Source: Alkalispirochaeta sp. (lineage in GTDB: Bacteria > Spirochaetota > Spirochaetia > DSM-27196 > Alkalispirochaetaceae). From it: 64,000 bases of DNA. Under the pieces are notes generated by a model. It saw only the letters and a program-made list of their open reading frames with translations. It had not been told where the DNA came from and made no database searches. The position numbers and the translations under genes were made by a program. The stretch covers positions 1,408,001 to 1,472,000 of the forward strand of contig OZ271854.1 in NCBI GenBank assembly GCA_965601925.1. The letters are read 5' to 3'. Within the stretch, counting starts at the first letter, position 1. Every line of letters starts with the position of its first letter. Below are positions 1 through 64,000 of the stretch, piece after piece.

Positions 1-197
1 CGCCACGTGAGCGCGCACCGTGAAGATGCACGCAACAGCGCCCTGGGGAACTCGGACCGAAGACAACCGTTCCTTCGTTTAGACGCCCGCATACGGCCCA
101 ATGGGCCGGGTCGGAGACTACGGAACGCCGCGATCTCCGTGAATGCCGTTCCATGCACGAGAGTTTCCGGGGCGCGAGATGAGCACCGCGACGGGAG

Positions 198-986
198 ATG
201 GGTGCGATGGCACGGCTGAAGGACAAAGTTGCGGTCGTTACCGGCGGCGGTCGCGGCATCGGGGAGGCGATCTGCCGTACCTTTGCCGCCGAAGGTGCGT
301 TCGTGGCGGTAACCGATGTGCACCACGACGACGCCGACCGTGCCGCTACGGCGATCACCGGTGATGGAGGCCGCGCCGCGGCGTGGTCGTTCAACGTCAC
401 CGACGCGGCGGCGGTTGCGGACGCGGCCGACCAGATCGAAGAGCGTTTCGGGGCGATCGATATCTGGGTCAACAACGCCGGGGTGTCGACGATCGTGCCC
501 TTCCTCGAGTGCTCCGAAGCGACGTGGGACAAAACGCTTGCAGTCAACCTTACCGGTGCTTTTATTGGTAGCCAAACGGCGCTGCGCCGCATGGTACCGA
601 GGCGGCGCGGGGTAGTACTCAACATGTCCTCCCAGTCGGGCAAGGTCGGCAACAGCCACTACGCCGCCTACTGCGCCAGCAAGTTCGGCGTGATAGGCCT
701 CACTCAATCGCTGGCGGTGGAGTTTGCCCGTGACGGGGTACGGGTGAACGCTCTCTGCCCCGGCGTGGTCTTCACTCCCCTGTGGGACGAACAGATCGCC
801 GACTACGCTCGTAAACGCACGATGGAGATCGGCGAAGTACGAGGCTATTTGGAGGGTAAGATCCCGATGGGACGCGCCTGCACCCCCGAGGACGTAGCGC
901 AGGTCGCCCTTTTTTTGGCCGGCGACGAGGCGGCGTACATCACCGGCGAGGCGGTCAACATATCCGGCGGCAGCGTCATGCACTAA
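198..986 (+). CDS. SDR family oxidoreductase, sorbitol-6-phosphate dehydrogenase (SrlD)-like
   Basis: TGGGRGIG, NNAG and YCASK motifs; the SSQSGKVG...KFGVIGLTQSLA segment and C-terminus resemble SrlD; start may be the ATG at 207. Confidence 0.85.
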   Translation: MGAMARLKDKVAVVTGGGRGIGEAICRTFAAEGAFVAVTDVHHDDADRAATAITGDGGRAAAWSFNVTDAAAVADAADQIEERFGAIDIWVNNAGVSTIVPFLECSEATWDKTLAVNLTGAFIGSQTALRRMVPRRRGVVLNMSSQSGKVGNSHYAAYCASKFGVIGLTQSLAVEFARDGVRVNALCPGVVFTPLWDEQIADYARKRTMEIGEVRGYLEGKIPMGRACTPEDVAQVALFLAGDEAAYITGEAVNISGGSVMH

Positions 987-1007
987 AGTGGACCAAAAGG
1001 AGGAATC

Positions 1008-2045
1008 ATGCCGGTCGTTCGTGATTATCAGGCGGTAAAAGAGGTCTACCAGGAGGCGGGCGAGCTCGGCGTGGGCTTACCGGTCTTCTGCATGGAGGAC
1101 CGCGAGACGATGGAGGCGGTGTTGGCGGCGGTCTACGAGTACGGCCGCAAGATCGGCGTGGATGACCTGCCGGTGGTACCGGCGTGGACGATCCGCTACC
1201 CCCCGCGCGGACAGATGACGCTCGTCACCGCGGCGGGCGATCCGGTTCTGGGCACGCAGCTAATGTTCTCCGATCTGGAGCTGTTTATGGGCGAACACAG
1301 CCCCTACCGTAATTTACGTGCCCTGCCACACCTCGACCACGGCTTCCCGTGGTTGGACGGCGACATATTCGAGCACTTCGCCGATCACTTCGCCTCGGTA
1401 ATGCACGATGCGAGCGAACGGCCCTTTGAGGAGAACGTAGAGATGACCGCCCGCTACGTCGAGCGTGTCAAAGGACGCGTTCTGGTGGAGGGCGCGGTAG
1501 ACGAGATCTTCGCCGAGGGCAGCGAGAGTTACAAGAACGAGCTCACCACCGCGGCGCAGGCCGAGCGCTTTGTGACCCAAACGGGCGTGGACATCATCGT
1601 ACCCAACGTGGGCACGGAGCACCGCGCCACCTCCGACACGGTACACTACGACTCCGAGCGCGCGCGGGCGATCAGTGCGGCGGTGGGTAAGATTTTGTGC
1701 CTCCACGGCACCTCGTCGGTGAGTGCCGTGGACTTGCCGCGCATCCCCAGCGACGGCTTCGTCAAGATCAACGTCTACACCACCCTCGCGGTACACGGCG
1801 GGCAGGCGGTGGCACGTCGCGTACTCGGTAGTTTGCGAGACACCTTCACCGAACAGCAGCTCGACGAACTTGTCCGCGAGGGCGTCCTGGCCGAGACGAT
1901 TCTGACGGCGGGAGGGGCGACTCCGATCAAGCCCAAGCTCGCCGAGGTAGCCAACCCACCGCGGCGTGACGCGTGGTTCGCCGCGGTCAAAGAGCGCTGC
2001 AAGGACTTTCTGGAGGCGTTCAACTACCGACGGTACGCGATTTGA
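1008..2045 (+). CDS. Class II (metal-dependent) fructose/tagatose-bisphosphate aldolase family protein, divergent
   Basis: HLDHG, DASERPFEEN, NVGTEH, LHGTSS and KINVYT motifs; AGGAGG RBS upstream. Confidence 0.8.
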   Translation: MPVVRDYQAVKEVYQEAGELGVGLPVFCMEDRETMEAVLAAVYEYGRKIGVDDLPVVPAWTIRYPPRGQMTLVTAAGDPVLGTQLMFSDLELFMGEHSPYRNLRALPHLDHGFPWLDGDIFEHFADHFASVMHDASERPFEENVEMTARYVERVKGRVLVEGAVDEIFAEGSESYKNELTTAAQAERFVTQTGVDIIVPNVGTEHRATSDTVHYDSERARAISAAVGKILCLHGTSSVSAVDLPRIPSDGFVKINVYTTLAVHGGQAVARRVLGSLRDTFTEQQLDELVREGVLAETILTAGGATPIKPKLAEVANPPRRDAWFAAVKERCKDFLEAFNYRRYAI

Positions 2046-3251
<1,206 letters not shown>

Positions 3252-4499
3252 TTATGCATTCGCCTCCGGTTCGGTGGTTTGGTTCGCCGTGCCGGCGGGA
3301 TAGAGGAAGCAACTTACGTAGTGGTTGTCGTCCGTCTTTAGCAGTGATGGAGAAGTCGCGTCGCACGTTCCGGGCATAAACGCCGGGCAGCGCGGGTGGA
3401 AGGGGCACCCGGCCGGGCGTGCGTAGGGGTGCGGAATCGAGCCGCTGATCGCCTCCAAGCGCGTACGCGGCTTGGAGAGAATACTTGGAATGGAGCGCAA
3501 TAGGAGCCGTGTGTACGGGTGCTTGGGATTATGAAAGATCGCGTCCACCGGCCCACGCTCGACCACACGCCCCAGATACATTACCGCCACATCGTCCGCC
3601 ATCTCGGCGATCACACCCATATCGTGGGTGATCAGAATGAGCGAGATACCCTTTTGCGCCTGGAGTTCGCGCAACAAGTCGAGGATCTGCGCCTGAGTGG
3701 TCACGTCCAGGGCGGTGGTGGGCTCATCGGCGATTACGATCTGCGGATCACTGGAGAGCGCCATCGCGATCATGACGCGCTGCCGCAAACCGCCCGAGAG
3801 CTGAAAGGGATACTCGTCGATGCGTCGCTGCGGCTTTGGGATACCGACCAGGCGCAACATCTCGATCGCCTTGGCGCGCGCCTGGCGACGCGTCAGCGGC
3901 TGGTGCAGGCGGATCGCCTCGATCATCTGGTTGCCCACGGTGTGAAAGGCGCTGAAGGAGGTCATCGGCTCCTGGAAGATGAGCGAAATCTCGGCGCCGC
4001 GAATCGAGCGAATCGCGCGGCCGTCGGAATCCAGGGTGGTGAGGTCGACCGGCTCGCCGCCGTCCGCGCGGTGCAACCAGATGTGCCCCTCCTCGATTCG
4101 CGCCGAGCGCTCCAGAATACGCAGCACAGAGCGCGCCGTGACGCTCTTGCCGCAGCCCGACTCACCGACGATGCCCAGCGTTCTGCCGCGCCGGAGGTCC
4201 AAACTCGCCCCGTCAACGGCGCGTACTACCCCCTCGTCCTGGTGGAAGAACGTCTTCAGACCGCGGATCGAGAGCACCGACGCGTCGGGGGTCGTCGCAC
4301 CTGCATCCGGCGCGCCGCCGGCGACTCCGGTCGAAGGATGCTTCGTACCGGTAACCCCTCTCTCCCGAGAACGCCGCTCGCCGGCCCGGCGCCACGGTGC
4401 GAAACGTTTTGCACCCGTAACGCGCTTCGCCGCGGAGCCCTGCGCACCCGCGCCGTGTTCGGCCGGCGGGCGCCTTGCGCCCTTACGTCGCCTACCCAT
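3252..4499 (-). CDS. Opp/Dpp-type ABC transporter ATP-binding protein (OppD-like)
   Basis: GESGCGKS, LSGGLRQR, DEPTTALD and CPFHPRC; the ATG overlaps the end of the upstream permease; exact start uncertain. Confidence 0.93.
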   Translation of the reverse strand: MGRRRKGARRPPAEHGAGAQGSAAKRVTGAKRFAPWRRAGERRSRERGVTGTKHPSTGVAGGAPDAGATTPDASVLSIRGLKTFFHQDEGVVRAVDGASLDLRRGRTLGIVGESGCGKSVTARSVLRILERSARIEEGHIWLHRADGGEPVDLTTLDSDGRAIRSIRGAEISLIFQEPMTSFSAFHTVGNQMIEAIRLHQPLTRRQARAKAIEMLRLVGIPKPQRRIDEYPFQLSGGLRQRVMIAMALSSDPQIVIADEPTTALDVTTQAQILDLLRELQAQKGISLILITHDMGVIAEMADDVAVMYLGRVVERGPVDAIFHNPKHPYTRLLLRSIPSILSKPRTRLEAISGSIPHPYARPAGCPFHPRCPAFMPGTCDATSPSLLKTDDNHYVSCFLYPAGTANQTTEPEANA

Positions 4500-5634
4500 A
4501 TGGATCCGCCGCGTCTCGCAGTCCGTCGCCCAGAAAGTTGAACGCCAACACCGCGATGATGACCGACGCCGCCGGCAGCAGGAGCCACGGCGAGAGCGCC
4601 ACGGCCTGCACGTTCTGCGCCTGCTGCAACAAAACGCCCCAACTGATCGCCGGCGGGCGCAACCCTAACCCCAAGAAACTCAACGCCGTTTCCGCGATGA
4701 TCATCACCGGAATCGCCAGGGTTGTGGCGGCGATGATGTGACTCAGAAACGAAGGCACCATGTGGCGAAAGATGATGCGCAAACGCCCGGCGCCGGCGAG
4801 CTCCGCAGCGACCACGAAATCCTCCTCCCGGAGCGAAAGAAAGCGCCCCCGCACCACGCGCGCCATCACCGTCCACCCGATAAGCGAAATAATGATCGTG
4901 ATAAAGAAATAGATACGCGTAATCGGCCACTCGGCGGGCATCGCCGCCGCCAGACCCATCCACAACGGAATCGTCGGAATCGAGCGCACGATCTCGATCA
5001 GGCGCTGAATCACCGTATCGACCACTCCGCCGTACAGTCCCGATATTCCCCCGAGGAGAATTCCTAAAAAGAGGCTCAGCGCCACGCCGACCAATCCGAT
5101 CGTCAGGGAGGTGCGCGTTCCCACCATCAGTCGGGACCATAGGTCGCGCCCGGTGATGTCGGTACCCAACAGAAAGAGCGTCTCCTCGGCGCGGGCGTCG
5201 GCTACGCCTATAAGATGACGGTTGACGGGGATCAAGCCCAAGAGCCGGTACTCGTAACCCGGCGCAAAGAGGCGGAGATAGTATTTGCGTTCCGGGTCGG
5301 GTTGGTAGACGCGACGAAAGGTCGCCGGGTCGCGCCGTCCGACCAGGCCGATCACGTGGGGCTTGAGTCTACCCTCGTCGAACCAGTGAATGCGTTGCGG
5401 TGGAATCAGCGAGCGCCCCGCCTCGGATTCAAAGGGGTCGGCGTACGCGAAAAAATCGGCGAAGAGTACTACGGTGTAGAAAAGGATCAAGACGATCAGC
5501 GAGGCGAGCGCCACCTTGTGCTTGCGGAAGCGCCACCACATGAGCTGCCACTGCGTCGCCATCGCGATGCGCCGGGCGGCATCCCTGTTCTCGGTACCGG
5601 CCGCTGGGGGCGGAGAAGTGTTCACGTCGGCCAT
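4492..5634 (-). CDS. ABC transporter permease (OppC-like)
   Basis: LGTDITGRD, EAA-like loop and FNFLGDGLRDAADP; TGATG coupling to the OppB-like gene sets the start at 5634. Confidence 0.93.
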   Translation of the reverse strand: MADVNTSPPPAAGTENRDAARRIAMATQWQLMWWRFRKHKVALASLIVLILFYTVVLFADFFAYADPFESEAGRSLIPPQRIHWFDEGRLKPHVIGLVGRRDPATFRRVYQPDPERKYYLRLFAPGYEYRLLGLIPVNRHLIGVADARAEETLFLLGTDITGRDLWSRLMVGTRTSLTIGLVGVALSLFLGILLGGISGLYGGVVDTVIQRLIEIVRSIPTIPLWMGLAAAMPAEWPITRIYFFITIIISLIGWTVMARVVRGRFLSLREEDFVVAAELAGAGRLRIIFRHMVPSFLSHIIAATTLAIPVMIIAETALSFLGLGLRPPAISWGVLLQQAQNVQAVALSPWLLLPAASVIIAVLAFNFLGDGLRDAADPYG

Positions 5635-6641
5635 CAGCGTCGATCCATACCAAAGCGAATGCGCGGGTCGATCCACATCAGGATCAAATCGGAGACGAAG
5701 GTGCCGACAACCGTCATCACCGCCAACAGCAACAGAATCGTACCGGCCAGGAAGAGATCCTGTGATAGCAGCGCGCGGTACAAGAGCGGTCCCACCGTCG
5801 GTAGGCTCAGCACAAGGGAGACGATGATGCTACCGGAGACGATAAAGGGAAAGATGTAGCCGATTGTGCTGGCAAAGGGGTTGAGCGCGGCGCGCACCGG
5901 ATACTTCATGATGACGCGCGTCTCGCTCAGACCTTTTGCGCGTGCGGTGACCACGTAGGGCTTGCGCAACTCGTCCAATAGGTTGGCGCGCATAATGCGT
6001 ATCAGCTCGGCGGTGCCGGCCATACCGAGCACGATCGCCGGGATCGGCAAATGGCGCACGAGGTTCCACACGCGCGCCCAGCTCCACGATGCATGCTGAA
6101 ACTCAGGCGAAAAGAGCCCGCCCAGCTGGGTGGCGCCGAAATAGCGAAAGCTTACGTACAGCACGATTAGGGCTAACATGAAGTTGGGAATAGCCACTCC
6201 CAGAAAGCCGATAAAGGTAAAGACGTAGTCGGCGATCGAGTACTGTCGCACCGCCGAGTAGATGCCGATCGGAAACGCTACGGCCCAGATAAAGAGCACC
6301 GCCGCGACTGAGACGACGACGGTGAGCATCAGCCGATCGCCGAGAACCTCGCGTACCGGTCGGTTGTACTCAAATGATATGCCGTAGTCGCCGCGCAGAA
6401 CACGGCCGATCCAGCGGCCGTACTGGACGTACAACGGGCGGTCCAGTCCGAACTGCTGACGCAGCGCCTCCTGCTCCTCCAGCGATACGGGGTTGCCCGC
6501 AGCGGCCAACTGCGCCACGTACGAGGTCGCGAAGTCGCCGGGAGGCAGTTCCATCACTACGAAGGAGAGGATCGACGCCACAAAGATCGTGAGCAACGCC
6601 AGTGCGAAGCGGCGAGCGATGTATCCGACCACGTTGAACAA
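5634..6641 (-). CDS. ABC transporter permease (OppB-like)
   Basis: LPPGD, GLDRPLYVQY, TARAKGL and IDPRIR; GAGGAGG RBS. Confidence 0.95.
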   Translation of the reverse strand: MFNVVGYIARRFALALLTIFVASILSFVVMELPPGDFATSYVAQLAAAGNPVSLEEQEALRQQFGLDRPLYVQYGRWIGRVLRGDYGISFEYNRPVREVLGDRLMLTVVVSVAAVLFIWAVAFPIGIYSAVRQYSIADYVFTFIGFLGVAIPNFMLALIVLYVSFRYFGATQLGGLFSPEFQHASWSWARVWNLVRHLPIPAIVLGMAGTAELIRIMRANLLDELRKPYVVTARAKGLSETRVIMKYPVRAALNPFASTIGYIFPFIVSGSIIVSLVLSLPTVGPLLYRALLSQDLFLAGTILLLLAVMTVVGTFVSDLILMWIDPRIRFGMDRR

Positions 6642-6845
6642 ACCTCCTCATTGCGATGCGGGTATAGCGGCGACGAGGGCCGCGGTGCGCCCGACCATCG
6701 GAACAGCTCAAGCGACGAACCTCTCTGCCGCGGCCCGATACGCCCGTCGCTACACCACGACGAACCGGCGTGCGGCGGGCGCCGCATCGCTACACGACAT
6801 CATGCATCCGCCGCAGTCGCTTCGTGGTCTCGCGCTTCCTTCCCG

Positions 6846-8909
6846 CTACTCGGCGTCGCGGAAGAAGAACATCTGCGGCCGAGAAATACTGGGTGTCAGA
6901 CCCGCCTGGATGTTGAAGTGGCGACTGGGCACATTACCCATATTGTTCTTGGCCACCCTCACGCCCATGAACGCCCCGGACTGCCCAACGGTGCCGATCG
7001 TCCACACCTCGTCGATCGCGATCTCCCAGATGCGGCGACCCGCGTCGATGCGGTCTTCAACCGTCATGCCCGGCGCGCGGCGGAATAGATCCAGCGCCTC
7101 CACCAGAGCCGGATCGGTCGGTTCGATTCCTTGCGCTCCACCGGTACGGAACCAGAGACCGTAGGCCGGGCCCATCGCCGACTCGGTTGAAATCGGCAGC
7201 ACGTGGTGCCCAAAGAGGAAGAGCTCGTCGGAACCGTCGTTCTGCCACACCGTGATTTGGATCTCGTTGTTTTGCAGCCGTCCGAACCACAAGCTACGCT
7301 CCTGCTCGACGATGTTGGTAAAGATCCCAACGTCCGCCCATTGCTCCCTGACCATCTCCGCGATCTGTGTGTTGGGTAGGAAAGCGGGAATCGTCGTCAC
7401 CTCGATAATGAGCCGCTCGCCGTTGTCGGTTCTCAAACGATAGCCGTCCGCGTCGCGCTCGGTGAGTCCGATTTCGTCGAGCATCCGGTTGGCCCGCTCG
7501 GGATCAAAGGTCGCCCAGAGATCGCGATACTCCGGCCCCGGTGTATGGATGCCCGTTTCGGCCACCACCGGGGAGCCGGGCGTACCGAGGCCGAGAAAGA
7601 AGATCTCGTTGATCTGGTCCCGGTCGATCGCCAGAGAGAGGGCCCGGCGGAAGTCGCGATTCTGAAACCAACGCGTAATCTCCGCATCTCCACGGTAGCT
7701 CAAATTGAAGTGAAAGCCCGCGTCGGTACCGTGCTGGCCCGGATCGAGGTAGAGCGTGTAGTCGCCCTGCTCGGCATTCTCCAGAAAGAGCGGGATGTTA
7801 GCCATCGTCAGGTGACGCGCCTGGAAGTCGTACTCGCCGGCCACGGCCCGCAGGTTCAATACCTCGAGATCCTCGGCCACGGCGAAGGATATCCGGTCGA
7901 TGTACGGCAGCTGGTTACCGGCGCTGTCCACGCCGAAGTAGTACGGGTTGCGCACCAGCACCCACCCCTCGGCGCCCGGCGGTACCTCGACCATCCACGG
8001 GCTCAGCACCGGCAGATCCGGGTTGTCCGAGGCTTGATTCCTGGCCCGGAATAGCGCCGTCCACGTATCGAAGCCCTCCCGGGCGACGATCGCGTCGAGC
8101 TCGGCCTGGTCGACGAAGGCGGGGTGGAACTGTCGCAGGTAGTGCTCCGGCGCGTAGCCGCCGTTGCCGAAGCGCCCAAAGTGCCACTGCCCGCCGAAGA
8201 CGTTGACCGAACTGCCGAACACCTCACGAAAGAGTGTGTTGGGCGCGGCGAAGCGCACCTGGACGCGGTAGTCGTCGAGCCTGGTGACGGTCGCCTCTTG
8301 ACCGTCGATCGACATGATCGGGTTCGGCACCGGAGTGAGCTCGTCGTTGTTATACATATGCTCGAACCAGAACATCACGTCGTCGGCGGTGAAGAGTTCG
8401 CCGTCGGACCAGCGCAACCCCCGACGCATGACGATCGTGAAGGTGGTTCCGTCGTCGCTAACCTCCACGTCCCTGGCCACGTTGGGCACCATCTCGGGGA
8501 AGCGCACCGGGTGCCATGCCAAGAAACGATCGTTGCTGGCGATGCGCAAGCCGTTGACCCAGTCGCCGGGACCGGTAAAGCCGCGCCGCCACGTGCCGCC
8601 GTAGCGCCCGATCTCCCCCGACGGCTCCAAAACAAGCACGTCCTCAAACACGGGTAGACGCTCGTCAACCGGGGGCAAATCTCCGGCGGCTACCATCTGC
8701 GACAGCATCGGCGCCTCATTGAAATCGGTAGGGAAACGGTTCACATCGGTGACAACCTCGGGTCCTTCGTACTCCCCGATAAGGTCCACTTCAGTCTCGG
8801 TGCTTGCCGGTTGCGCCGGCTCATCCTCTCGACCGCCGCCGGCCCACGCGGGACCTACGACGAATACGATCAACACCGCAAAGACTATCGCCTTTCTCAC
8901 CTCCATCAT
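6846..8909 (-). CDS. Family 5 ABC solute-binding protein (probably binds sugars or oligosaccharides)
   Basis: Signal peptide ending AWAGG; EAPML...LPPVDERLP, WSDGELFTADDV, NPYYFGVD...QLPYID and FRRALSLAIDR motifs. Confidence 0.92.
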   Translation of the reverse strand: MMEVRKAIVFAVLIVFVVGPAWAGGGREDEPAQPASTETEVDLIGEYEGPEVVTDVNRFPTDFNEAPMLSQMVAAGDLPPVDERLPVFEDVLVLEPSGEIGRYGGTWRRGFTGPGDWVNGLRIASNDRFLAWHPVRFPEMVPNVARDVEVSDDGTTFTIVMRRGLRWSDGELFTADDVMFWFEHMYNNDELTPVPNPIMSIDGQEATVTRLDDYRVQVRFAAPNTLFREVFGSSVNVFGGQWHFGRFGNGGYAPEHYLRQFHPAFVDQAELDAIVAREGFDTWTALFRARNQASDNPDLPVLSPWMVEVPPGAEGWVLVRNPYYFGVDSAGNQLPYIDRISFAVAEDLEVLNLRAVAGEYDFQARHLTMANIPLFLENAEQGDYTLYLDPGQHGTDAGFHFNLSYRGDAEITRWFQNRDFRRALSLAIDRDQINEIFFLGLGTPGSPVVAETGIHTPGPEYRDLWATFDPERANRMLDEIGLTERDADGYRLRTDNGERLIIEVTTIPAFLPNTQIAEMVREQWADVGIFTNIVEQERSLWFGRLQNNEIQITVWQNDGSDELFLFGHHVLPISTESAMGPAYGLWFRTGGAQGIEPTDPALVEALDLFRRAPGMTVEDRIDAGRRIWEIAIDEVWTIGTVGQSGAFMGVRVAKNNMGNVPSRHFNIQAGLTPSISRPQMFFFRDAE

Positions 8910-9177
8910 GGATACCTCCCTTTTTTTATGGACTTATTGTTCGTCCTGTCACCGACGGCGGCCGTCACTCACGTGGGCGCCGGTACGCCGTCGCTGCATC
9001 GCGACGGCGTCGAGTCCTTTTCCCGATATCTCCTTGTGATCGCACAAAAGCCATGCTACACTTCTGTAAAATATCTGATGATATCTTAACACCGTTTTCA
9101 TGATAGACCGGCTCCGGGAGGGTGTCAAACTTTTTTCGCCCCCTTTTTGGGGTCGATAGACAAGGGAGAACGCCCAC

Positions 9178-10530
9178 ATGTCCCGTACAGCGCCTCTACC
9201 ACTGATCTTCGGCGGCCCAGGAGATATCGTCGACCCCTTCGGCAAATTGGTATTCGGCTGCAACGAACTACACTTTGTTGAGACGGCCAAGGGGCTCCCG
9301 CCGATTCGCGTGCGCTGCGCCGTAGCCGAAGAGGACGGGGCGTACACGGTATACGGCGCTACCGGCCGCATGAACGCACCCATCCACATCTACCGTGCCC
9401 GCACCGTGGACGGGATCCACTTTGAGCAGAGTCGTCGCGTCTTCTCCAGCGGGGCGGGGGCGTGGCGTACCGAGTTCGACATCGCCTACGACGAGGAAGC
9501 CGGGCGCCTCGTCGCCTATCTGTGGCAGGAGTACAAGGACTCCTTCTCGTTGTGGGCCTACGGTAGCGACGACGGAGGAGAGAACTGGCGCGCACTCTCA
9601 GAGACGCCGCTGTACATCAACCACGACGCCTTTAGCGTGCTGTGGGACCGCCGCAGCCGGCAGTTCATCTGCTACAACAACACCTATCAGCCGTGGGAGC
9701 GAATTGTACCGGACAACATCGGAAGTCGTATCCGACGGGTGCTCTCGATTCGCACCAGCCGGGACGGCGTTCAATGGCGTCCGAGCGACGATATCTACCA
9801 ATCCGGCCCCTATGCAGCGCCGGAAGAGATCATCGCGCCCGACGACGAGGACGCGCCGGACATCGAGTTCTACCGTTTCAACGCCTTTCGGTACGCCGAT
9901 CGCTACGCCGGTATGATGCTCCTGTACGCCGCCAGTCCTCAGGAGGCGAACCTGCGCGCCCCATGGACCGGGCACGGCCAACACTGTTACGGCGAGTGGT
10001 GGCAAAGCGCCGACGGCCTGACGTGGACGCGTCCCTTCCGCGATACGGTCGCCTCCGGAGAGGCGCCCAGCATTATCGAGCACCCCCCGATGACGATCGA
10101 CGGACGCTACTTGTGGATCATCGACGGCGGCGTCTATTCGATCCCTGAGGATCGCCTGTTCTACGTCGCCTCGCGGTCCAACGGCGCGTTCACCACCAAA
10201 CCGTTCACGATGCCCGCCGAGCCGTTGATGCTCGACGCCGAAATGCAGTTCACGCCGCACGGGCTCGGCATGTTCGACCAGAGCTACGTCATGGCCGAAC
10301 TTCTGGATGCCGACGGGCGCACTATCGCCGGGTTTGAGCGGGAAAAGTGTGTGCACCACCGCCTCTCGGCCAACCGCGTCCGCCTGCACTGGGCGGGGCG
10401 AGACGGTTCCGACGCGCTGGGGCGCACCGTACAGTTGCGACTCTCCATGCGGGACGCACGGATCTACGCCGTCACCACGGCGCGTTACCCCGGTCTGGAG
10501 CGCAACGAGGTCTTTCGGTGGGGCATTTAG
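9178..10530 (+). CDS. Hypothetical glycosidase-like protein (5-bladed beta-propeller plus C-terminal beta-sandwich)
   Basis: Repeated S/T-x-D-G-x-x-W/F blade motifs (TVDGIHF, SDDGGENW, SRDGVQW, SADGLTW); C-terminal TTKPF...ELLDADG..IAGF module; context in a sugar cluster. Confidence 0.55.
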   Translation: MSRTAPLPLIFGGPGDIVDPFGKLVFGCNELHFVETAKGLPPIRVRCAVAEEDGAYTVYGATGRMNAPIHIYRARTVDGIHFEQSRRVFSSGAGAWRTEFDIAYDEEAGRLVAYLWQEYKDSFSLWAYGSDDGGENWRALSETPLYINHDAFSVLWDRRSRQFICYNNTYQPWERIVPDNIGSRIRRVLSIRTSRDGVQWRPSDDIYQSGPYAAPEEIIAPDDEDAPDIEFYRFNAFRYADRYAGMMLLYAASPQEANLRAPWTGHGQHCYGEWWQSADGLTWTRPFRDTVASGEAPSIIEHPPMTIDGRYLWIIDGGVYSIPEDRLFYVASRSNGAFTTKPFTMPAEPLMLDAEMQFTPHGLGMFDQSYVMAELLDADGRTIAGFEREKCVHHRLSANRVRLHWAGRDGSDALGRTVQLRLSMRDARIYAVTTARYPGLERNEVFRWGI

Positions 10531-10540
10531 CGAGGACCAT

Positions 10541-11533
10541 ATGAGCGATCAAACCTACCTGCAGTGGCTCTCAGCAACCGACGAGTGGTGGAACGATTCG
10601 GCTCTACCCGTCGAGATCGAAGCCGCGCGGGTCAACGGCGCGACCGGGGTGACCACCAACCCCGTGTTGGCCGCCCGCGCGGCGGGCAACGGGCTCTACG
10701 ACCCGTCGCCATCCGAGGTGGAGACGGCGGGCGGAAAGGCGGAAGCGCGATTACGCCACGTCGTCCTCGACGCGCTCGCTGCGATCGGTCCGGTGCGGGG
10801 CGCCGGCGGATTCGTCTGCGCCCAGGTGGAACCCGCCCTCGACTCCGACCGCGAGGCGATGCTCACAACCGCGCGCCGTTTTCACTCCTGGAGCCCGCGA
10901 ATCGCGGTCAAACTGCCGACGTGTGCCGCCGGCCTGGACGTCTTGGAGGAGTGCGCCGCCGAGGGCATTCCGACCACAATGACAACGAGCTTCTGCGTGT
11001 CCCAACTCGTCGCCGCATCACAACGTCACCTTGCGGGATGCGCGCGCGCCGAACGGGTCGGAATCGAGCCGGCACCGTCGTGGGCGGTGCTCATGATCGG
11101 CCGCCTCGACGACTATCTGCGTGACATTGCTGCGGACAACGACGTCGATCTCTCCGCCGCCGACCTGCAGCGCGCCGGGATTGCGGTCGCCAAGCGCGCC
11201 GCTGCGCTCTTCACCGAGATCGGTGCGCGCTCACGCATCATGGTGGCGGCGCTACGCGGCCCACACCACGTCGCCGAACTCACCGGCGGTGGTATTGTCT
11301 TCACGTTATCTCCCAAGATGCAGCAAGCGCTCCTTGCCGCCGAACCGGCGCGGATCACCAAGCTCTACGAGCCGGAGGAAGCGGCGCTCCTCAAGCGACT
11401 CAGACGTCTACCGGAGTTCGTGCGCGTCTACGAGCCGGAGGGCATGACGCCGGAACAGATGTACGCGTTCGGCCCCTTCCAACGCACGCAAACGCAGTTC
11501 CACATCTCGGGATGGGCCAATCTGGCGGGATAG
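10541..11533 (+). CDS. Transaldolase/fructose-6-phosphate aldolase family protein
   Basis: WNDS, GVTTNP, Schiff-base VKLP and IGRLDD; ATG at 10541 follows a GAGG RBS. Confidence 0.85.
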   Translation: MSDQTYLQWLSATDEWWNDSALPVEIEAARVNGATGVTTNPVLAARAAGNGLYDPSPSEVETAGGKAEARLRHVVLDALAAIGPVRGAGGFVCAQVEPALDSDREAMLTTARRFHSWSPRIAVKLPTCAAGLDVLEECAAEGIPTTMTTSFCVSQLVAASQRHLAGCARAERVGIEPAPSWAVLMIGRLDDYLRDIAADNDVDLSAADLQRAGIAVAKRAAALFTEIGARSRIMVAALRGPHHVAELTGGGIVFTLSPKMQQALLAAEPARITKLYEPEEAALLKRLRRLPEFVRVYEPEGMTPEQMYAFGPFQRTQTQFHISGWANLAG

Positions 11534-11538
11534 GCGCG

Positions 11539-12360
11539 CTACAACGCCAGCGCGTCGAGTAGCCCGAGCACCTCGGTAACCGGTACGGCGCCCTTCGGCG
11601 CCAGTTCGACCATGCTTGCACCGACAATCTCATAGTTGTCGACAAGGTGCCGCACGGCGTCGATCAGACACGTGAACGACAGTCCGTCCGCTGTCGGGAC
11701 GAATGTATGCGGGAACGATGCCGGGTCCAGCACGTCGAAGTCGATGTGTAGGTACAGATTGTGGTATCCGGCGGCGCGGATAGTCGCCGCGAGCGACTTC
11801 GGGTCGGTAAGAGCTTCAGTCGATAGACGGGTGATGCCGTGTCGTTCTATCGTGGCGGCCTCGTCGGAGTCGAGATCACGTACGCCGGCGAGAATCACCT
11901 GATCGGGGTGCAGCGTGGAATAGGCCGTAGCCCGTAACGCGTCTTCACCTTCGCCCATGAGCACTCGTAACGGCATCCCGTGAAACGTCTTACTGGGTGA
12001 CGATTGCGGCGTGTTCATATCGGCGTGGGCATCGAACCACACCACGGCAAGGTCGCGATCGTAGCGGCGGTTGAGATAGGAAATCGGCACCACCTCGATC
12101 CCACACGTTCCTCCGACGGTAAAGAGCGACTCGGGATCCGCTCCGTCGATCGCATCCCTGAAACGCGCGAGTTGCCCCACGATGTCGCCGTGACCGATCA
12201 CTCCATGTTTCAAAACCGGATCGTCGTCGATTTCCACCTCGATATCGACAAAGTCGAGCCGGTCGGCAAGCTGATCTCTCAGAAACCGCGCTCCGTAATA
12301 GAGCGTTCTTCGGTTGCCGGATGATTGCCAATCGGGTATGCACACGTTGAGACGGGACAC
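11539..12360 (-). CDS. Arginase/ureohydrolase family protein
   Basis: WFDAHADMNTP..SPS..FHGMP and HIDFDVLDP; GTG start after AGGAGG. Confidence 0.88.
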   Translation of the reverse strand: MSRLNVCIPDWQSSGNRRTLYYGARFLRDQLADRLDFVDIEVEIDDDPVLKHGVIGHGDIVGQLARFRDAIDGADPESLFTVGGTCGIEVVPISYLNRRYDRDLAVVWFDAHADMNTPQSSPSKTFHGMPLRVLMGEGEDALRATAYSTLHPDQVILAGVRDLDSDEAATIERHGITRLSTEALTDPKSLAATIRAAGYHNLYLHIDFDVLDPASFPHTFVPTADGLSFTCLIDAVRHLVDNYEIVGASMVELAPKGAVPVTEVLGLLDALAL

Positions 12361-12434
12361 GGTGACGTCCTCCTTATCCGTGAGGATATACATTGCGCGT
12401 CGCGGCGACGAGCCTCCTGCACGCCACTGCGGCG

Positions 12435-12836
12435 CTACTCCGCCTCTATGCGGTAGAGGGTACCCTCCCAGATCGCGAAAACGGTGTTCTCCACACTCGC
12501 GATCGCCGTGGTACCGCTCCATCCGCGTCCCACCTCAGTGTAGTTGCCGTCTCCGTCGACGCGATAGAGCGCGTCACCATGTATGATCCAAAGGAAGTCG
12601 TCCGTCGCGGTCATGTGTGTCGTCGCGCCCCAACCGTCGGATATCGCCTCGTAGTTGCCGTCCCCGTCGACGCGATAGAGCGTCTCACCCCACACGATCC
12701 ACAGATAGCCGCCCATCGAGGCCATGGAAGTGCTTTCGTCCCATCCGCCGCCGAGGCTCGTGTAATCTCCCGGTGCGGCGGCAAGTTGTATAGCGGCGCC
12801 GGCGACTACGAGCGTAGTAATCAATAGTCGTTTCAT
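12435..12836 (-). CDS. Small secreted protein with about three 37-aa beta-propeller-blade (tachylectin-like) repeats
   Basis: Signal peptide; repeated GW...LWI..G.TLYRVDGDGNY; DNA repeat with a 111-bp period (12540 and 12651). Confidence 0.75.
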   Translation of the reverse strand: MKRLLITTLVVAGAAIQLAAAPGDYTSLGGGWDESTSMASMGGYLWIVWGETLYRVDGDGNYEAISDGWGATTHMTATDDFLWIIHGDALYRVDGDGNYTEVGRGWSGTTAIASVENTVFAIWEGTLYRIEAE

Positions 12837-12932
12837 GTCGTATCCTCAACGACAATCATACACGGTCATACGATAAAAGCGCGATCGCCATATCCCTTGC
12901 GAACGGGTCGGCGAACGCGTACGATCGGCGGT

Positions 12933-13376
12933 ATGGCCGACTGCAACGGCACCTCGATGTGCTACAAGATTATTCGCCGCTATAAGTACGAGACGACCCG
13001 ACCGTACACGATTCGAACCGCGGTACGGCCGACGGACGCGGCGACCGATTACTACGCATCCGTCGACCCGACCGGCTGTCTGCGTATCATGGAGCGGTAC
13101 CAATGGGACGGGCCCAGCGGACCGACGATCGATACCGAAAACTCGATGCGTGCCGGCTTGGTGCACGACGCGCTCTACCAACTTATGCGCTCCGGGGCGT
13201 TGGAGTCGAGCCGAAAGAATCGCGTTGCTGCGGACAAGACCTTTCGCTCACTTCTGAAGAAAGACGGTATGGGCATCGTGCGGCGCAATCTATGGTATGC
13301 CGTGGTTCGTCTGACGAGCTCCTATTTCACGCGCGCGGGATCCCGGCCGGAGCAAGAGACCATCTGCTTGGATTGA
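12933..13376 (+). CDS. DUF1353-like protein
   Basis: WDGPSGP...AGLVHDALY...ADKTF...DGM...YAVVR pattern; leaderless promoter TTGCGA-N17-TACGAT directly upstream. Confidence 0.7.
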   Translation: MADCNGTSMCYKIIRRYKYETTRPYTIRTAVRPTDAATDYYASVDPTGCLRIMERYQWDGPSGPTIDTENSMRAGLVHDALYQLMRSGALESSRKNRVAADKTFRSLLKKDGMGIVRRNLWYAVVRLTSSYFTRAGSRPEQETICLD

Positions 13377-13806
13377 CGAAACCGATGGAGGCGGCTCGGT
13401 ATCGATTCGTCACCAAACGTCTCGTCACATGATTGTCACGACAAACACAACCTCCCACATGGTCAGCGGTCCGGCAAGATGTCGAGCGGGAACGGGAACG
13501 ACACTGCGTTGCGGATACCCTCGGTCGAGGGTCGCCACGTCGACGGTAAAAGACGTAGATCCGAAATCGCACTCGGTCATGGGTGGCCACCATTCGATCG
13601 CGTCGTCGGAATCGTTCGGACGGCCGCTGCATAGTTCCTCGTACATATCGGCTTTGAACACCTGAGTGACACACTCCCCAAGCAGTGCGGGGTTGACCAC
13701 GGTTCGCACCGTTTGACCGGGGCGACATGAGTTTCTGCTCACCGTCGAGCGTCTTAGTCGTCGTCAATCGCCTCACCGTCCCCCGTACGTTGTAAGAAAG
13801 CCTTCA

Positions 13807-13843
13807 TGCAACCCTTTTTGCCCTTCTCGTGTCCTACTCTTGT
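13807..13843 (+). promoter_or_regulatory. ECF sigma-type promoter, leaderless, upstream of the radical SAM operon
   Basis: TGCAACC-N13-TCGTGTC-ctact-CTTGT-ATG; near-identical copy upstream of the desaturase. Confidence 0.75.
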
Positions 13844-15490
13844 ATGGGGAAGACCGATCCATCGGCTCGGCGGTCCGTCTCTATCTGTGGTACCACCAGA
13901 ATACTGCTCGTATATCCGGAGACTCCGGACACCTATTGGAGTTATCGCCACGCCATCGAGTTCCTGGGAAAGAGGGCGCTCATGCCGCCGCTCGGGTTAT
14001 TGACCGCGGCGGCGATCATGGGAGAGGAGTTCGACTATCACCTAGTAGATATGAACGTGGAATCACTAAAAGAGGATTCCCTGGAGTGGGCGGATTACGT
14101 CTTCATTTCGGCAATGATTGTCCAGGCCGATTCAATGCGCGAGGTGATAGCGAGATGTAACCGCGCGGGAGTGCCCGTAGTTGCCGGGGGTCCCTACCCC
14201 ACGGCCTGTTACAAAGAGATCGACGGTGTGGACCATTTTGTTCTCGGCGAAGGGGAGTGCACGATTCCGGAGTTTCGTCGGGACCTTGCCGAGGGCACCC
14301 TTAAACCGATCTATCCTGCCGGCGAGCGCCCGGAAATCGACAACGTTCCGTTACCGCGTTTCGATCTTTGCAGGATTTCTCGCTACGAAACCATGCCGCT
14401 GCAGTTCTCCCGAGGCTGTCCGTTTAACTGTGAGTTCTGCGACATCGTGTCCCTGTTCGGGCACAAGGTTCGCACAAAGAGCGCGGAGCAGTTTATTCGG
14501 GAAATGGAAGCGCTCCACGACGTCGGGTTTCGAGGCAATCTCTTTGTCGTGGATGATAACTTCATCGGCAATCGGAGACGGGCGAAGGCGTTGCTCAGAC
14601 GCATCCGGGCGTGGCAGTCTGAAAAGGGCTATCCCTTCAATCTGAGTACCGAAGCGAGTATCGATCTTGCCGATGATCGAGAGTTCTTGGATCTCATGGC
14701 GGCTTGCGGCTTCAAGATGGTCTTCGTGGGGCTGGAGACGCCGGTCGAGGCCTCCCTCCAGGGAGCCGGCAAGCGGCAGAACCTCCGAGGGAACGTGGTC
14801 GATAAGGTGCGTCGGATCCAGAGCGCCGGAATCGAGGTAACCGCAGGGTTCATTGTCGGCTTTGACTCCGACCCCGAAGACATTGCCGACCGGCAAATCG
14901 AGTTCATTCAGGAGCTTGGTGTTCCCACGGCGATGGTCGGCCTCTTGACGGCGCTTCCAAATACGAGGCTCTGGGACCGCCTGTCGGAGGAGGGACGAAT
15001 GCGATTCCGCTCAGGCGGCAACAATACCCATACCAGCGAACTGAACTTTACGACTATGTTGCCCCAGAGGGCCGTTGTCGACGGGTACCGAAGGATACTG
15101 GAGACTATCTACAGCCCTCGGCGATACTTCCGGCGCGCCCTGAGGTTGGTCACTTCGCTGCCGCGACGTTCGGTCACTCCGACTCTCTCCGTTCGCGGCC
15201 GGATATCTCAAAACCAAGGTAGGGCGCTCTACCGTTCACTCACTAAACAGGGGCTATCTTCCTACGCATTGTGGTATTGGCTCTTTCTCCTCCGAGCGCT
15301 CCTATCTCGGCCGCGTCTATTTGTCACCGTTGTCACTTTGGCGGTCCGGGGGCACCACTTCTTCGTCATTACCGACAGGCTCGTTCGTAGTATCCGGGGA
15401 GAGAACCGGGAAACGGGCGATACGACCCGAAGCCGTGCAAGGACGCACCGACCGGACCCCCCTCGTGATACACTCATACACGAAGCTTGA
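13844..15490 (+). CDS. B12-binding-domain radical SAM protein (DUF4070/HpnP-like family)
   Basis: MPPLGLLT, VAGGPYPT, GEGE, SRGCPFNCEFC (CxxxCxxC), VDDNFIG and GFIVGFDSD. Confidence 0.92.
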   Translation: MGKTDPSARRSVSICGTTRILLVYPETPDTYWSYRHAIEFLGKRALMPPLGLLTAAAIMGEEFDYHLVDMNVESLKEDSLEWADYVFISAMIVQADSMREVIARCNRAGVPVVAGGPYPTACYKEIDGVDHFVLGEGECTIPEFRRDLAEGTLKPIYPAGERPEIDNVPLPRFDLCRISRYETMPLQFSRGCPFNCEFCDIVSLFGHKVRTKSAEQFIREMEALHDVGFRGNLFVVDDNFIGNRRRAKALLRRIRAWQSEKGYPFNLSTEASIDLADDREFLDLMAACGFKMVFVGLETPVEASLQGAGKRQNLRGNVVDKVRRIQSAGIEVTAGFIVGFDSDPEDIADRQIEFIQELGVPTAMVGLLTALPNTRLWDRLSEEGRMRFRSGGNNTHTSELNFTTMLPQRAVVDGYRRILETIYSPRRYFRRALRLVTSLPRRSVTPTLSVRGRISQNQGRALYRSLTKQGLSSYALWYWLFLLRALLSRPRLFVTVVTLAVRGHHFFVITDRLVRSIRGENRETGDTTRSRARTHRPDPPRDTLIHEA

Positions 15491-15510
15491 TTTTATAGGA
15501 GGTGGCCGCG

Positions 15511-15852
15511 GTGCAGAGCGTTCCGTCCCCGGTGGCTCAGCTCATGATCACGGTGATCCCAATGGTCGGCATTGTTGTCGCCGGCGTCGTGGTATTCTTC
15601 TTTCTGCTCTGGAATCATCGGCAGCGTATGGCCCAAATAGAACGGGGCATGAACCCTCCACCGCTGATCGATTTAGAGCGATTCAGCTTGCTTCTCGGAT
15701 TACTTGCCGTGGCGGTCGGACTGGTACTGACTATCGTTGCTCTCCTGGCGTATCGAGGAGGCTACGGTCTGTTGGGCGGACTCATCCCCCTCGCCGTAGG
15801 CGTGGGGTTTCTCCTCTATTATCGAATCGCTGAGACCAAACGGGGCCGATGA
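15511..15852 (+). CDS. Small 3-TM membrane protein (DUF6249-like) upstream of the ECF sigma
   Basis: TM helix, HRQRMAQIERG, two further TM helices; AGGAGG RBS with GTG at 15511; ATGA overlap with the sigma gene. Confidence 0.7.
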   Translation: MQSVPSPVAQLMITVIPMVGIVVAGVVVFFFLLWNHRQRMAQIERGMNPPPLIDLERFSLLLGLLAVAVGLVLTIVALLAYRGGYGLLGGLIPLAVGVGFLLYYRIAETKRGR

Positions 15853-16436
15853 CGGACGATTCCGGTCGAGACCAGGAGGATTTAGCGGTAATTCGTTCGG
15901 TCTTGGGCGGCGATCGAAACGCCTTTCGCCGGCTGGTCGAGAAGTATCAGCCGGCGGTATCGGCCATCGGAAGGCGAACCGTCACCGCACGGGAGGACCT
16001 CATGGACTATGTCCAAGACGTCTTTTTCAAGAGTTTTGTGCACCTCGGACAGTATTCCGGAAAAGGGCGGTTCTACTCTTGGCTGATGCGAATCGCCTAT
16101 ACCACGGCGATAAACCGGAGCAAGCGCACGATTCCCGAAGTTCCCACCGATCCGGAGTTTCTCGCTCGTCTATGGCACGCCTCTCGAGAGCGAGAGCCGG
16201 ATCGTACGACCGAGCGTAGAGTATTGTGGGAGGCGATTATCGAAGCGATTCGGGAGCTTCCGGGACAGCTCGCCTTCTCTGTGGAGCTCTTTTTCGTACT
16301 GGGGCTTCGGTACCGGGAAATCGCCGAGATGACCGGCGTGCCGGTTAACACCCTCAAATCCCACATTCATCGAGCGCGCCGCTTGCTGCAAGAGCGGTTG
16401 GACCGCTCAATGTTGGAGGATCAGGATGACGTGTAA
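15849..16436 (+). CDS. ECF RNA polymerase sigma factor
   Basis: Region 2 DYVQDVF...FYSWLMRIAYT; region 4 YREIAEMTGVPVNTLKSHIHRAR. Confidence 0.95.
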   Translation: MTDDSGRDQEDLAVIRSVLGGDRNAFRRLVEKYQPAVSAIGRRTVTAREDLMDYVQDVFFKSFVHLGQYSGKGRFYSWLMRIAYTTAINRSKRTIPEVPTDPEFLARLWHASREREPDRTTERRVLWEAIIEAIRELPGQLAFSVELFFVLGLRYREIAEMTGVPVNTLKSHIHRARRLLQERLDRSMLEDQDDV

Positions 16437-16896
16437 CGAAGTTGAGGAACGGCTTCTTGCGCTGGATCACGGCGAAATCCCGGGTGTTGAGGTGGAGGCC
16501 CATCTTTCGAAGTGCCCGAGTTGTCGCCGCCTGGCGCGAACTCTCGCGGTCGCCGAAGGTGGTCTCCGAGAAACGTCGAGGGCCGATCCGGATCTGGTGA
16601 ACTCCGTGATGACCGCAATCGATGAAAGCAACGTCTACCCGACTCGAGCCCACTCGTTTTTTCATTGGCTATTCGGCGGCCTCTTGCTCGTGACCGCTTT
16701 CGTGGCGGTTCGACAGAGCGATCCGTTCCGATTTCTTCTCGATAGTTTTCTAGGACCCCGGGTCGACCTGTCGGTGACGGTAGTCATAGGCATGGGAGTG
16801 GTGGCGTACTTGGCGGTTTTTGTTGTTGCCAACGGTGATCGTTTGGAAGAGGTGGTTCGTAGTGTGGTGAGACGGCACGGCTCCGGAGAGCGGTGA
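16426..16896 (+). CDS. Zinc-finger (ZAS/zf-HC2) membrane anti-sigma factor
   Basis: MTC...HLSKCPSC (HxxxCxxC) followed by two TM segments; overlaps the sigma gene. Confidence 0.88.
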   Translation: MTCNEVEERLLALDHGEIPGVEVEAHLSKCPSCRRLARTLAVAEGGLRETSRADPDLVNSVMTAIDESNVYPTRAHSFFHWLFGGLLLVTAFVAVRQSDPFRFLLDSFLGPRVDLSVTVVIGMGVVAYLAVFVVANGDRLEEVVRSVVRRHGSGER

Positions 16897-16986
16897 AAGA
16901 AGCGGTTTGTCGACGATGTGCTCCGCGAATGCCGTTGCTTGCGGCAGCAGGCAACGGTCGCAGAGCGGAGTTGCCGATACCGGGCT

Positions 16987-18003
16987 TTACGCCGCGGACG
17001 GAGTCGCCTTCCGCAGCGTCCTAAAGCTGATGAGCCGATCGTTCGCTTCGTCCCAGAGATTCATGTTCACCGAGGCAAAACTCCTCTTCACCGTCAGATG
17101 GTCTTTGAGACGTAGTTCGGGTATAGCGTCAAGACAGCGTTGCAGGTTGTAGTTGGGAATACGAGGGCGAAGGTGGTGGACGTGGTGCAGCCCGATGTTG
17201 GCACTAAACCACTGAAACACCTTCGGTAGCTTGTAGTAGGAACTCCCCTCCATGGCGGCGTCTACGGTGTGCCACTCTTCCTCCCGTTTCCAGTATCCGG
17301 GGTCAAACTGATGCTGGACGTAGAAGAGCCAAATTCCCGCCATACCGGCGAAGTACATGATCGGAAGCTGAATGAGTAGATAGGTTCCTAGTCCGATGGT
17401 TACGCTTGCCAGAAGCACGATCGCCGCAATAACGCCGTTTGTGATCCAGACGCTCCGTCTTTGCCGCTTGTTGTCCAGCTTATGCGGTTTTCGCTGAACA
17501 ATCACAAAGAGGAGCAATGGCGCTATGCCGAACATGAAGACCGGATTTCGGTAGATCCTGTAGCCAAGACGTCTCCACCACGGAGAGTCCACGTACTCCT
17601 GGGCGGTTAGCGTCCAAACTTCGCCGATCGTCCGCCGGTCGAGGTTACCGGAGGTGGAATGGTGCACCCCGTGCCCGTGTTGCCAGGATCCGAAGGCGGT
17701 AAAGGTGAGCGTTCCGATTATGTGACCCACGATCCGGTTCGCCTTCCGGCTTGGAAAGAAGGAGCCGTGTGAGCAGTCGTGAAACAGGATAAAAAGCCGC
17801 ACCATGAAGGCCGCCGCCGGAATCGAAAGGAGAACGGTCGTCCACGCGGGATAGTCCGCCCGAACGGATAGATACATGAGCACCACGAGCCCGAGATAGG
17901 GAATGAAAGTATTCGCTAACTGTCGGACGGCTCGCCATGTGACAGGTTTTTCGTACGCTTTGAGCTGAGCAACCCAGCTCGGTTTTTCTTGGTTGCGTTT
18001 CAT
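16987..18003 (-). CDS. Membrane fatty acid (acyl-lipid) desaturase
   Basis: Three His boxes HDCSH, HGVHH and HHVHH; resembles Bacillus Des. Confidence 0.93.
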   Translation of the reverse strand: MKRNQEKPSWVAQLKAYEKPVTWRAVRQLANTFIPYLGLVVLMYLSVRADYPAWTTVLLSIPAAAFMVRLFILFHDCSHGSFFPSRKANRIVGHIIGTLTFTAFGSWQHGHGVHHSTSGNLDRRTIGEVWTLTAQEYVDSPWWRRLGYRIYRNPVFMFGIAPLLLFVIVQRKPHKLDNKRQRRSVWITNGVIAAIVLLASVTIGLGTYLLIQLPIMYFAGMAGIWLFYVQHQFDPGYWKREEEWHTVDAAMEGSSYYKLPKVFQWFSANIGLHHVHHLRPRIPNYNLQRCLDAIPELRLKDHLTVKRSFASVNMNLWDEANDRLISFRTLRKATPSAA

Positions 18004-18039
18004 ACAAGGTACAGACACGAAAAATGTTATTTGGTTGCA
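18004..18039 (-). promoter_or_regulatory. ECF sigma-type promoter, leaderless, upstream of the desaturase
   Basis: Minus strand reads TGCAACC-N12-TCGTGTC-tgtac-CTTGT-ATG. Confidence 0.75.
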
Positions 18040-18138
18040 CTAATTCGGAAGATCAAGCGGTTCCTCAGGAGGCCGCTGAACCAAGGGAACACGTCTCCAA
18101 CGGACGAGGACGGCGCACCGCGATTAGTGTGAGAGGCG

Positions 18139-18855
18139 CTACAGGTCGCGTCTGGTGTGAAGTGTATGGATGGGTTCGTCGCTGCGCGGCGCGGAGCCTA
18201 CCGCAAGGCGGCACATGTATGTGCCGACCTCCTCGGCCGAAAGCCACTCATCGACCACCTGCGCATCGCGAACCCGCGTCTTGAGCGGGTTAAAGGCGAC
18301 GATCGAGTATACTCTTACCGCTGTGCCGCGCGCCTCCACGTCCAATACCTTGGCCATCATTTTCTGTGCCGCGGCGACGATCGATATCACGCCGGCCTCC
18401 GGCGCCACGATCTCGGACGCTCCCCCGTTGAGCATGATATAGGTACCGTGCTTCTGCTGATGAAAGAGTGAGAGAAAGGCGCGCATGAAGAGAAAGTGGG
18501 TGTTGAGATTGTCGTTCAGTACCCGCTGCCAGTCGGCAAAGGGCATGTGGTGGAGACTGTAGCCGTAGTACCAATCGCCGATCGTCGCAACGGCGATATC
18601 GACCCTCTCAAAGCGGCTTATCACCTGAGTTCGTAACCGACCGACCGACTCCTCCTCACCGACGAATGCCGGAATGCACACCAAGCGCTCGGCGAGTGGC
18701 TCTCCGACGTACTCGGCAAGTCTGTCTCGCTTCCCCTCGCTCCGTGTCGGCACCACGACCGTCGCCCCATCGTTCAGGAACGAGTGTACGATTCCCTCGC
18801 CGACGCTCCCCGTCCCGCCGGCCACGACCGCGACCTTACCGTCCAATATGCCCAT
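18139..18855 (-). CDS. SDR family oxidoreductase (atypical active site)
   Basis: VAVVAGGTGSVGEG Rossmann motif; no canonical YxxxK; GGAGG RBS and TATAAT upstream. Confidence 0.8.
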   Translation of the reverse strand: MGILDGKVAVVAGGTGSVGEGIVHSFLNDGATVVVPTRSEGKRDRLAEYVGEPLAERLVCIPAFVGEEESVGRLRTQVISRFERVDIAVATIGDWYYGYSLHHMPFADWQRVLNDNLNTHFLFMRAFLSLFHQQKHGTYIMLNGGASEIVAPEAGVISIVAAAQKMMAKVLDVEARGTAVRVYSIVAFNPLKTRVRDAQVVDEWLSAEEVGTYMCRLAVGSAPRSDEPIHTLHTRRDL

Positions 18856-18973
18856 GCGCGTCCTCCCCGGTACCCTATGTAGCATTATAGTCCCGCGCCG
18901 GTCTCCGTGCGAGGATTAGTTCCCGGCGGGCGTCGCCGCCGGAGCGACGTCGATCGGCGTTATATTTCTCACT

Positions 18974-19633
18974 ATGAACACGAAACGGGAACGACTCATG
19001 TGGGATGAGCGATATGGTGCGGAGGAGTACGCGTACGGCACCGATCCGAACGATTTTCTCAGAGAACGGTATCGCAGCATTCCGATGGGAAGGGTTCTCA
19101 GTTTAGCTGAGGGCGAAGGGCGGAATGCCGTGTTTCTTGCAAAGCAAGGTTACGCAGTAACCGCCGTCGATGCGTCTCGCGTCGGTTTACGCAAGGCCGA
19201 AAAACTGGCGAGTGAACGCGGGGTCGACATCGATTTCGTCCAAGCGGATATAACCGATTTCGATATGGGCGAGAACCAATGGAACGGCATCGTGTCCATT
19301 TTTGTCCCATTGCGCTCGGCGCAGAGGACGGAACTGCACAAAAAGATAATTGCCGGCCTGAAAGACGGAGGGGTGTTTTTCGTCGAAGCCTATACACCGG
19401 AGCAACTGAAGTACCGAACCGGAGGAGGATCATCCGCCGAGACGATGACGTCACAGGAGTCGCTGATTCGCGATTTGGGCGACTTGAGGTTCATCCATTT
19501 GGCTGCGATCGAACGAAACGTAGTGGAGGGCGCGTACCATACGGGCCTGAGTGCCGTCGTCCAGGCGATAGCTATGAAAGGGGCGCGTTCGTCATCGCCT
19601 CACCCTATTCTCCGCGGGGTCCGTACGATGTGA
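18974..19633 (+). CDS. Class I SAM-dependent methyltransferase
   Basis: WDERY, VLSLAEGEGRNAVFLA and VTAVD; start may be 18998. Confidence 0.88.
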   Translation: MNTKRERLMWDERYGAEEYAYGTDPNDFLRERYRSIPMGRVLSLAEGEGRNAVFLAKQGYAVTAVDASRVGLRKAEKLASERGVDIDFVQADITDFDMGENQWNGIVSIFVPLRSAQRTELHKKIIAGLKDGGVFFVEAYTPEQLKYRTGGGSSAETMTSQESLIRDLGDLRFIHLAAIERNVVEGAYHTGLSAVVQAIAMKGARSSSPHPILRGVRTM

Positions 19634-19667
19634 TCTTCCGCTTACCGACGGCTGCGGTCGAGGCCCG

Positions 19668-20753
19668 CTACCCTTCCCAACCGACTCCCCGGCGGTCCGC
19701 CCACGGCCCGCCGTCCTCGTATCGCTCGGGATACAACGCCTTGGGTCGCGGATCCTCGGCCACATCGAGTTGGAGCACCATCCACTTCGGATAGGGCGTA
19801 AACTCGTCGCGCCCCGCCTCGTCCAACTCCCGGAGATCCTCCGCGGTGAGGCGGAGGTCGGCGGCCGCGATATTGTCCGCGAGATGCTCCTTTTTGCGTC
19901 CCGCGATGATGACGCTGGAAATCGCCGGTTGCGCGAGGAGCCACGCCAAGGAGATCTGGGCGACGCTCACGCCGTGACGACCGGCGACCGCACGCGCCGC
20001 GTCAATAACGCGATACCCCGCCTCTCTGTCGAAGGGGACGAAGTTGCCGTTCTCGGCAAAGCGCGTGCCGTCCGGGGCCGCCTTGCCGCGCTCGTACTTG
20101 CCCGAGAGAAAGCCGCCGGCTAAGGGGCTCCACACGAGAATGCCCAGGTTGTGATACTCGGCCATGGAGATGAACTCATGCTCCAAACCGCGGCCGACGA
20201 GGCTGTAGTACATCTGAGCGGTGACGAAGGTGTTGAGGTTCATCTGCCGTTGCGCCGCAAGGGCCGTCGCACCCTGCCACGCGAGGTAGTTGCTGAACCC
20301 GATGTACCGAACCTTTCCGTGGCGCACCAGATCGTCCATTGCGCGCAGCGTCTCCTCCAGCGGTGTGTTGCTGTCCCATCCGTGGAGCTGATAGAGATCG
20401 ATATAGTCGGTCTGCAGCCGCTTGAGACTACTCTCGACACCGCGCATGATGTTGACCCGCGTGGCGCCGCTTCGATTGATGTTGTCGCTCATCGGGAGTC
20501 GGCACTTGGTCGCGATCACCAGCTCCTCACGCTTACCCTTGATTGCGTTCCCGACGAACTCCTCGCTCTCGCCGAGGCTGTACACGTCGGCGGTATCGAT
20601 GAAGTTAATCCCCCGATCCAAGGCGAAGGCGACCAGGTCGTTCGTAGCTCGCTGGTCCAGATTCCCCATGTTCATCTTTCGGCCGAACTGCATCGTCCCG
20701 AGAGATACCGCGCTGACGATGAGGCCGCTGTTTCCGAGTCTGCGATACTTCAT
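19668..20753 (-). CDS. Aldo/keto reductase
   Basis: LGNSGL.VS, DTADVY, SLKRLQTDYIDLYQLH and WSPLAGG. Confidence 0.95.
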   Translation of the reverse strand: MKYRRLGNSGLIVSAVSLGTMQFGRKMNMGNLDQRATNDLVAFALDRGINFIDTADVYSLGESEEFVGNAIKGKREELVIATKCRLPMSDNINRSGATRVNIMRGVESSLKRLQTDYIDLYQLHGWDSNTPLEETLRAMDDLVRHGKVRYIGFSNYLAWQGATALAAQRQMNLNTFVTAQMYYSLVGRGLEHEFISMAEYHNLGILVWSPLAGGFLSGKYERGKAAPDGTRFAENGNFVPFDREAGYRVIDAARAVAGRHGVSVAQISLAWLLAQPAISSVIIAGRKKEHLADNIAAADLRLTAEDLRELDEAGRDEFTPYPKWMVLQLDVAEDPRPKALYPERYEDGGPWADRRGVGWEG

Positions 20754-20774
20754 ACATTCTCCTTGGTAGGCCGA

Positions 20775-21281
20775 CTACGCGCCGGCTACGACAAAGCGGA
20801 TACCGTGTTCCTCGTCGACGTGGCGCATGAACAGATCGTTATCCGGCGTGTCCTCTTCGAAGATAACCCATATCTTGACCGACCCGTCTACGGGGTGCGG
20901 AGCAAAATGCCATACCGCGCGGTCCAACACCACCGCGTCACCGGCCTGTACCCGAAAGGCGCGTACGGTATCGAAGTCGATCTGCTTCTCGTCGTCGGCC
21001 ATAGGCTTGGCGAGGACGAGGATCACCTCTCCGTCGGCGGGAATCAACGTCTCGGTGGTTCGTACGTGCTGCTCAAAGATCGTGGAGACGGCTTCCGTCT
21101 GTTTGTGCACCTCCACCAGGCCGATTGAGGTAGACGTGTGATTCAATACGGAGAGCTTATTCCAAAACGAGAACTCGATGAGCTTCGCCGCCGGTTCCTG
21201 CTGCCCGGTCCGTACGTAACGCCCGTACCCCGCAAAACTCGACTCCGAGATCTCCTCCACGGAGAGTATACGCGTCTCCAT
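20775..21281 (-). CDS. Ureidoglycolate lyase (AllA)-like cupin protein
   Basis: SFAGYG, FEQHVRTTETLIP and VRAF...AVWHFAP pattern. Confidence 0.7.
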   Translation of the reverse strand: METRILSVEEISESSFAGYGRYVRTGQQEPAAKLIEFSFWNKLSVLNHTSTSIGLVEVHKQTEAVSTIFEQHVRTTETLIPADGEVILVLAKPMADDEKQIDFDTVRAFRVQAGDAVVLDRAVWHFAPHPVDGSVKIWVIFEEDTPDNDLFMRHVDEEHGIRFVVAGA

Positions 21282-21910
21282 TACGACTCCTCCAGTACGG
21301 CGGCAAATCCTTTGATGACAAACGATCCCGCCGTCGCTCCCGGATCGGGCTTGCCGATCGTCTGCTCACGGTAGATCGCCGCCTTTCCGTGCTGCGACAT
21401 CATCCCTCGGGCCGCCTCGAGCCCCGCTTCGCACGCTTCGCGCGCGACCTTGGCGAGGGAGGCCGCGTCGTCACCGGCGGCCACCGACTCGGTCAGCGCC
21501 GTCGCCACCGGATCGAGAACGTCGACAATGGTCTTTTCGCCGGGCTTGGTCTTCCCGCGCTCCATCACTCCGTCGGCGAAGGCGCGGAAAAACGCCGCGA
21601 TGTCCGCGGACTCGAGGGCGGTCTTGCCCCGCACCGCCTTGCCGCCGCGCATGAATCCCGTGGCAACCAACGTTCCCATCGTCGAGGGGGCCGCCTTTGC
21701 CATCGCCATACCGGCCTGAGCAAAGAGCTTTCCGACATCGGTCTCGTCGCTATCGGCGAGGGACTCGTCGGCTGCGGCGAACGCCTTGGTCATGGTGAGA
21801 CCCAAATCTCCGTCTCCGATCGCACTGTCCAACTCGATCAGATGATCACGATTGGCATCCATAAGCTCCCGGATCGCGCGGATCACTTTTTTGGCGCTGC
21901 TGCTATCCAT
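21281..21910 (-). CDS. dhaL: Dihydroxyacetone kinase-family subunit L (DAK2)
   Basis: LDSAIGDGDLG, GEKTIVDVL and DPGA. Confidence 0.9.
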   Translation of the reverse strand: MDSSSAKKVIRAIRELMDANRDHLIELDSAIGDGDLGLTMTKAFAAADESLADSDETDVGKLFAQAGMAMAKAAPSTMGTLVATGFMRGGKAVRGKTALESADIAAFFRAFADGVMERGKTKPGEKTIVDVLDPVATALTESVAAGDDAASLAKVAREACEAGLEAARGMMSQHGKAAIYREQTIGKPDPGATAGSFVIKGFAAVLEES

Positions 21911-21931
21911 ACCGGCGTTCCTTTAGTGCCC

Positions 21932-22942
21932 TTAGAGTTGTCCCTGCTCAAAAAAGGGCGTATCGGCGCCCTTACCCAGGAGGTTTTTCAGCTCATCGTC
22001 GAGCTTCAAGATCGAGATCGAGAACCCGGCCATTTCCAAGGAGGTCGCAAACTCGCCGACGTAGACCTTGAAGACCGACACCCCGTGCGCCTTAAGAATC
22101 TCTGCGACCTTGCGGTAGGCGACGTAGAGTTCCTCCTTCGGCGTTGAGCCGAGGCCGTTCATCAAGACCGAGACCTCGTCGCCCGATCGGTACGGCAGAT
22201 CCGGGAGGATCTTATCCATCATCTCACTTACGACCTCGTCGGCGGGGAGAAGTTTTCCGCGGCGGATGCCGGGCTCACCGTGGATACCCATGCCGATCTC
22301 CATCTCGTCCTCGCCGATAGTAAACGACGGCTTACCCACCTCCGGCACGATTACCGGTGAGAGGGCGACGCCCATCGTCCGGACGTTGGACCCCGCCTTC
22401 TCGGCGATACGCTTCACCTCGTCCAAATCGGCGCCTTCCTCGGCGGCCGCACCGGCGCACTTATAGACGTAGAAGATTCCCGCCACGCCGCGGCGTTTGT
22501 GCTCTTCGCCGGCCGGGGCGCTCGCCACGTCTTCACCGGCGACGTACGACTCGACGCGAATATCTTCCATGTCGGCCATCTCGGTCGCCATATCGAAGTT
22601 CATGATGTCGCCGCCGTAGTTGCCGTAGATGTAAAGAACGCCCTTGCCGCCGTCAATCGCTTTGGTCACCTCCAACATCTGCTCGGCGCTGGGACTCTGA
22701 AAGACGCCGCCGACCGAGCAGCCGTCCAACATGCCCTCTCCCACGTAACCGAGAAAGAGGGGTAAGTGCCCGGAGCCGCCGCCGGTGGCGAGCCCTACCT
22801 TGCCGCTTTTCGGCGCATCGGCGCGTACGATGCAGCGTAGATCGTTCGCGACACTCTTGAGCTTATCCGGGTGAGCGGCGAGGATGCCCTCGAGCATCTC
22901 GTCGACGAACGCTTCCGGCTTGTTGATAAACTTCTTCATCAT
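21932..22942 (-). CDS. dhaK: Dihydroxyacetone kinase-family subunit K (DAK1)
   Basis: GGGSGHLP, NYGGD, RRGVAG, GMGIHGEPG and TSLEMAG. Confidence 0.93.
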   Translation of the reverse strand: MMKKFINKPEAFVDEMLEGILAAHPDKLKSVANDLRCIVRADAPKSGKVGLATGGGSGHLPLFLGYVGEGMLDGCSVGGVFQSPSAEQMLEVTKAIDGGKGVLYIYGNYGGDIMNFDMATEMADMEDIRVESYVAGEDVASAPAGEEHKRRGVAGIFYVYKCAGAAAEEGADLDEVKRIAEKAGSNVRTMGVALSPVIVPEVGKPSFTIGEDEMEIGMGIHGEPGIRRGKLLPADEVVSEMMDKILPDLPYRSGDEVSVLMNGLGSTPKEELYVAYRKVAEILKAHGVSVFKVYVGEFATSLEMAGFSISILKLDDELKNLLGKGADTPFFEQGQL

Positions 22943-22956
22943 CTCGTATCTCCTTT

Positions 22957-24006
22957 TTATGCGACCGTATCCGCCGCAAGACCGGCCTCTCGCCGAGCTT
23001 TGCGTTCGTTCATGATGTAGTTGAAGACCATAACCACGATGAGAAAGACTCCCCAGGTGAAGTCTCGAGCGAAGTTGTTAAAGCGCAGCATATTGAAACC
23101 GCTGGACAGAAACTGCAACGTAATGACGGCGATCGCGACGCCGATCACCCGGCCGAATCCGCCGGCCCAATTGACGCCGGCCAACAGATTTACGAGCACC
23201 GCCTGGAGGATGTAACTCTCGCCGTAGTCCGCCTTGGCCTGATTGGTCCGGGCGATCATGATCAGCCCCGCCACCGACGCCAGTGAAGCGCTCGCCATAT
23301 ATGTCTTGATCAAAACCGACCGCACCTTCACGCCGGCGAATCGTGCGGCGGTGATGTTCGTTCCGATGAGATAGACGCTCACACCGAGCTGTGTCCGCCT
23401 GAGGAGAATCGCCACCAGAACGGCAAAGACGATGAATACATAGAGCGGCATCGGAAATCCGAAGAGCGTACCGTTTCCCAAAAAGAGAAATTGCGCGGGA
23501 AATCCCGGAACGGCAAACCCCTCGGTGATGATGATCGCAATGCCGGAGTACACCTGCCACGTTCCCAACGTCACCAGAACCGGGTGAATATTGAAGGTCG
23601 AGACGAGATAGCCGTTGATGAAACCGGCAATGAGGCCGACTACGAGGGCCACCACGACCGCCGCGGCCAGATAGAGCCATACCGTACCGGTCGCAGCGTC
23701 GGCCGGCAGCGCCTCCGCCATGATCTTGGCCGCAAAGATGCTCGTGAGGTTGGCGGTACCGACCACCGAGAGATCGATGCCGCCGGTGATCATACAGAGC
23801 GTGAGACCCAGGGCCAACAGCCCCAACTCGGGAAACGAATAGGACATGGAACGAAAGTTCCGCATCGTGGCAAAACGCCCCGGGCTGAGTATGGTCATCA
23901 GGAGAAAAATCGATACCGAGATGATAATCAGCCGATTGAGGTTGTCATCGTCGGTCATGAAACGCTTGATAAGCGACCGCCCATGGGAACCGATGTGCGT
24001 CTTCAT
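22957..24006 (-). CDS. Monosaccharide ABC transporter permease
   Basis: GGIDLSV and hydrophobic BPD_transp_2 pattern; ATGA overlap with the upstream permease. Confidence 0.92.
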   Translation of the reverse strand: MKTHIGSHGRSLIKRFMTDDDNLNRLIIISVSIFLLMTILSPGRFATMRNFRSMSYSFPELGLLALGLTLCMITGGIDLSVVGTANLTSIFAAKIMAEALPADAATGTVWLYLAAAVVVALVVGLIAGFINGYLVSTFNIHPVLVTLGTWQVYSGIAIIITEGFAVPGFPAQFLFLGNGTLFGFPMPLYVFIVFAVLVAILLRRTQLGVSVYLIGTNITAARFAGVKVRSVLIKTYMASASLASVAGLIMIARTNQAKADYGESYILQAVLVNLLAGVNWAGGFGRVIGVAIAVITLQFLSSGFNMLRFNNFARDFTWGVFLIVVMVFNYIMNERKARREAGLAADTVA

Positions 24007-24998
24007 ACTCTCTCCTCCCGCGGGCGTGACCGTTGCATGTACTTGATCTGAGGCACCGCGACGGCGACGAGAAGGATGAGCCCCGTCGTGAAGCGTTGCC
24101 AATAGCTCGGGATACCCAACAGAATCAAGCTGTTGTTCATCACGGTAATGAGCATAACTCCGAGAAGCGTTCCGACCACGGTTCCGCGCCCGCCACCGAT
24201 CGTCGCGCCACCGAGAACGGTGGCGGCGATCACGTTGAGCTCACTCCCCACCAGGTCGAACGGGTTGGCGTTACGCACGTGGGCGCTGTGGAGGATTCCG
24301 GCAATACCCGCCAAAAAACCGACATACGTATAGATGAAAAACTCGATGCGTCGAACGCTGAACCCGGCGCGTTCGGTCGCTTGACGGTCACCGCCGAGGG
24401 CATAGACACCGCGGCCGATCGTCGTGTAGCGCAGAATTAGCGCCGTCAGGATCGCAAGCGCGACATAGACGAAAAAGGAGACGTGCAACCCCGTAGTCTG
24501 CCCCGTTTCCATAGTCGTTCGAAAGATCTCCAGACGGCTGTAGTTGACCATGGGCTCGGTCAAGCGGTTGATGATTCGCGTGTTGACGAAGGTCAAGACG
24601 AACCCCTGGTACGCGCTCAACGTCCCGAGGCTCACAATGAGCGTCGGCAATCGGAACGTCGAGATGATGGCGGCGTTGATGAGCCCCAGGAGCACACCGA
24701 TCGCCGCAGAGATCACGAAGGCGAGGATTACCGGCCCCGAATACTCGATCATCTCGAAGAGCTTACCGGTCATGTACATCGACACGACGCCGATCGCCGG
24801 AAAGGAGATATCGATCCCACCGGAGATCAAGACCAACAACACGCCGAGGGCGAATATTCCGGTGACGACGTTACTCTTCAGAAGCCCGAAGAGATTCCCG
24901 ATCGAAAAGAAACTCGGATTGATCACACCCACCAAGAGCGAGAACGCGATGAGAATGAGACCGACGTAAAACTCGTGCATCTTCAACAACTTATTCAT
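24003..24998 (-). CDS. Monosaccharide ABC transporter permease
   Basis: GGIDISF and ELNVIAATVLGG. Confidence 0.93.
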   Translation of the reverse strand: MNKLLKMHEFYVGLILIAFSLLVGVINPSFFSIGNLFGLLKSNVVTGIFALGVLLVLISGGIDISFPAIGVVSMYMTGKLFEMIEYSGPVILAFVISAAIGVLLGLINAAIISTFRLPTLIVSLGTLSAYQGFVLTFVNTRIINRLTEPMVNYSRLEIFRTTMETGQTTGLHVSFFVYVALAILTALILRYTTIGRGVYALGGDRQATERAGFSVRRIEFFIYTYVGFLAGIAGILHSAHVRNANPFDLVGSELNVIAATVLGGATIGGGRGTVVGTLLGVMLITVMNNSLILLGIPSYWQRFTTGLILLVAVAVPQIKYMQRSRPREERV

Positions 24999-25012
24999 CG
25001 TCTCGTTCCACC

Positions 25013-26497
25013 TTACTTGAGCGCCTCGAACTGGGCGACGAGCGCCGCGTCGTCGAATCGATCGCGAAACTCTTTGACCATCTCACCTCTATGCATGACG
25101 AAGATGCGATTACAGTTCCGGACGATCTCGGGAATGTCGTCGCTCATGATTACGACCCCAACGCCCTCAGAGGCCAACTCGCGGAGTTTTTTGTGTATCT
25201 CCTCCTTCGAGCCGACATCCACGCCGACCGTGGGTCCGTTGAGAATGAGTACTTTTGCACCCGCCGCAAGCCACCGCGCGAGAACGATGCGCTGCTGATT
25301 GCCGCCTGAAAGAGCCTGTGCCGGAACCTGCGCCGACGGCGTCGCAATCTTGAGATCCTTGATCCATCGATCCACCGTGGCGTTCGCGGTGCCGAAGTCG
25401 ATAAAACGCAGCTTCGTCTTGATCCGGTCCAAGATGCTCACGAAAATATTATGGGCGATACTCTGCTCGAGAAAGAGGCCCTCGGTGAGACGATCCTCGG
25501 GAACGTAGGCAATGCCGGTATCCACCGCCGCCTGAATAGAATCGATAACGACCCGCCGACCGTTGACCTCGATCGTCCCGCCGTCGGCGGGAAGTACTCC
25601 GAAGAGACTCAGAGCGAGCTCCGTACGACCCGATCCTAAGAGACCTGTAATACCGATGATCTCGCCGGGGTACACGTCGAAGGAGACGTCCTCGAATGCT
25701 CCGACACGCTTGAGACCGGCGACGTGTAGAAGCGGATCGGCGTCACCGTCTGCGTAGACGAATCGCTCCTCCGACACTTCGCGTCCGGTCATGTGATAGG
25801 TTATTTTCGCCTCATCGAAGTCTTTCGCCTCACCCTCGGCCACTTTGCCGCCGTTGCGGAGGATGGTCAGTTTCTCGCTGATATCGAGCACCTCGCGCAG
25901 CTTGTGGCTGACGAAGAGCGTCGCGATTCCCTCGGCTTTTAGGTCGGTGATGACGTCGAAGAGATTCTGTACCTCGTGTTGCGTCAGCGCCGTCGTCGGC
26001 TCGTCCATGATAACCAGTTTGGCGTCGTGCAGGAGCGCTCGGGAGATCGCCACGAGCTGCTTGTCCGCCACCGACAACTCACCCAGAGTGACGTCCAGAG
26101 GGATGTCTACCTTGATGCGCGACAACGCCTCCTCGGCGATCCCGTGCATCGCCTTCCAATCGACCACCCTCTTGCGTTGTTCCAACTGGGTATTGATCGC
26201 CAGGTTTTCGGCGACCGAGAGGTTCGGGAAGAGCGAGAAATCCTGATAGATAACCTGGACTCCCTCGCGAATCGCCTCAATGGGACTCAAGTGTTCATAG
26301 GTGTTGCCGCCGAGTACCAACCGTCCTTCGTCGGCTCGATACACGCCGGCAATCACCTTGATGAGGGTCGACTTTCCCGATCCGTTCTCTCCGGCGAGAC
26401 AGCGAATCTCCCCCGGCTCGATTTCAAGGGAAACGTCCCTGAGGGCATACACTCCGGAAAACCGCTTATGGATTCGTTCAACTCGAATAAAGGCCAT
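25013..26497 (-). CDS. Monosaccharide ABC transporter ATP-binding protein (two ATPase domains)
   Basis: GENGSGKS, DEPTTAL, YVPEDR and LSGGNQQ. Confidence 0.95.
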   Translation of the reverse strand: MAFIRVERIHKRFSGVYALRDVSLEIEPGEIRCLAGENGSGKSTLIKVIAGVYRADEGRLVLGGNTYEHLSPIEAIREGVQVIYQDFSLFPNLSVAENLAINTQLEQRKRVVDWKAMHGIAEEALSRIKVDIPLDVTLGELSVADKQLVAISRALLHDAKLVIMDEPTTALTQHEVQNLFDVITDLKAEGIATLFVSHKLREVLDISEKLTILRNGGKVAEGEAKDFDEAKITYHMTGREVSEERFVYADGDADPLLHVAGLKRVGAFEDVSFDVYPGEIIGITGLLGSGRTELALSLFGVLPADGGTIEVNGRRVVIDSIQAAVDTGIAYVPEDRLTEGLFLEQSIAHNIFVSILDRIKTKLRFIDFGTANATVDRWIKDLKIATPSAQVPAQALSGGNQQRIVLARWLAAGAKVLILNGPTVGVDVGSKEEIHKKLRELASEGVGVVIMSDDIPEIVRNCNRIFVMHRGEMVKEFRDRFDDAALVAQFEALK

Positions 26498-26548
26498 GAC
26501 AACTCGCTATGGAAAAAATGCACTCATCCCGAACGGGTAAGCATGTGT

Positions 26549-26599
26549 GCCGGCCGGCCGGCGGCGCGGTTCGAAACCCGCACCGACCAACCGACCGGC
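26549..26599 (-). terminator. Long GC-rich stem-loop downstream of the SBP gene (mRNA stabiliser or attenuator)
   Basis: GCCGGUCGGUUGG...CCGGCCGGCCGGC pairs best on the minus-strand RNA through G-U pairs; no U tract. Confidence 0.55.
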
Positions 26600-26621
26600 A
26601 TAACTGGAACGAAGAGTCGGA

Positions 26622-27635
26622 TTAGAAGTTGTACTGATCCATGTTCTCTACGGTCACATCGACCCACGCCGAGCCGTAGAAGAGGTTGGGTTTATCGGGA
26701 TCTTGGCGCAGACTCTCATAGCCGGCAAGGCCGAGGTCCGTGCCGTTACCGATCGTCTCTCCGTTGAGGAGACGGACGGCGATCTCGTTCATCGCCATTC
26801 CGGCGACGGCGGGATCCCAGAAGGCGATCATATCGGTGGCGCCGCTTTCCAGATACTGGCCGGCGACCGACACGAGACTGGTACCGACAACGACGACCTG
26901 ATCCTGAAGCCCACGCTCTTCAACCGCGAGACCGGCGCCGGGAGCGGTCGTCATGGCGCTGCCTTGAATACCGCGGATATCGGGGTGCGCGGTCAAAAGC
27001 TCGAGCGTCCTCTCGTAGGCCGTCTGCAGATCGTCGAACTCTTCGATCTTGTTTTCCACGAGCGTCATGTTGGGGAAGTTCGCCTCTTGATAGGCAACCG
27101 CCGCGTCGACCCACTCGTTGTGACTCTTGGACTGGAGGCTTCCGACGAAGGTCGCATACGGTCCCTCACCGCCCATGCGATCGGCGAGGTTCTGCATCAA
27201 GTGCTCTCCGTAACTCGCGTTATCGAACGCCTCGATGATGGCGTCCGCATTTTCCTGCGTTGACGCCTCGTGGCTGACGACGATGATGCCTTCCTGGCGC
27301 GCCCGGGCGAGAACCGGCTCTACCGCCTCGACGGAGAACGGCACGATGGTAATGGCATCGACGCCCTGCGCGATGAGATCCTCGACAATCCGCACCTGTT
27401 CGGCGGCGTCGGCCTGGGACGGACCGAGAAGGAACGTATCGTGACCCGTTTCGGCCCCATACTCCTCGACTCCCACACGCATGCGGTCAAACCACGCGAT
27501 ACCGTCGACCTTCACGACGGTTGCGATCGTATAGGTCTGGTCGCCCGCATCGACTTGTTCTTCTTGCCCGCCGGCAAAGAGCATTCCGCCCGAAAGTACC
27601 AACAGAATAGCGAAGAGAGAGCATACCTTCTTCAT
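26622..27635 (-). CDS. LsrB/RbsB-like sugar ABC substrate-binding protein
   Basis: Signal peptide ending LFAGG; KVDGIAWFDRM, EDLIAQGVDAI and WDP motifs. Confidence 0.9.
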   Translation of the reverse strand: MKKVCSLFAILLVLSGGMLFAGGQEEQVDAGDQTYTIATVVKVDGIAWFDRMRVGVEEYGAETGHDTFLLGPSQADAAEQVRIVEDLIAQGVDAITIVPFSVEAVEPVLARARQEGIIVVSHEASTQENADAIIEAFDNASYGEHLMQNLADRMGGEGPYATFVGSLQSKSHNEWVDAAVAYQEANFPNMTLVENKIEEFDDLQTAYERTLELLTAHPDIRGIQGSAMTTAPGAGLAVEERGLQDQVVVVGTSLVSVAGQYLESGATDMIAFWDPAVAGMAMNEIAVRLLNGETIGNGTDLGLAGYESLRQDPDKPNLFYGSAWVDVTVENMDQYNF

Positions 27636-27897
27636 AAAAACCTCCTTAAAGGATTTAATATGCTTCTGGTGGTCAGTGTAACATGACGCGGCTTCGTGTC
27701 AACAAAAAATGAAAATAATGCTTATAAATACCGCTTGCGACGGCGTCCACGCGCCGAAAATCTAAATCGCGAGCTAAAAACACTTATACTCGTCTATGAA
27801 TCACCTCTATACGACGACCTCGTTCCCGACACCAACTTAATTTTTTTAGTTTTTTAATTGACAGATGTAAAGAGCGGGCATAGGGTATAAGGGACTT

Positions 27898-28950
27898 ATG
27901 GGCACTCGGATAAAAGACATCGCCGAACGAGCGGACGTCTCGATCGCCACCGTATCCCTGGTACTCAACAACAAACCGGGCGTGGGGCAAACGACGCGCC
28001 GTCGAGTACTGGAGATCGCCGAGGAGCTCAACTACTATCAGCGGGGAAATGCGATCACGACCGATCGCGGAACCATCCGATTTCTCAAAATCGCTCGCCA
28101 CGGCCATACGGTTAATCGTGACCACAACGTCTTCATATCCGATTACATCGACGGTATCGTACAGACTGCAAAGGAACTGCGCTACAAGACGGAAATTACC
28201 TCCTTTCAAACGACGCCGATAGAAAAGGTGGCCGACAGCATCCGTCATCAGCACGATCTGAGCGGCGCGATTGTGCTCGGGACCGAGCTTAGCCGGTCTG
28301 ATGTCGCGACGTTCCACAACGTGCCGATTCCGCTGGTCTTCATCGATACTTTTCTCGACTATACTCCCTTCGATTTCGTCGACATGAATAACGAGGATTC
28401 GGTCTTCAGAGTAATCGAGCATTTCCTCGAAAAAGGTCACGCAGAGATCGGCATCGTCCGATCGAGTGTGAAGACGCGCAACTTCTGGCTGCGCGATACG
28501 GCGTTCCAGGCGGCAATGCGTTTCATGGGCCGCCCCATCGAGTCGCAGTTCTCCTTCGATGTCGACTCCACCTTCGACGGCGCGTACTACGATATGAAAG
28601 ACCATCTGCACTCCGGCGCGGTGCTCCCCACGGCGCTTTTTTGCACGAACGACATCATCGCCTTCGGTGTGCTGAAAGCGCTGCGGGAGGCGGGTGCGCG
28701 CGTTCCCGACGACGTGTCGATCATCGGGTTTGACGACTTGCCCGCCTCGGCGCTCCTCGATCCGCCGCTCACCAGCATCGCGGTGTCGAAGCGTGAGATC
28801 GGAAGTACGGCGATGAGCCGTCTCGTACAACGTATCAACGAGCCGTCGATGCCGCCGGTAAAGACGGTCATCGGCGGAACGTTCATGGAGCGATCGAGTG
28901 TGCGTGAACTGGGACCGCCGATCGCCGTTGATTTGAAGCGGACCGACTAA
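27898..28950 (+). CDS. LacI family transcriptional regulator
   Basis: IKDIAERADVSIATVSLVLN and VPDDVSIIGFDD; TTGACA upstream in an AT-rich divergent promoter region. Confidence 0.95.
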   Translation: MGTRIKDIAERADVSIATVSLVLNNKPGVGQTTRRRVLEIAEELNYYQRGNAITTDRGTIRFLKIARHGHTVNRDHNVFISDYIDGIVQTAKELRYKTEITSFQTTPIEKVADSIRHQHDLSGAIVLGTELSRSDVATFHNVPIPLVFIDTFLDYTPFDFVDMNNEDSVFRVIEHFLEKGHAEIGIVRSSVKTRNFWLRDTAFQAAMRFMGRPIESQFSFDVDSTFDGAYYDMKDHLHSGAVLPTALFCTNDIIAFGVLKALREAGARVPDDVSIIGFDDLPASALLDPPLTSIAVSKREIGSTAMSRLVQRINEPSMPPVKTVIGGTFMERSSVRELGPPIAVDLKRTD

Positions 28951-29040
28951 ACGGACACGTAGAGCCGCAGGATCGATACACCGCTTCGTCCGGCGGCATC
29001 CGACCGCGGCGACGCGGCGTAATCCCGCAAAGGAGTCGCT

Positions 29041-30021
29041 ATGATCAAGTATTCAGTCATTCTCGGAAATCTCGGCAATACCAACGATCGTTTTCTTTCG
29101 ACCGGCTACAAGGACCAGCCGCCCAAAGATGAGATGATCCGTCGCGCCGCCGCGATTCAAGGTGTAACCGGTATCGAGCTGGTGGGTAGCTGGGATATCA
29201 CGGCGGAGAACGCCGATCGCATGAAGGAAACCCTTGCCGAGAACGGTCTCGCGTGCGTCTCCATCATTCCCGATATCTTCGGGCACAAGATGTGGGGAAC
29301 GGGCAGCTTTGCCGCCAAGGATCAGGCGACTCGAAAACGGGCGATTCAAGCGACGGTAGAGGCGGCGAGCATCGCGGAACGAATCGGCTGCCCAATGCTC
29401 AACATCTGGCCCGGTCAAGACGGATACGACTACTCGCTTCAGGCCGATTTTCGCACCGAGCGGCGCTGGTTTACCGAGGGAGTTCGCGAGACGGCGCGAC
29501 AGTTTCCCGACCTTCGATTCGCGTTGGAGTACAAACCGAAGGAGCCCCGGACGCACTCCTACCTGGCCCGCGCCGCCGACGCACTTCTCGTAGCCGAGGA
29601 TACGGGTTTGGATAACGTCGGCGTCTGTATCGATGTCGGCCACGCCCTCTACGCCTATGAGAACGTCGCGGAATCGATCGTGATTCTCCAGGAGCGGGGC
29701 GAGCGGCTCTTTCACATGCACTTCAACGATAACTACCGCTACTGGGACGACGACATGATCGTAGGCAGCGTCCACCTCGTCGAGTACATCGAGATGCTCT
29801 TCTGGCTTCGAGAGACGGGCTATGACGGGTGGTACTCCATGGATCAGTACCCGTATCGCGAAGACGGCGCCGGAGCGATCGATGCCAGCGTGCAGTTCCT
29901 ACGCAGCCTCGAGCGGCTGCTCGACGATGCGACGATGAATGAGATCCGGGGACTGATCGGGCGCGGCGACCCGATCGAGGCGTCGCACTGGCTGCGCAAG
30001 AAGATCCTCCCGCAGCCGTAA
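29041..30021 (+). CDS. Xylose isomerase-like TIM-barrel sugar isomerase
   Basis: WPGQDGYDY, EYKPKEPR, DVGH, HFNDN..WDDD and DQYP metal ligands. Confidence 0.88.
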   Translation: MIKYSVILGNLGNTNDRFLSTGYKDQPPKDEMIRRAAAIQGVTGIELVGSWDITAENADRMKETLAENGLACVSIIPDIFGHKMWGTGSFAAKDQATRKRAIQATVEAASIAERIGCPMLNIWPGQDGYDYSLQADFRTERRWFTEGVRETARQFPDLRFALEYKPKEPRTHSYLARAADALLVAEDTGLDNVGVCIDVGHALYAYENVAESIVILQERGERLFHMHFNDNYRYWDDDMIVGSVHLVEYIEMLFWLRETGYDGWYSMDQYPYREDGAGAIDASVQFLRSLERLLDDATMNEIRGLIGRGDPIEASHWLRKKILPQP

Positions 30022-30153
30022 CCCGAGAAATCGTCGCCGTACGTTCGTCGCCACCGCAACTTCGATATCGCTTATCCCGCGCTTCGTTACGTATGGTATC
30101 GCACGCCCGTCTCCCGCGACGGGACAACCGCCGGTACCGACTCGAGGCGGTCC

Positions 30154-31695
30154 CTACTCCACCGTGCGCACCAAGTCGCGCGACAGATCCTTGAGCGCTT
30201 CGTAGGTCGCTTCGTACTGATCCACGTAGACTCGGTACCTTTCGGTGACGGCCGGATCGGGTTCGATAGTGTGGGCGAAACGTACCATCGCTCCGGCGGC
30301 CTCCTGCAGTGATCCGAACACGCCTGCGGCCACGGTGCCGGCAATGGCGCTTCCCAAAGAGACCGCCTGTTGCTCCTCGGGGATAACGATCGGTTTTCCG
30401 GTTATGTCGGCGTGGAGCCGCATCCACAGTTCGCTCCGGGTCGCTCCGCCGGAGGCTATCATCTCTCCGACGGCAAAACCGTGCTCCTCCATACGTCGCA
30501 GTATCACCGCCGTACCGTACACGACCCCCTCCATGATCGCCCGATAGATGTGCGCCGGACCGTGTCTGAGGGTGAGACCCCGAATGACACCGCGAGAGGC
30601 GGCATCCACCCACGGCGTGCGATTTCCCTGCCAGTGTTCCAGAACGACCAACCCTTCGCTCCCCGGTGGAAGCGCTGCGGCTTGCGGGTTGAGCACATCG
30701 TAGATTGAACCGCCGCGCCGAGCGGCCTCCTCGGTGAGGTCCGCACCGATGAAGTTGGAGACAAACCATTTGAGTACCGAGCCGGTCGATATCTGTCCCG
30801 CCTCCACCACATCGTAGCCGGGAATCACCGCGTCGGGAAAACTACCGAAGAGCCCCGGAGCGTGGAGCTCCTTGTCCGTGAGGCCCAGATGAAGCTGGCT
30901 ACTGCCGGTGATGAGCGCCACCTGCCCGGGCTTGAGGGCATTCACGCCGATGACGCCCATGTAGGCGTCCGCACCACCGGCGGCAACCGGTATTCCGGCG
31001 GGAAGTCCCGTCTTTTCCGCCATCTCACGACTCACCGTGCCGGCCACCTCTCCAATGTCGAGTACGCGCGTCGGAAGTTTCGGAAAAATATCGCCGAGAC
31101 CGATCTTTTCATAGAGTGAAGTGGGAAATCCGCCCTCGCGGCGGTTATAAAACCAACGGATCGTCGTGGTGTTGATGTTGGCGGTTATTTCCCCGGTGAG
31201 TCGGTACACGAGCCAGTCGGTGTGCTCAAAGATCGTACCGGCACGATCGTATACCTCGGGTTCGTGGCGTTTGATCCACAAGGTCTTGCAGGGAAACCAT
31301 TCGGCGCTGACCTTACGAAACCCGACATACTTGAGCGCGGGATCTCCGCACCGGCCGATCTCGTCGGCCTCGGCGGCACTACGGATATCCATCCACATGA
31401 TTGCATCACGCAGCGGTCGCCCCGCCTCATCCAGAAAAACCACCGTGCAACTCGTACCGTCGACGCCGACGGCTCGAATGTCGGTGCCGTCGACACCGCT
31501 CTTTCGTATCGCGGTACCGATCGCTTCTACGAGAGAGGCGTCCCACTGGGCGATCGATTGCTCGGCCCATGCCGGTTTCTCGTGAATGTTGGTGTTTGCG
31601 CTCACTCCGAAGGCGATGCAGCGTCCCGTCTCGTCGTAAATACCGGCGCGCACGCTCTCGGTGCCCGCGTCGATGCCAAGTACGTATCCGGCCAT
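30154..31695 (-). CDS. FGGY family carbohydrate kinase (ribulokinase-like)
   Basis: GIDAGTESVRA, DGTSCT, WMD.R, GNRTP, EGVVYG and SGGA. Confidence 0.92.
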   Translation of the reverse strand: MAGYVLGIDAGTESVRAGIYDETGRCIAFGVSANTNIHEKPAWAEQSIAQWDASLVEAIGTAIRKSGVDGTDIRAVGVDGTSCTVVFLDEAGRPLRDAIMWMDIRSAAEADEIGRCGDPALKYVGFRKVSAEWFPCKTLWIKRHEPEVYDRAGTIFEHTDWLVYRLTGEITANINTTTIRWFYNRREGGFPTSLYEKIGLGDIFPKLPTRVLDIGEVAGTVSREMAEKTGLPAGIPVAAGGADAYMGVIGVNALKPGQVALITGSSQLHLGLTDKELHAPGLFGSFPDAVIPGYDVVEAGQISTGSVLKWFVSNFIGADLTEEAARRGGSIYDVLNPQAAALPPGSEGLVVLEHWQGNRTPWVDAASRGVIRGLTLRHGPAHIYRAIMEGVVYGTAVILRRMEEHGFAVGEMIASGGATRSELWMRLHADITGKPIVIPEEQQAVSLGSAIAGTVAAGVFGSLQEAAGAMVRFAHTIEPDPAVTERYRVYVDQYEATYEALKDLSRDLVRTVE

Positions 31696-31928
31696 GCGAG
31701 GATTGTACCACGACGCGCCGTCGAGGCAACGTGACGCCGCCGTTCACGGCTCATCACGTCTCACGACGTGTCAGCGAGCCGGTCTTGCGCACACATATCA
31801 CGATGCGAGACGCATTGTGCGACCGTTTTGTTCGACTTTCTTCAGCCGATTCACTATTCTTGTGTATAGGATCAGTTGGGGCTTCGTGAGCCGGCTCGTA
31901 CGGGACACCTTTTCCGATCTTAGGTTCG

Positions 31929-31958
31929 AAGACCGCACCGTTATCGGGCGGTCTTTTT
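31929..31958 (+). terminator. Rho-independent terminator upstream of rpe with no upstream CDS on this strand
   Basis: AAGACCGCACCG-TTAT-CGGGCGGTCTT followed by a T tract. Confidence 0.7.
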
Positions 31959-31991
31959 ATATGCACCGCGATCCACTATGCTCTCAATGCT

Positions 31992-32675
31992 ATGATTGAC
32001 CGGACGATCCACCTCAGTCCCTCGCTGTTGTCGGCGGATTACGGCGCGTTGCGAGACCAGGCGCTCGCGGCGACGGAAGCGGGCGGAGACTCGATCCACA
32101 TCGATATCATGGACGGCCACTACGTGCACAACCTTTCCTTCGGTCTCGATCTCATTCCGGCTCTCAAGCGGCACGTTCGCGTTCCCGTGGTAGCACATTT
32201 GGAGATCGCCCATCCCGACTCGTGGATAAACGACGTCGCACACTCGGGCGCCGATATGATCGTCGTGCAGGAGGATGCGTGCCCCAATCTTCCGCACACC
32301 GTGTCGGCTATTCGAAGGTCGGGAGCCGCGGCCGGCATCGGGATCAATCCCGATAGAACATTCCGTCGGATCGAAGCGCATCCGCACGTCCTCTCCGAGA
32401 TAGATCTGTTGATCGTGATGGGAGTCTATCCCGGCTTCGGCGGGCAGGTATTCGCCGCGACGACTACATCCAACATTCGTACAGCCGTCGGCCTCCGCGA
32501 ACAGACCGCCTCACACTTTGAAATCGCGGTGGACGGCGGTGTTAACGTCGCCACAATACCCGATATCGTGGCCGCCGGCGCGCGATACCTCATCGCCGGA
32601 TCGAGTGTCTTTTCGGGAGATATCGCAACGAACATGGAAAACCTCCGCACGGCCGCACGCGGCGCGTCCGCCTAA
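31992..32675 (+). CDS. rpe: Ribulose-phosphate 3-epimerase family protein
   Basis: SPSLLSAD, HIDIMDGHYV, HLEI, M.VYPGFGGQ, VDGG and AGS; substrate could be another ketose phosphate. Confidence 0.88.
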   Translation: MIDRTIHLSPSLLSADYGALRDQALAATEAGGDSIHIDIMDGHYVHNLSFGLDLIPALKRHVRVPVVAHLEIAHPDSWINDVAHSGADMIVVQEDACPNLPHTVSAIRRSGAAAGIGINPDRTFRRIEAHPHVLSEIDLLIVMGVYPGFGGQVFAATTTSNIRTAVGLREQTASHFEIAVDGGVNVATIPDIVAAGARYLIAGSSVFSGDIATNMENLRTAARGASA

Positions 32676-32725
32676 CGGCGACCGGCAGCGGCGGTTCGAC
32701 CGGACCGTCGCCGTCGCTGCGTATA

Positions 32726-33331
32726 CTACCGGCGGTGGAGGCCGATCCCAACGAGATAGCTCTCGAACGATTCGCTCCGAACGGCTTTAGGGCGAAACAG
32801 AAAGCCGCGCTCATACCGCGTACGGAGTTCTTTCAAGAGCTCCCGTTCGCCACCCCCTTGAAACACCTTGCACACGAGCACACCACCGCTCGAGAGCCAT
32901 TGCTCGGCATAGGCTACGATCAACTCCACCAGCGCCTCGCTCCGTCCCGTGTCGACGATTCGATTGCCGGTGGTCGCGGGCGCCGCGTCGCTCAACACCG
33001 CATCGAACGGCCCCGCCTCCGCAAGGCGCTGCGCAACGGCCGGATCGGTGAAGTCTCCGACGAGGCACTCCGCGCCGGTGACCTGCATCTCCTGAAGGTC
33101 GACTGCGACCACATCGGCGCCCCGTTCTACGGCGTACTGCGTCCACGATCCCGGTGCGGCACCCAGGTCGAGCACACGGAACGCCGGTCGAGCGCCCCCA
33201 TTCCGAGCCCGCGGAAAGATCTCGAACTTCTCGTCGATCGCTTCGAGTTTGTATACGCTTCGCGCGCGATACCCTTCGGTCCGGGCACGGCGCGCGAGAT
33301 GGTCCTGTCGTCGTCGGCCTTTCTTTGCCAT
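32726..33331 (-). CDS. rlmE: 23S rRNA Um2552 methyltransferase RlmE/FtsJ
   Basis: GYRARSVYKL, DLGAAPGSW, SDAAP and K...RSESFE. Confidence 0.92.
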   Translation of the reverse strand: MAKKGRRRQDHLARRARTEGYRARSVYKLEAIDEKFEIFPRARNGGARPAFRVLDLGAAPGSWTQYAVERGADVVAVDLQEMQVTGAECLVGDFTDPAVAQRLAEAGPFDAVLSDAAPATTGNRIVDTGRSEALVELIVAYAEQWLSSGGVLVCKVFQGGGERELLKELRTRYERGFLFRPKAVRSESFESYLVGIGLHRR

Positions 33332-33353
33332 CGATACCGCGGATTGCACCGCC

Positions 33354-34355
33354 TCAGCGTGCGCCGTCTCCCGCGGAAACCAGCGCGTCGAGAAACCATT
33401 GCAACGCCATATCGGCCTGATCGGGCAGATCCTCGTGGCCGAAGTCGGGGTAGAGGATCATACGCTTGGATCGTACCGAACCGAGACGGTTGTACGCGGC
33501 GAACTGGCTGGACGGGGGACATATCTCGTCCATGAGACCGGTAACCATCACCACCTCGCCCTCGATTCGTTCGGCAAGGTACTGTACGTCGATGTAGCCC
33601 AGACGTCCGAAGAACTCATCGATACGGTCGTGGCGCGGATCGCGACGCTTGAGCCAATGGCGAATCTCCTCGTAGGCTGAGTCGCCCGCCTCGAGATCCC
33701 AGACCCTCCGATAGTCGCTCAAGAAAGGGTACACCGCCCAGGCGTGGCCGATGCGCCGATCAAGTGCGGCGCAGGCGAGCGTGAGAGCGCCGCCTTGGCT
33801 CGCGCCATAGGCGCCGAGACGGCCGGAGTCGATGCTCGGCAGCGCTGCGACGAGGCGAACGACCGTTGCCGTATCCAAGAAAATCTGACGATACATTAAA
33901 TCGTCGGGCTCACCCTCGATGCCACGGACGATGTGTCCGCGCTGCGTGTTTCCGGGAAGTCCTCCGGGGTCGGTCGACTCGCCGCCCTGACCTCGTACAT
34001 CGAGGGCGACTACCGCGATACCCGCTGCGGCATAGGGCAAAAGCGACGACCAATCGCCGGCGCTCCCCGTATATCCGTGAAAGCGAAAGATCGCAGGCGC
34101 GGGGCGCGCGGTATCGACGGGAAAGACGCAACGAGCGTGGAGCCGCGCGCCGCGGACTCCGGCACAGTACAGGTCCGAGCACTCCGCGAACGGAACGCGA
34201 AAGGTCGACTCCCGCCACTCGGGATCGAATCCATGCGTCTCCAGCTCATCCAGCTCGGCGAGGGCGCGCTCCCAATAGCGATCGAAATCGATCGGTCGCG
34301 GACTCGACCCGCGATACTCCTCCAGTTTTTTCAAGGACATATCGATCGTCGGCAT
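33354..34355 (-). CDS. Acetylxylan esterase / cephalosporin-C deacetylase (CE7)
   Basis: FHGY, DVRGQ, GASQGG nucleophile, D.ICPPS and GHE. Confidence 0.9.
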   Translation of the reverse strand: MPTIDMSLKKLEEYRGSSPRPIDFDRYWERALAELDELETHGFDPEWRESTFRVPFAECSDLYCAGVRGARLHARCVFPVDTARPAPAIFRFHGYTGSAGDWSSLLPYAAAGIAVVALDVRGQGGESTDPGGLPGNTQRGHIVRGIEGEPDDLMYRQIFLDTATVVRLVAALPSIDSGRLGAYGASQGGALTLACAALDRRIGHAWAVYPFLSDYRRVWDLEAGDSAYEEIRHWLKRRDPRHDRIDEFFGRLGYIDVQYLAERIEGEVVMVTGLMDEICPPSSQFAAYNRLGSVRSKRMILYPDFGHEDLPDQADMALQWFLDALVSAGDGAR

Positions 34356-34496
34356 GGCAGCCAGTCTACCAGAAGGGCCGAGGCCGCCACAATTCCGCCC
34401 CGCGTCGATATCGTAGGGGCCGTCAGCGAGACGTCGTGGTCAGGCCGTCGCCCCGCAGACTTGACCCCGCCGCCACTCCGGCAATACCGTTTTGCA

Positions 34497-35129
34497 ATGA
34501 ACCAACGCACACTCTGGCGGCGACCGCTGCCGTACTATAACGGGAACATCACGTTCATCCTTATCGGAATCAACTTACTCGTCTTTTTCATGACCAATCT
34601 GAACAACAGCATCGCGAGTTATCTGGCGATGAATCCGGTTCTCACGATCGGACAGGGCTTTTGGTGGCAGCCGGTCACCTACATGTTCGCCCACTCGGGT
34701 ATCTCGCACCTGGTCTTCAATATGCTCGGACTGTTCTTCTTCGGTACGCAAGTGGAACGGGAGTTGGGCAGCTGGGAGTTTCTGCTCTTTTATCTTCTGA
34801 CCGGTGTGCTGGCCGGCCTCTTCTCCCTCGCCGTCTATTGGTTTACGCAAAGTTTTCACGTATTCCTCCTCGGCGCCTCGGGTGCGGTCTTTGCGGTGCT
34901 CCTCGCCTTTGCAACCTTCTTCCCCAATGCGGAGATTTTCATATTCGGTATCTTCCCCGTACGGGCGTCGATCCTGGTGCTCGCCTACACCGCCATAGAG
35001 CTCTTCTCCCAAATGCGCGGCGGCCGCGGCAACGTCGCCCACCTCACGCATCTGGCCGGCTTCGCGTTCGCCTACGCCTACTTCGTCGTGCGCCACGGCA
35101 TTAGCCCATGGCGTCGTTTCTTCCGATAG
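34497..35129 (+). CDS. Rhomboid family intramembrane serine protease
   Basis: WQPVTYMFAH, HLVFNM, GASG and AHLTHLAG. Confidence 0.92.
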   Translation: MNQRTLWRRPLPYYNGNITFILIGINLLVFFMTNLNNSIASYLAMNPVLTIGQGFWWQPVTYMFAHSGISHLVFNMLGLFFFGTQVERELGSWEFLLFYLLTGVLAGLFSLAVYWFTQSFHVFLLGASGAVFAVLLAFATFFPNAEIFIFGIFPVRASILVLAYTAIELFSQMRGGRGNVAHLTHLAGFAFAYAYFVVRHGISPWRRFFR

Positions 35130-35208
35130 CGACCGACAGGAGTGCGTCGAATCTCCCGCCACGGTTCGGCGACTCGATCACGTGCGCTCTTCCGCCGATA
35201 ATCGAATC

Positions 35209-35964
35209 GTGAGACGATCGAACGCGCGGCGGAGCGCACTCCATAGCCGAGAGGCGCGCGACGCCCGCACCATCCGTAGAGCGCGATCGGTGTTGCCGTG
35301 GGGTAGAACGGTGGGCGTCGTCGTGTACGCACTTCTCGTCACGATATCGTCGGTTGCACAAACGGCGACACCTCCCGCGCCGTACGACGGGGTAATCACG
35401 CTTGAGATTTGGTCGACCGACGACCGCATCATCCACGGTGAGGAGTCGGTGGAGCGCCGCCTGCTGCAGGAGGGGCGCTATACCCTTTCCGGTATGATAC
35501 ACGGGTGGGAGTTTGTGTACGTGCCGGAGTATCCCGCGCGAAGTGTGGAGCGTCTATTCGAGCTCACTCCACTGGGGGAGATCGCGTGGGGAGATCCGCG
35601 TCTTACGGTGCGTGATCTTCGCGACGAACGCACTACCGTCTACGGACAGCTCGATTATCGCCTCTCGGAGGTCGACCGGGCGCGCGTGCGACGGTGGCGC
35701 AACCTTACGGCGGTCCGTTCCGACGGATTCGGCTCCGCGCCCCTGCTTCTCGGGCTTGGCGGCAAGGAGCAGTCGATCGAAGAGGCGATTCATCGGGCGA
35801 TACGCGACCATTTGCGCAGCCGCAGCTTCAACCGTCCCCGGGAGGCGACGGGTCTGGTCGTATTGGCCGAACCGCCCGACGTCAGAACCGTAGCGGGAAC
35901 GTACGAAGCGCGAGTTTCGGTGCTCGTACACCTCATCGAGGTGGTGGAGTATCGTGTGTTTTAG
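35209..35964 (+). CDS. Hypothetical exported protein
   Basis: Protein-like ORF with an N-terminal hydrophobic segment; GTG 6 nt after GATAAT; function unknown. Confidence 0.6.
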   Translation: MRRSNARRSALHSREARDARTIRRARSVLPWGRTVGVVVYALLVTISSVAQTATPPAPYDGVITLEIWSTDDRIIHGEESVERRLLQEGRYTLSGMIHGWEFVYVPEYPARSVERLFELTPLGEIAWGDPRLTVRDLRDERTTVYGQLDYRLSEVDRARVRRWRNLTAVRSDGFGSAPLLLGLGGKEQSIEEAIHRAIRDHLRSRSFNRPREATGLVVLAEPPDVRTVAGTYEARVSVLVHLIEVVEYRVF

Positions 35965-35994
35965 CCGGCCGCGACGCCGCACGACGCCACGACC

Positions 35995-37104
35995 CTATCG
36001 TCCCTTGTATCGTCTCATCTCCATGGCGATTCGCTTCCATTTCCTCTGCTCCTCCGCCTCTGCGCGAGCATCCCTCCGCCGTTCGAGATAGGCGAGTTCC
36101 TTCTGCATATCGAGATAGCGTGCGTAGCGCTCGTAGGGGAGCTCCCCCGTTGCAAGGGCCTCTTGGACGCGACAGCCGGGTTCGCCCTCGTGGCGACAGT
36201 CCGAGAAACGACACTCGGCGGCAAACTCCTCAATCTCGGGAAATGCCGCGTCGAGATCGCCCTCGTCGCCCCAGAGTTGTAACTCTCGCAGTCCCGGGAC
36301 GTCGGCCACCAAGGGGCCGTCCGGAATGAGATATAGCTCCTTGTGCGTCGTCGTGTGGCGCCCCTGTAGATCGCCCGCCCGCTGCGCACCCTCTCGGGCG
36401 AGCTCGGTGAGCCCGGCCCGACGCGCAAATGCATTGAGGAGCGCCGATTTGCCGACGCCGCTCTTGCCGAGCATGCCGATCGTCCGGCTCTGCCCGGCGT
36501 GGTTGAGCAGCTCGTCGAGACCGTCGCCGCGGACGGCGCTCACCGCGCAGACGGGAACTCCGGGAGCGAGGGCTTCCGCCTCGCGGTGTACGCTCCGTAT
36601 GTAGTCTTCCTGGGCGCAGTCGGTCTTGTTGAGCACGACGACCGGTTGGGCGCCGGAGTTCCATGCAGCAATAACCGCTCGCTCCAGCATGCCGACGGTG
36701 AAGTTGCGCCCCCCGTCGAGACCGAACACCAAAAGCAATACGTCGATATTGGCGGCGATAACCTGCTCGACGGTTTCGCCTCCGGCGACGTTGCGACTCA
36801 CGGCGCTCCGGCGCGGAAGGAGCCGCTGAATCCGCCCGTTGTCCGACTCGATTAAGACCCAATCGCCGACCGTGGGATAGTCCACCGGGCCTGCGGCGCG
36901 GTACGCAAATGCACCGGACACTTCGGCGGCTCGGTGCGTCGCGTCGGGAGCGGCGACGATTTCATAATGGTGGTGCACCTGTCGAACGACGCGTCCCGGG
37001 ACGAGATGGGGCTCGTCGGTGCGGAGCAGCGCTCCCCACTCGCGATCCCAGCCCCACCTCACCAACGCGGGGTATCTATGTTCGAACGAATGTTCTCGTT
37101 CCAT
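35995..37104 (-). CDS. rsgA: Ribosome small subunit-dependent GTPase A (long form)
   Basis: VGDWV, AANID, NKTD, GKSGVGKS, GRHTTT, DVPG and CRFSDCRH..EPGC. Confidence 0.93.
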   Translation of the reverse strand: MEREHSFEHRYPALVRWGWDREWGALLRTDEPHLVPGRVVRQVHHHYEIVAAPDATHRAAEVSGAFAYRAAGPVDYPTVGDWVLIESDNGRIQRLLPRRSAVSRNVAGGETVEQVIAANIDVLLLVFGLDGGRNFTVGMLERAVIAAWNSGAQPVVVLNKTDCAQEDYIRSVHREAEALAPGVPVCAVSAVRGDGLDELLNHAGQSRTIGMLGKSGVGKSALLNAFARRAGLTELAREGAQRAGDLQGRHTTTHKELYLIPDGPLVADVPGLRELQLWGDEGDLDAAFPEIEEFAAECRFSDCRHEGEPGCRVQEALATGELPYERYARYLDMQKELAYLERRRDARAEAEEQRKWKRIAMEMRRYKGR

Positions 37105-37112
37105 GACCTCTC

Positions 37113-37493
37113 CTACTCCTTAACCAAACGCGAGCTCATCAGCATCTCCAGGGGAAAGGGGAGACGCGATAAGGGTCGTGCCGCGATCGCCAAAAGCGAT
37201 GCTTCGTCGTCGTCCCCCGCAATCCGGTTGGACCGAATGAAACCGCACCGCTCGCAACGATGCAAAATGCTCCACTCTCCGTTTCCCTGGACCCATACCG
37301 CTATCGGAATCATCAGCCCTCCACATCCGGATCGCCGATCTCCGGAGCGCAGATCGACGTGCTTGGAGCACAGACAATGCGGACAGTGGTTACGATTGGC
37401 CGTGCCGGAATCCGTCGCTTCGACGGTCCGGCCACAATGTTCGCAGACGAATGTCTCGCTCGACTCGCTGCCAACGCCGTGACTTCTGGACAT
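37113..37493 (-). CDS. RNHCP domain-containing protein
   Basis: CEHC...RNHCPHCLCSKHVD...GDR...C...HRCERCG. Confidence 0.9.
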   Translation of the reverse strand: MSRSHGVGSESSETFVCEHCGRTVEATDSGTANRNHCPHCLCSKHVDLRSGDRRSGCGGLMIPIAVWVQGNGEWSILHRCERCGFIRSNRIAGDDDEASLLAIAARPLSRLPFPLEMLMSSRLVKE

Positions 37494-37620
37494 GGGAATA
37501 CCCTCGATGCCGTCACGAAATATGTATTGTGTGGTAGTAGATGCTCTGTTCGTTCGAGCTGACGTGAAGGACTACTTCACGGTGTGACTTGTGGGTTTAC
37601 TCTCAAGAAAGGTGGGATGG

Positions 37621-37658
37621 GAAAGAAAAGAGTCGTTCGACCAACGGTCGTATGAACG
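37621..37658 (-). terminator. Attenuator-like terminator in the RNHCP-rsgA leader
   Basis: Bulged hairpin CGTT/CGACC...GGTCG/AACG followed on the minus strand by ACTCTTTTCTTTC. Confidence 0.55.
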
Positions 37659-37660
37659 CT

Positions 37661-37711
37661 CTACCGCTCCTCACCTCCGAACACGAGCACCCTTCGTACC
37701 GTGGCAGACAT
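37661..37711 (-). CDS. Putative 16-aa leader peptide MSATVRRVLVFGGEER
   Basis: GAGGAGG RBS at 37718-37724; TTGACG-N18-TATCCT promoter upstream; terminator-like hairpin immediately after the stop. Confidence 0.65.
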   Translation of the reverse strand: MSATVRRVLVFGGEER

Positions 37712-37893
37712 TAACGACCTCCTCATAACAAAAGATGGTCCAGGATATCCGCGAGATGGCATCATCGTCAAGTGCGTATGCGCGTCTACGCGGACGCGTT
37801 CCGTGACCGGGCAGGCCCGGCGAAGTCGATGCCCGTGATCCAATTGAGGACGCTACACGGCGGGACGCCGCAGGTCGAGTCACGGTTCGATAA

Positions 37894-38640
37894 TCACGCC
37901 GTAAGGAGAAGCGGCCGTTCCGCGGTGACGAGGAGTGTATGCTCGAGGTGCGCCGATACGTTACCGCGCCCGACGCCGATAGACCAGCCGTCGGCGTCTT
38001 CGGCGGTTCTCGGCCTTCTTTCGGCGATCATCGGCTCGATGGCGACCACCATGCCGTCGCCGAACACGTCGCGCTGGCGCTTGATCCGGTAGTTGGGGAT
38101 GGTAGGCTCCTCGTGGATGGTACGCCCGAGTCCGTGACCGCACAGCTCCCGCACGACGTGAAATCCCGCCGCGTTCACCGACCGCTCGATCGCACCGCCG
38201 ACTTCATTGACCGGTACTCCGGCGCGCACCACGGCCAACGCCGCGGAGAGCGCCGCCTCGCACGCCGCTATCAGGCGCTCTCCGGCCCGGTTGGCACCGC
38301 GTCCGCCGACCACAACCGTGCGCGCCGTGTCGGCGACGAAGCCGCGATACTCCGGCGTCACGTCGATCGATACGACGTCACCGATTTCCAGGGGACGCTC
38401 GTCGGGCAATCCGTGAACCACGACGTCGTTTACCGAATAAAAGGCGTTGCACGGCGCATCGTAATGCCGTTTGGGGGCCGATACGGCTCCCGCGGCGGTC
38501 AAGAGTTTTCCGCACAACCGGTCGAGGGCCGCGGTCGTCTCCTTGGACCGGACACGCTCTACGAGCGCGGACAAGATATCTCGCGCAATCCTCGAAGCCG
38601 CGATGACTCCGTCGAACTCTTCTTGCGTGGTGATCGACAC
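37894..38640 (-). CDS. map: Type I methionine aminopeptidase
   Basis: SVNDVVVHGLP, D...DTA, GHGLG..IHEEP, IEPM and AHLEHT. Confidence 0.92.
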   Translation of the reverse strand: MSITTQEEFDGVIAASRIARDILSALVERVRSKETTAALDRLCGKLLTAAGAVSAPKRHYDAPCNAFYSVNDVVVHGLPDERPLEIGDVVSIDVTPEYRGFVADTARTVVVGGRGANRAGERLIAACEAALSAALAVVRAGVPVNEVGGAIERSVNAAGFHVVRELCGHGLGRTIHEEPTIPNYRIKRQRDVFGDGMVVAIEPMIAERRPRTAEDADGWSIGVGRGNVSAHLEHTLLVTAERPLLLTA

Positions 38641-40025
38641 TACTCCGTATCTCCTTTGGCCGGTCCGTTTCTTCCGCGACGCTCGCCCGCCACCGTCGAC
38701 CGAATGGCTAAGATACGGCGCGGACGAAAAAGGAGCAACGCGGCGCGTCCGACCGACCAGTCGCCGAGCCGATCCAACCGGCTCACTACGATTACGGCCG
38801 CCAACACCACTCCCGCGGCGATACGAAAGTACGTGCGATAGATATCCATACCGAGAAAGCCCTCACTCGCCAATACCGAGAGCAAGCCGCCGCCGAAGAC
38901 CGCACCGATGAGGCCGGTGGTCGCTCCGGTGGCGGTTCTGAAGATGATTGCACTTCCGACACGGTCGGATCCCGAGGTGACGTTGAGGAAGTAGTGGTTT
39001 GCGGCGGATAGTATCCCGAACTTGCAATACCCCGCCAAGAAAAACGCGCCGATCGTCGGCCCGACCGCCAATGTGTCGGCCGCAAAGGCCCAGTATGCGG
39101 CGATCATCGTCAGGGTCGCTACATAGATAATGAGAAGCGGCCGCGGACCGACCTCGTCGGCGATGACGCCGTTGACGAGACTGGCCGTCATGCCGCCCAA
39201 CAAGGTCAACAGCGTGAAACCGAGGGCTTGGTAGTCTGAAATGCCGTATCCGTTCTTGAGCGTGATAATCGCAAAGGGGATAACCAACGTGAAGGATGCG
39301 AAGCTTGCGATCCACGCAAAGAGTAGCTTGCGCATTCTTGCAACCCGCCACACGCGACGGACCGTGTCGCGCAAGGGCAGACTCGCCGACTCTCGGGGCA
39401 CGCCCGACTCGGGTACGCGATTGAGGACGATTCCGACGTAAATTCCGATTGCGGCCCCGACGGCGATCATCGCCTGAAAGACACTCGTCGAGGAGCTCCG
39501 TCTGAGGAGAAGGATCACGATGGTCAACGTGATCATTTGGGTCATCGTGGCTCGAGCCCAATTTCCCGACAAGAAGCGTCCCCGATCGTCGGCGGTGGTA
39601 ATCTCTCCGATGACGGGTGAGTTCCCCACCAGTCCGATTGCGCGAAACGCGGCAAACCCAAAACCGCCGACAAGGATGATCGCCGTACGTATCGCCTGCG
39701 GCGCACTGCCGGGCACGAAAGGTGCGGCAATCATGATCGCGGCGGAGACGCTTCGGAGTAGCCACCCCGTGCCCCAGGTCCGCGCCGCTCCGTGGCGCGC
39801 AATCGATACCTTTCCGAGGACCATGAAGGGCATCGTGAGGTGCATGAAGGAGGCCAACGTGGCGACGGCCGCGTCTCCCAGTCCGTTTCGAATCGCGTAG
39901 AGGATGAGCATGCTATCGAGGAGCAACGCCACGGAGACGCCGTTGAGGGTCGCGAAGCGCCGCACCAAACGCTGTCCTCGATCGATATCGGAAGATGCCA
40001 GTCTGCGAGAGGGTAACGCCGCCAC
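38640..40025 (-). CDS. MFS transporter
   Basis: About 12 hydrophobic segments; DRGRF and GVIADEVGPRP loop motifs. Confidence 0.8.
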   Translation of the reverse strand: MAALPSRRLASSDIDRGQRLVRRFATLNGVSVALLLDSMLILYAIRNGLGDAAVATLASFMHLTMPFMVLGKVSIARHGAARTWGTGWLLRSVSAAIMIAAPFVPGSAPQAIRTAIILVGGFGFAAFRAIGLVGNSPVIGEITTADDRGRFLSGNWARATMTQMITLTIVILLLRRSSSTSVFQAMIAVGAAIGIYVGIVLNRVPESGVPRESASLPLRDTVRRVWRVARMRKLLFAWIASFASFTLVIPFAIITLKNGYGISDYQALGFTLLTLLGGMTASLVNGVIADEVGPRPLLIIYVATLTMIAAYWAFAADTLAVGPTIGAFFLAGYCKFGILSAANHYFLNVTSGSDRVGSAIIFRTATGATTGLIGAVFGGGLLSVLASEGFLGMDIYRTYFRIAAGVVLAAVIVVSRLDRLGDWSVGRAALLLFRPRRILAIRSTVAGERRGRNGPAKGDTE

Positions 40026-40085
40026 AACGGGTCTCAGTGTACGGACTTGGGCAGCCTCCGTACAGAGCTCGGGATCGCCGACGCG

Positions 40086-40589
40086 CTACGAACGCGCCGA
40101 ACCATCTCCGTCGGCGATATCCGGCGGCCACGCTACGACAAACTCCTCGAACACGACGGGAATGTCGTCGGAGAAGGGAACACCGAGACGTTCGTGTTCG
40201 GAACGAAAAAATCGTCGGTGCTCTTCGAGCCAATAGTTGCGACTCTTGTCACCCTCGCCCTCGCGCCACGCAAACTCGTCGGTAACGCTCGAAAGCGGTG
40301 CAATGTGCACCGATACGGTACGAATGATGCACCGGGCGCATCGTGCGCCGTCGTAAACAATCGAGTAGTCACCGGACCGCGGAACCGGTTCGTCGGAGTG
40401 TCGGAGACTTTCCACGCTCGTTGCGGTGGCGCGTTTGGTCCCGGCTACGACCAGTTCCGCCAGTTCGGTCTCCATCGCCTCTCCGAGTCCGAACGCCCAC
40501 GCTCCCGGCGAACGCGTCGAGTCCGCGTGGGCGGCGGCTCCCGTCGCATCCAGAAAATCGTTCCACATAGCCTTTGCCGACTCGTTCAT
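40086..40589 (-). CDS. ASCH domain-containing protein
   Basis: AFG...LAELVVAGTKRAT, EGEGD.S..YW..H and VVFEEF. Confidence 0.88.
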   Translation of the reverse strand: MNESAKAMWNDFLDATGAAAHADSTRSPGAWAFGLGEAMETELAELVVAGTKRATATSVESLRHSDEPVPRSGDYSIVYDGARCARCIIRTVSVHIAPLSSVTDEFAWREGEGDKSRNYWLEEHRRFFRSEHERLGVPFSDDIPVVFEEFVVAWPPDIADGDGSARS

Positions 40590-40645
40590 ACGAGGACCGT
40601 AGCGCGCCGCTCCAACGGTGTGCAACAATACGCGCTCTTTCTTTG

Positions 40646-40755
40646 AAAAAACGCCGGAGCGGACAAAGCCGCCGGACCGGCTTTGCAGCTCAGTTGGGTA
40701 TGCGGTATACCTACGTCACCCTTGTAGCCTTCCCCTACACGCTCCGGGATGCGTT
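40646..40755. ncRNA. Candidate four-way-junction structured RNA or complex terminator
   Basis: Closing stem CCGGAGCG/CGCTCCGG encloses three hairpins; T6 tract follows on the minus strand; no family recognised. Confidence 0.35.
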
Positions 40756-40885
40756 GACGCGGTCTCGCTCCCCTGAGCCGTCGATACATCTCCGCCCGGT
40801 GTAACCGCGGCTGTAGACAGCTACCCTCCGCCGATCGTTCGCTGGCGATCGGAGAGGGTCGTAGTTACCGTTCGAGTTTCGATCA

Positions 40886-42436
40886 CTACATCAGTCGATT
40901 GCGGATTTCGGCGCTTACGTAGTCGAGAGTGGCGACGGTGATGGCGATGAACCATACCGCGATACCCGCCGACCGATAATCGAGAAGGCGAATGTACTGC
41001 ACCAGCAAGAACCCGATACCGCCTCCGCCGACGAGGCCGATAACGGTCGACATTCGCACGTTGATATCCCACCGATAGATCGAAAAACTGATAAACGGCG
41101 AGATCATCTGAGGAATGACGCCGAACATGATCGTCTGCAGACGATTGGCGCCGGTAGCTTGGATCGCCTCGATGGGTCCGGCGTCAATTCCTTCGATCGC
41201 CTCGGAATAGAGTTTACCGAGGGCGGCGATGGAGTGCACCGTGAGCGCCACGATACCGGCGAAGGGGCCGAGACCCACCCAGACGACGGCGATCAACGCC
41301 CAGATGAGCGGCTCGATCGAGCGAATGATATTGAGGATCCCGCGCGTGATGTAATAGAACGCCATGGTGAGGCGCGACCCTTGCATGATGTTGCGCGCCG
41401 CGAGGAAGCTCACGGGAATAGAAAAGATAATGCCGAAGAAGGTTGCCATCATTCCCATGAAAATCGTCTCGATCATGCGACTGATCGTGAGTCGCAACGC
41501 CTCAGAAGCTCGCGGCGGCCCCACCTGTGAGACTTGCCGTGCCTCCACGCTATGAATGAAGGGGCCCTCCGCGCTCGGCGGCGTGAGACGATACGGCATC
41601 GTCATTTCGACACGAAACGCTCCCTCCTCGTCGGTATCGATGATGATGTACTCGCCGTCCTCGCGAGGCCGAAAGGCATTTCCGATCGGATCCTCCCACC
41701 AGATTTCGGTTGCAGTGTCGGGGGCGAATCCGGTACCGGTGAGGGTAATACGGGTTCCGAGTACGGGACGAAAGTTCTCGTCCTGGGTCGACATCTGACC
41801 GACGTTGGGCTCAACCAGCAGATACGGCTCTCCGTCGGCGGGCTCCGGACGCACGGGAGCCGTTCCCTCGCCCGCAAGAACCTCCGCGGCGGCGGCCAGC
41901 GACTCCTCTTCGAACTCTACGGCCGCCGGCCACGGCCAGAGGACGCGCGAGAGCGGAGAGACGGCCTGCGGAGCATCTCGAACAAGCTGTACAACGTCGA
42001 TCTCGGAGATCTGCCACCCCAGAGCGAAAAAACCGGCCAACACGAGGGCAAAAACCCCCGTAGTGGGCCTCTTTCGATCTCGGGAGCACAGAAAGGCGTC
42101 CCACACCGACACAAACCACGTGAGTGCAATCGTAACGGCGACGAGCAGCACGAACGCGGGACGGCGTTCTACCGCGCGAGCGATCGTAGGTCCGAAGCCG
42201 TCAACGCGTCGGCCGAGCTCCGCGATACGCCAGGCGAAGATTCCGACGCTGGTGGCCATCGCCGAGAGAATAAGCACTCCGCGTTGGATCTGCCGGCCGG
42301 CAATCTGGCCGAGTCCGGGCACGACAAGCGACAGCACCGCCGCGGCCGGCGGCGCGACCAACGGATTTTGTGCCGTGTTGCGGGCGGCGACACGCGCCTG
42401 CCTGATCTGTTCTCTCTCCTGCGGTGTCTTTGCCAT
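40886..42436 (-). CDS. phnE: Phosphonate/phosphite ABC permease PhnE with an N-terminal extension and a soluble insert
   Basis: C-terminal RSIEPLIWA, LGKLYSEAIE and RWDINVRMSTVIGLVGGGGIG. Confidence 0.88.
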   Translation of the reverse strand: MAKTPQEREQIRQARVAARNTAQNPLVAPPAAAVLSLVVPGLGQIAGRQIQRGVLILSAMATSVGIFAWRIAELGRRVDGFGPTIARAVERRPAFVLLVAVTIALTWFVSVWDAFLCSRDRKRPTTGVFALVLAGFFALGWQISEIDVVQLVRDAPQAVSPLSRVLWPWPAAVEFEEESLAAAAEVLAGEGTAPVRPEPADGEPYLLVEPNVGQMSTQDENFRPVLGTRITLTGTGFAPDTATEIWWEDPIGNAFRPREDGEYIIIDTDEEGAFRVEMTMPYRLTPPSAEGPFIHSVEARQVSQVGPPRASEALRLTISRMIETIFMGMMATFFGIIFSIPVSFLAARNIMQGSRLTMAFYYITRGILNIIRSIEPLIWALIAVVWVGLGPFAGIVALTVHSIAALGKLYSEAIEGIDAGPIEAIQATGANRLQTIMFGVIPQMISPFISFSIYRWDINVRMSTVIGLVGGGGIGFLLVQYIRLLDYRSAGIAVWFIAITVATLDYVSAEIRNRLM

Positions 42437-43251
42437 TACTCGATCCCTCCCCCGGAGACGCCGGTCGCCGAGGTGCCGGACGCGGGACCGGCTCCGACAC
42501 GCTCGGCCTCTTCGCCGTAAATTTCCTTGAACTCGGCGTCGGTCATGCGACGAATATCCTCCCCCGTGCCCCGGTATACGACTCGTCCGTCGCGCAGGCC
42601 GATAACGCGCGTAGCGTATCGTTGTACCAGATCGAGATAGTGAAGACTGCAGATGACGGTGATGCCGTCCTCCTTGTTGAGGCGCTCCAGATATCCGAGA
42701 ATCGTATGGGCGAGCACCGGGTCAAGACTCGCCACGGGCTCGTCGGCGAGGATGATCTTGGGGTTCTGCATGAGCGCTCTGGCGATACCGACGCGCTGTT
42801 GTTGTCCCCCGGAGAGTTCACTGGCGCGCTTGTACGCCTGCTCGGTCAATCCGACGCGTTCAAGGGCCTTAAACGCGGCGTCGCGATCCTCCTTACCGAA
42901 GCGGTAGAACAAGCTGTTCCACGTCTCGAGGTAACCCAACCGTCCGGAGAGCACATTGTGCAGGACGCTGAGCCGCTTCACCAAATTGAAGTGTTGGAAG
43001 ATCATTCCGATGCGACGCCGCACGGTGCGCAGTTGCGTGTGGTCGGCATTGGTAATATCTAGGTCGTCCCACACGATCGAACCGGCGGTCGGCTCGATGA
43101 GACGGTTGGTACAACGCAATAGCGTCGATTTACCCGACCCGGAAAGACCGATCACGACGAGAAACTCGCCGGGCTCCACCGAGAAGCTTACGTCTTTGAG
43201 CGCTTGCGTCCCATCGTCATAGGTCTTGGAAAGATTCTTGAACTCCAGCAA
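42436..43251 (-). CDS. phnC: Phosphonate ABC ATP-binding protein PhnC
   Basis: GLSGSGKS, LSGGQQQR and DEPVASLDP; TTG start after GAGGAGG. Confidence 0.92.
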   Translation of the reverse strand: MLEFKNLSKTYDDGTQALKDVSFSVEPGEFLVVIGLSGSGKSTLLRCTNRLIEPTAGSIVWDDLDITNADHTQLRTVRRRIGMIFQHFNLVKRLSVLHNVLSGRLGYLETWNSLFYRFGKEDRDAAFKALERVGLTEQAYKRASELSGGQQQRVGIARALMQNPKIILADEPVASLDPVLAHTILGYLERLNKEDGITVICSLHYLDLVQRYATRVIGLRDGRVVYRGTGEDIRRMTDAEFKEIYGEEAERVGAGPASGTSATGVSGGGIE

Positions 43252-43380
43252 ATCGCTTCCTCCTCGACGAACGGGCCCCGTTGCAATGGTGAGGAGGGAA
43301 AACGGAACGATCGTGCCGCAGCCGGTCAATCGAAGGTCCCTCGTTGCGCGGTCGAGGATGCCGCTCGCCTGTGCAGATAC

Positions 43381-43414
43381 AAAAAGGCTACCCCGTCATG
43401 ACCGACGGGGTAGC
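43381..43414 (-). terminator. Rho-independent terminator between phnD and phnC
   Basis: 11-bp stem GCTACCCCGTC/GACGGGGTAGC followed by CTTTTT on the minus strand. Confidence 0.8.
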
Positions 43415-43433
43415 GCATGCAACAGACTCGTCC

Positions 43434-44339
43434 TTAGTTGCTCATCAGAGCCGCGGCATCGACGCCGGCAGCCTGAATGACTTGGCGGAACGGATCGTAG
43501 AAGTCGTCGCCGTGACGCTCCAAGCCCTGCCAGGAGTACGCCATCTCGAGCGCTTCGGCGCCCTCTTCGGTCGCGGCGATCTCCAAAAGCGCCTCGACGA
43601 TCGGCTCGCGGATCTCTTCGGGTATGCTCGGGTGAAACTGCACCCCGTCGTTGGGGATCGGCGCGCTTACCTGAATCACGACGACCCGCTCGTTGACGTC
43701 GGAAAAATCGTCCTCAACGGCGCCGCGCGCATCGACCCACGTCGCACCGGCGTCCACATCGCCGTTATACACCGCCGTAACGACGCTCGTGTGTCCCCCG
43801 GCGTCGACGACTTGACTGAGATCGGTGTCGGGATTGATACCGACGGAGCGCATCGTCAGGCTGGGAATGATCCACCCGGAGGTGCTCAGCGGGTCGGGGC
43901 GGGCGAAGCTTCTACCGGCGAGATCTTGAATCGTCTCGATGCCGGAGTCGGCATTGGCGATGATCTGCGCATCGTAGAAGGGGCGCCCGAAGCGAACCGA
44001 AACGAGAGCCGCCTCGGCGACGCCTCTGTCGGCGGCAACGACGTACGAGAAGGTCGCGAGACTTGCGATGTGCGCGCTCGGCGGATCACTCTGCAGCGCC
44101 TCGATAACACCGGCGTACTCGGTGGCGACGCTCGCCTCTACCACGAGTCCGGTGCGCTCGAAAATCATATCCGCGACGGCCTGTCCACCGGCGGCGATCT
44201 CCTGGGTGTCGCCGGACGGCACAAAGGCCCACACGATCGGATTCTCTTCGGTTCCAAGCGCCGGTTCCGAGGAACCTCCGGCGAATGCCATGGATGTCAG
44301 CGTGAGAGTCAACACGATCAGTCCAACTGCTTTTTTCAC
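43434..44339 (-). CDS. phnD: Phosphate/phosphite/phosphonate ABC substrate-binding protein PhnD
   Basis: DPLSTSGW, GH..V..AV..GDVDAG and PIPND; signal peptide ending AFAGG. Confidence 0.9.
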   Translation of the reverse strand: MKKAVGLIVLTLTLTSMAFAGGSSEPALGTEENPIVWAFVPSGDTQEIAAGGQAVADMIFERTGLVVEASVATEYAGVIEALQSDPPSAHIASLATFSYVVAADRGVAEAALVSVRFGRPFYDAQIIANADSGIETIQDLAGRSFARPDPLSTSGWIIPSLTMRSVGINPDTDLSQVVDAGGHTSVVTAVYNGDVDAGATWVDARGAVEDDFSDVNERVVVIQVSAPIPNDGVQFHPSIPEEIREPIVEALLEIAATEEGAEALEMAYSWQGLERHGDDFYDPFRQVIQAAGVDAAALMSN

Positions 44340-44361
44340 TATAGTCCTCCTTGGATAGGTA

Positions 44362-44393
44362 ATACTAAATTTTCCGTGTTAATTCACCGTTAA
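44362..44393 (-). promoter_or_regulatory. Pho-box-like direct repeat and -10 element of phnD
   Basis: TTAAC-N6-TTAAC (11-bp period) about 10 nt upstream of TAGTAT. Confidence 0.55.
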
Positions 44394-44440
44394 AGCGGTT
44401 CTTTTCATCGTGAGTAGGCATATTGGTTGCTATTTGGTAT

Positions 44441-44478
44441 GTTACCAACCGTACGGTAGTTACCAAACAGACGGTAAC
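44441..44478. promoter_or_regulatory. Tandem TetR-type operators
   Basis: GTTACCAACCGTACGGTAGT and GTTACCAAACAGACGGTAAC, two TACC-N8-GGTA palindromes offset by 18 bp. Confidence 0.65.
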
Positions 44479-44497
44479 ACCCTATAGGGAGGCCACT

Positions 44498-45907
44498 ATC
44501 AGCGCCATTCGCACCCCCCTTAACCGCGATCGCATCGTGAGCGGCGCCTTTCGAGCGTGGGGTAAAACTATGTTTTCTCAAACATCTCTCAATCTCGTCG
44601 CCCGAGAGCTATCGGTCACGAAGACGGCCATTTACCGCTACTTCCGCGGCAAATCGGAGCTTCTCCTTGCGATGGAGAAGGCGTACGCCGAGCGAGTGCT
44701 CCGGGACGTCGTTGCACCGTTGCGTGCACTGAAGGATGAATGGTACGTCGAGACGATGAGCGCCGGTGAGCACATCCGCATCGACCTGCATGACCGTATC
44801 GCCGCGGCGGCGAAACGATATCTCGAATCGATGTTCGACCTGTTCAACACGCGGCCCGCCTACTATCTTTTTTTTGCGCATACCTTGCTCGGCCGGCCCC
44901 TCAGGGAGCGGCCGACGATGCGCGCCCTGGAGCGGGAGCGCGACGCGATCCTCGCCGAGCTGTTGAGCTGCGGTTCGAACACATCCGACGATGCGACACT
45001 CACCGTTGCGTGGTACCTCACGCACTTTGTGACGTTTTGGGCGACGCAGCACTTTCGTCGCCGCTTCATGGAACGTCCGGTCGAGACCGTCGACGTGGAC
45101 ATCGACGGATGGACCACTACTGAAACGGGCGCTGGCGGTTGGCGCGTCGACGCATCTGAACGCCGACGCATACTCGATGGTGCCGTGGCTCGTTTTACCG
45201 ACGGATTCGTACCCGGCACCCTCCACCACCTCGATCTCGCTGCGGTAGAACGCGTCGCGTGGATCAATAGGGAAGAGGTGCGCAAACCGGAGCGTATCTT
45301 CTCCGCGATCGGAGAGACGGTCATGGAGCTGGGATACGGCGCGGCGACGGTAGAGCGCATCGCCGGCCGGAGCGGCCTCAGTAAGTCCGGTCTATATCAC
45401 TACTTCAAAAACAGAGATGAAATGCTCTCCGAGGCGCTCCTGCGGACGCAGCGCCATTTTGCGGCCCTCGCACGGGTACGCCTCAACCAACTCGGCGGCC
45501 ACAACGAACGTCTGTACGGCACATTTGTCATGGTGGCGAGTTATCTTTTTCACGACGCGACCGGCGTGGTCGTCGCCAACTGGCTGCAGGAACGCGACGT
45601 CGACGTGCAGATCCCTCCGAGTCACCTCCACGAGTTGGAACGAATGTACTCATTCATCACCGACGAGCTGGTGGAGAGTCGTCTCGCCGACTCTACGGAC
45701 GACGCCGTCGCCGTCCTTACGTATATCAATTTTCTCATAAAACAGTTGCTATCGGAACGCCGACTTCCGCGGGAAAACAGAGACAAGCTGATCGCGGCCG
45801 TCCGGTCGCTGTTTGAGTTGTTTGCCGGCGGCGCGCACAAAGCGATAACGCACCCGACACTGTTCGCCGCCGCGGCGAATCCGATACCGGAAACGAGGAA
45901 CCAATGA
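44498..45907 (+). CDS. TetR family regulator with two TetR HTH domains
   Basis: SLNLVARELSVTKTAIYRYFRGK and TVERIAGRSGLSKSGLYHYFKNR; start probably ATC at 44498 after GGAGG. Confidence 0.85.
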   Translation: MSAIRTPLNRDRIVSGAFRAWGKTMFSQTSLNLVARELSVTKTAIYRYFRGKSELLLAMEKAYAERVLRDVVAPLRALKDEWYVETMSAGEHIRIDLHDRIAAAAKRYLESMFDLFNTRPAYYLFFAHTLLGRPLRERPTMRALERERDAILAELLSCGSNTSDDATLTVAWYLTHFVTFWATQHFRRRFMERPVETVDVDIDGWTTTETGAGGWRVDASERRRILDGAVARFTDGFVPGTLHHLDLAAVERVAWINREEVRKPERIFSAIGETVMELGYGAATVERIAGRSGLSKSGLYHYFKNRDEMLSEALLRTQRHFAALARVRLNQLGGHNERLYGTFVMVASYLFHDATGVVVANWLQERDVDVQIPPSHLHELERMYSFITDELVESRLADSTDDAVAVLTYINFLIKQLLSERRLPRENRDKLIAAVRSLFELFAGGAHKAITHPTLFAAAANPIPETRNQ

Positions 45908-46899
45908 TGAAATACCAAAGCGGCGCATCGCGAACCGTACGTCGGCATACATACGCGGCCATCGCAGCGCTTGCGGTACCGACGCTCTTTCTTCTCGCCG
46001 CATGCGGCGTCGAACGCCCTTCTCCCGGCACAACGAGTGAATCGACGCGCGAACCCGAGGGTGCAGCCTCTCAGGAGCCGGTCTTCGCGATAAACGTGAC
46101 GCCGGCGGTGCTCGGTGAAATCAACGACTACATCGAGATTAACGGGGATGTCAGAACCGCGGCGAGCGTGGACGTGTTTTCGTTCGTCGCCGGGGAAATC
46201 GCGCGGCTCCACGTACGGGTCGGACAGCGTGTTCAAACCGGAGACGTCATCGCCGAGGTCGACCCGTCCAGACCGGGACAGAACTTCTCCTTGAGTCCCG
46301 TGCGCGCTACGATCGGGGGTACGATTACCGCCCTTCCGGTAAGTGTCGGCTCGCAAGTCTCTCAGACCTCACCTATCGCGCAGATATCGCTCACCGATGA
46401 GTTGGAAATCGTCGTTCGCGTCGCCGAACGGTTCATCTCCCGGATCCGGGAGCGCCTTCCGGCGGTAATCCATCTCGATGCATTTCCCGAGGAGCAGTTT
46501 TCCGCAACGATCAGCGAGATGAGCCCCGTCGTAGATCCGTTCACCCGAACGCTCGAAATCACGCTCCGATTCGACCGCGACGATCCGCGGATTCGCGCCG
46601 GCATGTTCGCCGAGGTGCGTATCGTTACCGAGCGCAAGGAGAACATCGTCAAAGTTCCGGCGGACGTCATGATACGCCGATTCGGCGACACCTTCGTCTT
46701 CGTCGTGCGCGAAGACGATACGGTGGAGCGTCGCGTCGTCGTCCCCGGTATCGAGATCGACAACAAGTTGGAGATCGCCGCCGGGCTCGATGCAGACGAG
46801 TTGGTGGTCTATCAAGGACAGAATCTCTTGGAAGACGGTTCGCGCGTCCGCGTCATTGCCACCGTCGAGCCGCTCACGGCGGAAGACACACTTCGGTAG
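45904..46899 (+). CDS. RND efflux periplasmic adaptor (MFP), lipoprotein
   Basis: LLAAC lipobox; G.I.RLHVRVGQRV..GD, SPVVDPFTRT and RAGMFA. Confidence 0.92.
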   Translation: MMKYQSGASRTVRRHTYAAIAALAVPTLFLLAACGVERPSPGTTSESTREPEGAASQEPVFAINVTPAVLGEINDYIEINGDVRTAASVDVFSFVAGEIARLHVRVGQRVQTGDVIAEVDPSRPGQNFSLSPVRATIGGTITALPVSVGSQVSQTSPIAQISLTDELEIVVRVAERFISRIRERLPAVIHLDAFPEEQFSATISEMSPVVDPFTRTLEITLRFDRDDPRIRAGMFAEVRIVTERKENIVKVPADVMIRRFGDTFVFVVREDDTVERRVVVPGIEIDNKLEIAAGLDADELVVYQGQNLLEDGSRVRVIATVEPLTAEDTLR

Positions 46900-46908
46900 G
46901 GAGGAGCT

Positions 46909-49900
46909 ATGAGTCTCAGTAAGGCGGTCGTCGGTCGACCGACGACGGTATTCACCATATGCATCCTCATCGTCGGATTCGGCCTCTACTCGACGAGCGA
47001 TCTCGCGATCGATCTCTTCCCGGAGATCAACCCGCCGGTACTGGTCCTGTTTACCACCTACGACGGGGCCGGTCCGGAAGAGATAGAGAAGACGGTTACG
47101 CGCCCACTGGAGGGGCAACTCTCCAACGTGAGCAACATCGAGCGCATCACGAGCACCTCGAGTGAGGAGTCCAGTCAGATACAGCTGGAGTTTACCTACG
47201 GAACCGATATGACCGAGGCGACCAACGAGGTCCGTGATCGTTTGGAACTGGTAAAAGATTTCCTCCCCGATGAAGCTACGACACCTCAGATCTTTAAGTT
47301 CGATCCCGCCCTGATTCCGATACTGCAACTCGAAGTGTCAGGCAATCGCACCCCCGAGGAGCTCAGGCAGATCGCGGAAAATACGATTCAGCCGCGCATA
47401 GAGCAAATAGAGGGTGTCGCTATCGCCGGTGTCCGCGGCGGTCGAGAGCGCGTGGTGCGCGTCGAAATACCGCAAAACCGTCTGGAGGCGTACGATCTTA
47501 ACTTCACCCAAATCGCCGACACCTTGCGGGGAAACAACGTGCAGATATCGGCAGGCAACATCGCCGAAGGCAATATCAACTACCTCATTCGAACCGCCGG
47601 TGAGTTCGACTCGATCGAAGATATCCGCAACTCCGTTATCGTCTACCGTTCGCCGCCGGGAGTCGGCGCCGATGAAACGGCACCGACCGGCGTGCGGTTG
47701 CGCGATATCGCCGACGTGTACGACGGGTTCCGCGATGAGACGAGTGCGGTGTATATCAACGGAAGACCGGGCGTCTTCATTACGGTGCAAAAGCAAAGTG
47801 GAACCAACTCGGTGCAGGTGGCGGACAATGTATTAGAACGCCTGGACCGAATCAACGCGGCCCTTCCCACCGGTATCGAGCTTGCAGCGGTAGAGGATAC
47901 GACGACGCTCATTCGCGACAGCTTGGCCGATGTATCGAGCTCCGCGATAACCGGCGGATTCTTGGCGGTTCTGATTCTGTTCATCTTTCTGCGCAGTCTG
48001 AAAACGACGTTGGTAATCGCCGTCTCGATACCGGTATCGATCATCGTTACCCTGATGCTGATGTACTTCGCCGGGCTCACGCTCAATCTCATGACCCTTA
48101 CCGGTCTGGCGTTGGGAATCGGTATGCTGGTGGACAACAGCATCGTCATACTGGAGAACATCTATCGCTATCGCGAAAAGGGCGCGAAACTCACCGCCAG
48201 CGCCGTACTCGGAAGCCAGGAGATGATTACCGCGATCACCGCCTCCACCCTCACGACGGTGTTCGTCTTCTTGCCCCTGGCCCTCTTTCGATCGCAGTTG
48301 GAAGTTATCGGCGAGCTCTTCGCGGACCTCGCCTTCACCGTCGTGATCTCTCTTCTTAGCTCCTTGGCGGTGGCGATCTTCTTGATACCGGTGCTGACCA
48401 GCCGCTACCTCCCGATCGCCTCGCGCAAGCAGCGTCCTCTCAAGGGATTGCCAAAACGGATAGACGACCGTATGGCGCACTTTTTCTCCCGTTTGGACGA
48501 GGGTTACAAGCGGAGCCTTGCGTTCGCGTTGCGGCGCACATGGATCGTGCCGATCCTCGTCACCGCCGCGCTCGTCGGAAGCCTCTTCATGATTCCGATG
48601 ACGGGGTTCGAGTTTACGCCGCAACAAGAGGAGGACTCGGTCACCCTCAGCGTCGAAATGCCGATCGGGTCGCGATTGGAGATCACCAGATCGGTGCTGC
48701 AACAGCTCGAACACGTCGTCCGAGAGGAGGTCACGCGGTTCGAGAGCATCATTATCGAGGCGGGAGAACCGGCGTTCTTCGGCGTGCTGGGCGCAGCGGA
48801 CACCAGTCGCGGAAGCCTCACGGTGATCCTCCCGACCTTCGAGGAGCGCGAGGTGAGCGCGATCGAGGTACAAGAGGTGCTCAGAAGTCGCTTCGACACC
48901 TTCCCGGGAGCGGTCTTCTCGTTCGGGGACGGTGGCGGTGGCGGGGGGTTTAACGCCTCGCCGGTGGAGATCACGTTGCGCAGCGAGGATCGTGCGCGGA
49001 TGCGCGAGACCGCCGGCCGCATCATCGAACTTATCGAAGAGCGCGTCCCCGGGGCGACGGAACCGCAGATGAATCTATCGGAGGGCCTACCGGAAGTCGA
49101 GATCTTCGTCGACCGACAAAAGGCGTACGAGCTGGGCCTCAACATCGCGATGGTCGGACAAGAGGTGCGAGCCAACGTCGACGGAATCAGCGCGGGACAG
49201 TTTCGCGACGGGGGCAACGAGTACGACATCGTGCTCCTCTTGGAGGAGCGCGGACGGGACCAAATTCCCGACCTTCAGCGAATCTTCGTCAACAATCGAT
49301 TCGGTCGGCAAATTCCGCTTTCGAGCTTTGCCTCTCTGGAACGCACGACCGGACCGGTCAGTATCGCGCGTCAGGACCAAAGCCGGACGGTCACGATCAC
49401 CGCGGGCCTCGCACCCGGCGAGACCATTAACGTCGTGATGCCGCTCATTCAGCAGCTCATACGTGAAGAGATTCCCGTTGACGATGAGCTCATCATTACC
49501 TACGGCGGCGATTTTGAGGATCTTCAGCGGTACGGACGCACCTTCATGTACGTGATTCTCATCGCCGTCTTTCTCGTGTTCGGTGTGATGGCGAGCCAGT
49601 TCGAGAGCTTTCTCGATCCGTTCATTATCCTCTTTACGATTCCGTTGACCCTTATCGGGGTAATCCTTTTATATGTCGCGACGGGTACCAACTTCAGCCT
49701 CTTCACGGCCGTCGGTCTCGTCGTCTTGGTCGGTATCGTCGTGAACAACGGAATCGTCCTGGTTGACTACACCAACTTGTTGCGAAAGCGCGGACGGTCG
49801 ATACACGACGCTTGCGTCGAGGCCGGCGGTAATCGGCTGCGCCCGATTTTAATGACGAGCCTCACTACGGTGTTGGGCCTCGTTCCCGTCGCCTTCTCCC

Positions 49901-50100
49901 GAGGCGAAGGCTCCAGTTTGGTGCAGCCGATCGCACAGACGGTAGTCGGCGGCTTGAGCGTCGCGACGTTCTTGACGTTATACCTGGTACCGGTAATCTA
50001 TGCGATCTTTAACGGAAGCAGAGCACGGCGATTGGAACGACGAGCCGCCCGGAGGCGTACCGGGAACGATGCGGCACCATACGAGGAGGTCGGCGCATGA
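46909..50100 (+). CDS. RND efflux permease (AcrB/SwrC family)
   Basis: 1063 aa; GMLVDNSIV, GIVVNNGIVLVD and RLRPILMT. Confidence 0.96.
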   Translation: MSLSKAVVGRPTTVFTICILIVGFGLYSTSDLAIDLFPEINPPVLVLFTTYDGAGPEEIEKTVTRPLEGQLSNVSNIERITSTSSEESSQIQLEFTYGTDMTEATNEVRDRLELVKDFLPDEATTPQIFKFDPALIPILQLEVSGNRTPEELRQIAENTIQPRIEQIEGVAIAGVRGGRERVVRVEIPQNRLEAYDLNFTQIADTLRGNNVQISAGNIAEGNINYLIRTAGEFDSIEDIRNSVIVYRSPPGVGADETAPTGVRLRDIADVYDGFRDETSAVYINGRPGVFITVQKQSGTNSVQVADNVLERLDRINAALPTGIELAAVEDTTTLIRDSLADVSSSAITGGFLAVLILFIFLRSLKTTLVIAVSIPVSIIVTLMLMYFAGLTLNLMTLTGLALGIGMLVDNSIVILENIYRYREKGAKLTASAVLGSQEMITAITASTLTTVFVFLPLALFRSQLEVIGELFADLAFTVVISLLSSLAVAIFLIPVLTSRYLPIASRKQRPLKGLPKRIDDRMAHFFSRLDEGYKRSLAFALRRTWIVPILVTAALVGSLFMIPMTGFEFTPQQEEDSVTLSVEMPIGSRLEITRSVLQQLEHVVREEVTRFESIIIEAGEPAFFGVLGAADTSRGSLTVILPTFEEREVSAIEVQEVLRSRFDTFPGAVFSFGDGGGGGGFNASPVEITLRSEDRARMRETAGRIIELIEERVPGATEPQMNLSEGLPEVEIFVDRQKAYELGLNIAMVGQEVRANVDGISAGQFRDGGNEYDIVLLLEERGRDQIPDLQRIFVNNRFGRQIPLSSFASLERTTGPVSIARQDQSRTVTITAGLAPGETINVVMPLIQQLIREEIPVDDELIITYGGDFEDLQRYGRTFMYVILIAVFLVFGVMASQFESFLDPFIILFTIPLTLIGVILLYVATGTNFSLFTAVGLVVLVGIVVNNGIVLVDYTNLLRKRGRSIHDACVEAGGNRLRPILMTSLTTVLGLVPVAFSRGEGSSLVQPIAQTVVGGLSVATFLTLYLVPVIYAIFNGSRARRLERRAARRRTGNDAAPYEEVGA

Positions 50101-50426
50101 TCCCCCACGGTGGACAGAGCGATTCGGGGCCGGATGAAATCGTGCGGGTGGAGGTAATCGCCAACCGCTCGATCCAAGAGGACTTCTTTGAGGCGTTGTC
50201 ACGACGAGAGGCGGGCCTGCACTACACCCTCGTCCCGGAGGTGCAGGGCGTGGGCAACACCGGCCCCAGGCGGGGAGACCACATCTGGCCGGAGGAGAAC
50301 TTTCTGTACATCGCCTATGTACCGCCGAGCGACGCGCTCGTCATCCGCGAGGAGGTCGAGACGTTGCGCAGCCGTTTTCCCGATGAAGGGATTCGCTTTT
50401 TCGCGACCCGAGGCGTCTTGATATGA
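50097..50426 (+). CDS. PG0541-like (P-II fold) transporter-associated protein
   Basis: YT..P.VQG.G..GPR.G.HIWPEEN pattern; ATGA-coupled to the RND permease. Confidence 0.7.
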   Translation: MIPHGGQSDSGPDEIVRVEVIANRSIQEDFFEALSRREAGLHYTLVPEVQGVGNTGPRRGDHIWPEENFLYIAYVPPSDALVIREEVETLRSRFPDEGIRFFATRGVLI

Positions 50427-53400
50427 ACTCGTCTCGGCGCGTCCTGAAGCATCTACGACGCGCGCTGCCGGTGCTTCTCCTTGCGGCGCTCCTGGCGCTC
50501 GTGGGCCTCCACCGCGCGTCGGGACAATCGATCGACGGCCTCGGGGCTGAACGGTGGCTCAGCTACCAAACGGGACGCTTTCGGATTATCTATCAAGCGC
50601 GCGACGCCGCGGCGGCGGGCGAGGTCGCTATGGTGGCGGATACGGTCTGGGAACGGGTGACCGGATCTATGGACTATCGACCGACCGAGGTGATTCCGGT
50701 CGTTCTGTACGGTCGAACCGCGGAAGCAAACGGCTTTTTTACACCCTTTCCGCCCCATATCGCGCTGTACGTGGCAAGTCCCAGCGGACCGTGGTTCGGT
50801 TCCCGCACGCAATCGTGGCTTGAGGCGGTCTTCGTACACGAACTCACACACTATCTCCAACTTACGCAACCCACCGGGTTCTTCGGGACGATCTCGCGCG
50901 TTCTGGGTCCCCTCGCGGCGTCTGCGGGCGGCCTGTTCATGCCGGGATGGACGATCGAGGGTCCGGCGGTCGTATCCGAAACGATCCACACCACCGGCGG
51001 TCGCGGACGGAACCCCTTCTTCGAGATGGAGTGGGTCGCGCCGATACTCGCGGGCGAGATGTGGAGTTACGATCAGGCCGGCCACGCATCGCCCCGATCG
51101 CCGAGGGGTCGTATCTACTCGGCGGGATACATCATGGTCGACCACCTCACACGGGAGTACGGCGAGGACGCCTTCGTGCGTCTCAATCGCGAGTTTCAGC
51201 GGTGGCCGTTTTTGGGAATGCGTCGCGCACTGCGAAACACGACCGGCGTTACCGCGTCGGATTTTCACGCCGACGTGGTAGCCGATCTCGAGCGCCGCTA
51301 CGCCTGGCGACGAACCCTCCCCGCGGGAGAGGCGCTTTCACCGCCGGGCGTTGCCGACTGGCACCTTGTGGGGTGGACCGATCGAGGAGTCGTGGCGTGG
51401 AAGACCGATCCCTTCGACCGCGGATCACTCCAGGTGGTAGATACCGCCGCGCTTCTCTCGGGCGACGGAGCGCCGGGCGCGTGGGAGTATCTCGCCGCGG
51501 CGGCACTTCTGGACGAGCACTCGGTAAGCGTCACTCCCGGCGGAGAGTGGGCGGCGGCGGTCGTCCGGCGCGCCGATATAGCGGGGGTCGGCGGCGGGCC
51601 GACGGTAAGCTACGGCGATCTGTATCTCCTGCACCTCGACGGGAGCGGCCGTTCGACGAGGATAACCGCCGACATGCGGCTCTTTCATCCGGCGATCGCG
51701 CCGGACGGCACGATCATCGTGGCGGTCGAGCGGATGGGTAGCTACGCCCGCCTCGTCGCGATCGATACGGCCGTCGGTACGATCACCCCACTGTACGAAC
51801 CGCGGAACCGGACGCTCTTCACCCCGAGCTTTTCTCGCGACGGTCGATTTCTCGCGGTCGTGGAGAACGCGGCGGGGCGTCAGGAAATCTTGGTGCTCGA
51901 GATTGAAAACGGTGCCGCGAGCATAGGATCGATACTACGAATCGGTGGGACCGATATGGCGCCCTACCGCCCGTTTTTCGTCAACACCGCCGACGGAACC
52001 GATGTCTGGTTTGCCGGAGATCGAGACGGCCTGCTCTCGCTATATCGGTGGCGCGTCGCCGACGAGTCCGGATTACTCACCGAGGCGGACCCGCCGGAGC
52101 TCATCACGCGCGACCGGGTCGGCGTCGTCTCGGGGTTTCCCATCCCGTCGTCTCACGGGGTGACCCGGTCGATCGTCTACGGGAGCTATCGCTCCGACGG
52201 CTACAACGTACGTATCGGTCACTTCGAGTCGGGGGATGTCGCGGGTTTGGCGCCGACATCGGGAGATGTCGCGGGATCGCCGGCGGAGATTCCCGAGGTC
52301 CGGGAACTACGCGCCCCCGGGCCCATTTCAGAGAACACACCGGACGCACACGGCGCCGTTCTCGCTCGTTCCCGGACGTATCGTGACGGCTTACGGCCGG
52401 TCTTGTGGTTTCCGTCCGCGGCGCTTCGAGCCGGCACGGATGAGCAGTCGCAGCTGGATGTCGGTGCGTCGATTATCGCCGTCAGCACGCTGGGCCGCCA
52501 CCAACTCGCGGCGACGGCACTGTATAACTCGGAAGAGGTCGAGCCGTCGGGATCGATTACCTATACATACTCTCCGGGGTCGACGGCACTGATGCTCGGC
52601 GTCTCGAGGAGCTATGAGATACGAGAGCAGGCGGCAATCGACGCCGGGCCGGACGAGATCGAACGCGAAACGCTCGTTACGGCACGAGCATCGCGCCCCC
52701 TCCTGTATCGTGCGGACCCGCAGCGCTACCACGCGGTCATCGGTCTGTTCGGGTTGGGTTATACAGTGGAGGAAAACCCGGACGAGCAGTCGGCACATTT
52801 AGTCGGTTCGCTCCGCTTGCTTCGCTCGGGATACTCCGGACGATCGCACCGCTTCGGCGCACCGGGCGGCGAGCTTCTGACCCAGGTAGTCTACGAGCCG
52901 GCCATACTCGATCGAGACGAGGTGGGGCTCGATACCGTTACCCGCGCCGTGGCGCGACTCGCCGGGCGGGGCGGCTGGATGCAACTCGCGCCGGAGCTCG
53001 CCGTTGCGACGAGTCTCGACGGAACGGCGTTGGAGGATCTCCCGTGGAGCGGTAACCGGTTCGATCCTGAGGGCGGAGGTGCGTTGACCACCGCCGAAAG
53101 CGCGCTCTTGGGGCGTCTCGCCTTACGCCTGTCGAGCCCCCCCGTCGACTGGGCGCGGAGAGGGCTCGCGACGACGGGCGCGGGGTTGGCTCTCTACGTG
53201 GAACAAAGCGCCGGTCTCACGGGTGTCGCCGGTGAGACGGGACCGGGGTGGTACCCGGATAACTATACCGTTACCGGCGCGGAGGTACAGGTGAATCTTT
53301 TTTTCAACCTCGTTCCCATTGAGGTGACCGGCGGCGTTGCATTCCGAGTACCCCACGACGATGACGGCGGCGACCGCGACATGCAGTTATACCTGCGCTT

Positions 53401-53539
53401 GGGCACACCGGTACCCACGGCACGCGGTGGTGTGGATCAGAGGCCGACATTAGGAAATGTCGGGGGAATGAGGCCGACATTAGGAAATGTCAGGGGGATG
53501 AGGCCGACGTCGGAAGACGTCGCGGGGGATGTGCGTTAA
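50423..53539 (+). CDS. Exported protein with an HExxH peptidase-like N-domain, TolB-like propeller and probable C-terminal beta-barrel
   Basis: Signal peptide; VHELTH...W.IEG.A; PD40-like PAIAPDG and PSFSRDG; alternating beta-strand pattern near the C-terminus. Confidence 0.7.
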   Translation: MNSSRRVLKHLRRALPVLLLAALLALVGLHRASGQSIDGLGAERWLSYQTGRFRIIYQARDAAAAGEVAMVADTVWERVTGSMDYRPTEVIPVVLYGRTAEANGFFTPFPPHIALYVASPSGPWFGSRTQSWLEAVFVHELTHYLQLTQPTGFFGTISRVLGPLAASAGGLFMPGWTIEGPAVVSETIHTTGGRGRNPFFEMEWVAPILAGEMWSYDQAGHASPRSPRGRIYSAGYIMVDHLTREYGEDAFVRLNREFQRWPFLGMRRALRNTTGVTASDFHADVVADLERRYAWRRTLPAGEALSPPGVADWHLVGWTDRGVVAWKTDPFDRGSLQVVDTAALLSGDGAPGAWEYLAAAALLDEHSVSVTPGGEWAAAVVRRADIAGVGGGPTVSYGDLYLLHLDGSGRSTRITADMRLFHPAIAPDGTIIVAVERMGSYARLVAIDTAVGTITPLYEPRNRTLFTPSFSRDGRFLAVVENAAGRQEILVLEIENGAASIGSILRIGGTDMAPYRPFFVNTADGTDVWFAGDRDGLLSLYRWRVADESGLLTEADPPELITRDRVGVVSGFPIPSSHGVTRSIVYGSYRSDGYNVRIGHFESGDVAGLAPTSGDVAGSPAEIPEVRELRAPGPISENTPDAHGAVLARSRTYRDGLRPVLWFPSAALRAGTDEQSQLDVGASIIAVSTLGRHQLAATALYNSEEVEPSGSITYTYSPGSTALMLGVSRSYEIREQAAIDAGPDEIERETLVTARASRPLLYRADPQRYHAVIGLFGLGYTVEENPDEQSAHLVGSLRLLRSGYSGRSHRFGAPGGELLTQVVYEPAILDRDEVGLDTVTRAVARLAGRGGWMQLAPELAVATSLDGTALEDLPWSGNRFDPEGGGALTTAESALLGRLALRLSSPPVDWARRGLATTGAGLALYVEQSAGLTGVAGETGPGWYPDNYTVTGAEVQVNLFFNLVPIEVTGGVAFRVPHDDDGGDRDMQLYLRLGTPVPTARGGVDQRPTLGNVGGMRPTLGNVRGMRPTSEDVAGDVR
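52229..52275. repeat. Two 30-bp-period copies of the palindromic GACAT..ATGTC repeat within the CDS
   Basis: TCGGGGGATGTCGCGGG at 52229 and TCGGGAGATGTCGCGGG at 52259. Confidence 0.65.
53441..53530. repeat. Three tandem 30-bp palindromic repeats in the 3' end of the CDS
   Basis: AGGCCGACATTAGGAAATGTCGGGGGAATG, AGGCCGACATTAGGAAATGTCAGGGGGATG and AGGCCGACGTCGGAAGACGTCGCGGGGGAT. Confidence 0.9.
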
Positions 53540-53901
53540 TGCATATCGTCGTGTTGGACTGTCCTCCTGAATGCCTGGACTCGTACGCGTGGGATCGGCA
53601 AGCCGGGGATGCGCGCGTCAGCCGATACAGCGGCACGACGTTTGCCGACCTCATCGAGCGCGCCGTCGATGCGACGGTAATCGTAACGACCGGACTTCCC
53701 CTGCGTCGCGAAGTTCTGGACTATCTCACGCGCTTGGAAACCGTTGCGATTCCACGCGGACGCGCCGACGAGCTTGTCGAGATCGCAATCGCACGACAAC
53801 TGGGTATACGCGTGGTAGAGTTCGACCCGCCACCGAGTGAGGAGGCAGAACGGTGTGCATGGATCGACTCGCTCTACCGCGCAATCGCAGAACCGCGTTG
53901 A
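53539..53901 (+). CDS. Stand-alone substrate-binding-domain homologue of D-2-hydroxyacid dehydrogenases
   Basis: MHIVVLD...LIERAVDATVIVT...PLRREVL..L..L...VEIAIARQLGIRV resembles the glycerate dehydrogenase N-domain; TAATG overlap with the upstream gene. Confidence 0.55.
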   Translation: MHIVVLDCPPECLDSYAWDRQAGDARVSRYSGTTFADLIERAVDATVIVTTGLPLRREVLDYLTRLETVAIPRGRADELVEIAIARQLGIRVVEFDPPPSEEAERCAWIDSLYRAIAEPR

Positions 53902-53928
53902 TCGCACTCTCCTGAACCTCCCGCCGGT

Positions 53929-53960
53929 GCGGCGAGTCGTGTCGCCGCCTTTTTTCTTTT
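53929..53960 (+). terminator. Rho-independent terminator ending the RND operon
   Basis: GCGGCGA/TCGCCGC stem followed by CTTTTTTCTTTT. Confidence 0.8.
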
Positions 53961-53988
53961 ACAAATTCCAACAATAAGGATTGAAGAT

Positions 53989-54004
53989 ACGCTATATCTG
54001 GCGT
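53989..54004. promoter_or_regulatory. NrdR box
   Basis: ACGCTATATCTGGCGT fits the acaCwAtATaTwGtgt consensus and lies upstream of an RNR gene. Confidence 0.7.
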
Positions 54005-54062
54005 ACGATCTAACTTTGCGAGCGCCACAAACACCAGCACAGAGGGAAATGGGAGGGGGACT

Positions 54063-56348
54063 ATGCAGGATCAATCCGCGGTGTTACAGCCGGCAACGAT
54101 CAGGACGAAACAGCGGGACGAAGACGAAACCACGGTGGATGCGCCGAGCCATATCACCAAACGGGACGGTCGCTTGGTTCCGTTCGACAGCAACCGCATT
54201 CGGCGCGCGCTGGATCGGTGTTACGACGCTTTGGGACGACTCCCGAACACGGCAATCCGCGAGATCGTACGGCAGACGGTCAACGTGGTGTCGGCTCAGC
54301 ACCCCAAGCCGACGGTGGAAAACATCCAGGATACCGTCGAGATTGTGCTCCAGGCCAACGGCGAATACGAGGCGGCCAAAGCCTATATCCTCTATCGCGC
54401 CGAACACGCCAGATTGCGCAAAATACGCGCGGTTCCCGACGAGGTGAAGCAGGCGTTCGACGAGGCCGATACGTACTTTCCGACGCCGATCCAGCAGTTT
54501 CAGTTCTACGATAAGTACTCCCGCTTCGACTACGATTTGGGCCGCCGCGAGACGTGGCTCGAGACGGTTGGTCGAGCAGTGGATTTTCTGCGTGAGCTCT
54601 CCGAAAACCGGCTGGACGAGAAGGACTACCGCCGTATCCATCAGGCGATTCTCCAGATGAAGGTGATGCCGTCGATGCGCCTGTTGGCGATGGCGGGCGC
54701 TCCAGCGCGTCGCAGCAATATCGCAATCTATAACTGCTCGTACCTGCCCGCGGACAGCATCGAGAGTTTTGTGGAGGCGCTCATTATCTCTATGAACGGA
54801 TGCGGTGTCGGCTACAGCGTCGAACGGCGGTACGTAGAGCAACTCCCTCGCATTCGGCGCCAAACGGGTGCACGTCGCCTCACCTTCGTCGTTCCCGATA
54901 CCTCCGAAGGGTGGGCCAAGGCACTCGCCATCGGACTGGAGACGTGGTTTGCCGGCGAAGATATCGAGTTCGATATGAGCGAGGTACGGCCCGCCGGCGC
55001 CCCCTTAAGCGTAAAGGGCGGTCGCGCCTCAGGTCCCGAGCCGCTGCGCCATATGCTTCGATTTGCCCGTGATCGCATTCTTGCGCGCCAGGGCAGCTTC
55101 ATGACGACACTCGACGCCCACGACATCATGTGCGCGGTCGGGGGCGCCGCGGTCTCCGGCGGCGTCAGACGTACGGCGATGATCGCCCTATTCGACTACG
55201 ACGATATGGATATGCGCCACTGCAAGAGCGGCGACTTCTGGGTCCATAACAGCCAACGCTGGAACGCCAACAACTCGGCGGTATGGCCCGACCGTGAGCT
55301 CTCGCAGCAGGAGATCGCCCGCTTCGTGCTCGACATGGTCGAGTCCGGCAGTGGTGAGCCGGGCATCTTCAACCGGCGTGCGGCGATAAGGAATCGCCCG
55401 GCGCGTCGCGAAGAGGCGATCTTCGGCACTAACCCGTGCGGGGAGATCGTCTTGCGTCCCTACCAATTCTGTAATCTCACCAGTGCGGTAGCACGGTCCG
55501 ACGATACACTCGAAACACTCACCGAAAAGGTCGAACTGGCGGCGATCATCGGAACGATTCAGAGTATGGCGACCCATTTTCCCGGTTTGCGCGATATCTG
55601 GCGTAAAAACAGCGAGGAAGAGCGCCTCCTCGGCGTCGATCTCAACGGCCAGATGGACAGTCCCGTCTGTCAAGACCCGATGGTTCAGGAGCGGCTCCGG
55701 GAGCACGTCGTAACGACCAACCGACGATACGCGCAACTCCTCGGTATTCCCGCCTCGGCGGCCACGACGGCGGTCAAACCGTCGGGCAACTCCAGTCAGT
55801 TGTTGAATAGCGCCTCGGGCATTCACGCCCGCTGGTCGCGCCACTACATTCGCAACGTCCGGGTGAGCGCCCACTCGCCGGTGTACAAGGTGCTCCGCGA
55901 CGCCGGCGTCCCGATGGACCCGGAGAACGGACAGACGCGCGAGAACGCCACGACGTGGGTGGTGCACTTTCCCGTGAAGTCCCCCGACTCCGCGGTCGTA
56001 CGATCCGATCGCAACGCCGTCGAACAGTGCAACTACTGGCTGCAAAACCGGGAGCACTACACCGAACATAACCCCTCGGTCACGATCACCTACAAGCCCG
56101 ATGAGGTGATCGATCTGGTGCGTTGGGTCTGGGAACACCAGGATAAGATCGGCGGTATGGCCTTTCTACCCCACTCCGACGCGCACTACGAGCAACTGCC
56201 GTACCAGGATATCTCCGGCCAGGAGTACGAGGAACGCGCCGCCGCATTTCCCGAGATCGACTTCTCCAAGATCTACCGTTACGAGGAGACCGACCTGACG
56301 ACTGCGGCGCAGGAGTTGGCGTGTATGGCCGGTAACTGCGATATCTAA
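54063..56348 (+). CDS. nrdJ: Class II (adenosylcobalamin-dependent) ribonucleotide reductase, RTPR-like, with an N-terminal ATP cone
   Basis: ITKRDGRLVPFD ATP cone; YNCS, GCGVG, VRRTA, TNPCGEI, CNL, VKPSG and C-terminal CMAGNC. Confidence 0.9.
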   Translation: MQDQSAVLQPATIRTKQRDEDETTVDAPSHITKRDGRLVPFDSNRIRRALDRCYDALGRLPNTAIREIVRQTVNVVSAQHPKPTVENIQDTVEIVLQANGEYEAAKAYILYRAEHARLRKIRAVPDEVKQAFDEADTYFPTPIQQFQFYDKYSRFDYDLGRRETWLETVGRAVDFLRELSENRLDEKDYRRIHQAILQMKVMPSMRLLAMAGAPARRSNIAIYNCSYLPADSIESFVEALIISMNGCGVGYSVERRYVEQLPRIRRQTGARRLTFVVPDTSEGWAKALAIGLETWFAGEDIEFDMSEVRPAGAPLSVKGGRASGPEPLRHMLRFARDRILARQGSFMTTLDAHDIMCAVGGAAVSGGVRRTAMIALFDYDDMDMRHCKSGDFWVHNSQRWNANNSAVWPDRELSQQEIARFVLDMVESGSGEPGIFNRRAAIRNRPARREEAIFGTNPCGEIVLRPYQFCNLTSAVARSDDTLETLTEKVELAAIIGTIQSMATHFPGLRDIWRKNSEEERLLGVDLNGQMDSPVCQDPMVQERLREHVVTTNRRYAQLLGIPASAATTAVKPSGNSSQLLNSASGIHARWSRHYIRNVRVSAHSPVYKVLRDAGVPMDPENGQTRENATTWVVHFPVKSPDSAVVRSDRNAVEQCNYWLQNREHYTEHNPSVTITYKPDEVIDLVRWVWEHQDKIGGMAFLPHSDAHYEQLPYQDISGQEYEERAAAFPEIDFSKIYRYEETDLTTAAQELACMAGNCDI

Positions 56349-56452
56349 TCCCTCATCGGCGAGCCGCCGACGCGCTTCATGCCGTATGAATCGCGTCGGT
56401 GGAGTCGCGACGTGAAGCTCAGGCGCCCCCCGCGAAACGGCGCCGGACGCCG

Positions 56453-57427
56453 CTACTCCGCAACGAGAATCACGACCTTGCCGCAGGCATCACCGCTCTC
56501 TGAACGCACCATCGCGGCGCGGATCTCACTCAACGCATACGTTCCGTCGATCACGGTTCGGAGAGCGCCGGCGTCGATCATCTCGCGTATGGTGTCCAGA
56601 TCGGTTGGGTTCTGTTTGGCAACGAAGCTGCGATACCGTCGTCCCCGTTTTCGGGATGCCGCGGCGCCCGACGTCACCGTCTGAAAGAGTCGACGCATCG
56701 ATCCGCCGACGCACAGGTAGATGCCCTGCGGCGTCAGGAGGGGTGCGTAGTCGAAAATCGAGCGATAGGCACCGCAGTCGAAGACGATATCGTACCGCTC
56801 CGGCCGGACCGTGACATCTTCGACGGTGTAATCGACCACGGTCTGTGCGCCGAGACGCGCTACCATCTCCATCTTCGTCGTGCGACAGACGCCGGTCACC
56901 CGTGCTCCGAAGTGCCGGGCGATCTGCACGGCGAACATGCCGACCGCCCCGGACGCGCCGACCACCAATACGCGCTGCTCGGCGCGAAGCTGTGCATGGT
57001 CGCGGAGTCCCTGCAGAGCGGTAATCGCCGAGAGCGGCACCGTCGACGCCTCCGCAGCGCTCATTGAGGTGGGACGCGCAACCAGTACGTTCGCCGGCGC
57101 TACGGCGTACTGTGCATATGCACCCATCCCACAGCCGGAGAGATCGCCGAACACCGCATCACCGGGAGCAAAGCGGGCAACCTCAGAGCCCACCGCCTCG
57201 ACGACCCCGGCGACGTCCGCGCCGAGAGCGGAGAGGCGCGGACGTCGCAATCCGAACATAAGCCGGATCAACCACGGGTCGGCGCGCATAATCCGGCGAT
57301 CGGCGGCGTTGATCGACGACGCCTCGACTTTGATCAGCACCTCTCTTACCCCGGGCGTCGGTACGCTCCGCTCGCTGATCTCGAGCACCTCCGGCGACCC
57401 GTACCGCCTCATCGTGACCGCTTTCAT
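56453..57427 (-). CDS. NAD(P)-dependent MDR oxidoreductase (quinone oxidoreductase-like)
   Basis: YGSPEVL, LGADVAG, GASGAVG and GKVVI. Confidence 0.9.
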   Translation of the reverse strand: MKAVTMRRYGSPEVLEISERSVPTPGVREVLIKVEASSINAADRRIMRADPWLIRLMFGLRRPRLSALGADVAGVVEAVGSEVARFAPGDAVFGDLSGCGMGAYAQYAVAPANVLVARPTSMSAAEASTVPLSAITALQGLRDHAQLRAEQRVLVVGASGAVGMFAVQIARHFGARVTGVCRTTKMEMVARLGAQTVVDYTVEDVTVRPERYDIVFDCGAYRSIFDYAPLLTPQGIYLCVGGSMRRLFQTVTSGAAASRKRGRRYRSFVAKQNPTDLDTIREMIDAGALRTVIDGTYALSEIRAAMVRSESGDACGKVVILVAE

Positions 57428-57648
57428 CCCGTCTCCTCCTCGTCGTAGAAAAACACCTCTTCCACCCGCTTCCCAAAGACGCGGGAGAGGCGAAACGCCA
57501 GCTCGAGCGATGGGGAGTACCGTTGCTTCTCCATCGCTACGATCGTCTGCCGCGTGACGCCGACCTTCTCAGCCAGCTCTTTTTGCGTCATCTCGTCGCT
57601 GAAGAAGCGTAGCTCACGAATTCGATTCGTAATCGGAGACCGGCTCAT
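57424..57648 (-). CDS. XRE/Cro-CI helix-turn-helix regulator
   Basis: TQKELAEKVGVTRQTIVAMEKQRYSPSLELAF. Confidence 0.93.
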   Translation of the reverse strand: MSRSPITNRIRELRFFSDEMTQKELAEKVGVTRQTIVAMEKQRYSPSLELAFRLSRVFGKRVEEVFFYDEEETG

Positions 57649-58100
57649 CAAGCCGCCCCGGTGCGGTACATTGCGATGCGAGCCGATTCGCTCGCGATCT
57701 CCGAGAGTATCCCCGACCCGATCAGTACCACGAACATCACACTCACCGACATGCCGATTACGATCGGTACCATCGACAACGCGAACCCCAGGACGAAGAT
57801 CGCCTGTCCCACCTGGTTGACTCGCAGCTCGATTAATTTGTCACGCTCGTCCTCGAACGCCGGAGCATCCTCACCACTCGCGATGCGGTAGCCGATCGCA
57901 AGGAGTATCATTGCGACGATTCGCACTCCGATCGACACGGGGATGGAAATCAGGACGCCGGTCGCCCAGAAACGCAGCAGCGCGTCGGTATCGGCCGTAT
58001 CCAGTCCGTCGTACCGCCCGATCGCAATCGACCAGAACACGACGATCGCCGCGATCCCCGTTACGGTGACGATCACACTTCGCAACTCCTGATATGACAT
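57648..58100 (-). CDS. Membrane protein (DUF2178-like)
   Basis: Four TM segments around DERDKLIELR; AAGGAGG RBS; coupled to the XRE gene. Confidence 0.75.
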   Translation of the reverse strand: MSYQELRSVIVTVTGIAAIVVFWSIAIGRYDGLDTADTDALLRFWATGVLISIPVSIGVRIVAMILLAIGYRIASGEDAPAFEDERDKLIELRVNQVGQAIFVLGFALSMVPIVIGMSVSVMFVVLIGSGILSEIASESARIAMYRTGAA

Positions 58101-58155
58101 CACACACCTCCTTGCCGTCCACGCGGCGATTGCCGTTATTAACACCATACTAAAA

Positions 58156-58192
58156 GTAAATCGAGAATAACATAATGTAAAGTATTTTTTAC
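58156..58192. promoter_or_regulatory. Probable XRE autoregulatory operators
   Basis: GTAAA-N6-TTTAC palindrome at 58177-58192 and a degenerate GTAAA-N6-ATAAC copy at 58156-58171, in an AT-rich promoter. Confidence 0.55.
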
Positions 58193-58413
58193 TTGGTGTC
58201 TTACGAAACATTCTTAGACGACTCATTCTTCCGCGTCGCCCGCGCCATCGTCGTCGAACCGGCCGAGGTACCCTCTCCATACTCCGCATCATGGCCCGGT
58301 ATACACGGTCGTCCCGACCGCACTCCCTACGGACGTGCCTACCTCACCCGATTCACGCAATTATTGTTATAATCTCAACGTAGTCGCTCCGACGACACAC
58401 ACGAGGGGGCTCG

Positions 58414-61122
58414 ATGAGTGTAAAACAGTTTGTCACATGGATTCTGCCGGCGGTCCTTCTGGTAGTATTCGGCCTTCTCGAGGTGCTCGGCGTCTTTCAG
58501 CCGTTGGAGCACGCGGTGTACGACACATGGCTTCACGTTAAGCCGGAAGTTGTGCAGCGCGAGGAGATTCTTTTTCTCGACGTAGACGACCTGGCGATAG
58601 AACAAGTGGGCGTGTGGCCGTGGTCGCGGGACATCATGGCGCGCGGACTCATCGTGCTGCGCGAGTTCGGGGCGGGACCGACGGTATTCGACATCGAGTA
58701 CGTCAACGATAGCCCTCTGGCCGTCGACGGGCGCCTCCTCCAGGAGGATATTCCCAACGCGATCGACCGCGAATTCGGCGAAGTCACCGGCAACTTCGAA
58801 GACTTGGTCGCCGCAATCGCCGCCGGGCAAATAGAGGCCCGTGAGGCGACCGCTTTTCTCGACGACCTGCAGAACCTTTCCGAGGTTGCTGAAGATCGAC
58901 TGTTGACCCGTGTCCAGGAGGTCGTACGCAATAACGACACATTGCTCGGAAACGCGGCTTCGGCGATGGGGAATGCGTGGTTCACCGTTACACTGTTGCC
59001 CGACACCGAGGAGCCCATCGAGCCGGAGCGTTTGGCGTTGGCCTCGGAGCGCGCGGCGCTTCGGGAGGTCGAGGGGGAAAACGCCCTCATTCCCGATGTC
59101 GAGGGGTTGCGCCCGGCGATATATCCCGTGCTCTCCGGCGGCCGCGGGGCGGGCTTTCCCAACGTCGTGGTGGACAGCGACGGAACACGACGTCGCATCG
59201 AGCTTCTCAGCCGTCACGATGGAGAGTGGTTCGGCCAGCTGGTATTTGCTCCTCTTCTCCATTGGCTCGGCTCCCCGGCCCTCGATGTAAGCCGGAATCG
59301 CATCGTGTTGCGCGATGCGGTGCTCCCCGGCGAGGACGAGCCGCGCGACGTGCGCATACCGCTGGCGGAGGACGGCTCGCTGCTTCTCAACTGGCCCAAA
59401 GGCGATTACCTCGAGAGCTTTCGCCATCTCACCTATTACGAGTTGGTGCACTACGAAAGCCTCATGGGCGATTTGGCGTTCAACCTCGAGTTGATGCAGG
59501 AGTCGGGGTATCTGCAGTATCACGACGGCCAAAGCAACCCGCTCCAAGCGTGGTATTACGCGGAGGGAATCGTTACCGACGCCTTGGAGACCGGGGACTA
59601 CACGTCCTTGACCGACTTGGCCTCGATTCGCGAGTTCTTCGTCTCCGAGTCGGGAGCGTTTCTCGACGGTTCCGCAGAGGACGCAATTCTCGGCGATATC
59701 GCGGCGGCGCTCGCCGACCCCGAGCTATCCCCGGAGGTTCGCGCGCTGTTCGAGGACCTCTCGGAGGATATTCCTTCGGCCTTCGCAAGCACGCGCGAAA
59801 TCCACCGTTCCCTCGTCGAGAGACGGACCAACCTTCTGGAGGCCGTTCCCGGATCGTTCATCATCATCGGCTATACGGGAACCGGTACGACCGATATCGG
59901 CGTGAATCCCTTCGTCAACGAGTACGCCAACGTCGGTACTCACGGAGCGGTGGTCAACACGATCATTACGGAACGTTTCATCGACGATCTACCGGTGTGG
60001 GTTTCGATCGTCATCGCCGCACTCTTCACGGCACTGTACGTGCTGGTGAGCCGTAAACGGTCGGCCACCGGATCGCTGGCCCTCGGTTTCGCGGGAGCCG
60101 GGACGGTCGTGGTCGGCTCGGCAGCCACGATGGTGGTCGCGCGCCTGTTTTTGCCCGTTATGGCGCCGGCGCTGACGGTCTTTCTCTCCGCGATCGGTCA
60201 AAGTCTATTCAAGTACATCGAGCTTGCGAAGGAGCGCAACTACATTCGCCACGCGTTCAACCACTATCTCAGCGCCGACGTGATCAATGAGATCATCGAC
60301 GATCCGAGTCGGCTCCGCCTCGGTGGAGAGAAGCGGGAGCTCACCGCGATGTTTACCGACGTTAAAGGATTCTCCACGATATCCGAATCGCTGGATCCCG
60401 AAGATCTGGTCAAACTCCTCAATCGCTATCTCTCGGAGATGAGCGATATCATCCTCCAGCTACGGGGTACGATCGATAAATACGAGGGCGACGCAATCAT
60501 CAGTTTTTTCGGCGCACCGGTCGCCTTTGCCGACCACGCGACGCGGGCGTGCAGCGCGGCGATACGGATGAAAAAGATCGAGCGCTATCTTAACGATCAC
60601 TTCCTCGAAGAGCAGCTCTCACCGAGCCCCTTGGCCACGAGAGTCGGCATCAACACCGGGGAGATGGTCGTGGGAAACATGGGCACGGCCAATCGGATGG
60701 ACTATACCATCATGGGCCACTCGGTGAACTTGGCGGCTCGCCTGGAAGGAGTCAATAAGCAGTACGGTACGTGGATCCTGACGAGCGAGCTGACCTACAA
60801 CGATACGCACGACGCGTTCGTGGCGCGTAAACTCGACCGGGTGCGGGTCGTTGGCGTGAATGAGCCGGTACGCCTCTATGAGCTCATCGACGAAACGGAT
60901 CAGGCGGTTAACGGCGAGAAAGAGATGGTCGACGAGTTTCACCACGGCCTCACGCTCTTTGAGGGGCGTGAGTGGGGCGAGGCGGGCGGCATATTCTCGC
61001 GAATCAACCGCGAGTTACCGAAAGACGGGCCGAGCCGCGTCTTTCTCGAACGGTGCGAACAGTTTCAGAAAGAGCCGCCGCCGGCGAATTGGGACGGCGT
61101 CTTCAACCTGACGCGGAAATGA
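58414..61122 (+). CDS. CHASE2-domain class III adenylate cyclase
   Basis: WPWSR, DSDG..RR, GTHG..VNTI and 3 TM helices; FTDVKGFS, DKYEGDA and GHSVNLAARLE; TPR-like tail. Confidence 0.93.
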   Translation: MSVKQFVTWILPAVLLVVFGLLEVLGVFQPLEHAVYDTWLHVKPEVVQREEILFLDVDDLAIEQVGVWPWSRDIMARGLIVLREFGAGPTVFDIEYVNDSPLAVDGRLLQEDIPNAIDREFGEVTGNFEDLVAAIAAGQIEAREATAFLDDLQNLSEVAEDRLLTRVQEVVRNNDTLLGNAASAMGNAWFTVTLLPDTEEPIEPERLALASERAALREVEGENALIPDVEGLRPAIYPVLSGGRGAGFPNVVVDSDGTRRRIELLSRHDGEWFGQLVFAPLLHWLGSPALDVSRNRIVLRDAVLPGEDEPRDVRIPLAEDGSLLLNWPKGDYLESFRHLTYYELVHYESLMGDLAFNLELMQESGYLQYHDGQSNPLQAWYYAEGIVTDALETGDYTSLTDLASIREFFVSESGAFLDGSAEDAILGDIAAALADPELSPEVRALFEDLSEDIPSAFASTREIHRSLVERRTNLLEAVPGSFIIIGYTGTGTTDIGVNPFVNEYANVGTHGAVVNTIITERFIDDLPVWVSIVIAALFTALYVLVSRKRSATGSLALGFAGAGTVVVGSAATMVVARLFLPVMAPALTVFLSAIGQSLFKYIELAKERNYIRHAFNHYLSADVINEIIDDPSRLRLGGEKRELTAMFTDVKGFSTISESLDPEDLVKLLNRYLSEMSDIILQLRGTIDKYEGDAIISFFGAPVAFADHATRACSAAIRMKKIERYLNDHFLEEQLSPSPLATRVGINTGEMVVGNMGTANRMDYTIMGHSVNLAARLEGVNKQYGTWILTSELTYNDTHDAFVARKLDRVRVVGVNEPVRLYELIDETDQAVNGEKEMVDEFHHGLTLFEGREWGEAGGIFSRINRELPKDGPSRVFLERCEQFQKEPPPANWDGVFNLTRK

Positions 61123-61136
61123 CGCTCACCAACCGG

Positions 61137-62057
61137 CTAGTCGCGTCGGCGGTGGGCGCTCAGGCGCATCTCGAGACGCCGCACGAACAGCGATAACGTG
61201 ACGGTCATGATGAGGTAGAGAAACGCGACGACGTTGTAGGTTTCAAAAAACCGGAATGTGCTGGTGGAATAGATTCTGCCCAACTGGGTGATATCCTGCA
61301 CGCCCAGGGCGCTCACCAGCGCGCTGTCCTTGATCATAGCCACAAACTCGTTTCCCATCGGCGGTAGCACGTTCCGAATCGCTTGGGGAAGAATGACGCT
61401 TCGCATGGCGCGCCAGCGGCTCATACCGAGGGCGTGCGCCGCCTCAAACTGGCCGCGGTGAATGCTCTCGATTCCGGCACGAATGATCTCGGAGATGAAG
61501 GCACTGTATCCGATCGTCAGAGCCAGAATCGCGCGCCACGTGAAGTCGAGTTCCCGCACCGTTATGGGTCGAGCGAGTCCCACCCACTGCAGTGGCGTGG
61601 AGATCGTATTAATCACGACGACGAACGCCGGCGCTCCGACAAAGGCGATATAGTACAAGATCACCAACATGGGAATGCCGCGGACGATCTCGACGTAAAA
61701 GGTGGCCGCCTCGCGCACGATGCGCTGCGTACTCACCCGCAGGAGCCCCACGAATAGGCCCAGCACGGTCGCCATGACGAAGGCTACGATCGAGACGTAG
61801 ATCGAGGTGAGAATACCGCGTGACACGGCGCGGAAGATAACGCGGTAGTCCTCCCGCCCCACGATATTCCAAGCAAAGACGACCGCGAAAACGATTGCCG
61901 CAAGTAACCACCACGGCAATCGTTGAAAGAGCCCGTTACCGACCGGAACGAGGTGGCCGCCCCGTCGGGTACGTACGGCTCCTCGGTCCGTCGGTTCGGG
62001 ATCGGTGTCGGACCGCGAGTACCGATCGTGCCCGCCGTCCGACTGAAAATGTGACAC
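61137..62057 (-). CDS. Polar amino acid ABC transporter permease
   Basis: [29 protein letters not shown] and KDSAL. Confidence 0.93.
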
Positions 62058-62081
62058 CGTGGACTAATTCCTTCGCGTCAT

Positions 62082-62921
62082 TTACTCGACGTTGTACTCG
62101 TAGAACCAGTAGGTCTCGAGGTCAGCGAGAAACCCGTCTTCGGCCATTTCGGCGAGGGCGGCGTTGAACCCGTCCACCAGATCGGAGCCGGGCGTGAAGA
62201 TAAATCCGAAGTCCTCGGTACCGAGCGCGTCACCGACCACCTTGAGCCGATCGGGGTTGGCACCGATGTATCCGCGACTGCTCGCCGCGTCCATCAGGAC
62301 CGTATCGATATCACCGTTGATCAACGCCTGCACGACCGCACCGAAGCTGTCGAAAAGCCTGATGCGCGGATTACCCTCGTCGCCGTCGAGCACATCGTAT
62401 ACGGCGACGTAGAAATTCGTGGTACCCGGCAGGGCACCGATGATGAGGCTGTCGTCGGCGCCGAGCTCCTCGGGGGTGGAAAACCGTTCCTCGTCGGCGC
62501 GCACGAGCATGAACTGCTGGCTCACCAGGTACGACTCGGAGAAATCCACCTGCTCCGCCCGTTCGGCGGTGATGGTGATACCGTCCATTCCAACGTCGAA
62601 CTGTCCGCTCTGGACCGCCGGAATCATGGTGGCCCACGTGGTAAGCCTCCAATCGACGGCAAGATTGAGACGTCGTGCAATCTCGTTGGTCATGTCGTAC
62701 TCAAACCCGATCGATTCACCGGTCGCCGGATTGACCATGCTCAGCGGCGGGTAATCGTTACTGGTAACGGCGATAATCGTCCGTCCGCCGTAGTCGGGAA
62801 GCCCCGTCTCCGCATTGACACCGACGCCGGTCTCATCACTCTCGGACGCCCCACCGGCAAATACCGCCGCGGCGCAGAGCGCGAACAGCGCTACCAGGGA
62901 AAACAGTCGTATGCGCACCAT
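62082..62921 (-). CDS. Polar amino acid ABC substrate-binding protein
   Basis: YPP, GFEYD and GITITAERAEQVDFS; signal peptide ending VFAGG. Confidence 0.92.
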   Translation of the reverse strand: MVRIRLFSLVALFALCAAAVFAGGASESDETGVGVNAETGLPDYGGRTIIAVTSNDYPPLSMVNPATGESIGFEYDMTNEIARRLNLAVDWRLTTWATMIPAVQSGQFDVGMDGITITAERAEQVDFSESYLVSQQFMLVRADEERFSTPEELGADDSLIIGALPGTTNFYVAVYDVLDGDEGNPRIRLFDSFGAVVQALINGDIDTVLMDAASSRGYIGANPDRLKVVGDALGTEDFGFIFTPGSDLVDGFNAALAEMAEDGFLADLETYWFYEYNVE

Positions 62922-63005
62922 CGTTGGATACCTCCTTACCTTTTCTTACGAGATGAGGATAGTACTGCTACGGTCGCCGGACGGTCAAACCGGCCGGTCG
63001 CGCCG

Positions 63006-64000
63006 TTACTCCCCCTGGCCCAACGAGAAGCCGCGCTCGCCGTCGAAAAGGTACAGGTTTTCGGTCTTGATCACCTCGTACCCGCTCTCGTGCACCGCAT
63101 CCATAAGACGTGTGATATCGCCGTGTCGGATCGGCCGGTACTCCCCGGCCTCTCCGGTAACCGTCGCCTCATGAACGATACGGCACCGCCAGTGATCGGT
63201 GAGAAACGTCTCGGGAAATCCGCCGGGATATACCTTGACGCCGCGGTTGGTGATCATCTTCAGTTTGAGCGACGCGGCGGCGGCGAGGCGCGAAAGATCG
63301 TCCCCGATCACATTTGCGTCCATCGGCTCGCCGACCCAATCGACAAAGAGGTCCACTCCGACGAGTGTCTTGGTACCGCCGGGCCGTGTGTAGTCGCCGA
63401 TCCGAATACGCGTATCCTTGCTCGCATCGAGACTCCAGCGGCGCAACCGTTGCGGCGCGGAACCGAGACGCTCTATCACGGAGTCTGCAAACTCGTCGGT
63501 ACCGACCAGGTGAACGCTGTGCCCGGGACGATAGATGTCGGCGGTGTGCAAACCGTCCTCTATCGTGCGCAGCCATGCATTGTTGATCGTCTCGGCGACC
63601 TCGGGTCGGCCGACGTGCACCAACATCTGAAGGGCCGCATTGATGAGACCGCTGGGATTGGCGCTGTTCTTGCCGGCGATATCCGGCGCGGAGCCGTGGA
63701 TCGCCTCGAACATCGACACATCCGAGCCGATATTGGCGCTTCCGGCCATTCCCACCGACCCGCTCACCTCGGCCACGACGTCGGAGATAATGTCGCCGTA
63801 CAGATTGGGGGTGACGATAACGTCGTAGCGCTCGGGAGCGGTGGCGACCCGGGCGGTCCCGATATCGATGATCTGCTGGTTGGCCTCGATATCGGGGTAC
63901 TCCGCAGAGATTTCGTCGAACACGCGGTGAAAAAGTCCGTCGGTCACCTTCATGATGTTGTCCTTAATCATGCAGGTAATCTTCCGTCGATTGTATGTGC
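63006..64000 (-). CDS. icd: NADP-dependent isocitrate dehydrogenase (5' end outside the window)
   Basis: KDNIMK.TDGLF, NLYGDIISD, FEAIHGSAPDIAG and the C-terminal MITNRG.KV..DHWRCR extension. Confidence 0.9.
   Translation of the reverse strand, partial: TYNRRKITCMIKDNIMKVTDGLFHRVFDEISAEYPDIEANQQIIDIGTARVATAPERYDVIVTPNLYGDIISDVVAEVSGSVGMAGSANIGSDVSMFEAIHGSAPDIAGKNSANPSGLINAALQMLVHVGRPEVAETINNAWLRTIEDGLHTADIYRPGHSVHLVGTDEFADSVIERLGSAPQRLRRWSLDASKDTRIRIGDYTRPGGTKTLVGVDLFVDWVGEPMDANVIGDDLSRLAAAASLKLKMITNRGVKVYPGGFPETFLTDHWRCRIVHEATVTGEAGEYRPIRHGDITRLMDAVHESGYEVIKTENLYLFDGERGFSLGQGE

Follow-up and report, generated by a model that had tools for sequence, protein, structure and literature searches.

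A promoter-like element shared by an ECF sigma factor operon and lipid-type enzyme genes: a likely membrane-remodelling switch in spirochaetes

The locus and its two predicted promoter elements

The window (the whole 64-kb stretch of Alkalispirochaeta sp. contig OZ271854.1 that was analysed) harbors two convergent units, one with the genes for an HpnP-like radical SAM enzyme, a DUF6249 protein, an ECF sigma factor and a predicted anti-sigma factor, and the other with a desaturase gene (Table 1). The identities that a previous sequence-only reading had proposed for these products were borne out by domain matches. The radical SAM protein matched the B12-binding, radical SAM and DUF4070 domains, and it carries a CPFNCEFC cluster motif (CxxxCxxC) and C-terminal helices that are basic and hydrophobic. 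The desaturase gave the sole FA_desaturase match in the genome, with three His boxes and membrane helices present, and its score of 388 bits against DesA NF052548 lies below the equivalog cut-off of 500 for Delta-5 DesA. The DUF6249 gene has an alternative start (GTG 15502; 116 aa), and its stop overlaps the sigma ATG. As for the anti-sigma factor, the zf-HC2 match was just below the cut-off (21.6 versus 22.2 bits), with HxxxCxxC present (C3..H26xxxC30xxC33) both here and in 45 of 45 extracted orthologues; two membrane helices (residues 77-95 and 117-135, approximately) flank a loop of some 20 residues. The hairpin between both units (z -4.4; none of 200 shuffles equally stable) has no U-tract and was absent from the terminator-scan list, and is a candidate for a shared terminator or 3' stabiliser. 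Scans of the sigma-70 promoter and terminator type yielded nothing exceeding chance.

Table 1. Features of the locus, numbered from the first nucleotide of the window
Feature	Position	Strand	Characteristics
Predicted ECF promoter 1	13807..13833	+	TGCAACC-N13-TCGTGTC; -35 TGCAAC 13807-13812, -10 GTGTC 13829-13833
HpnP-like B12-binding / radical SAM / DUF4070 enzyme, 548 aa	13844..15490	+	
DUF6249 protein, 113 aa, three hydrophobic helices	15511..15852	+	GTG 8 nt behind AGGAGG
ECF sigma factor, 195 aa, regions 2 and 4 only	15849..16436	+	Sigma r2 and r4_2 matches
Predicted anti-sigma factor, ZAS-type, 156 aa	16426..16896	+	Zinc motif and membrane helices
Strong hairpin between convergent units	16897..16986	.	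Core stem about 16931-16961
Membrane fatty-acid desaturase, DesA-like, 338 aa	16987..18003	-	His boxes HDCSH, HGVHH, HHVHH
Predicted ECF promoter 2	18014..18039	-	TGCAACC-N12-TCGTGTC (18039-18014); GCAAC-N17-GTC

The two matching elements described earlier upstream of these units were re-found with the same sequences, positions and spacing, promoter 1 having the core GCAAC-N18-GTC. In both copies, N5-CTTGT separates the element from an ATG located 10 nt downstream (13844 and 18003), which gives 19 identical positions (7+7+5) ahead of the start codon, and, as had been noted, the ribosome-binding site is missing, with no SD-like word between motif and ATG. The exact element occurred twice in the window and in none of 100 shuffles, and the whole genome (5,053,413 bp) contained it only at these two sites. 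When a position weight matrix was applied to the genome, 31 sites reached at least 16 bits and promoter 1 obtained the best score; among the 60 best sites, only the two named promoters had an ATG- or GTG-started ORF of at least 80 aa within 11 nt, in line with the small regulon proposed before. Local homologues of trhA, acyl-CoA ligase, aminotransferase and a second radical SAM gene were considered as further members and discarded, as they had no motif.

The distance to the start codon was also compared among 46 motif-bearing genes. It was 9-12 nt from the GTC in 13 of them and at least 18 nt in the other 33, 31 of which had an SD-like word. This division, together with the geometry of both elements, makes leaderless mRNAs likely in Alkalispirochaeta, and we expect with good confidence that both units are transcribed in this form, as the sequence-only reading had suggested. 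Predicted leaderless mRNAs also represent genes that gene callers shorten: the radical SAM ORF comprises 548 aa from ATG 13844 and 502 aa in the database gene call.

Conservation of the motif and of its gene context

Loose versions of the motif (TGCAAC-N13-15-SGTGTC) were present in 50 of 61 genomes irrespective of whether they bear the sigma factor. Genome scans of this kind were therefore discarded as uninformative about the regulon, and the motif was taken as evidence only by its position upstream of orthologues. Such a position was found in 12 of the 17 sigma loci without an adjacent HpnP-like gene, which is indicative of autoregulation. Outside of this sample, the motif lay within 260 nt of the DUF6249 gene in 48 of 72 metagenome loci, whereas the opposite strand gave 1 of 72.

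A matrix trained solely on those 12 sites was then used with a threshold of 14 bits. Where a radical SAM gene adjoins the sigma gene, its upstream region reached this value in 12/17 and 13/17 loci (25/34 together). The same held for 3 of 68 homologues in loci without sigma, for 8 of 13 desaturases from sigma-bearing genomes, for 0 of 22 desaturases from genomes that gave no sigma match, and for 7 of 3080 shuffles; both the 12/17 and the 8/13 include the Alkalispirochaeta genome itself. Radical SAM genes of the same clade that are not sigma-adjacent scored below 14 bits in 10 of 14 cases. Where an unlinked radical SAM gene had the motif (four genomes, one at the threshold), the sigma factor was encoded elsewhere in all four, and it was present in one of the six genomes whose unlinked gene had no motif. 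In an order-wide pattern scan of 99 genomes, 15 of 27 matches open a radical SAM (9) or a desaturase (6) gene, the remaining 12 being comparable to 14 control matches. These data support the earlier proposal that one type of predicted, autoregulated ECF promoter serves both units.

With regard to the genes behind the motif, 63 sites of at least 15 bits were found in 68 sigma-centred loci. They preceded HpnP-like (21), DUF6249 (20), second B12 radical SAM (7), desaturase (3), sigma (3), acyl-CoA ligase-like (2), TrhA (2), DUF6051 (1), GDSL hydrolase (1) and other (3) genes. The lipid link proposed for the regulon is supported by this bias towards lipid-type genes behind the motif in other spirochaetes; the bias was tallied near sigma genes only, and of the 37 cargo sites, 28 belong to radical SAM genes, for which a role in lipid metabolism is still the hypothesis. 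The desaturases of the other 5 of the 13 sigma-bearing genomes had no motif (one was a near miss at 11.3 bits), and those with it fell into just three supported tree groups, the joining of which is unsettled; accordingly, they represent one to three gains and not eight independent cases.

The five genes had been expected to remain neighbours, and this did not hold: the intact block was found in none of 60 relatives, so it was rejected as a conserved unit, and the desaturase is optional and may be linked or unlinked. The four-gene operon was conserved in 16 of 21 cases. The radical SAM gene was present in 19 of the 60 relatives, all of them with the sigma factor, and in none of the 39 relatives without it. 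A desaturase was found in only 7 of these 19, and G019 and G020 had a desaturase without the radical SAM gene; the genomes compared were 74-99% complete. Furthermore, the same operon slot is occupied by the desaturase in the sigma cassettes of G019, G351 and G352, and by the radical SAM gene in those of G003, G016, G356 and G357. Most metagenome sigma loci had no enzyme at the operon head, with an HpnP-like gene in 5 of 80. Similarly, the full gene set anticipated at sigma loci was not general, since the DUF6249 and anti-sigma genes were jointly missing on several branches, which indicates that the sensor is dispensable in those genomes. Downstream of the anti-sigma gene, no conserved genes were evident among 32 extracted ORFs; in a single, uncounted case (locus L218), a pair of SDR and serine-palmitoyltransferase-like genes was located there.

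Predicted mechanism and alternative explanations

The best explanation as a whole, to which we assign a probability of roughly 0.6, is that the ECF sigma factor switches on its own operon together with two predicted lipid-remodelling enzymes via the repeated element; as judged from sequence comparison, the conserved promoter-like element, the sigma factor and the lipid-type enzyme genes likely form a membrane-remodelling switch of spirochaetes. GCAAC-N17/18-GTC, which lies ahead of the HpnP-like gene, of the operon for DUF6249, sigma and anti-sigma and, in part of the lineages, of the desaturase gene, is very probably the -35/-10 promoter read by the neighbouring sigma, which would fire after release from the predicted membrane anti-sigma factor. 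An unstudied ECF family of spirochaetes, with T. denticola among its hosts, would thereby gain a defined promoter. The zinc-binding, two-helix anti-sigma factor, almost devoid of an outside domain, would act with the DUF6249 protein, and the odds are about even that both jointly read a signal in the bilayer. DUF6249 would thereby receive a role, next to the anti-sigma factor, that lends itself to testing. Lipid remodelling is the probable output. Within it, the radical SAM enzyme may use SAM and cobalamin to methylate the chain of a membrane lipid at an unactivated carbon, an O2-independent route that would run parallel to the O2-dependent desaturase; this is our best guess for the enzyme, held at somewhat less than even odds. 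More tentative, and unlikely in its complete form, is a membrane-homeostasis circuit with DUF6249 and the two-helix anti-sigma as its intramembrane sensor, in which the HpnP-like enzyme, as an O2-independent acyl/alkyl-chain methylase, would do without oxygen the work that the desaturase does with it.

Several observations bear on the substrate of the radical SAM enzyme. B12-binding proteins are encoded in the Alkalispirochaeta genome. Squalene-hopene cyclase was not found in this genome (96.7% complete) and, in the 60 relatives, only as partial matches of 80 residues in two of them, which argues against a hopanoid methylase in vivo. The best solved structural matches had about 20% identity, and fold searches retrieved only generic B12 radical SAM neighbours, with no characterised enzyme close. 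The enzyme shares the B12-binding, radical SAM and DUF4070 architecture of HpnP, the hopanoid C-2 methylase; it differs in its tie to an ECF regulon, for which we found no reported counterpart. In the tree of HpnP-like clades in PMC10697835, taken as text, a sequence from the Spirochaetaceae whose N-terminus is of the same type stands among the rows not labelled HpnP. That source describes HpnP-like proteins as widespread, with activity and substrate not known; their co-regulation and slot exchange with the desaturase are an independent pointer to membrane lipids. If true, an O2-independent chain methylase would provide a function for a large orphan family, found in anaerobes, Acidobacteria and Chloroflexota (at least 8000 candidates scored, 8000 of 8000 at E ≤1e-50), and a candidate route to mid-chain methylated lipids in hopanoid-free bacteria.

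A real regulon could also serve a general envelope-stress response, with a non-lipid target of the HpnP-like enzyme (surface glycan, cofactor or protein) and a desaturase recruited late in particular lineages. This would fit the solved radical SAM neighbours, whose substrates are peptides, sugars, proteins and tRNA, and the presence of the motif on the desaturase in at most three lineages. We nevertheless regard it as unlikely, given that HpnP, which among characterised families comes nearest in domain architecture, methylates a membrane lipid (PMC10697835, PMC13459092), that the other motif-led genes encode desaturase, acyl-CoA ligase-like, TrhA, GDSL and DUF6051 proteins, and that desaturase and radical SAM genes exchange the operon slot.

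It is less probable still that the signal is O2 or thiol oxidation at the anti-sigma zinc site rather than the state of the bilayer, lipid changes following O2 exposure in an anaerobe. The invariance of C3, H26, C30 and C33 across 42 aligned anti-sigma factors speaks for oxidation, but the membrane residues W81, G85, G122 and Y128 are likewise conserved, and in membrane-bound ZAS proteins, RsiW among them, the zinc site usually has a structural role. Desaturases of the membrane FA_desaturase family need O2, no bd or heme-copper terminal oxidase was found in the Alkalispirochaeta genome, and P. gingivalis RpoE, with the DUF6249 gene PG1662 nearby, acts under oxidative stress; these points agree with an oxidative signal. 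However, the Fe-S and cobalamin chemistry of radical SAM enzymes is O2-sensitive and fits poorly with co-induction by O2.

Very improbable is a single pathway in which the radical SAM enzyme modifies the double bond made by the desaturase, yielding a methyl branch or ring: both genes carry the motif in Alkalispirochaeta, G021, G027, G035 and G060 (and in G059, the radical SAM site being weaker), but the desaturase is missing from most relatives that carry the radical SAM gene, and it occurs alone in G019 and G020. Finally, it is scarcely credible that the element arose by recent local duplication, or serves another regulator, and has nothing to do with the neighbouring sigma: loose motif versions are common and, with 16 sigma region-2 matches in the genome, a different sigma factor could recognise this site, but spacing (17/18 nt), orientation and position before the sigma operon are fixed across classes, the motif is absent from all 22 desaturases whose genomes gave no sigma match, and the predicted ECF21, ECF51 and ECF279 promoters resemble it.

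Relation to known systems

A desaturase controlled through a membrane sensor is known from B. subtilis DesK/DesR-des, which the predicted control of the DesA-like desaturase recalls; in Alkalispirochaeta, by contrast, control would be exerted by a sigma/anti-sigma pair with the radical SAM gene as main partner, and neither histidine kinase nor response regulator was found among the genes at 13844-18885. That ECF sigma factors can govern lipid composition is already known, which limits the surprise: P. aeruginosa SigX (PMC3875570) and B. subtilis SigW (as cited there) alter fatty-acid composition and membrane fluidity. As far as that source extends, both act on genes of fatty-acid synthesis (fabF, FAS enzymes) and the SigX operon has no cognate anti-sigma factor, whereas the Alkalispirochaeta targets would modify or handle finished chains.

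Among the closest described groups is ECF252 subgroup s5 of Treponema (Casas-Pastor et al. 2021, PMC7826278), characterized in the accessible text by an anti-sigma factor at +1 with two membrane helices and a zinc finger, features found in the Treponema orthologues. Orthologues named as T. denticola and T. putidum sigma factors (32% identity) lie in the same DUF6249-sigma-anti-sigma operon. In contrast, the group promoter, itself a prediction, is AAA (-35)/TTG (-10) and differs from GCAAC/GTC, and the context given there is the anti-sigma factor only, while the spirochaete loci studied here have enzyme cargo. Among other groups, ECF279 has a two-helix DUF5056 anti-sigma factor and a TTGCAA/CGTCTAA promoter, and the B. 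fragilis clsB region contains DUF5056, DUF6249 and a sigma; the predicted ECF21 (GCAACC/CGTCT) and ECF51 (GCAACCG/GCGTGTC) promoters are similar to the motif; and P. gingivalis RpoE belongs to ECF251. These four groups are from other phyla and have other anti-sigma factors, and the portions of their group descriptions searched list no desaturase or HpnP-like target. Likewise, the accessible literature on ECF classification, DUF6249, DUF4070 radical SAM and HpnP-like proteins, lipid methylases, ECF factors with desaturases, and T. denticola ECF loci held no description of this regulon.

A further likeness concerns TrhA/PAQR proteins. In E. coli, trhA is a member of the unsaturated fatty-acid regulon and, according to PMC9017321, TrhA affects membrane energetics and not fluidity, so that trhA supports the lipid link but not a fluidity role. 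As a general regulon member in the order, trhA was rejected (motif directly upstream in 0 of 30 loci); in some spirochaetes it does lie behind the motif (three T. denticola-group genomes) or behind the desaturase gene (G027 and G035).

The paired elements and the sigma operon

Both promoter-like elements of the sequence-only reading were found at the positions proposed for them, and domain scans bore out the identities of the five genes. The full element, TGCAACC-N12/13-TCGTGTC, had two copies in the window, none in 100 shuffles and two in the entire 5.05-Mb genome. The convergent units are separated by a hairpin (z -4.4). The family was placed in Spirochaetota by the names and titles of related records. 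Nearby, a DUF1353 gene is divergent from the gene of a 133-aa protein that matches no Pfam family, contains an internal repeat and begins with a signal-like sequence; this pair is unrelated to the sigma regulon as far as seen.

Coordinates of features in the window and in loci of other genomes
Feature	Locus	Position	Strand
Element before radical SAM operon	window	13807-13833	+
Element before desaturase	window	18039-18014	-
Radical SAM, DUF6249, sigma and anti-sigma genes	window	13844-16896	+
Desaturase gene	window	16987-18003	-
133-aa protein	window	12435-12836	-
DUF1353 gene	window	12897-13376	+
trhA	L271	1723-2411	
Acyl-CoA ligase-like gene, DUF6249-sigma operon	L250	4341-6084	
SDR and serine-palmitoyltransferase-like gene	L218	693-2751	
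Motif and 20-codon ORF	L389 (G004:C12)	25-120	

We infer that the shorter motif GCAAC-N17/18-GTC is the sigma's own promoter. It was present upstream in 12 of the 17 sigma loci that have no HpnP-like gene next to them, and a matrix built from these 12 sites was applied with a threshold of 14 bits, leaving out loci with <100 nt upstream. Sigma-adjacent radical SAM genes scored at least 14 bits in 12/17 and 13/17 loci, same-clade genes unlinked to sigma in 4/14, distant paralogues in 0/3 and homologues without sigma in the locus in 3/68. The sigma lay elsewhere in the four genomes whose no-sigma-in-locus radical SAM gene carries the motif (one at threshold), and in one of six comparable motif-less genomes, where a different radical SAM copy precedes it. 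In out-of-sample metagenome DUF6249 loci (72 of 80 fetched, those with at least 200 nt upstream), the motif occurred within 260 nt in 48/72 and on the opposite strand in 1/72; a radical SAM gene intervenes in five of the 24 loci lacking it. The motif resembles the predicted promoters of ECF21, ECF51 and ECF279.

In the T. denticola group (L224, L252-L254, L271), the DUF6249-sigma-anti-sigma genes come after mscS and fliL-like genes. No motif match was found directly upstream of them in the loci checked, and autoregulation may therefore have been lost there.

Gene order and membership of the regulon

The five genes did not stay neighbours, the complete set being found in none of 60 relatives; these genomes are incomplete and akin to one another, so that absence means "not found" and counts are not independent. 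Matches to the sigma were obtained in 21/60, to the radical SAM gene in 19/60 and to the desaturase in 14/60. Every one of the 19 relatives with the radical SAM gene also has the sigma, and in the 39 that lack sigma this gene was never found at the threshold used. Among the 21 sigma-bearing relatives, the radical SAM gene adjoins sigma in 18, the gene order radical SAM-DUF6249-sigma-anti-sigma is kept in 16, and the desaturase adjoins sigma in three. The four-gene operon extends to other classes: sigma lies about 2 kb downstream of the radical SAM gene in 11/80 GTDB loci, mostly titled Spirochaetota or Leptospirales. Either enzyme can precede sigma in reduced cassettes, the desaturase in G019, G351 (whose upstream region reads N) and G352, and the radical SAM gene in G003, G016, G356 and G357. 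In L039 (G053) and L419 (G357), the radical SAM gene aligns as two or three frame-shifted pieces, through decay or assembly error.

The desaturase is a true yet optional member of the regulon. Its upstream DNA scored for the motif in 8/13 sigma-bearing genomes (source genome included), four of these genes being unlinked to sigma, and in 0/22 genomes without a sigma match. Desaturase matches were obtained in 31 other genomes of the class, and upstream DNA was covered for 21 of them. The desaturases that carry the motif fall into three supported groups around an open fork, which amounts to one to three gains. An order-wide motif-plus-ATG scan of 99 genomes gave 27 sites, of which nine open the radical SAM gene, six the desaturase and 12 neither (14 in a reversed control); since only three of the 15 enzyme sites came from genomes not seen before, it mainly serves as a test against a third common target in this order.

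At a cut-off of 15 bits, 63 sites were counted in 68 sigma-centred loci (554 kb), preceding these genes: HpnP-like (21), DUF6249 (20, most training sites among them), a second, BchE-like B12 radical SAM without DUF4070 (7), desaturase (3), sigma (3), acyl-CoA ligase-like (2), TrhA (2), DUF6051 (1), GDSL hydrolase (1) and other (3). The BchE-like enzyme is ~26% identical to the window's; its gene and a related sigma unit are arranged divergently in nine loci (L236, L243, L246, L248, L262, L263, L266, L268, L269), and in most of these the region between them carries the motif on each strand.

The motif lies 9-12 nt before the ATG of trhA (PAQR family) in three T. denticola-group genomes (L271, L253, L254), and trhA comes after the desaturase in G027 and G035. 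General membership is counted against by the motif's absence directly upstream in all 30 trhA loci of this order and by the role of E. coli TrhA, which PMC9017321 assigns to energetics, not fluidity. trhA is also divergent from DUF6249 in L304, L349 and L351. In two family f45 genomes (L250, L256), the motif is followed by a DUF6249-sigma operon whose first gene is acyl-CoA ligase-like. In L218 (G100), an SDR gene and a serine-palmitoyltransferase-like gene lie directly 3' of the anti-sigma; the gene behind the motif there encodes 124 aa and belongs to no known family.

The HpnP-like enzyme and known lipid systems

The radical SAM enzyme has HpnP architecture by domain scan and a confident structure model (pLDDT 90), with distant solved relatives only. 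Its basic and hydrophobic C-terminal helices may resemble those of membrane-docking proteins. In Hoshino et al. (PMC10697835), HpnP-like clades without known activity are described, and the supplement places a similar Spirochaetaceae sequence outside HpnP-labelled rows. A hopanoid system was rejected as the identity of the regulon; squalene-hopene cyclase was not found in the source genome and gave only two partial matches (80 residues) in relatives. The outline, abstract and passages of a review from 2026 on radical SAM enzymes that modify lipids (PMC13459092) cover HpnP, HpnR and the archaeal chain methylase Gmm, and name no bacterial acyl-chain methylase. Our best guess, at somewhat below even odds, is that the enzyme methylates a chain. 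As only 7/19 relatives with its gene have the desaturase, the two enzymes would act in parallel, not in sequence. With one desaturase, three B12-binding matches and no bd or heme-copper oxidase match, the source genome fits an anaerobe keeping both O2-free and O2-dependent routes.

The system is not DesKR, to which it had been likened in purpose. It would function like an ECF lipid-remodelling regulon. Lipid composition is already known to be under ECF control by SigX and SigW (PMC3875570). What is new is the predicted promoter of a spirochaete sigma family with its cargo of lipid-type genes, and the linking of an orphan HpnP-like enzyme to a desaturase by shared regulation; no prior description of promoter, cargo or link was found in the literature searched.

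Candidate sensor and start codons

The anti-sigma and DUF6249 proteins are a candidate sensor. In the anti-sigma alignment, C3, H26, C30, C33 and W81 are invariant, and two membrane helices are joined by a short loop; the DUF6249 protein is three helices and little more. Both are gone at reduced loci, which are spread over four or more branches of the sigma tree (quick method). Genome-wide profile searches of genomes 80-94% complete found neither in G003, G016, G019 or G020, and in G021 DUF6249 is retained where a contig ends, behind the radical SAM gene. This joint loss suggests that the two work together and shows that the circuit can exist without them.

E. coli sigma-E promoters have GTC at -12 to -10, and by this geometry +1 would fall 9-10 nt past GTC. 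The start codon lies 9-12 nt past GTC in 13 of 46 motif-bearing genes, at 13-17 nt in none and at least 18 nt away in 33, 31 of which have an SD-like word. Leaderless mRNAs are thus predicted for the genes with the 9-12-nt distance. The database call for the radical SAM gene (502 aa) starts 46 residues late, omitting residues 21-33 although these are nearly invariant. In the closest relative (L389), the full motif precedes a leaderless 20-codon ORF and then, where the contig ends, an SD with another ATG; this may be a further regulon member.
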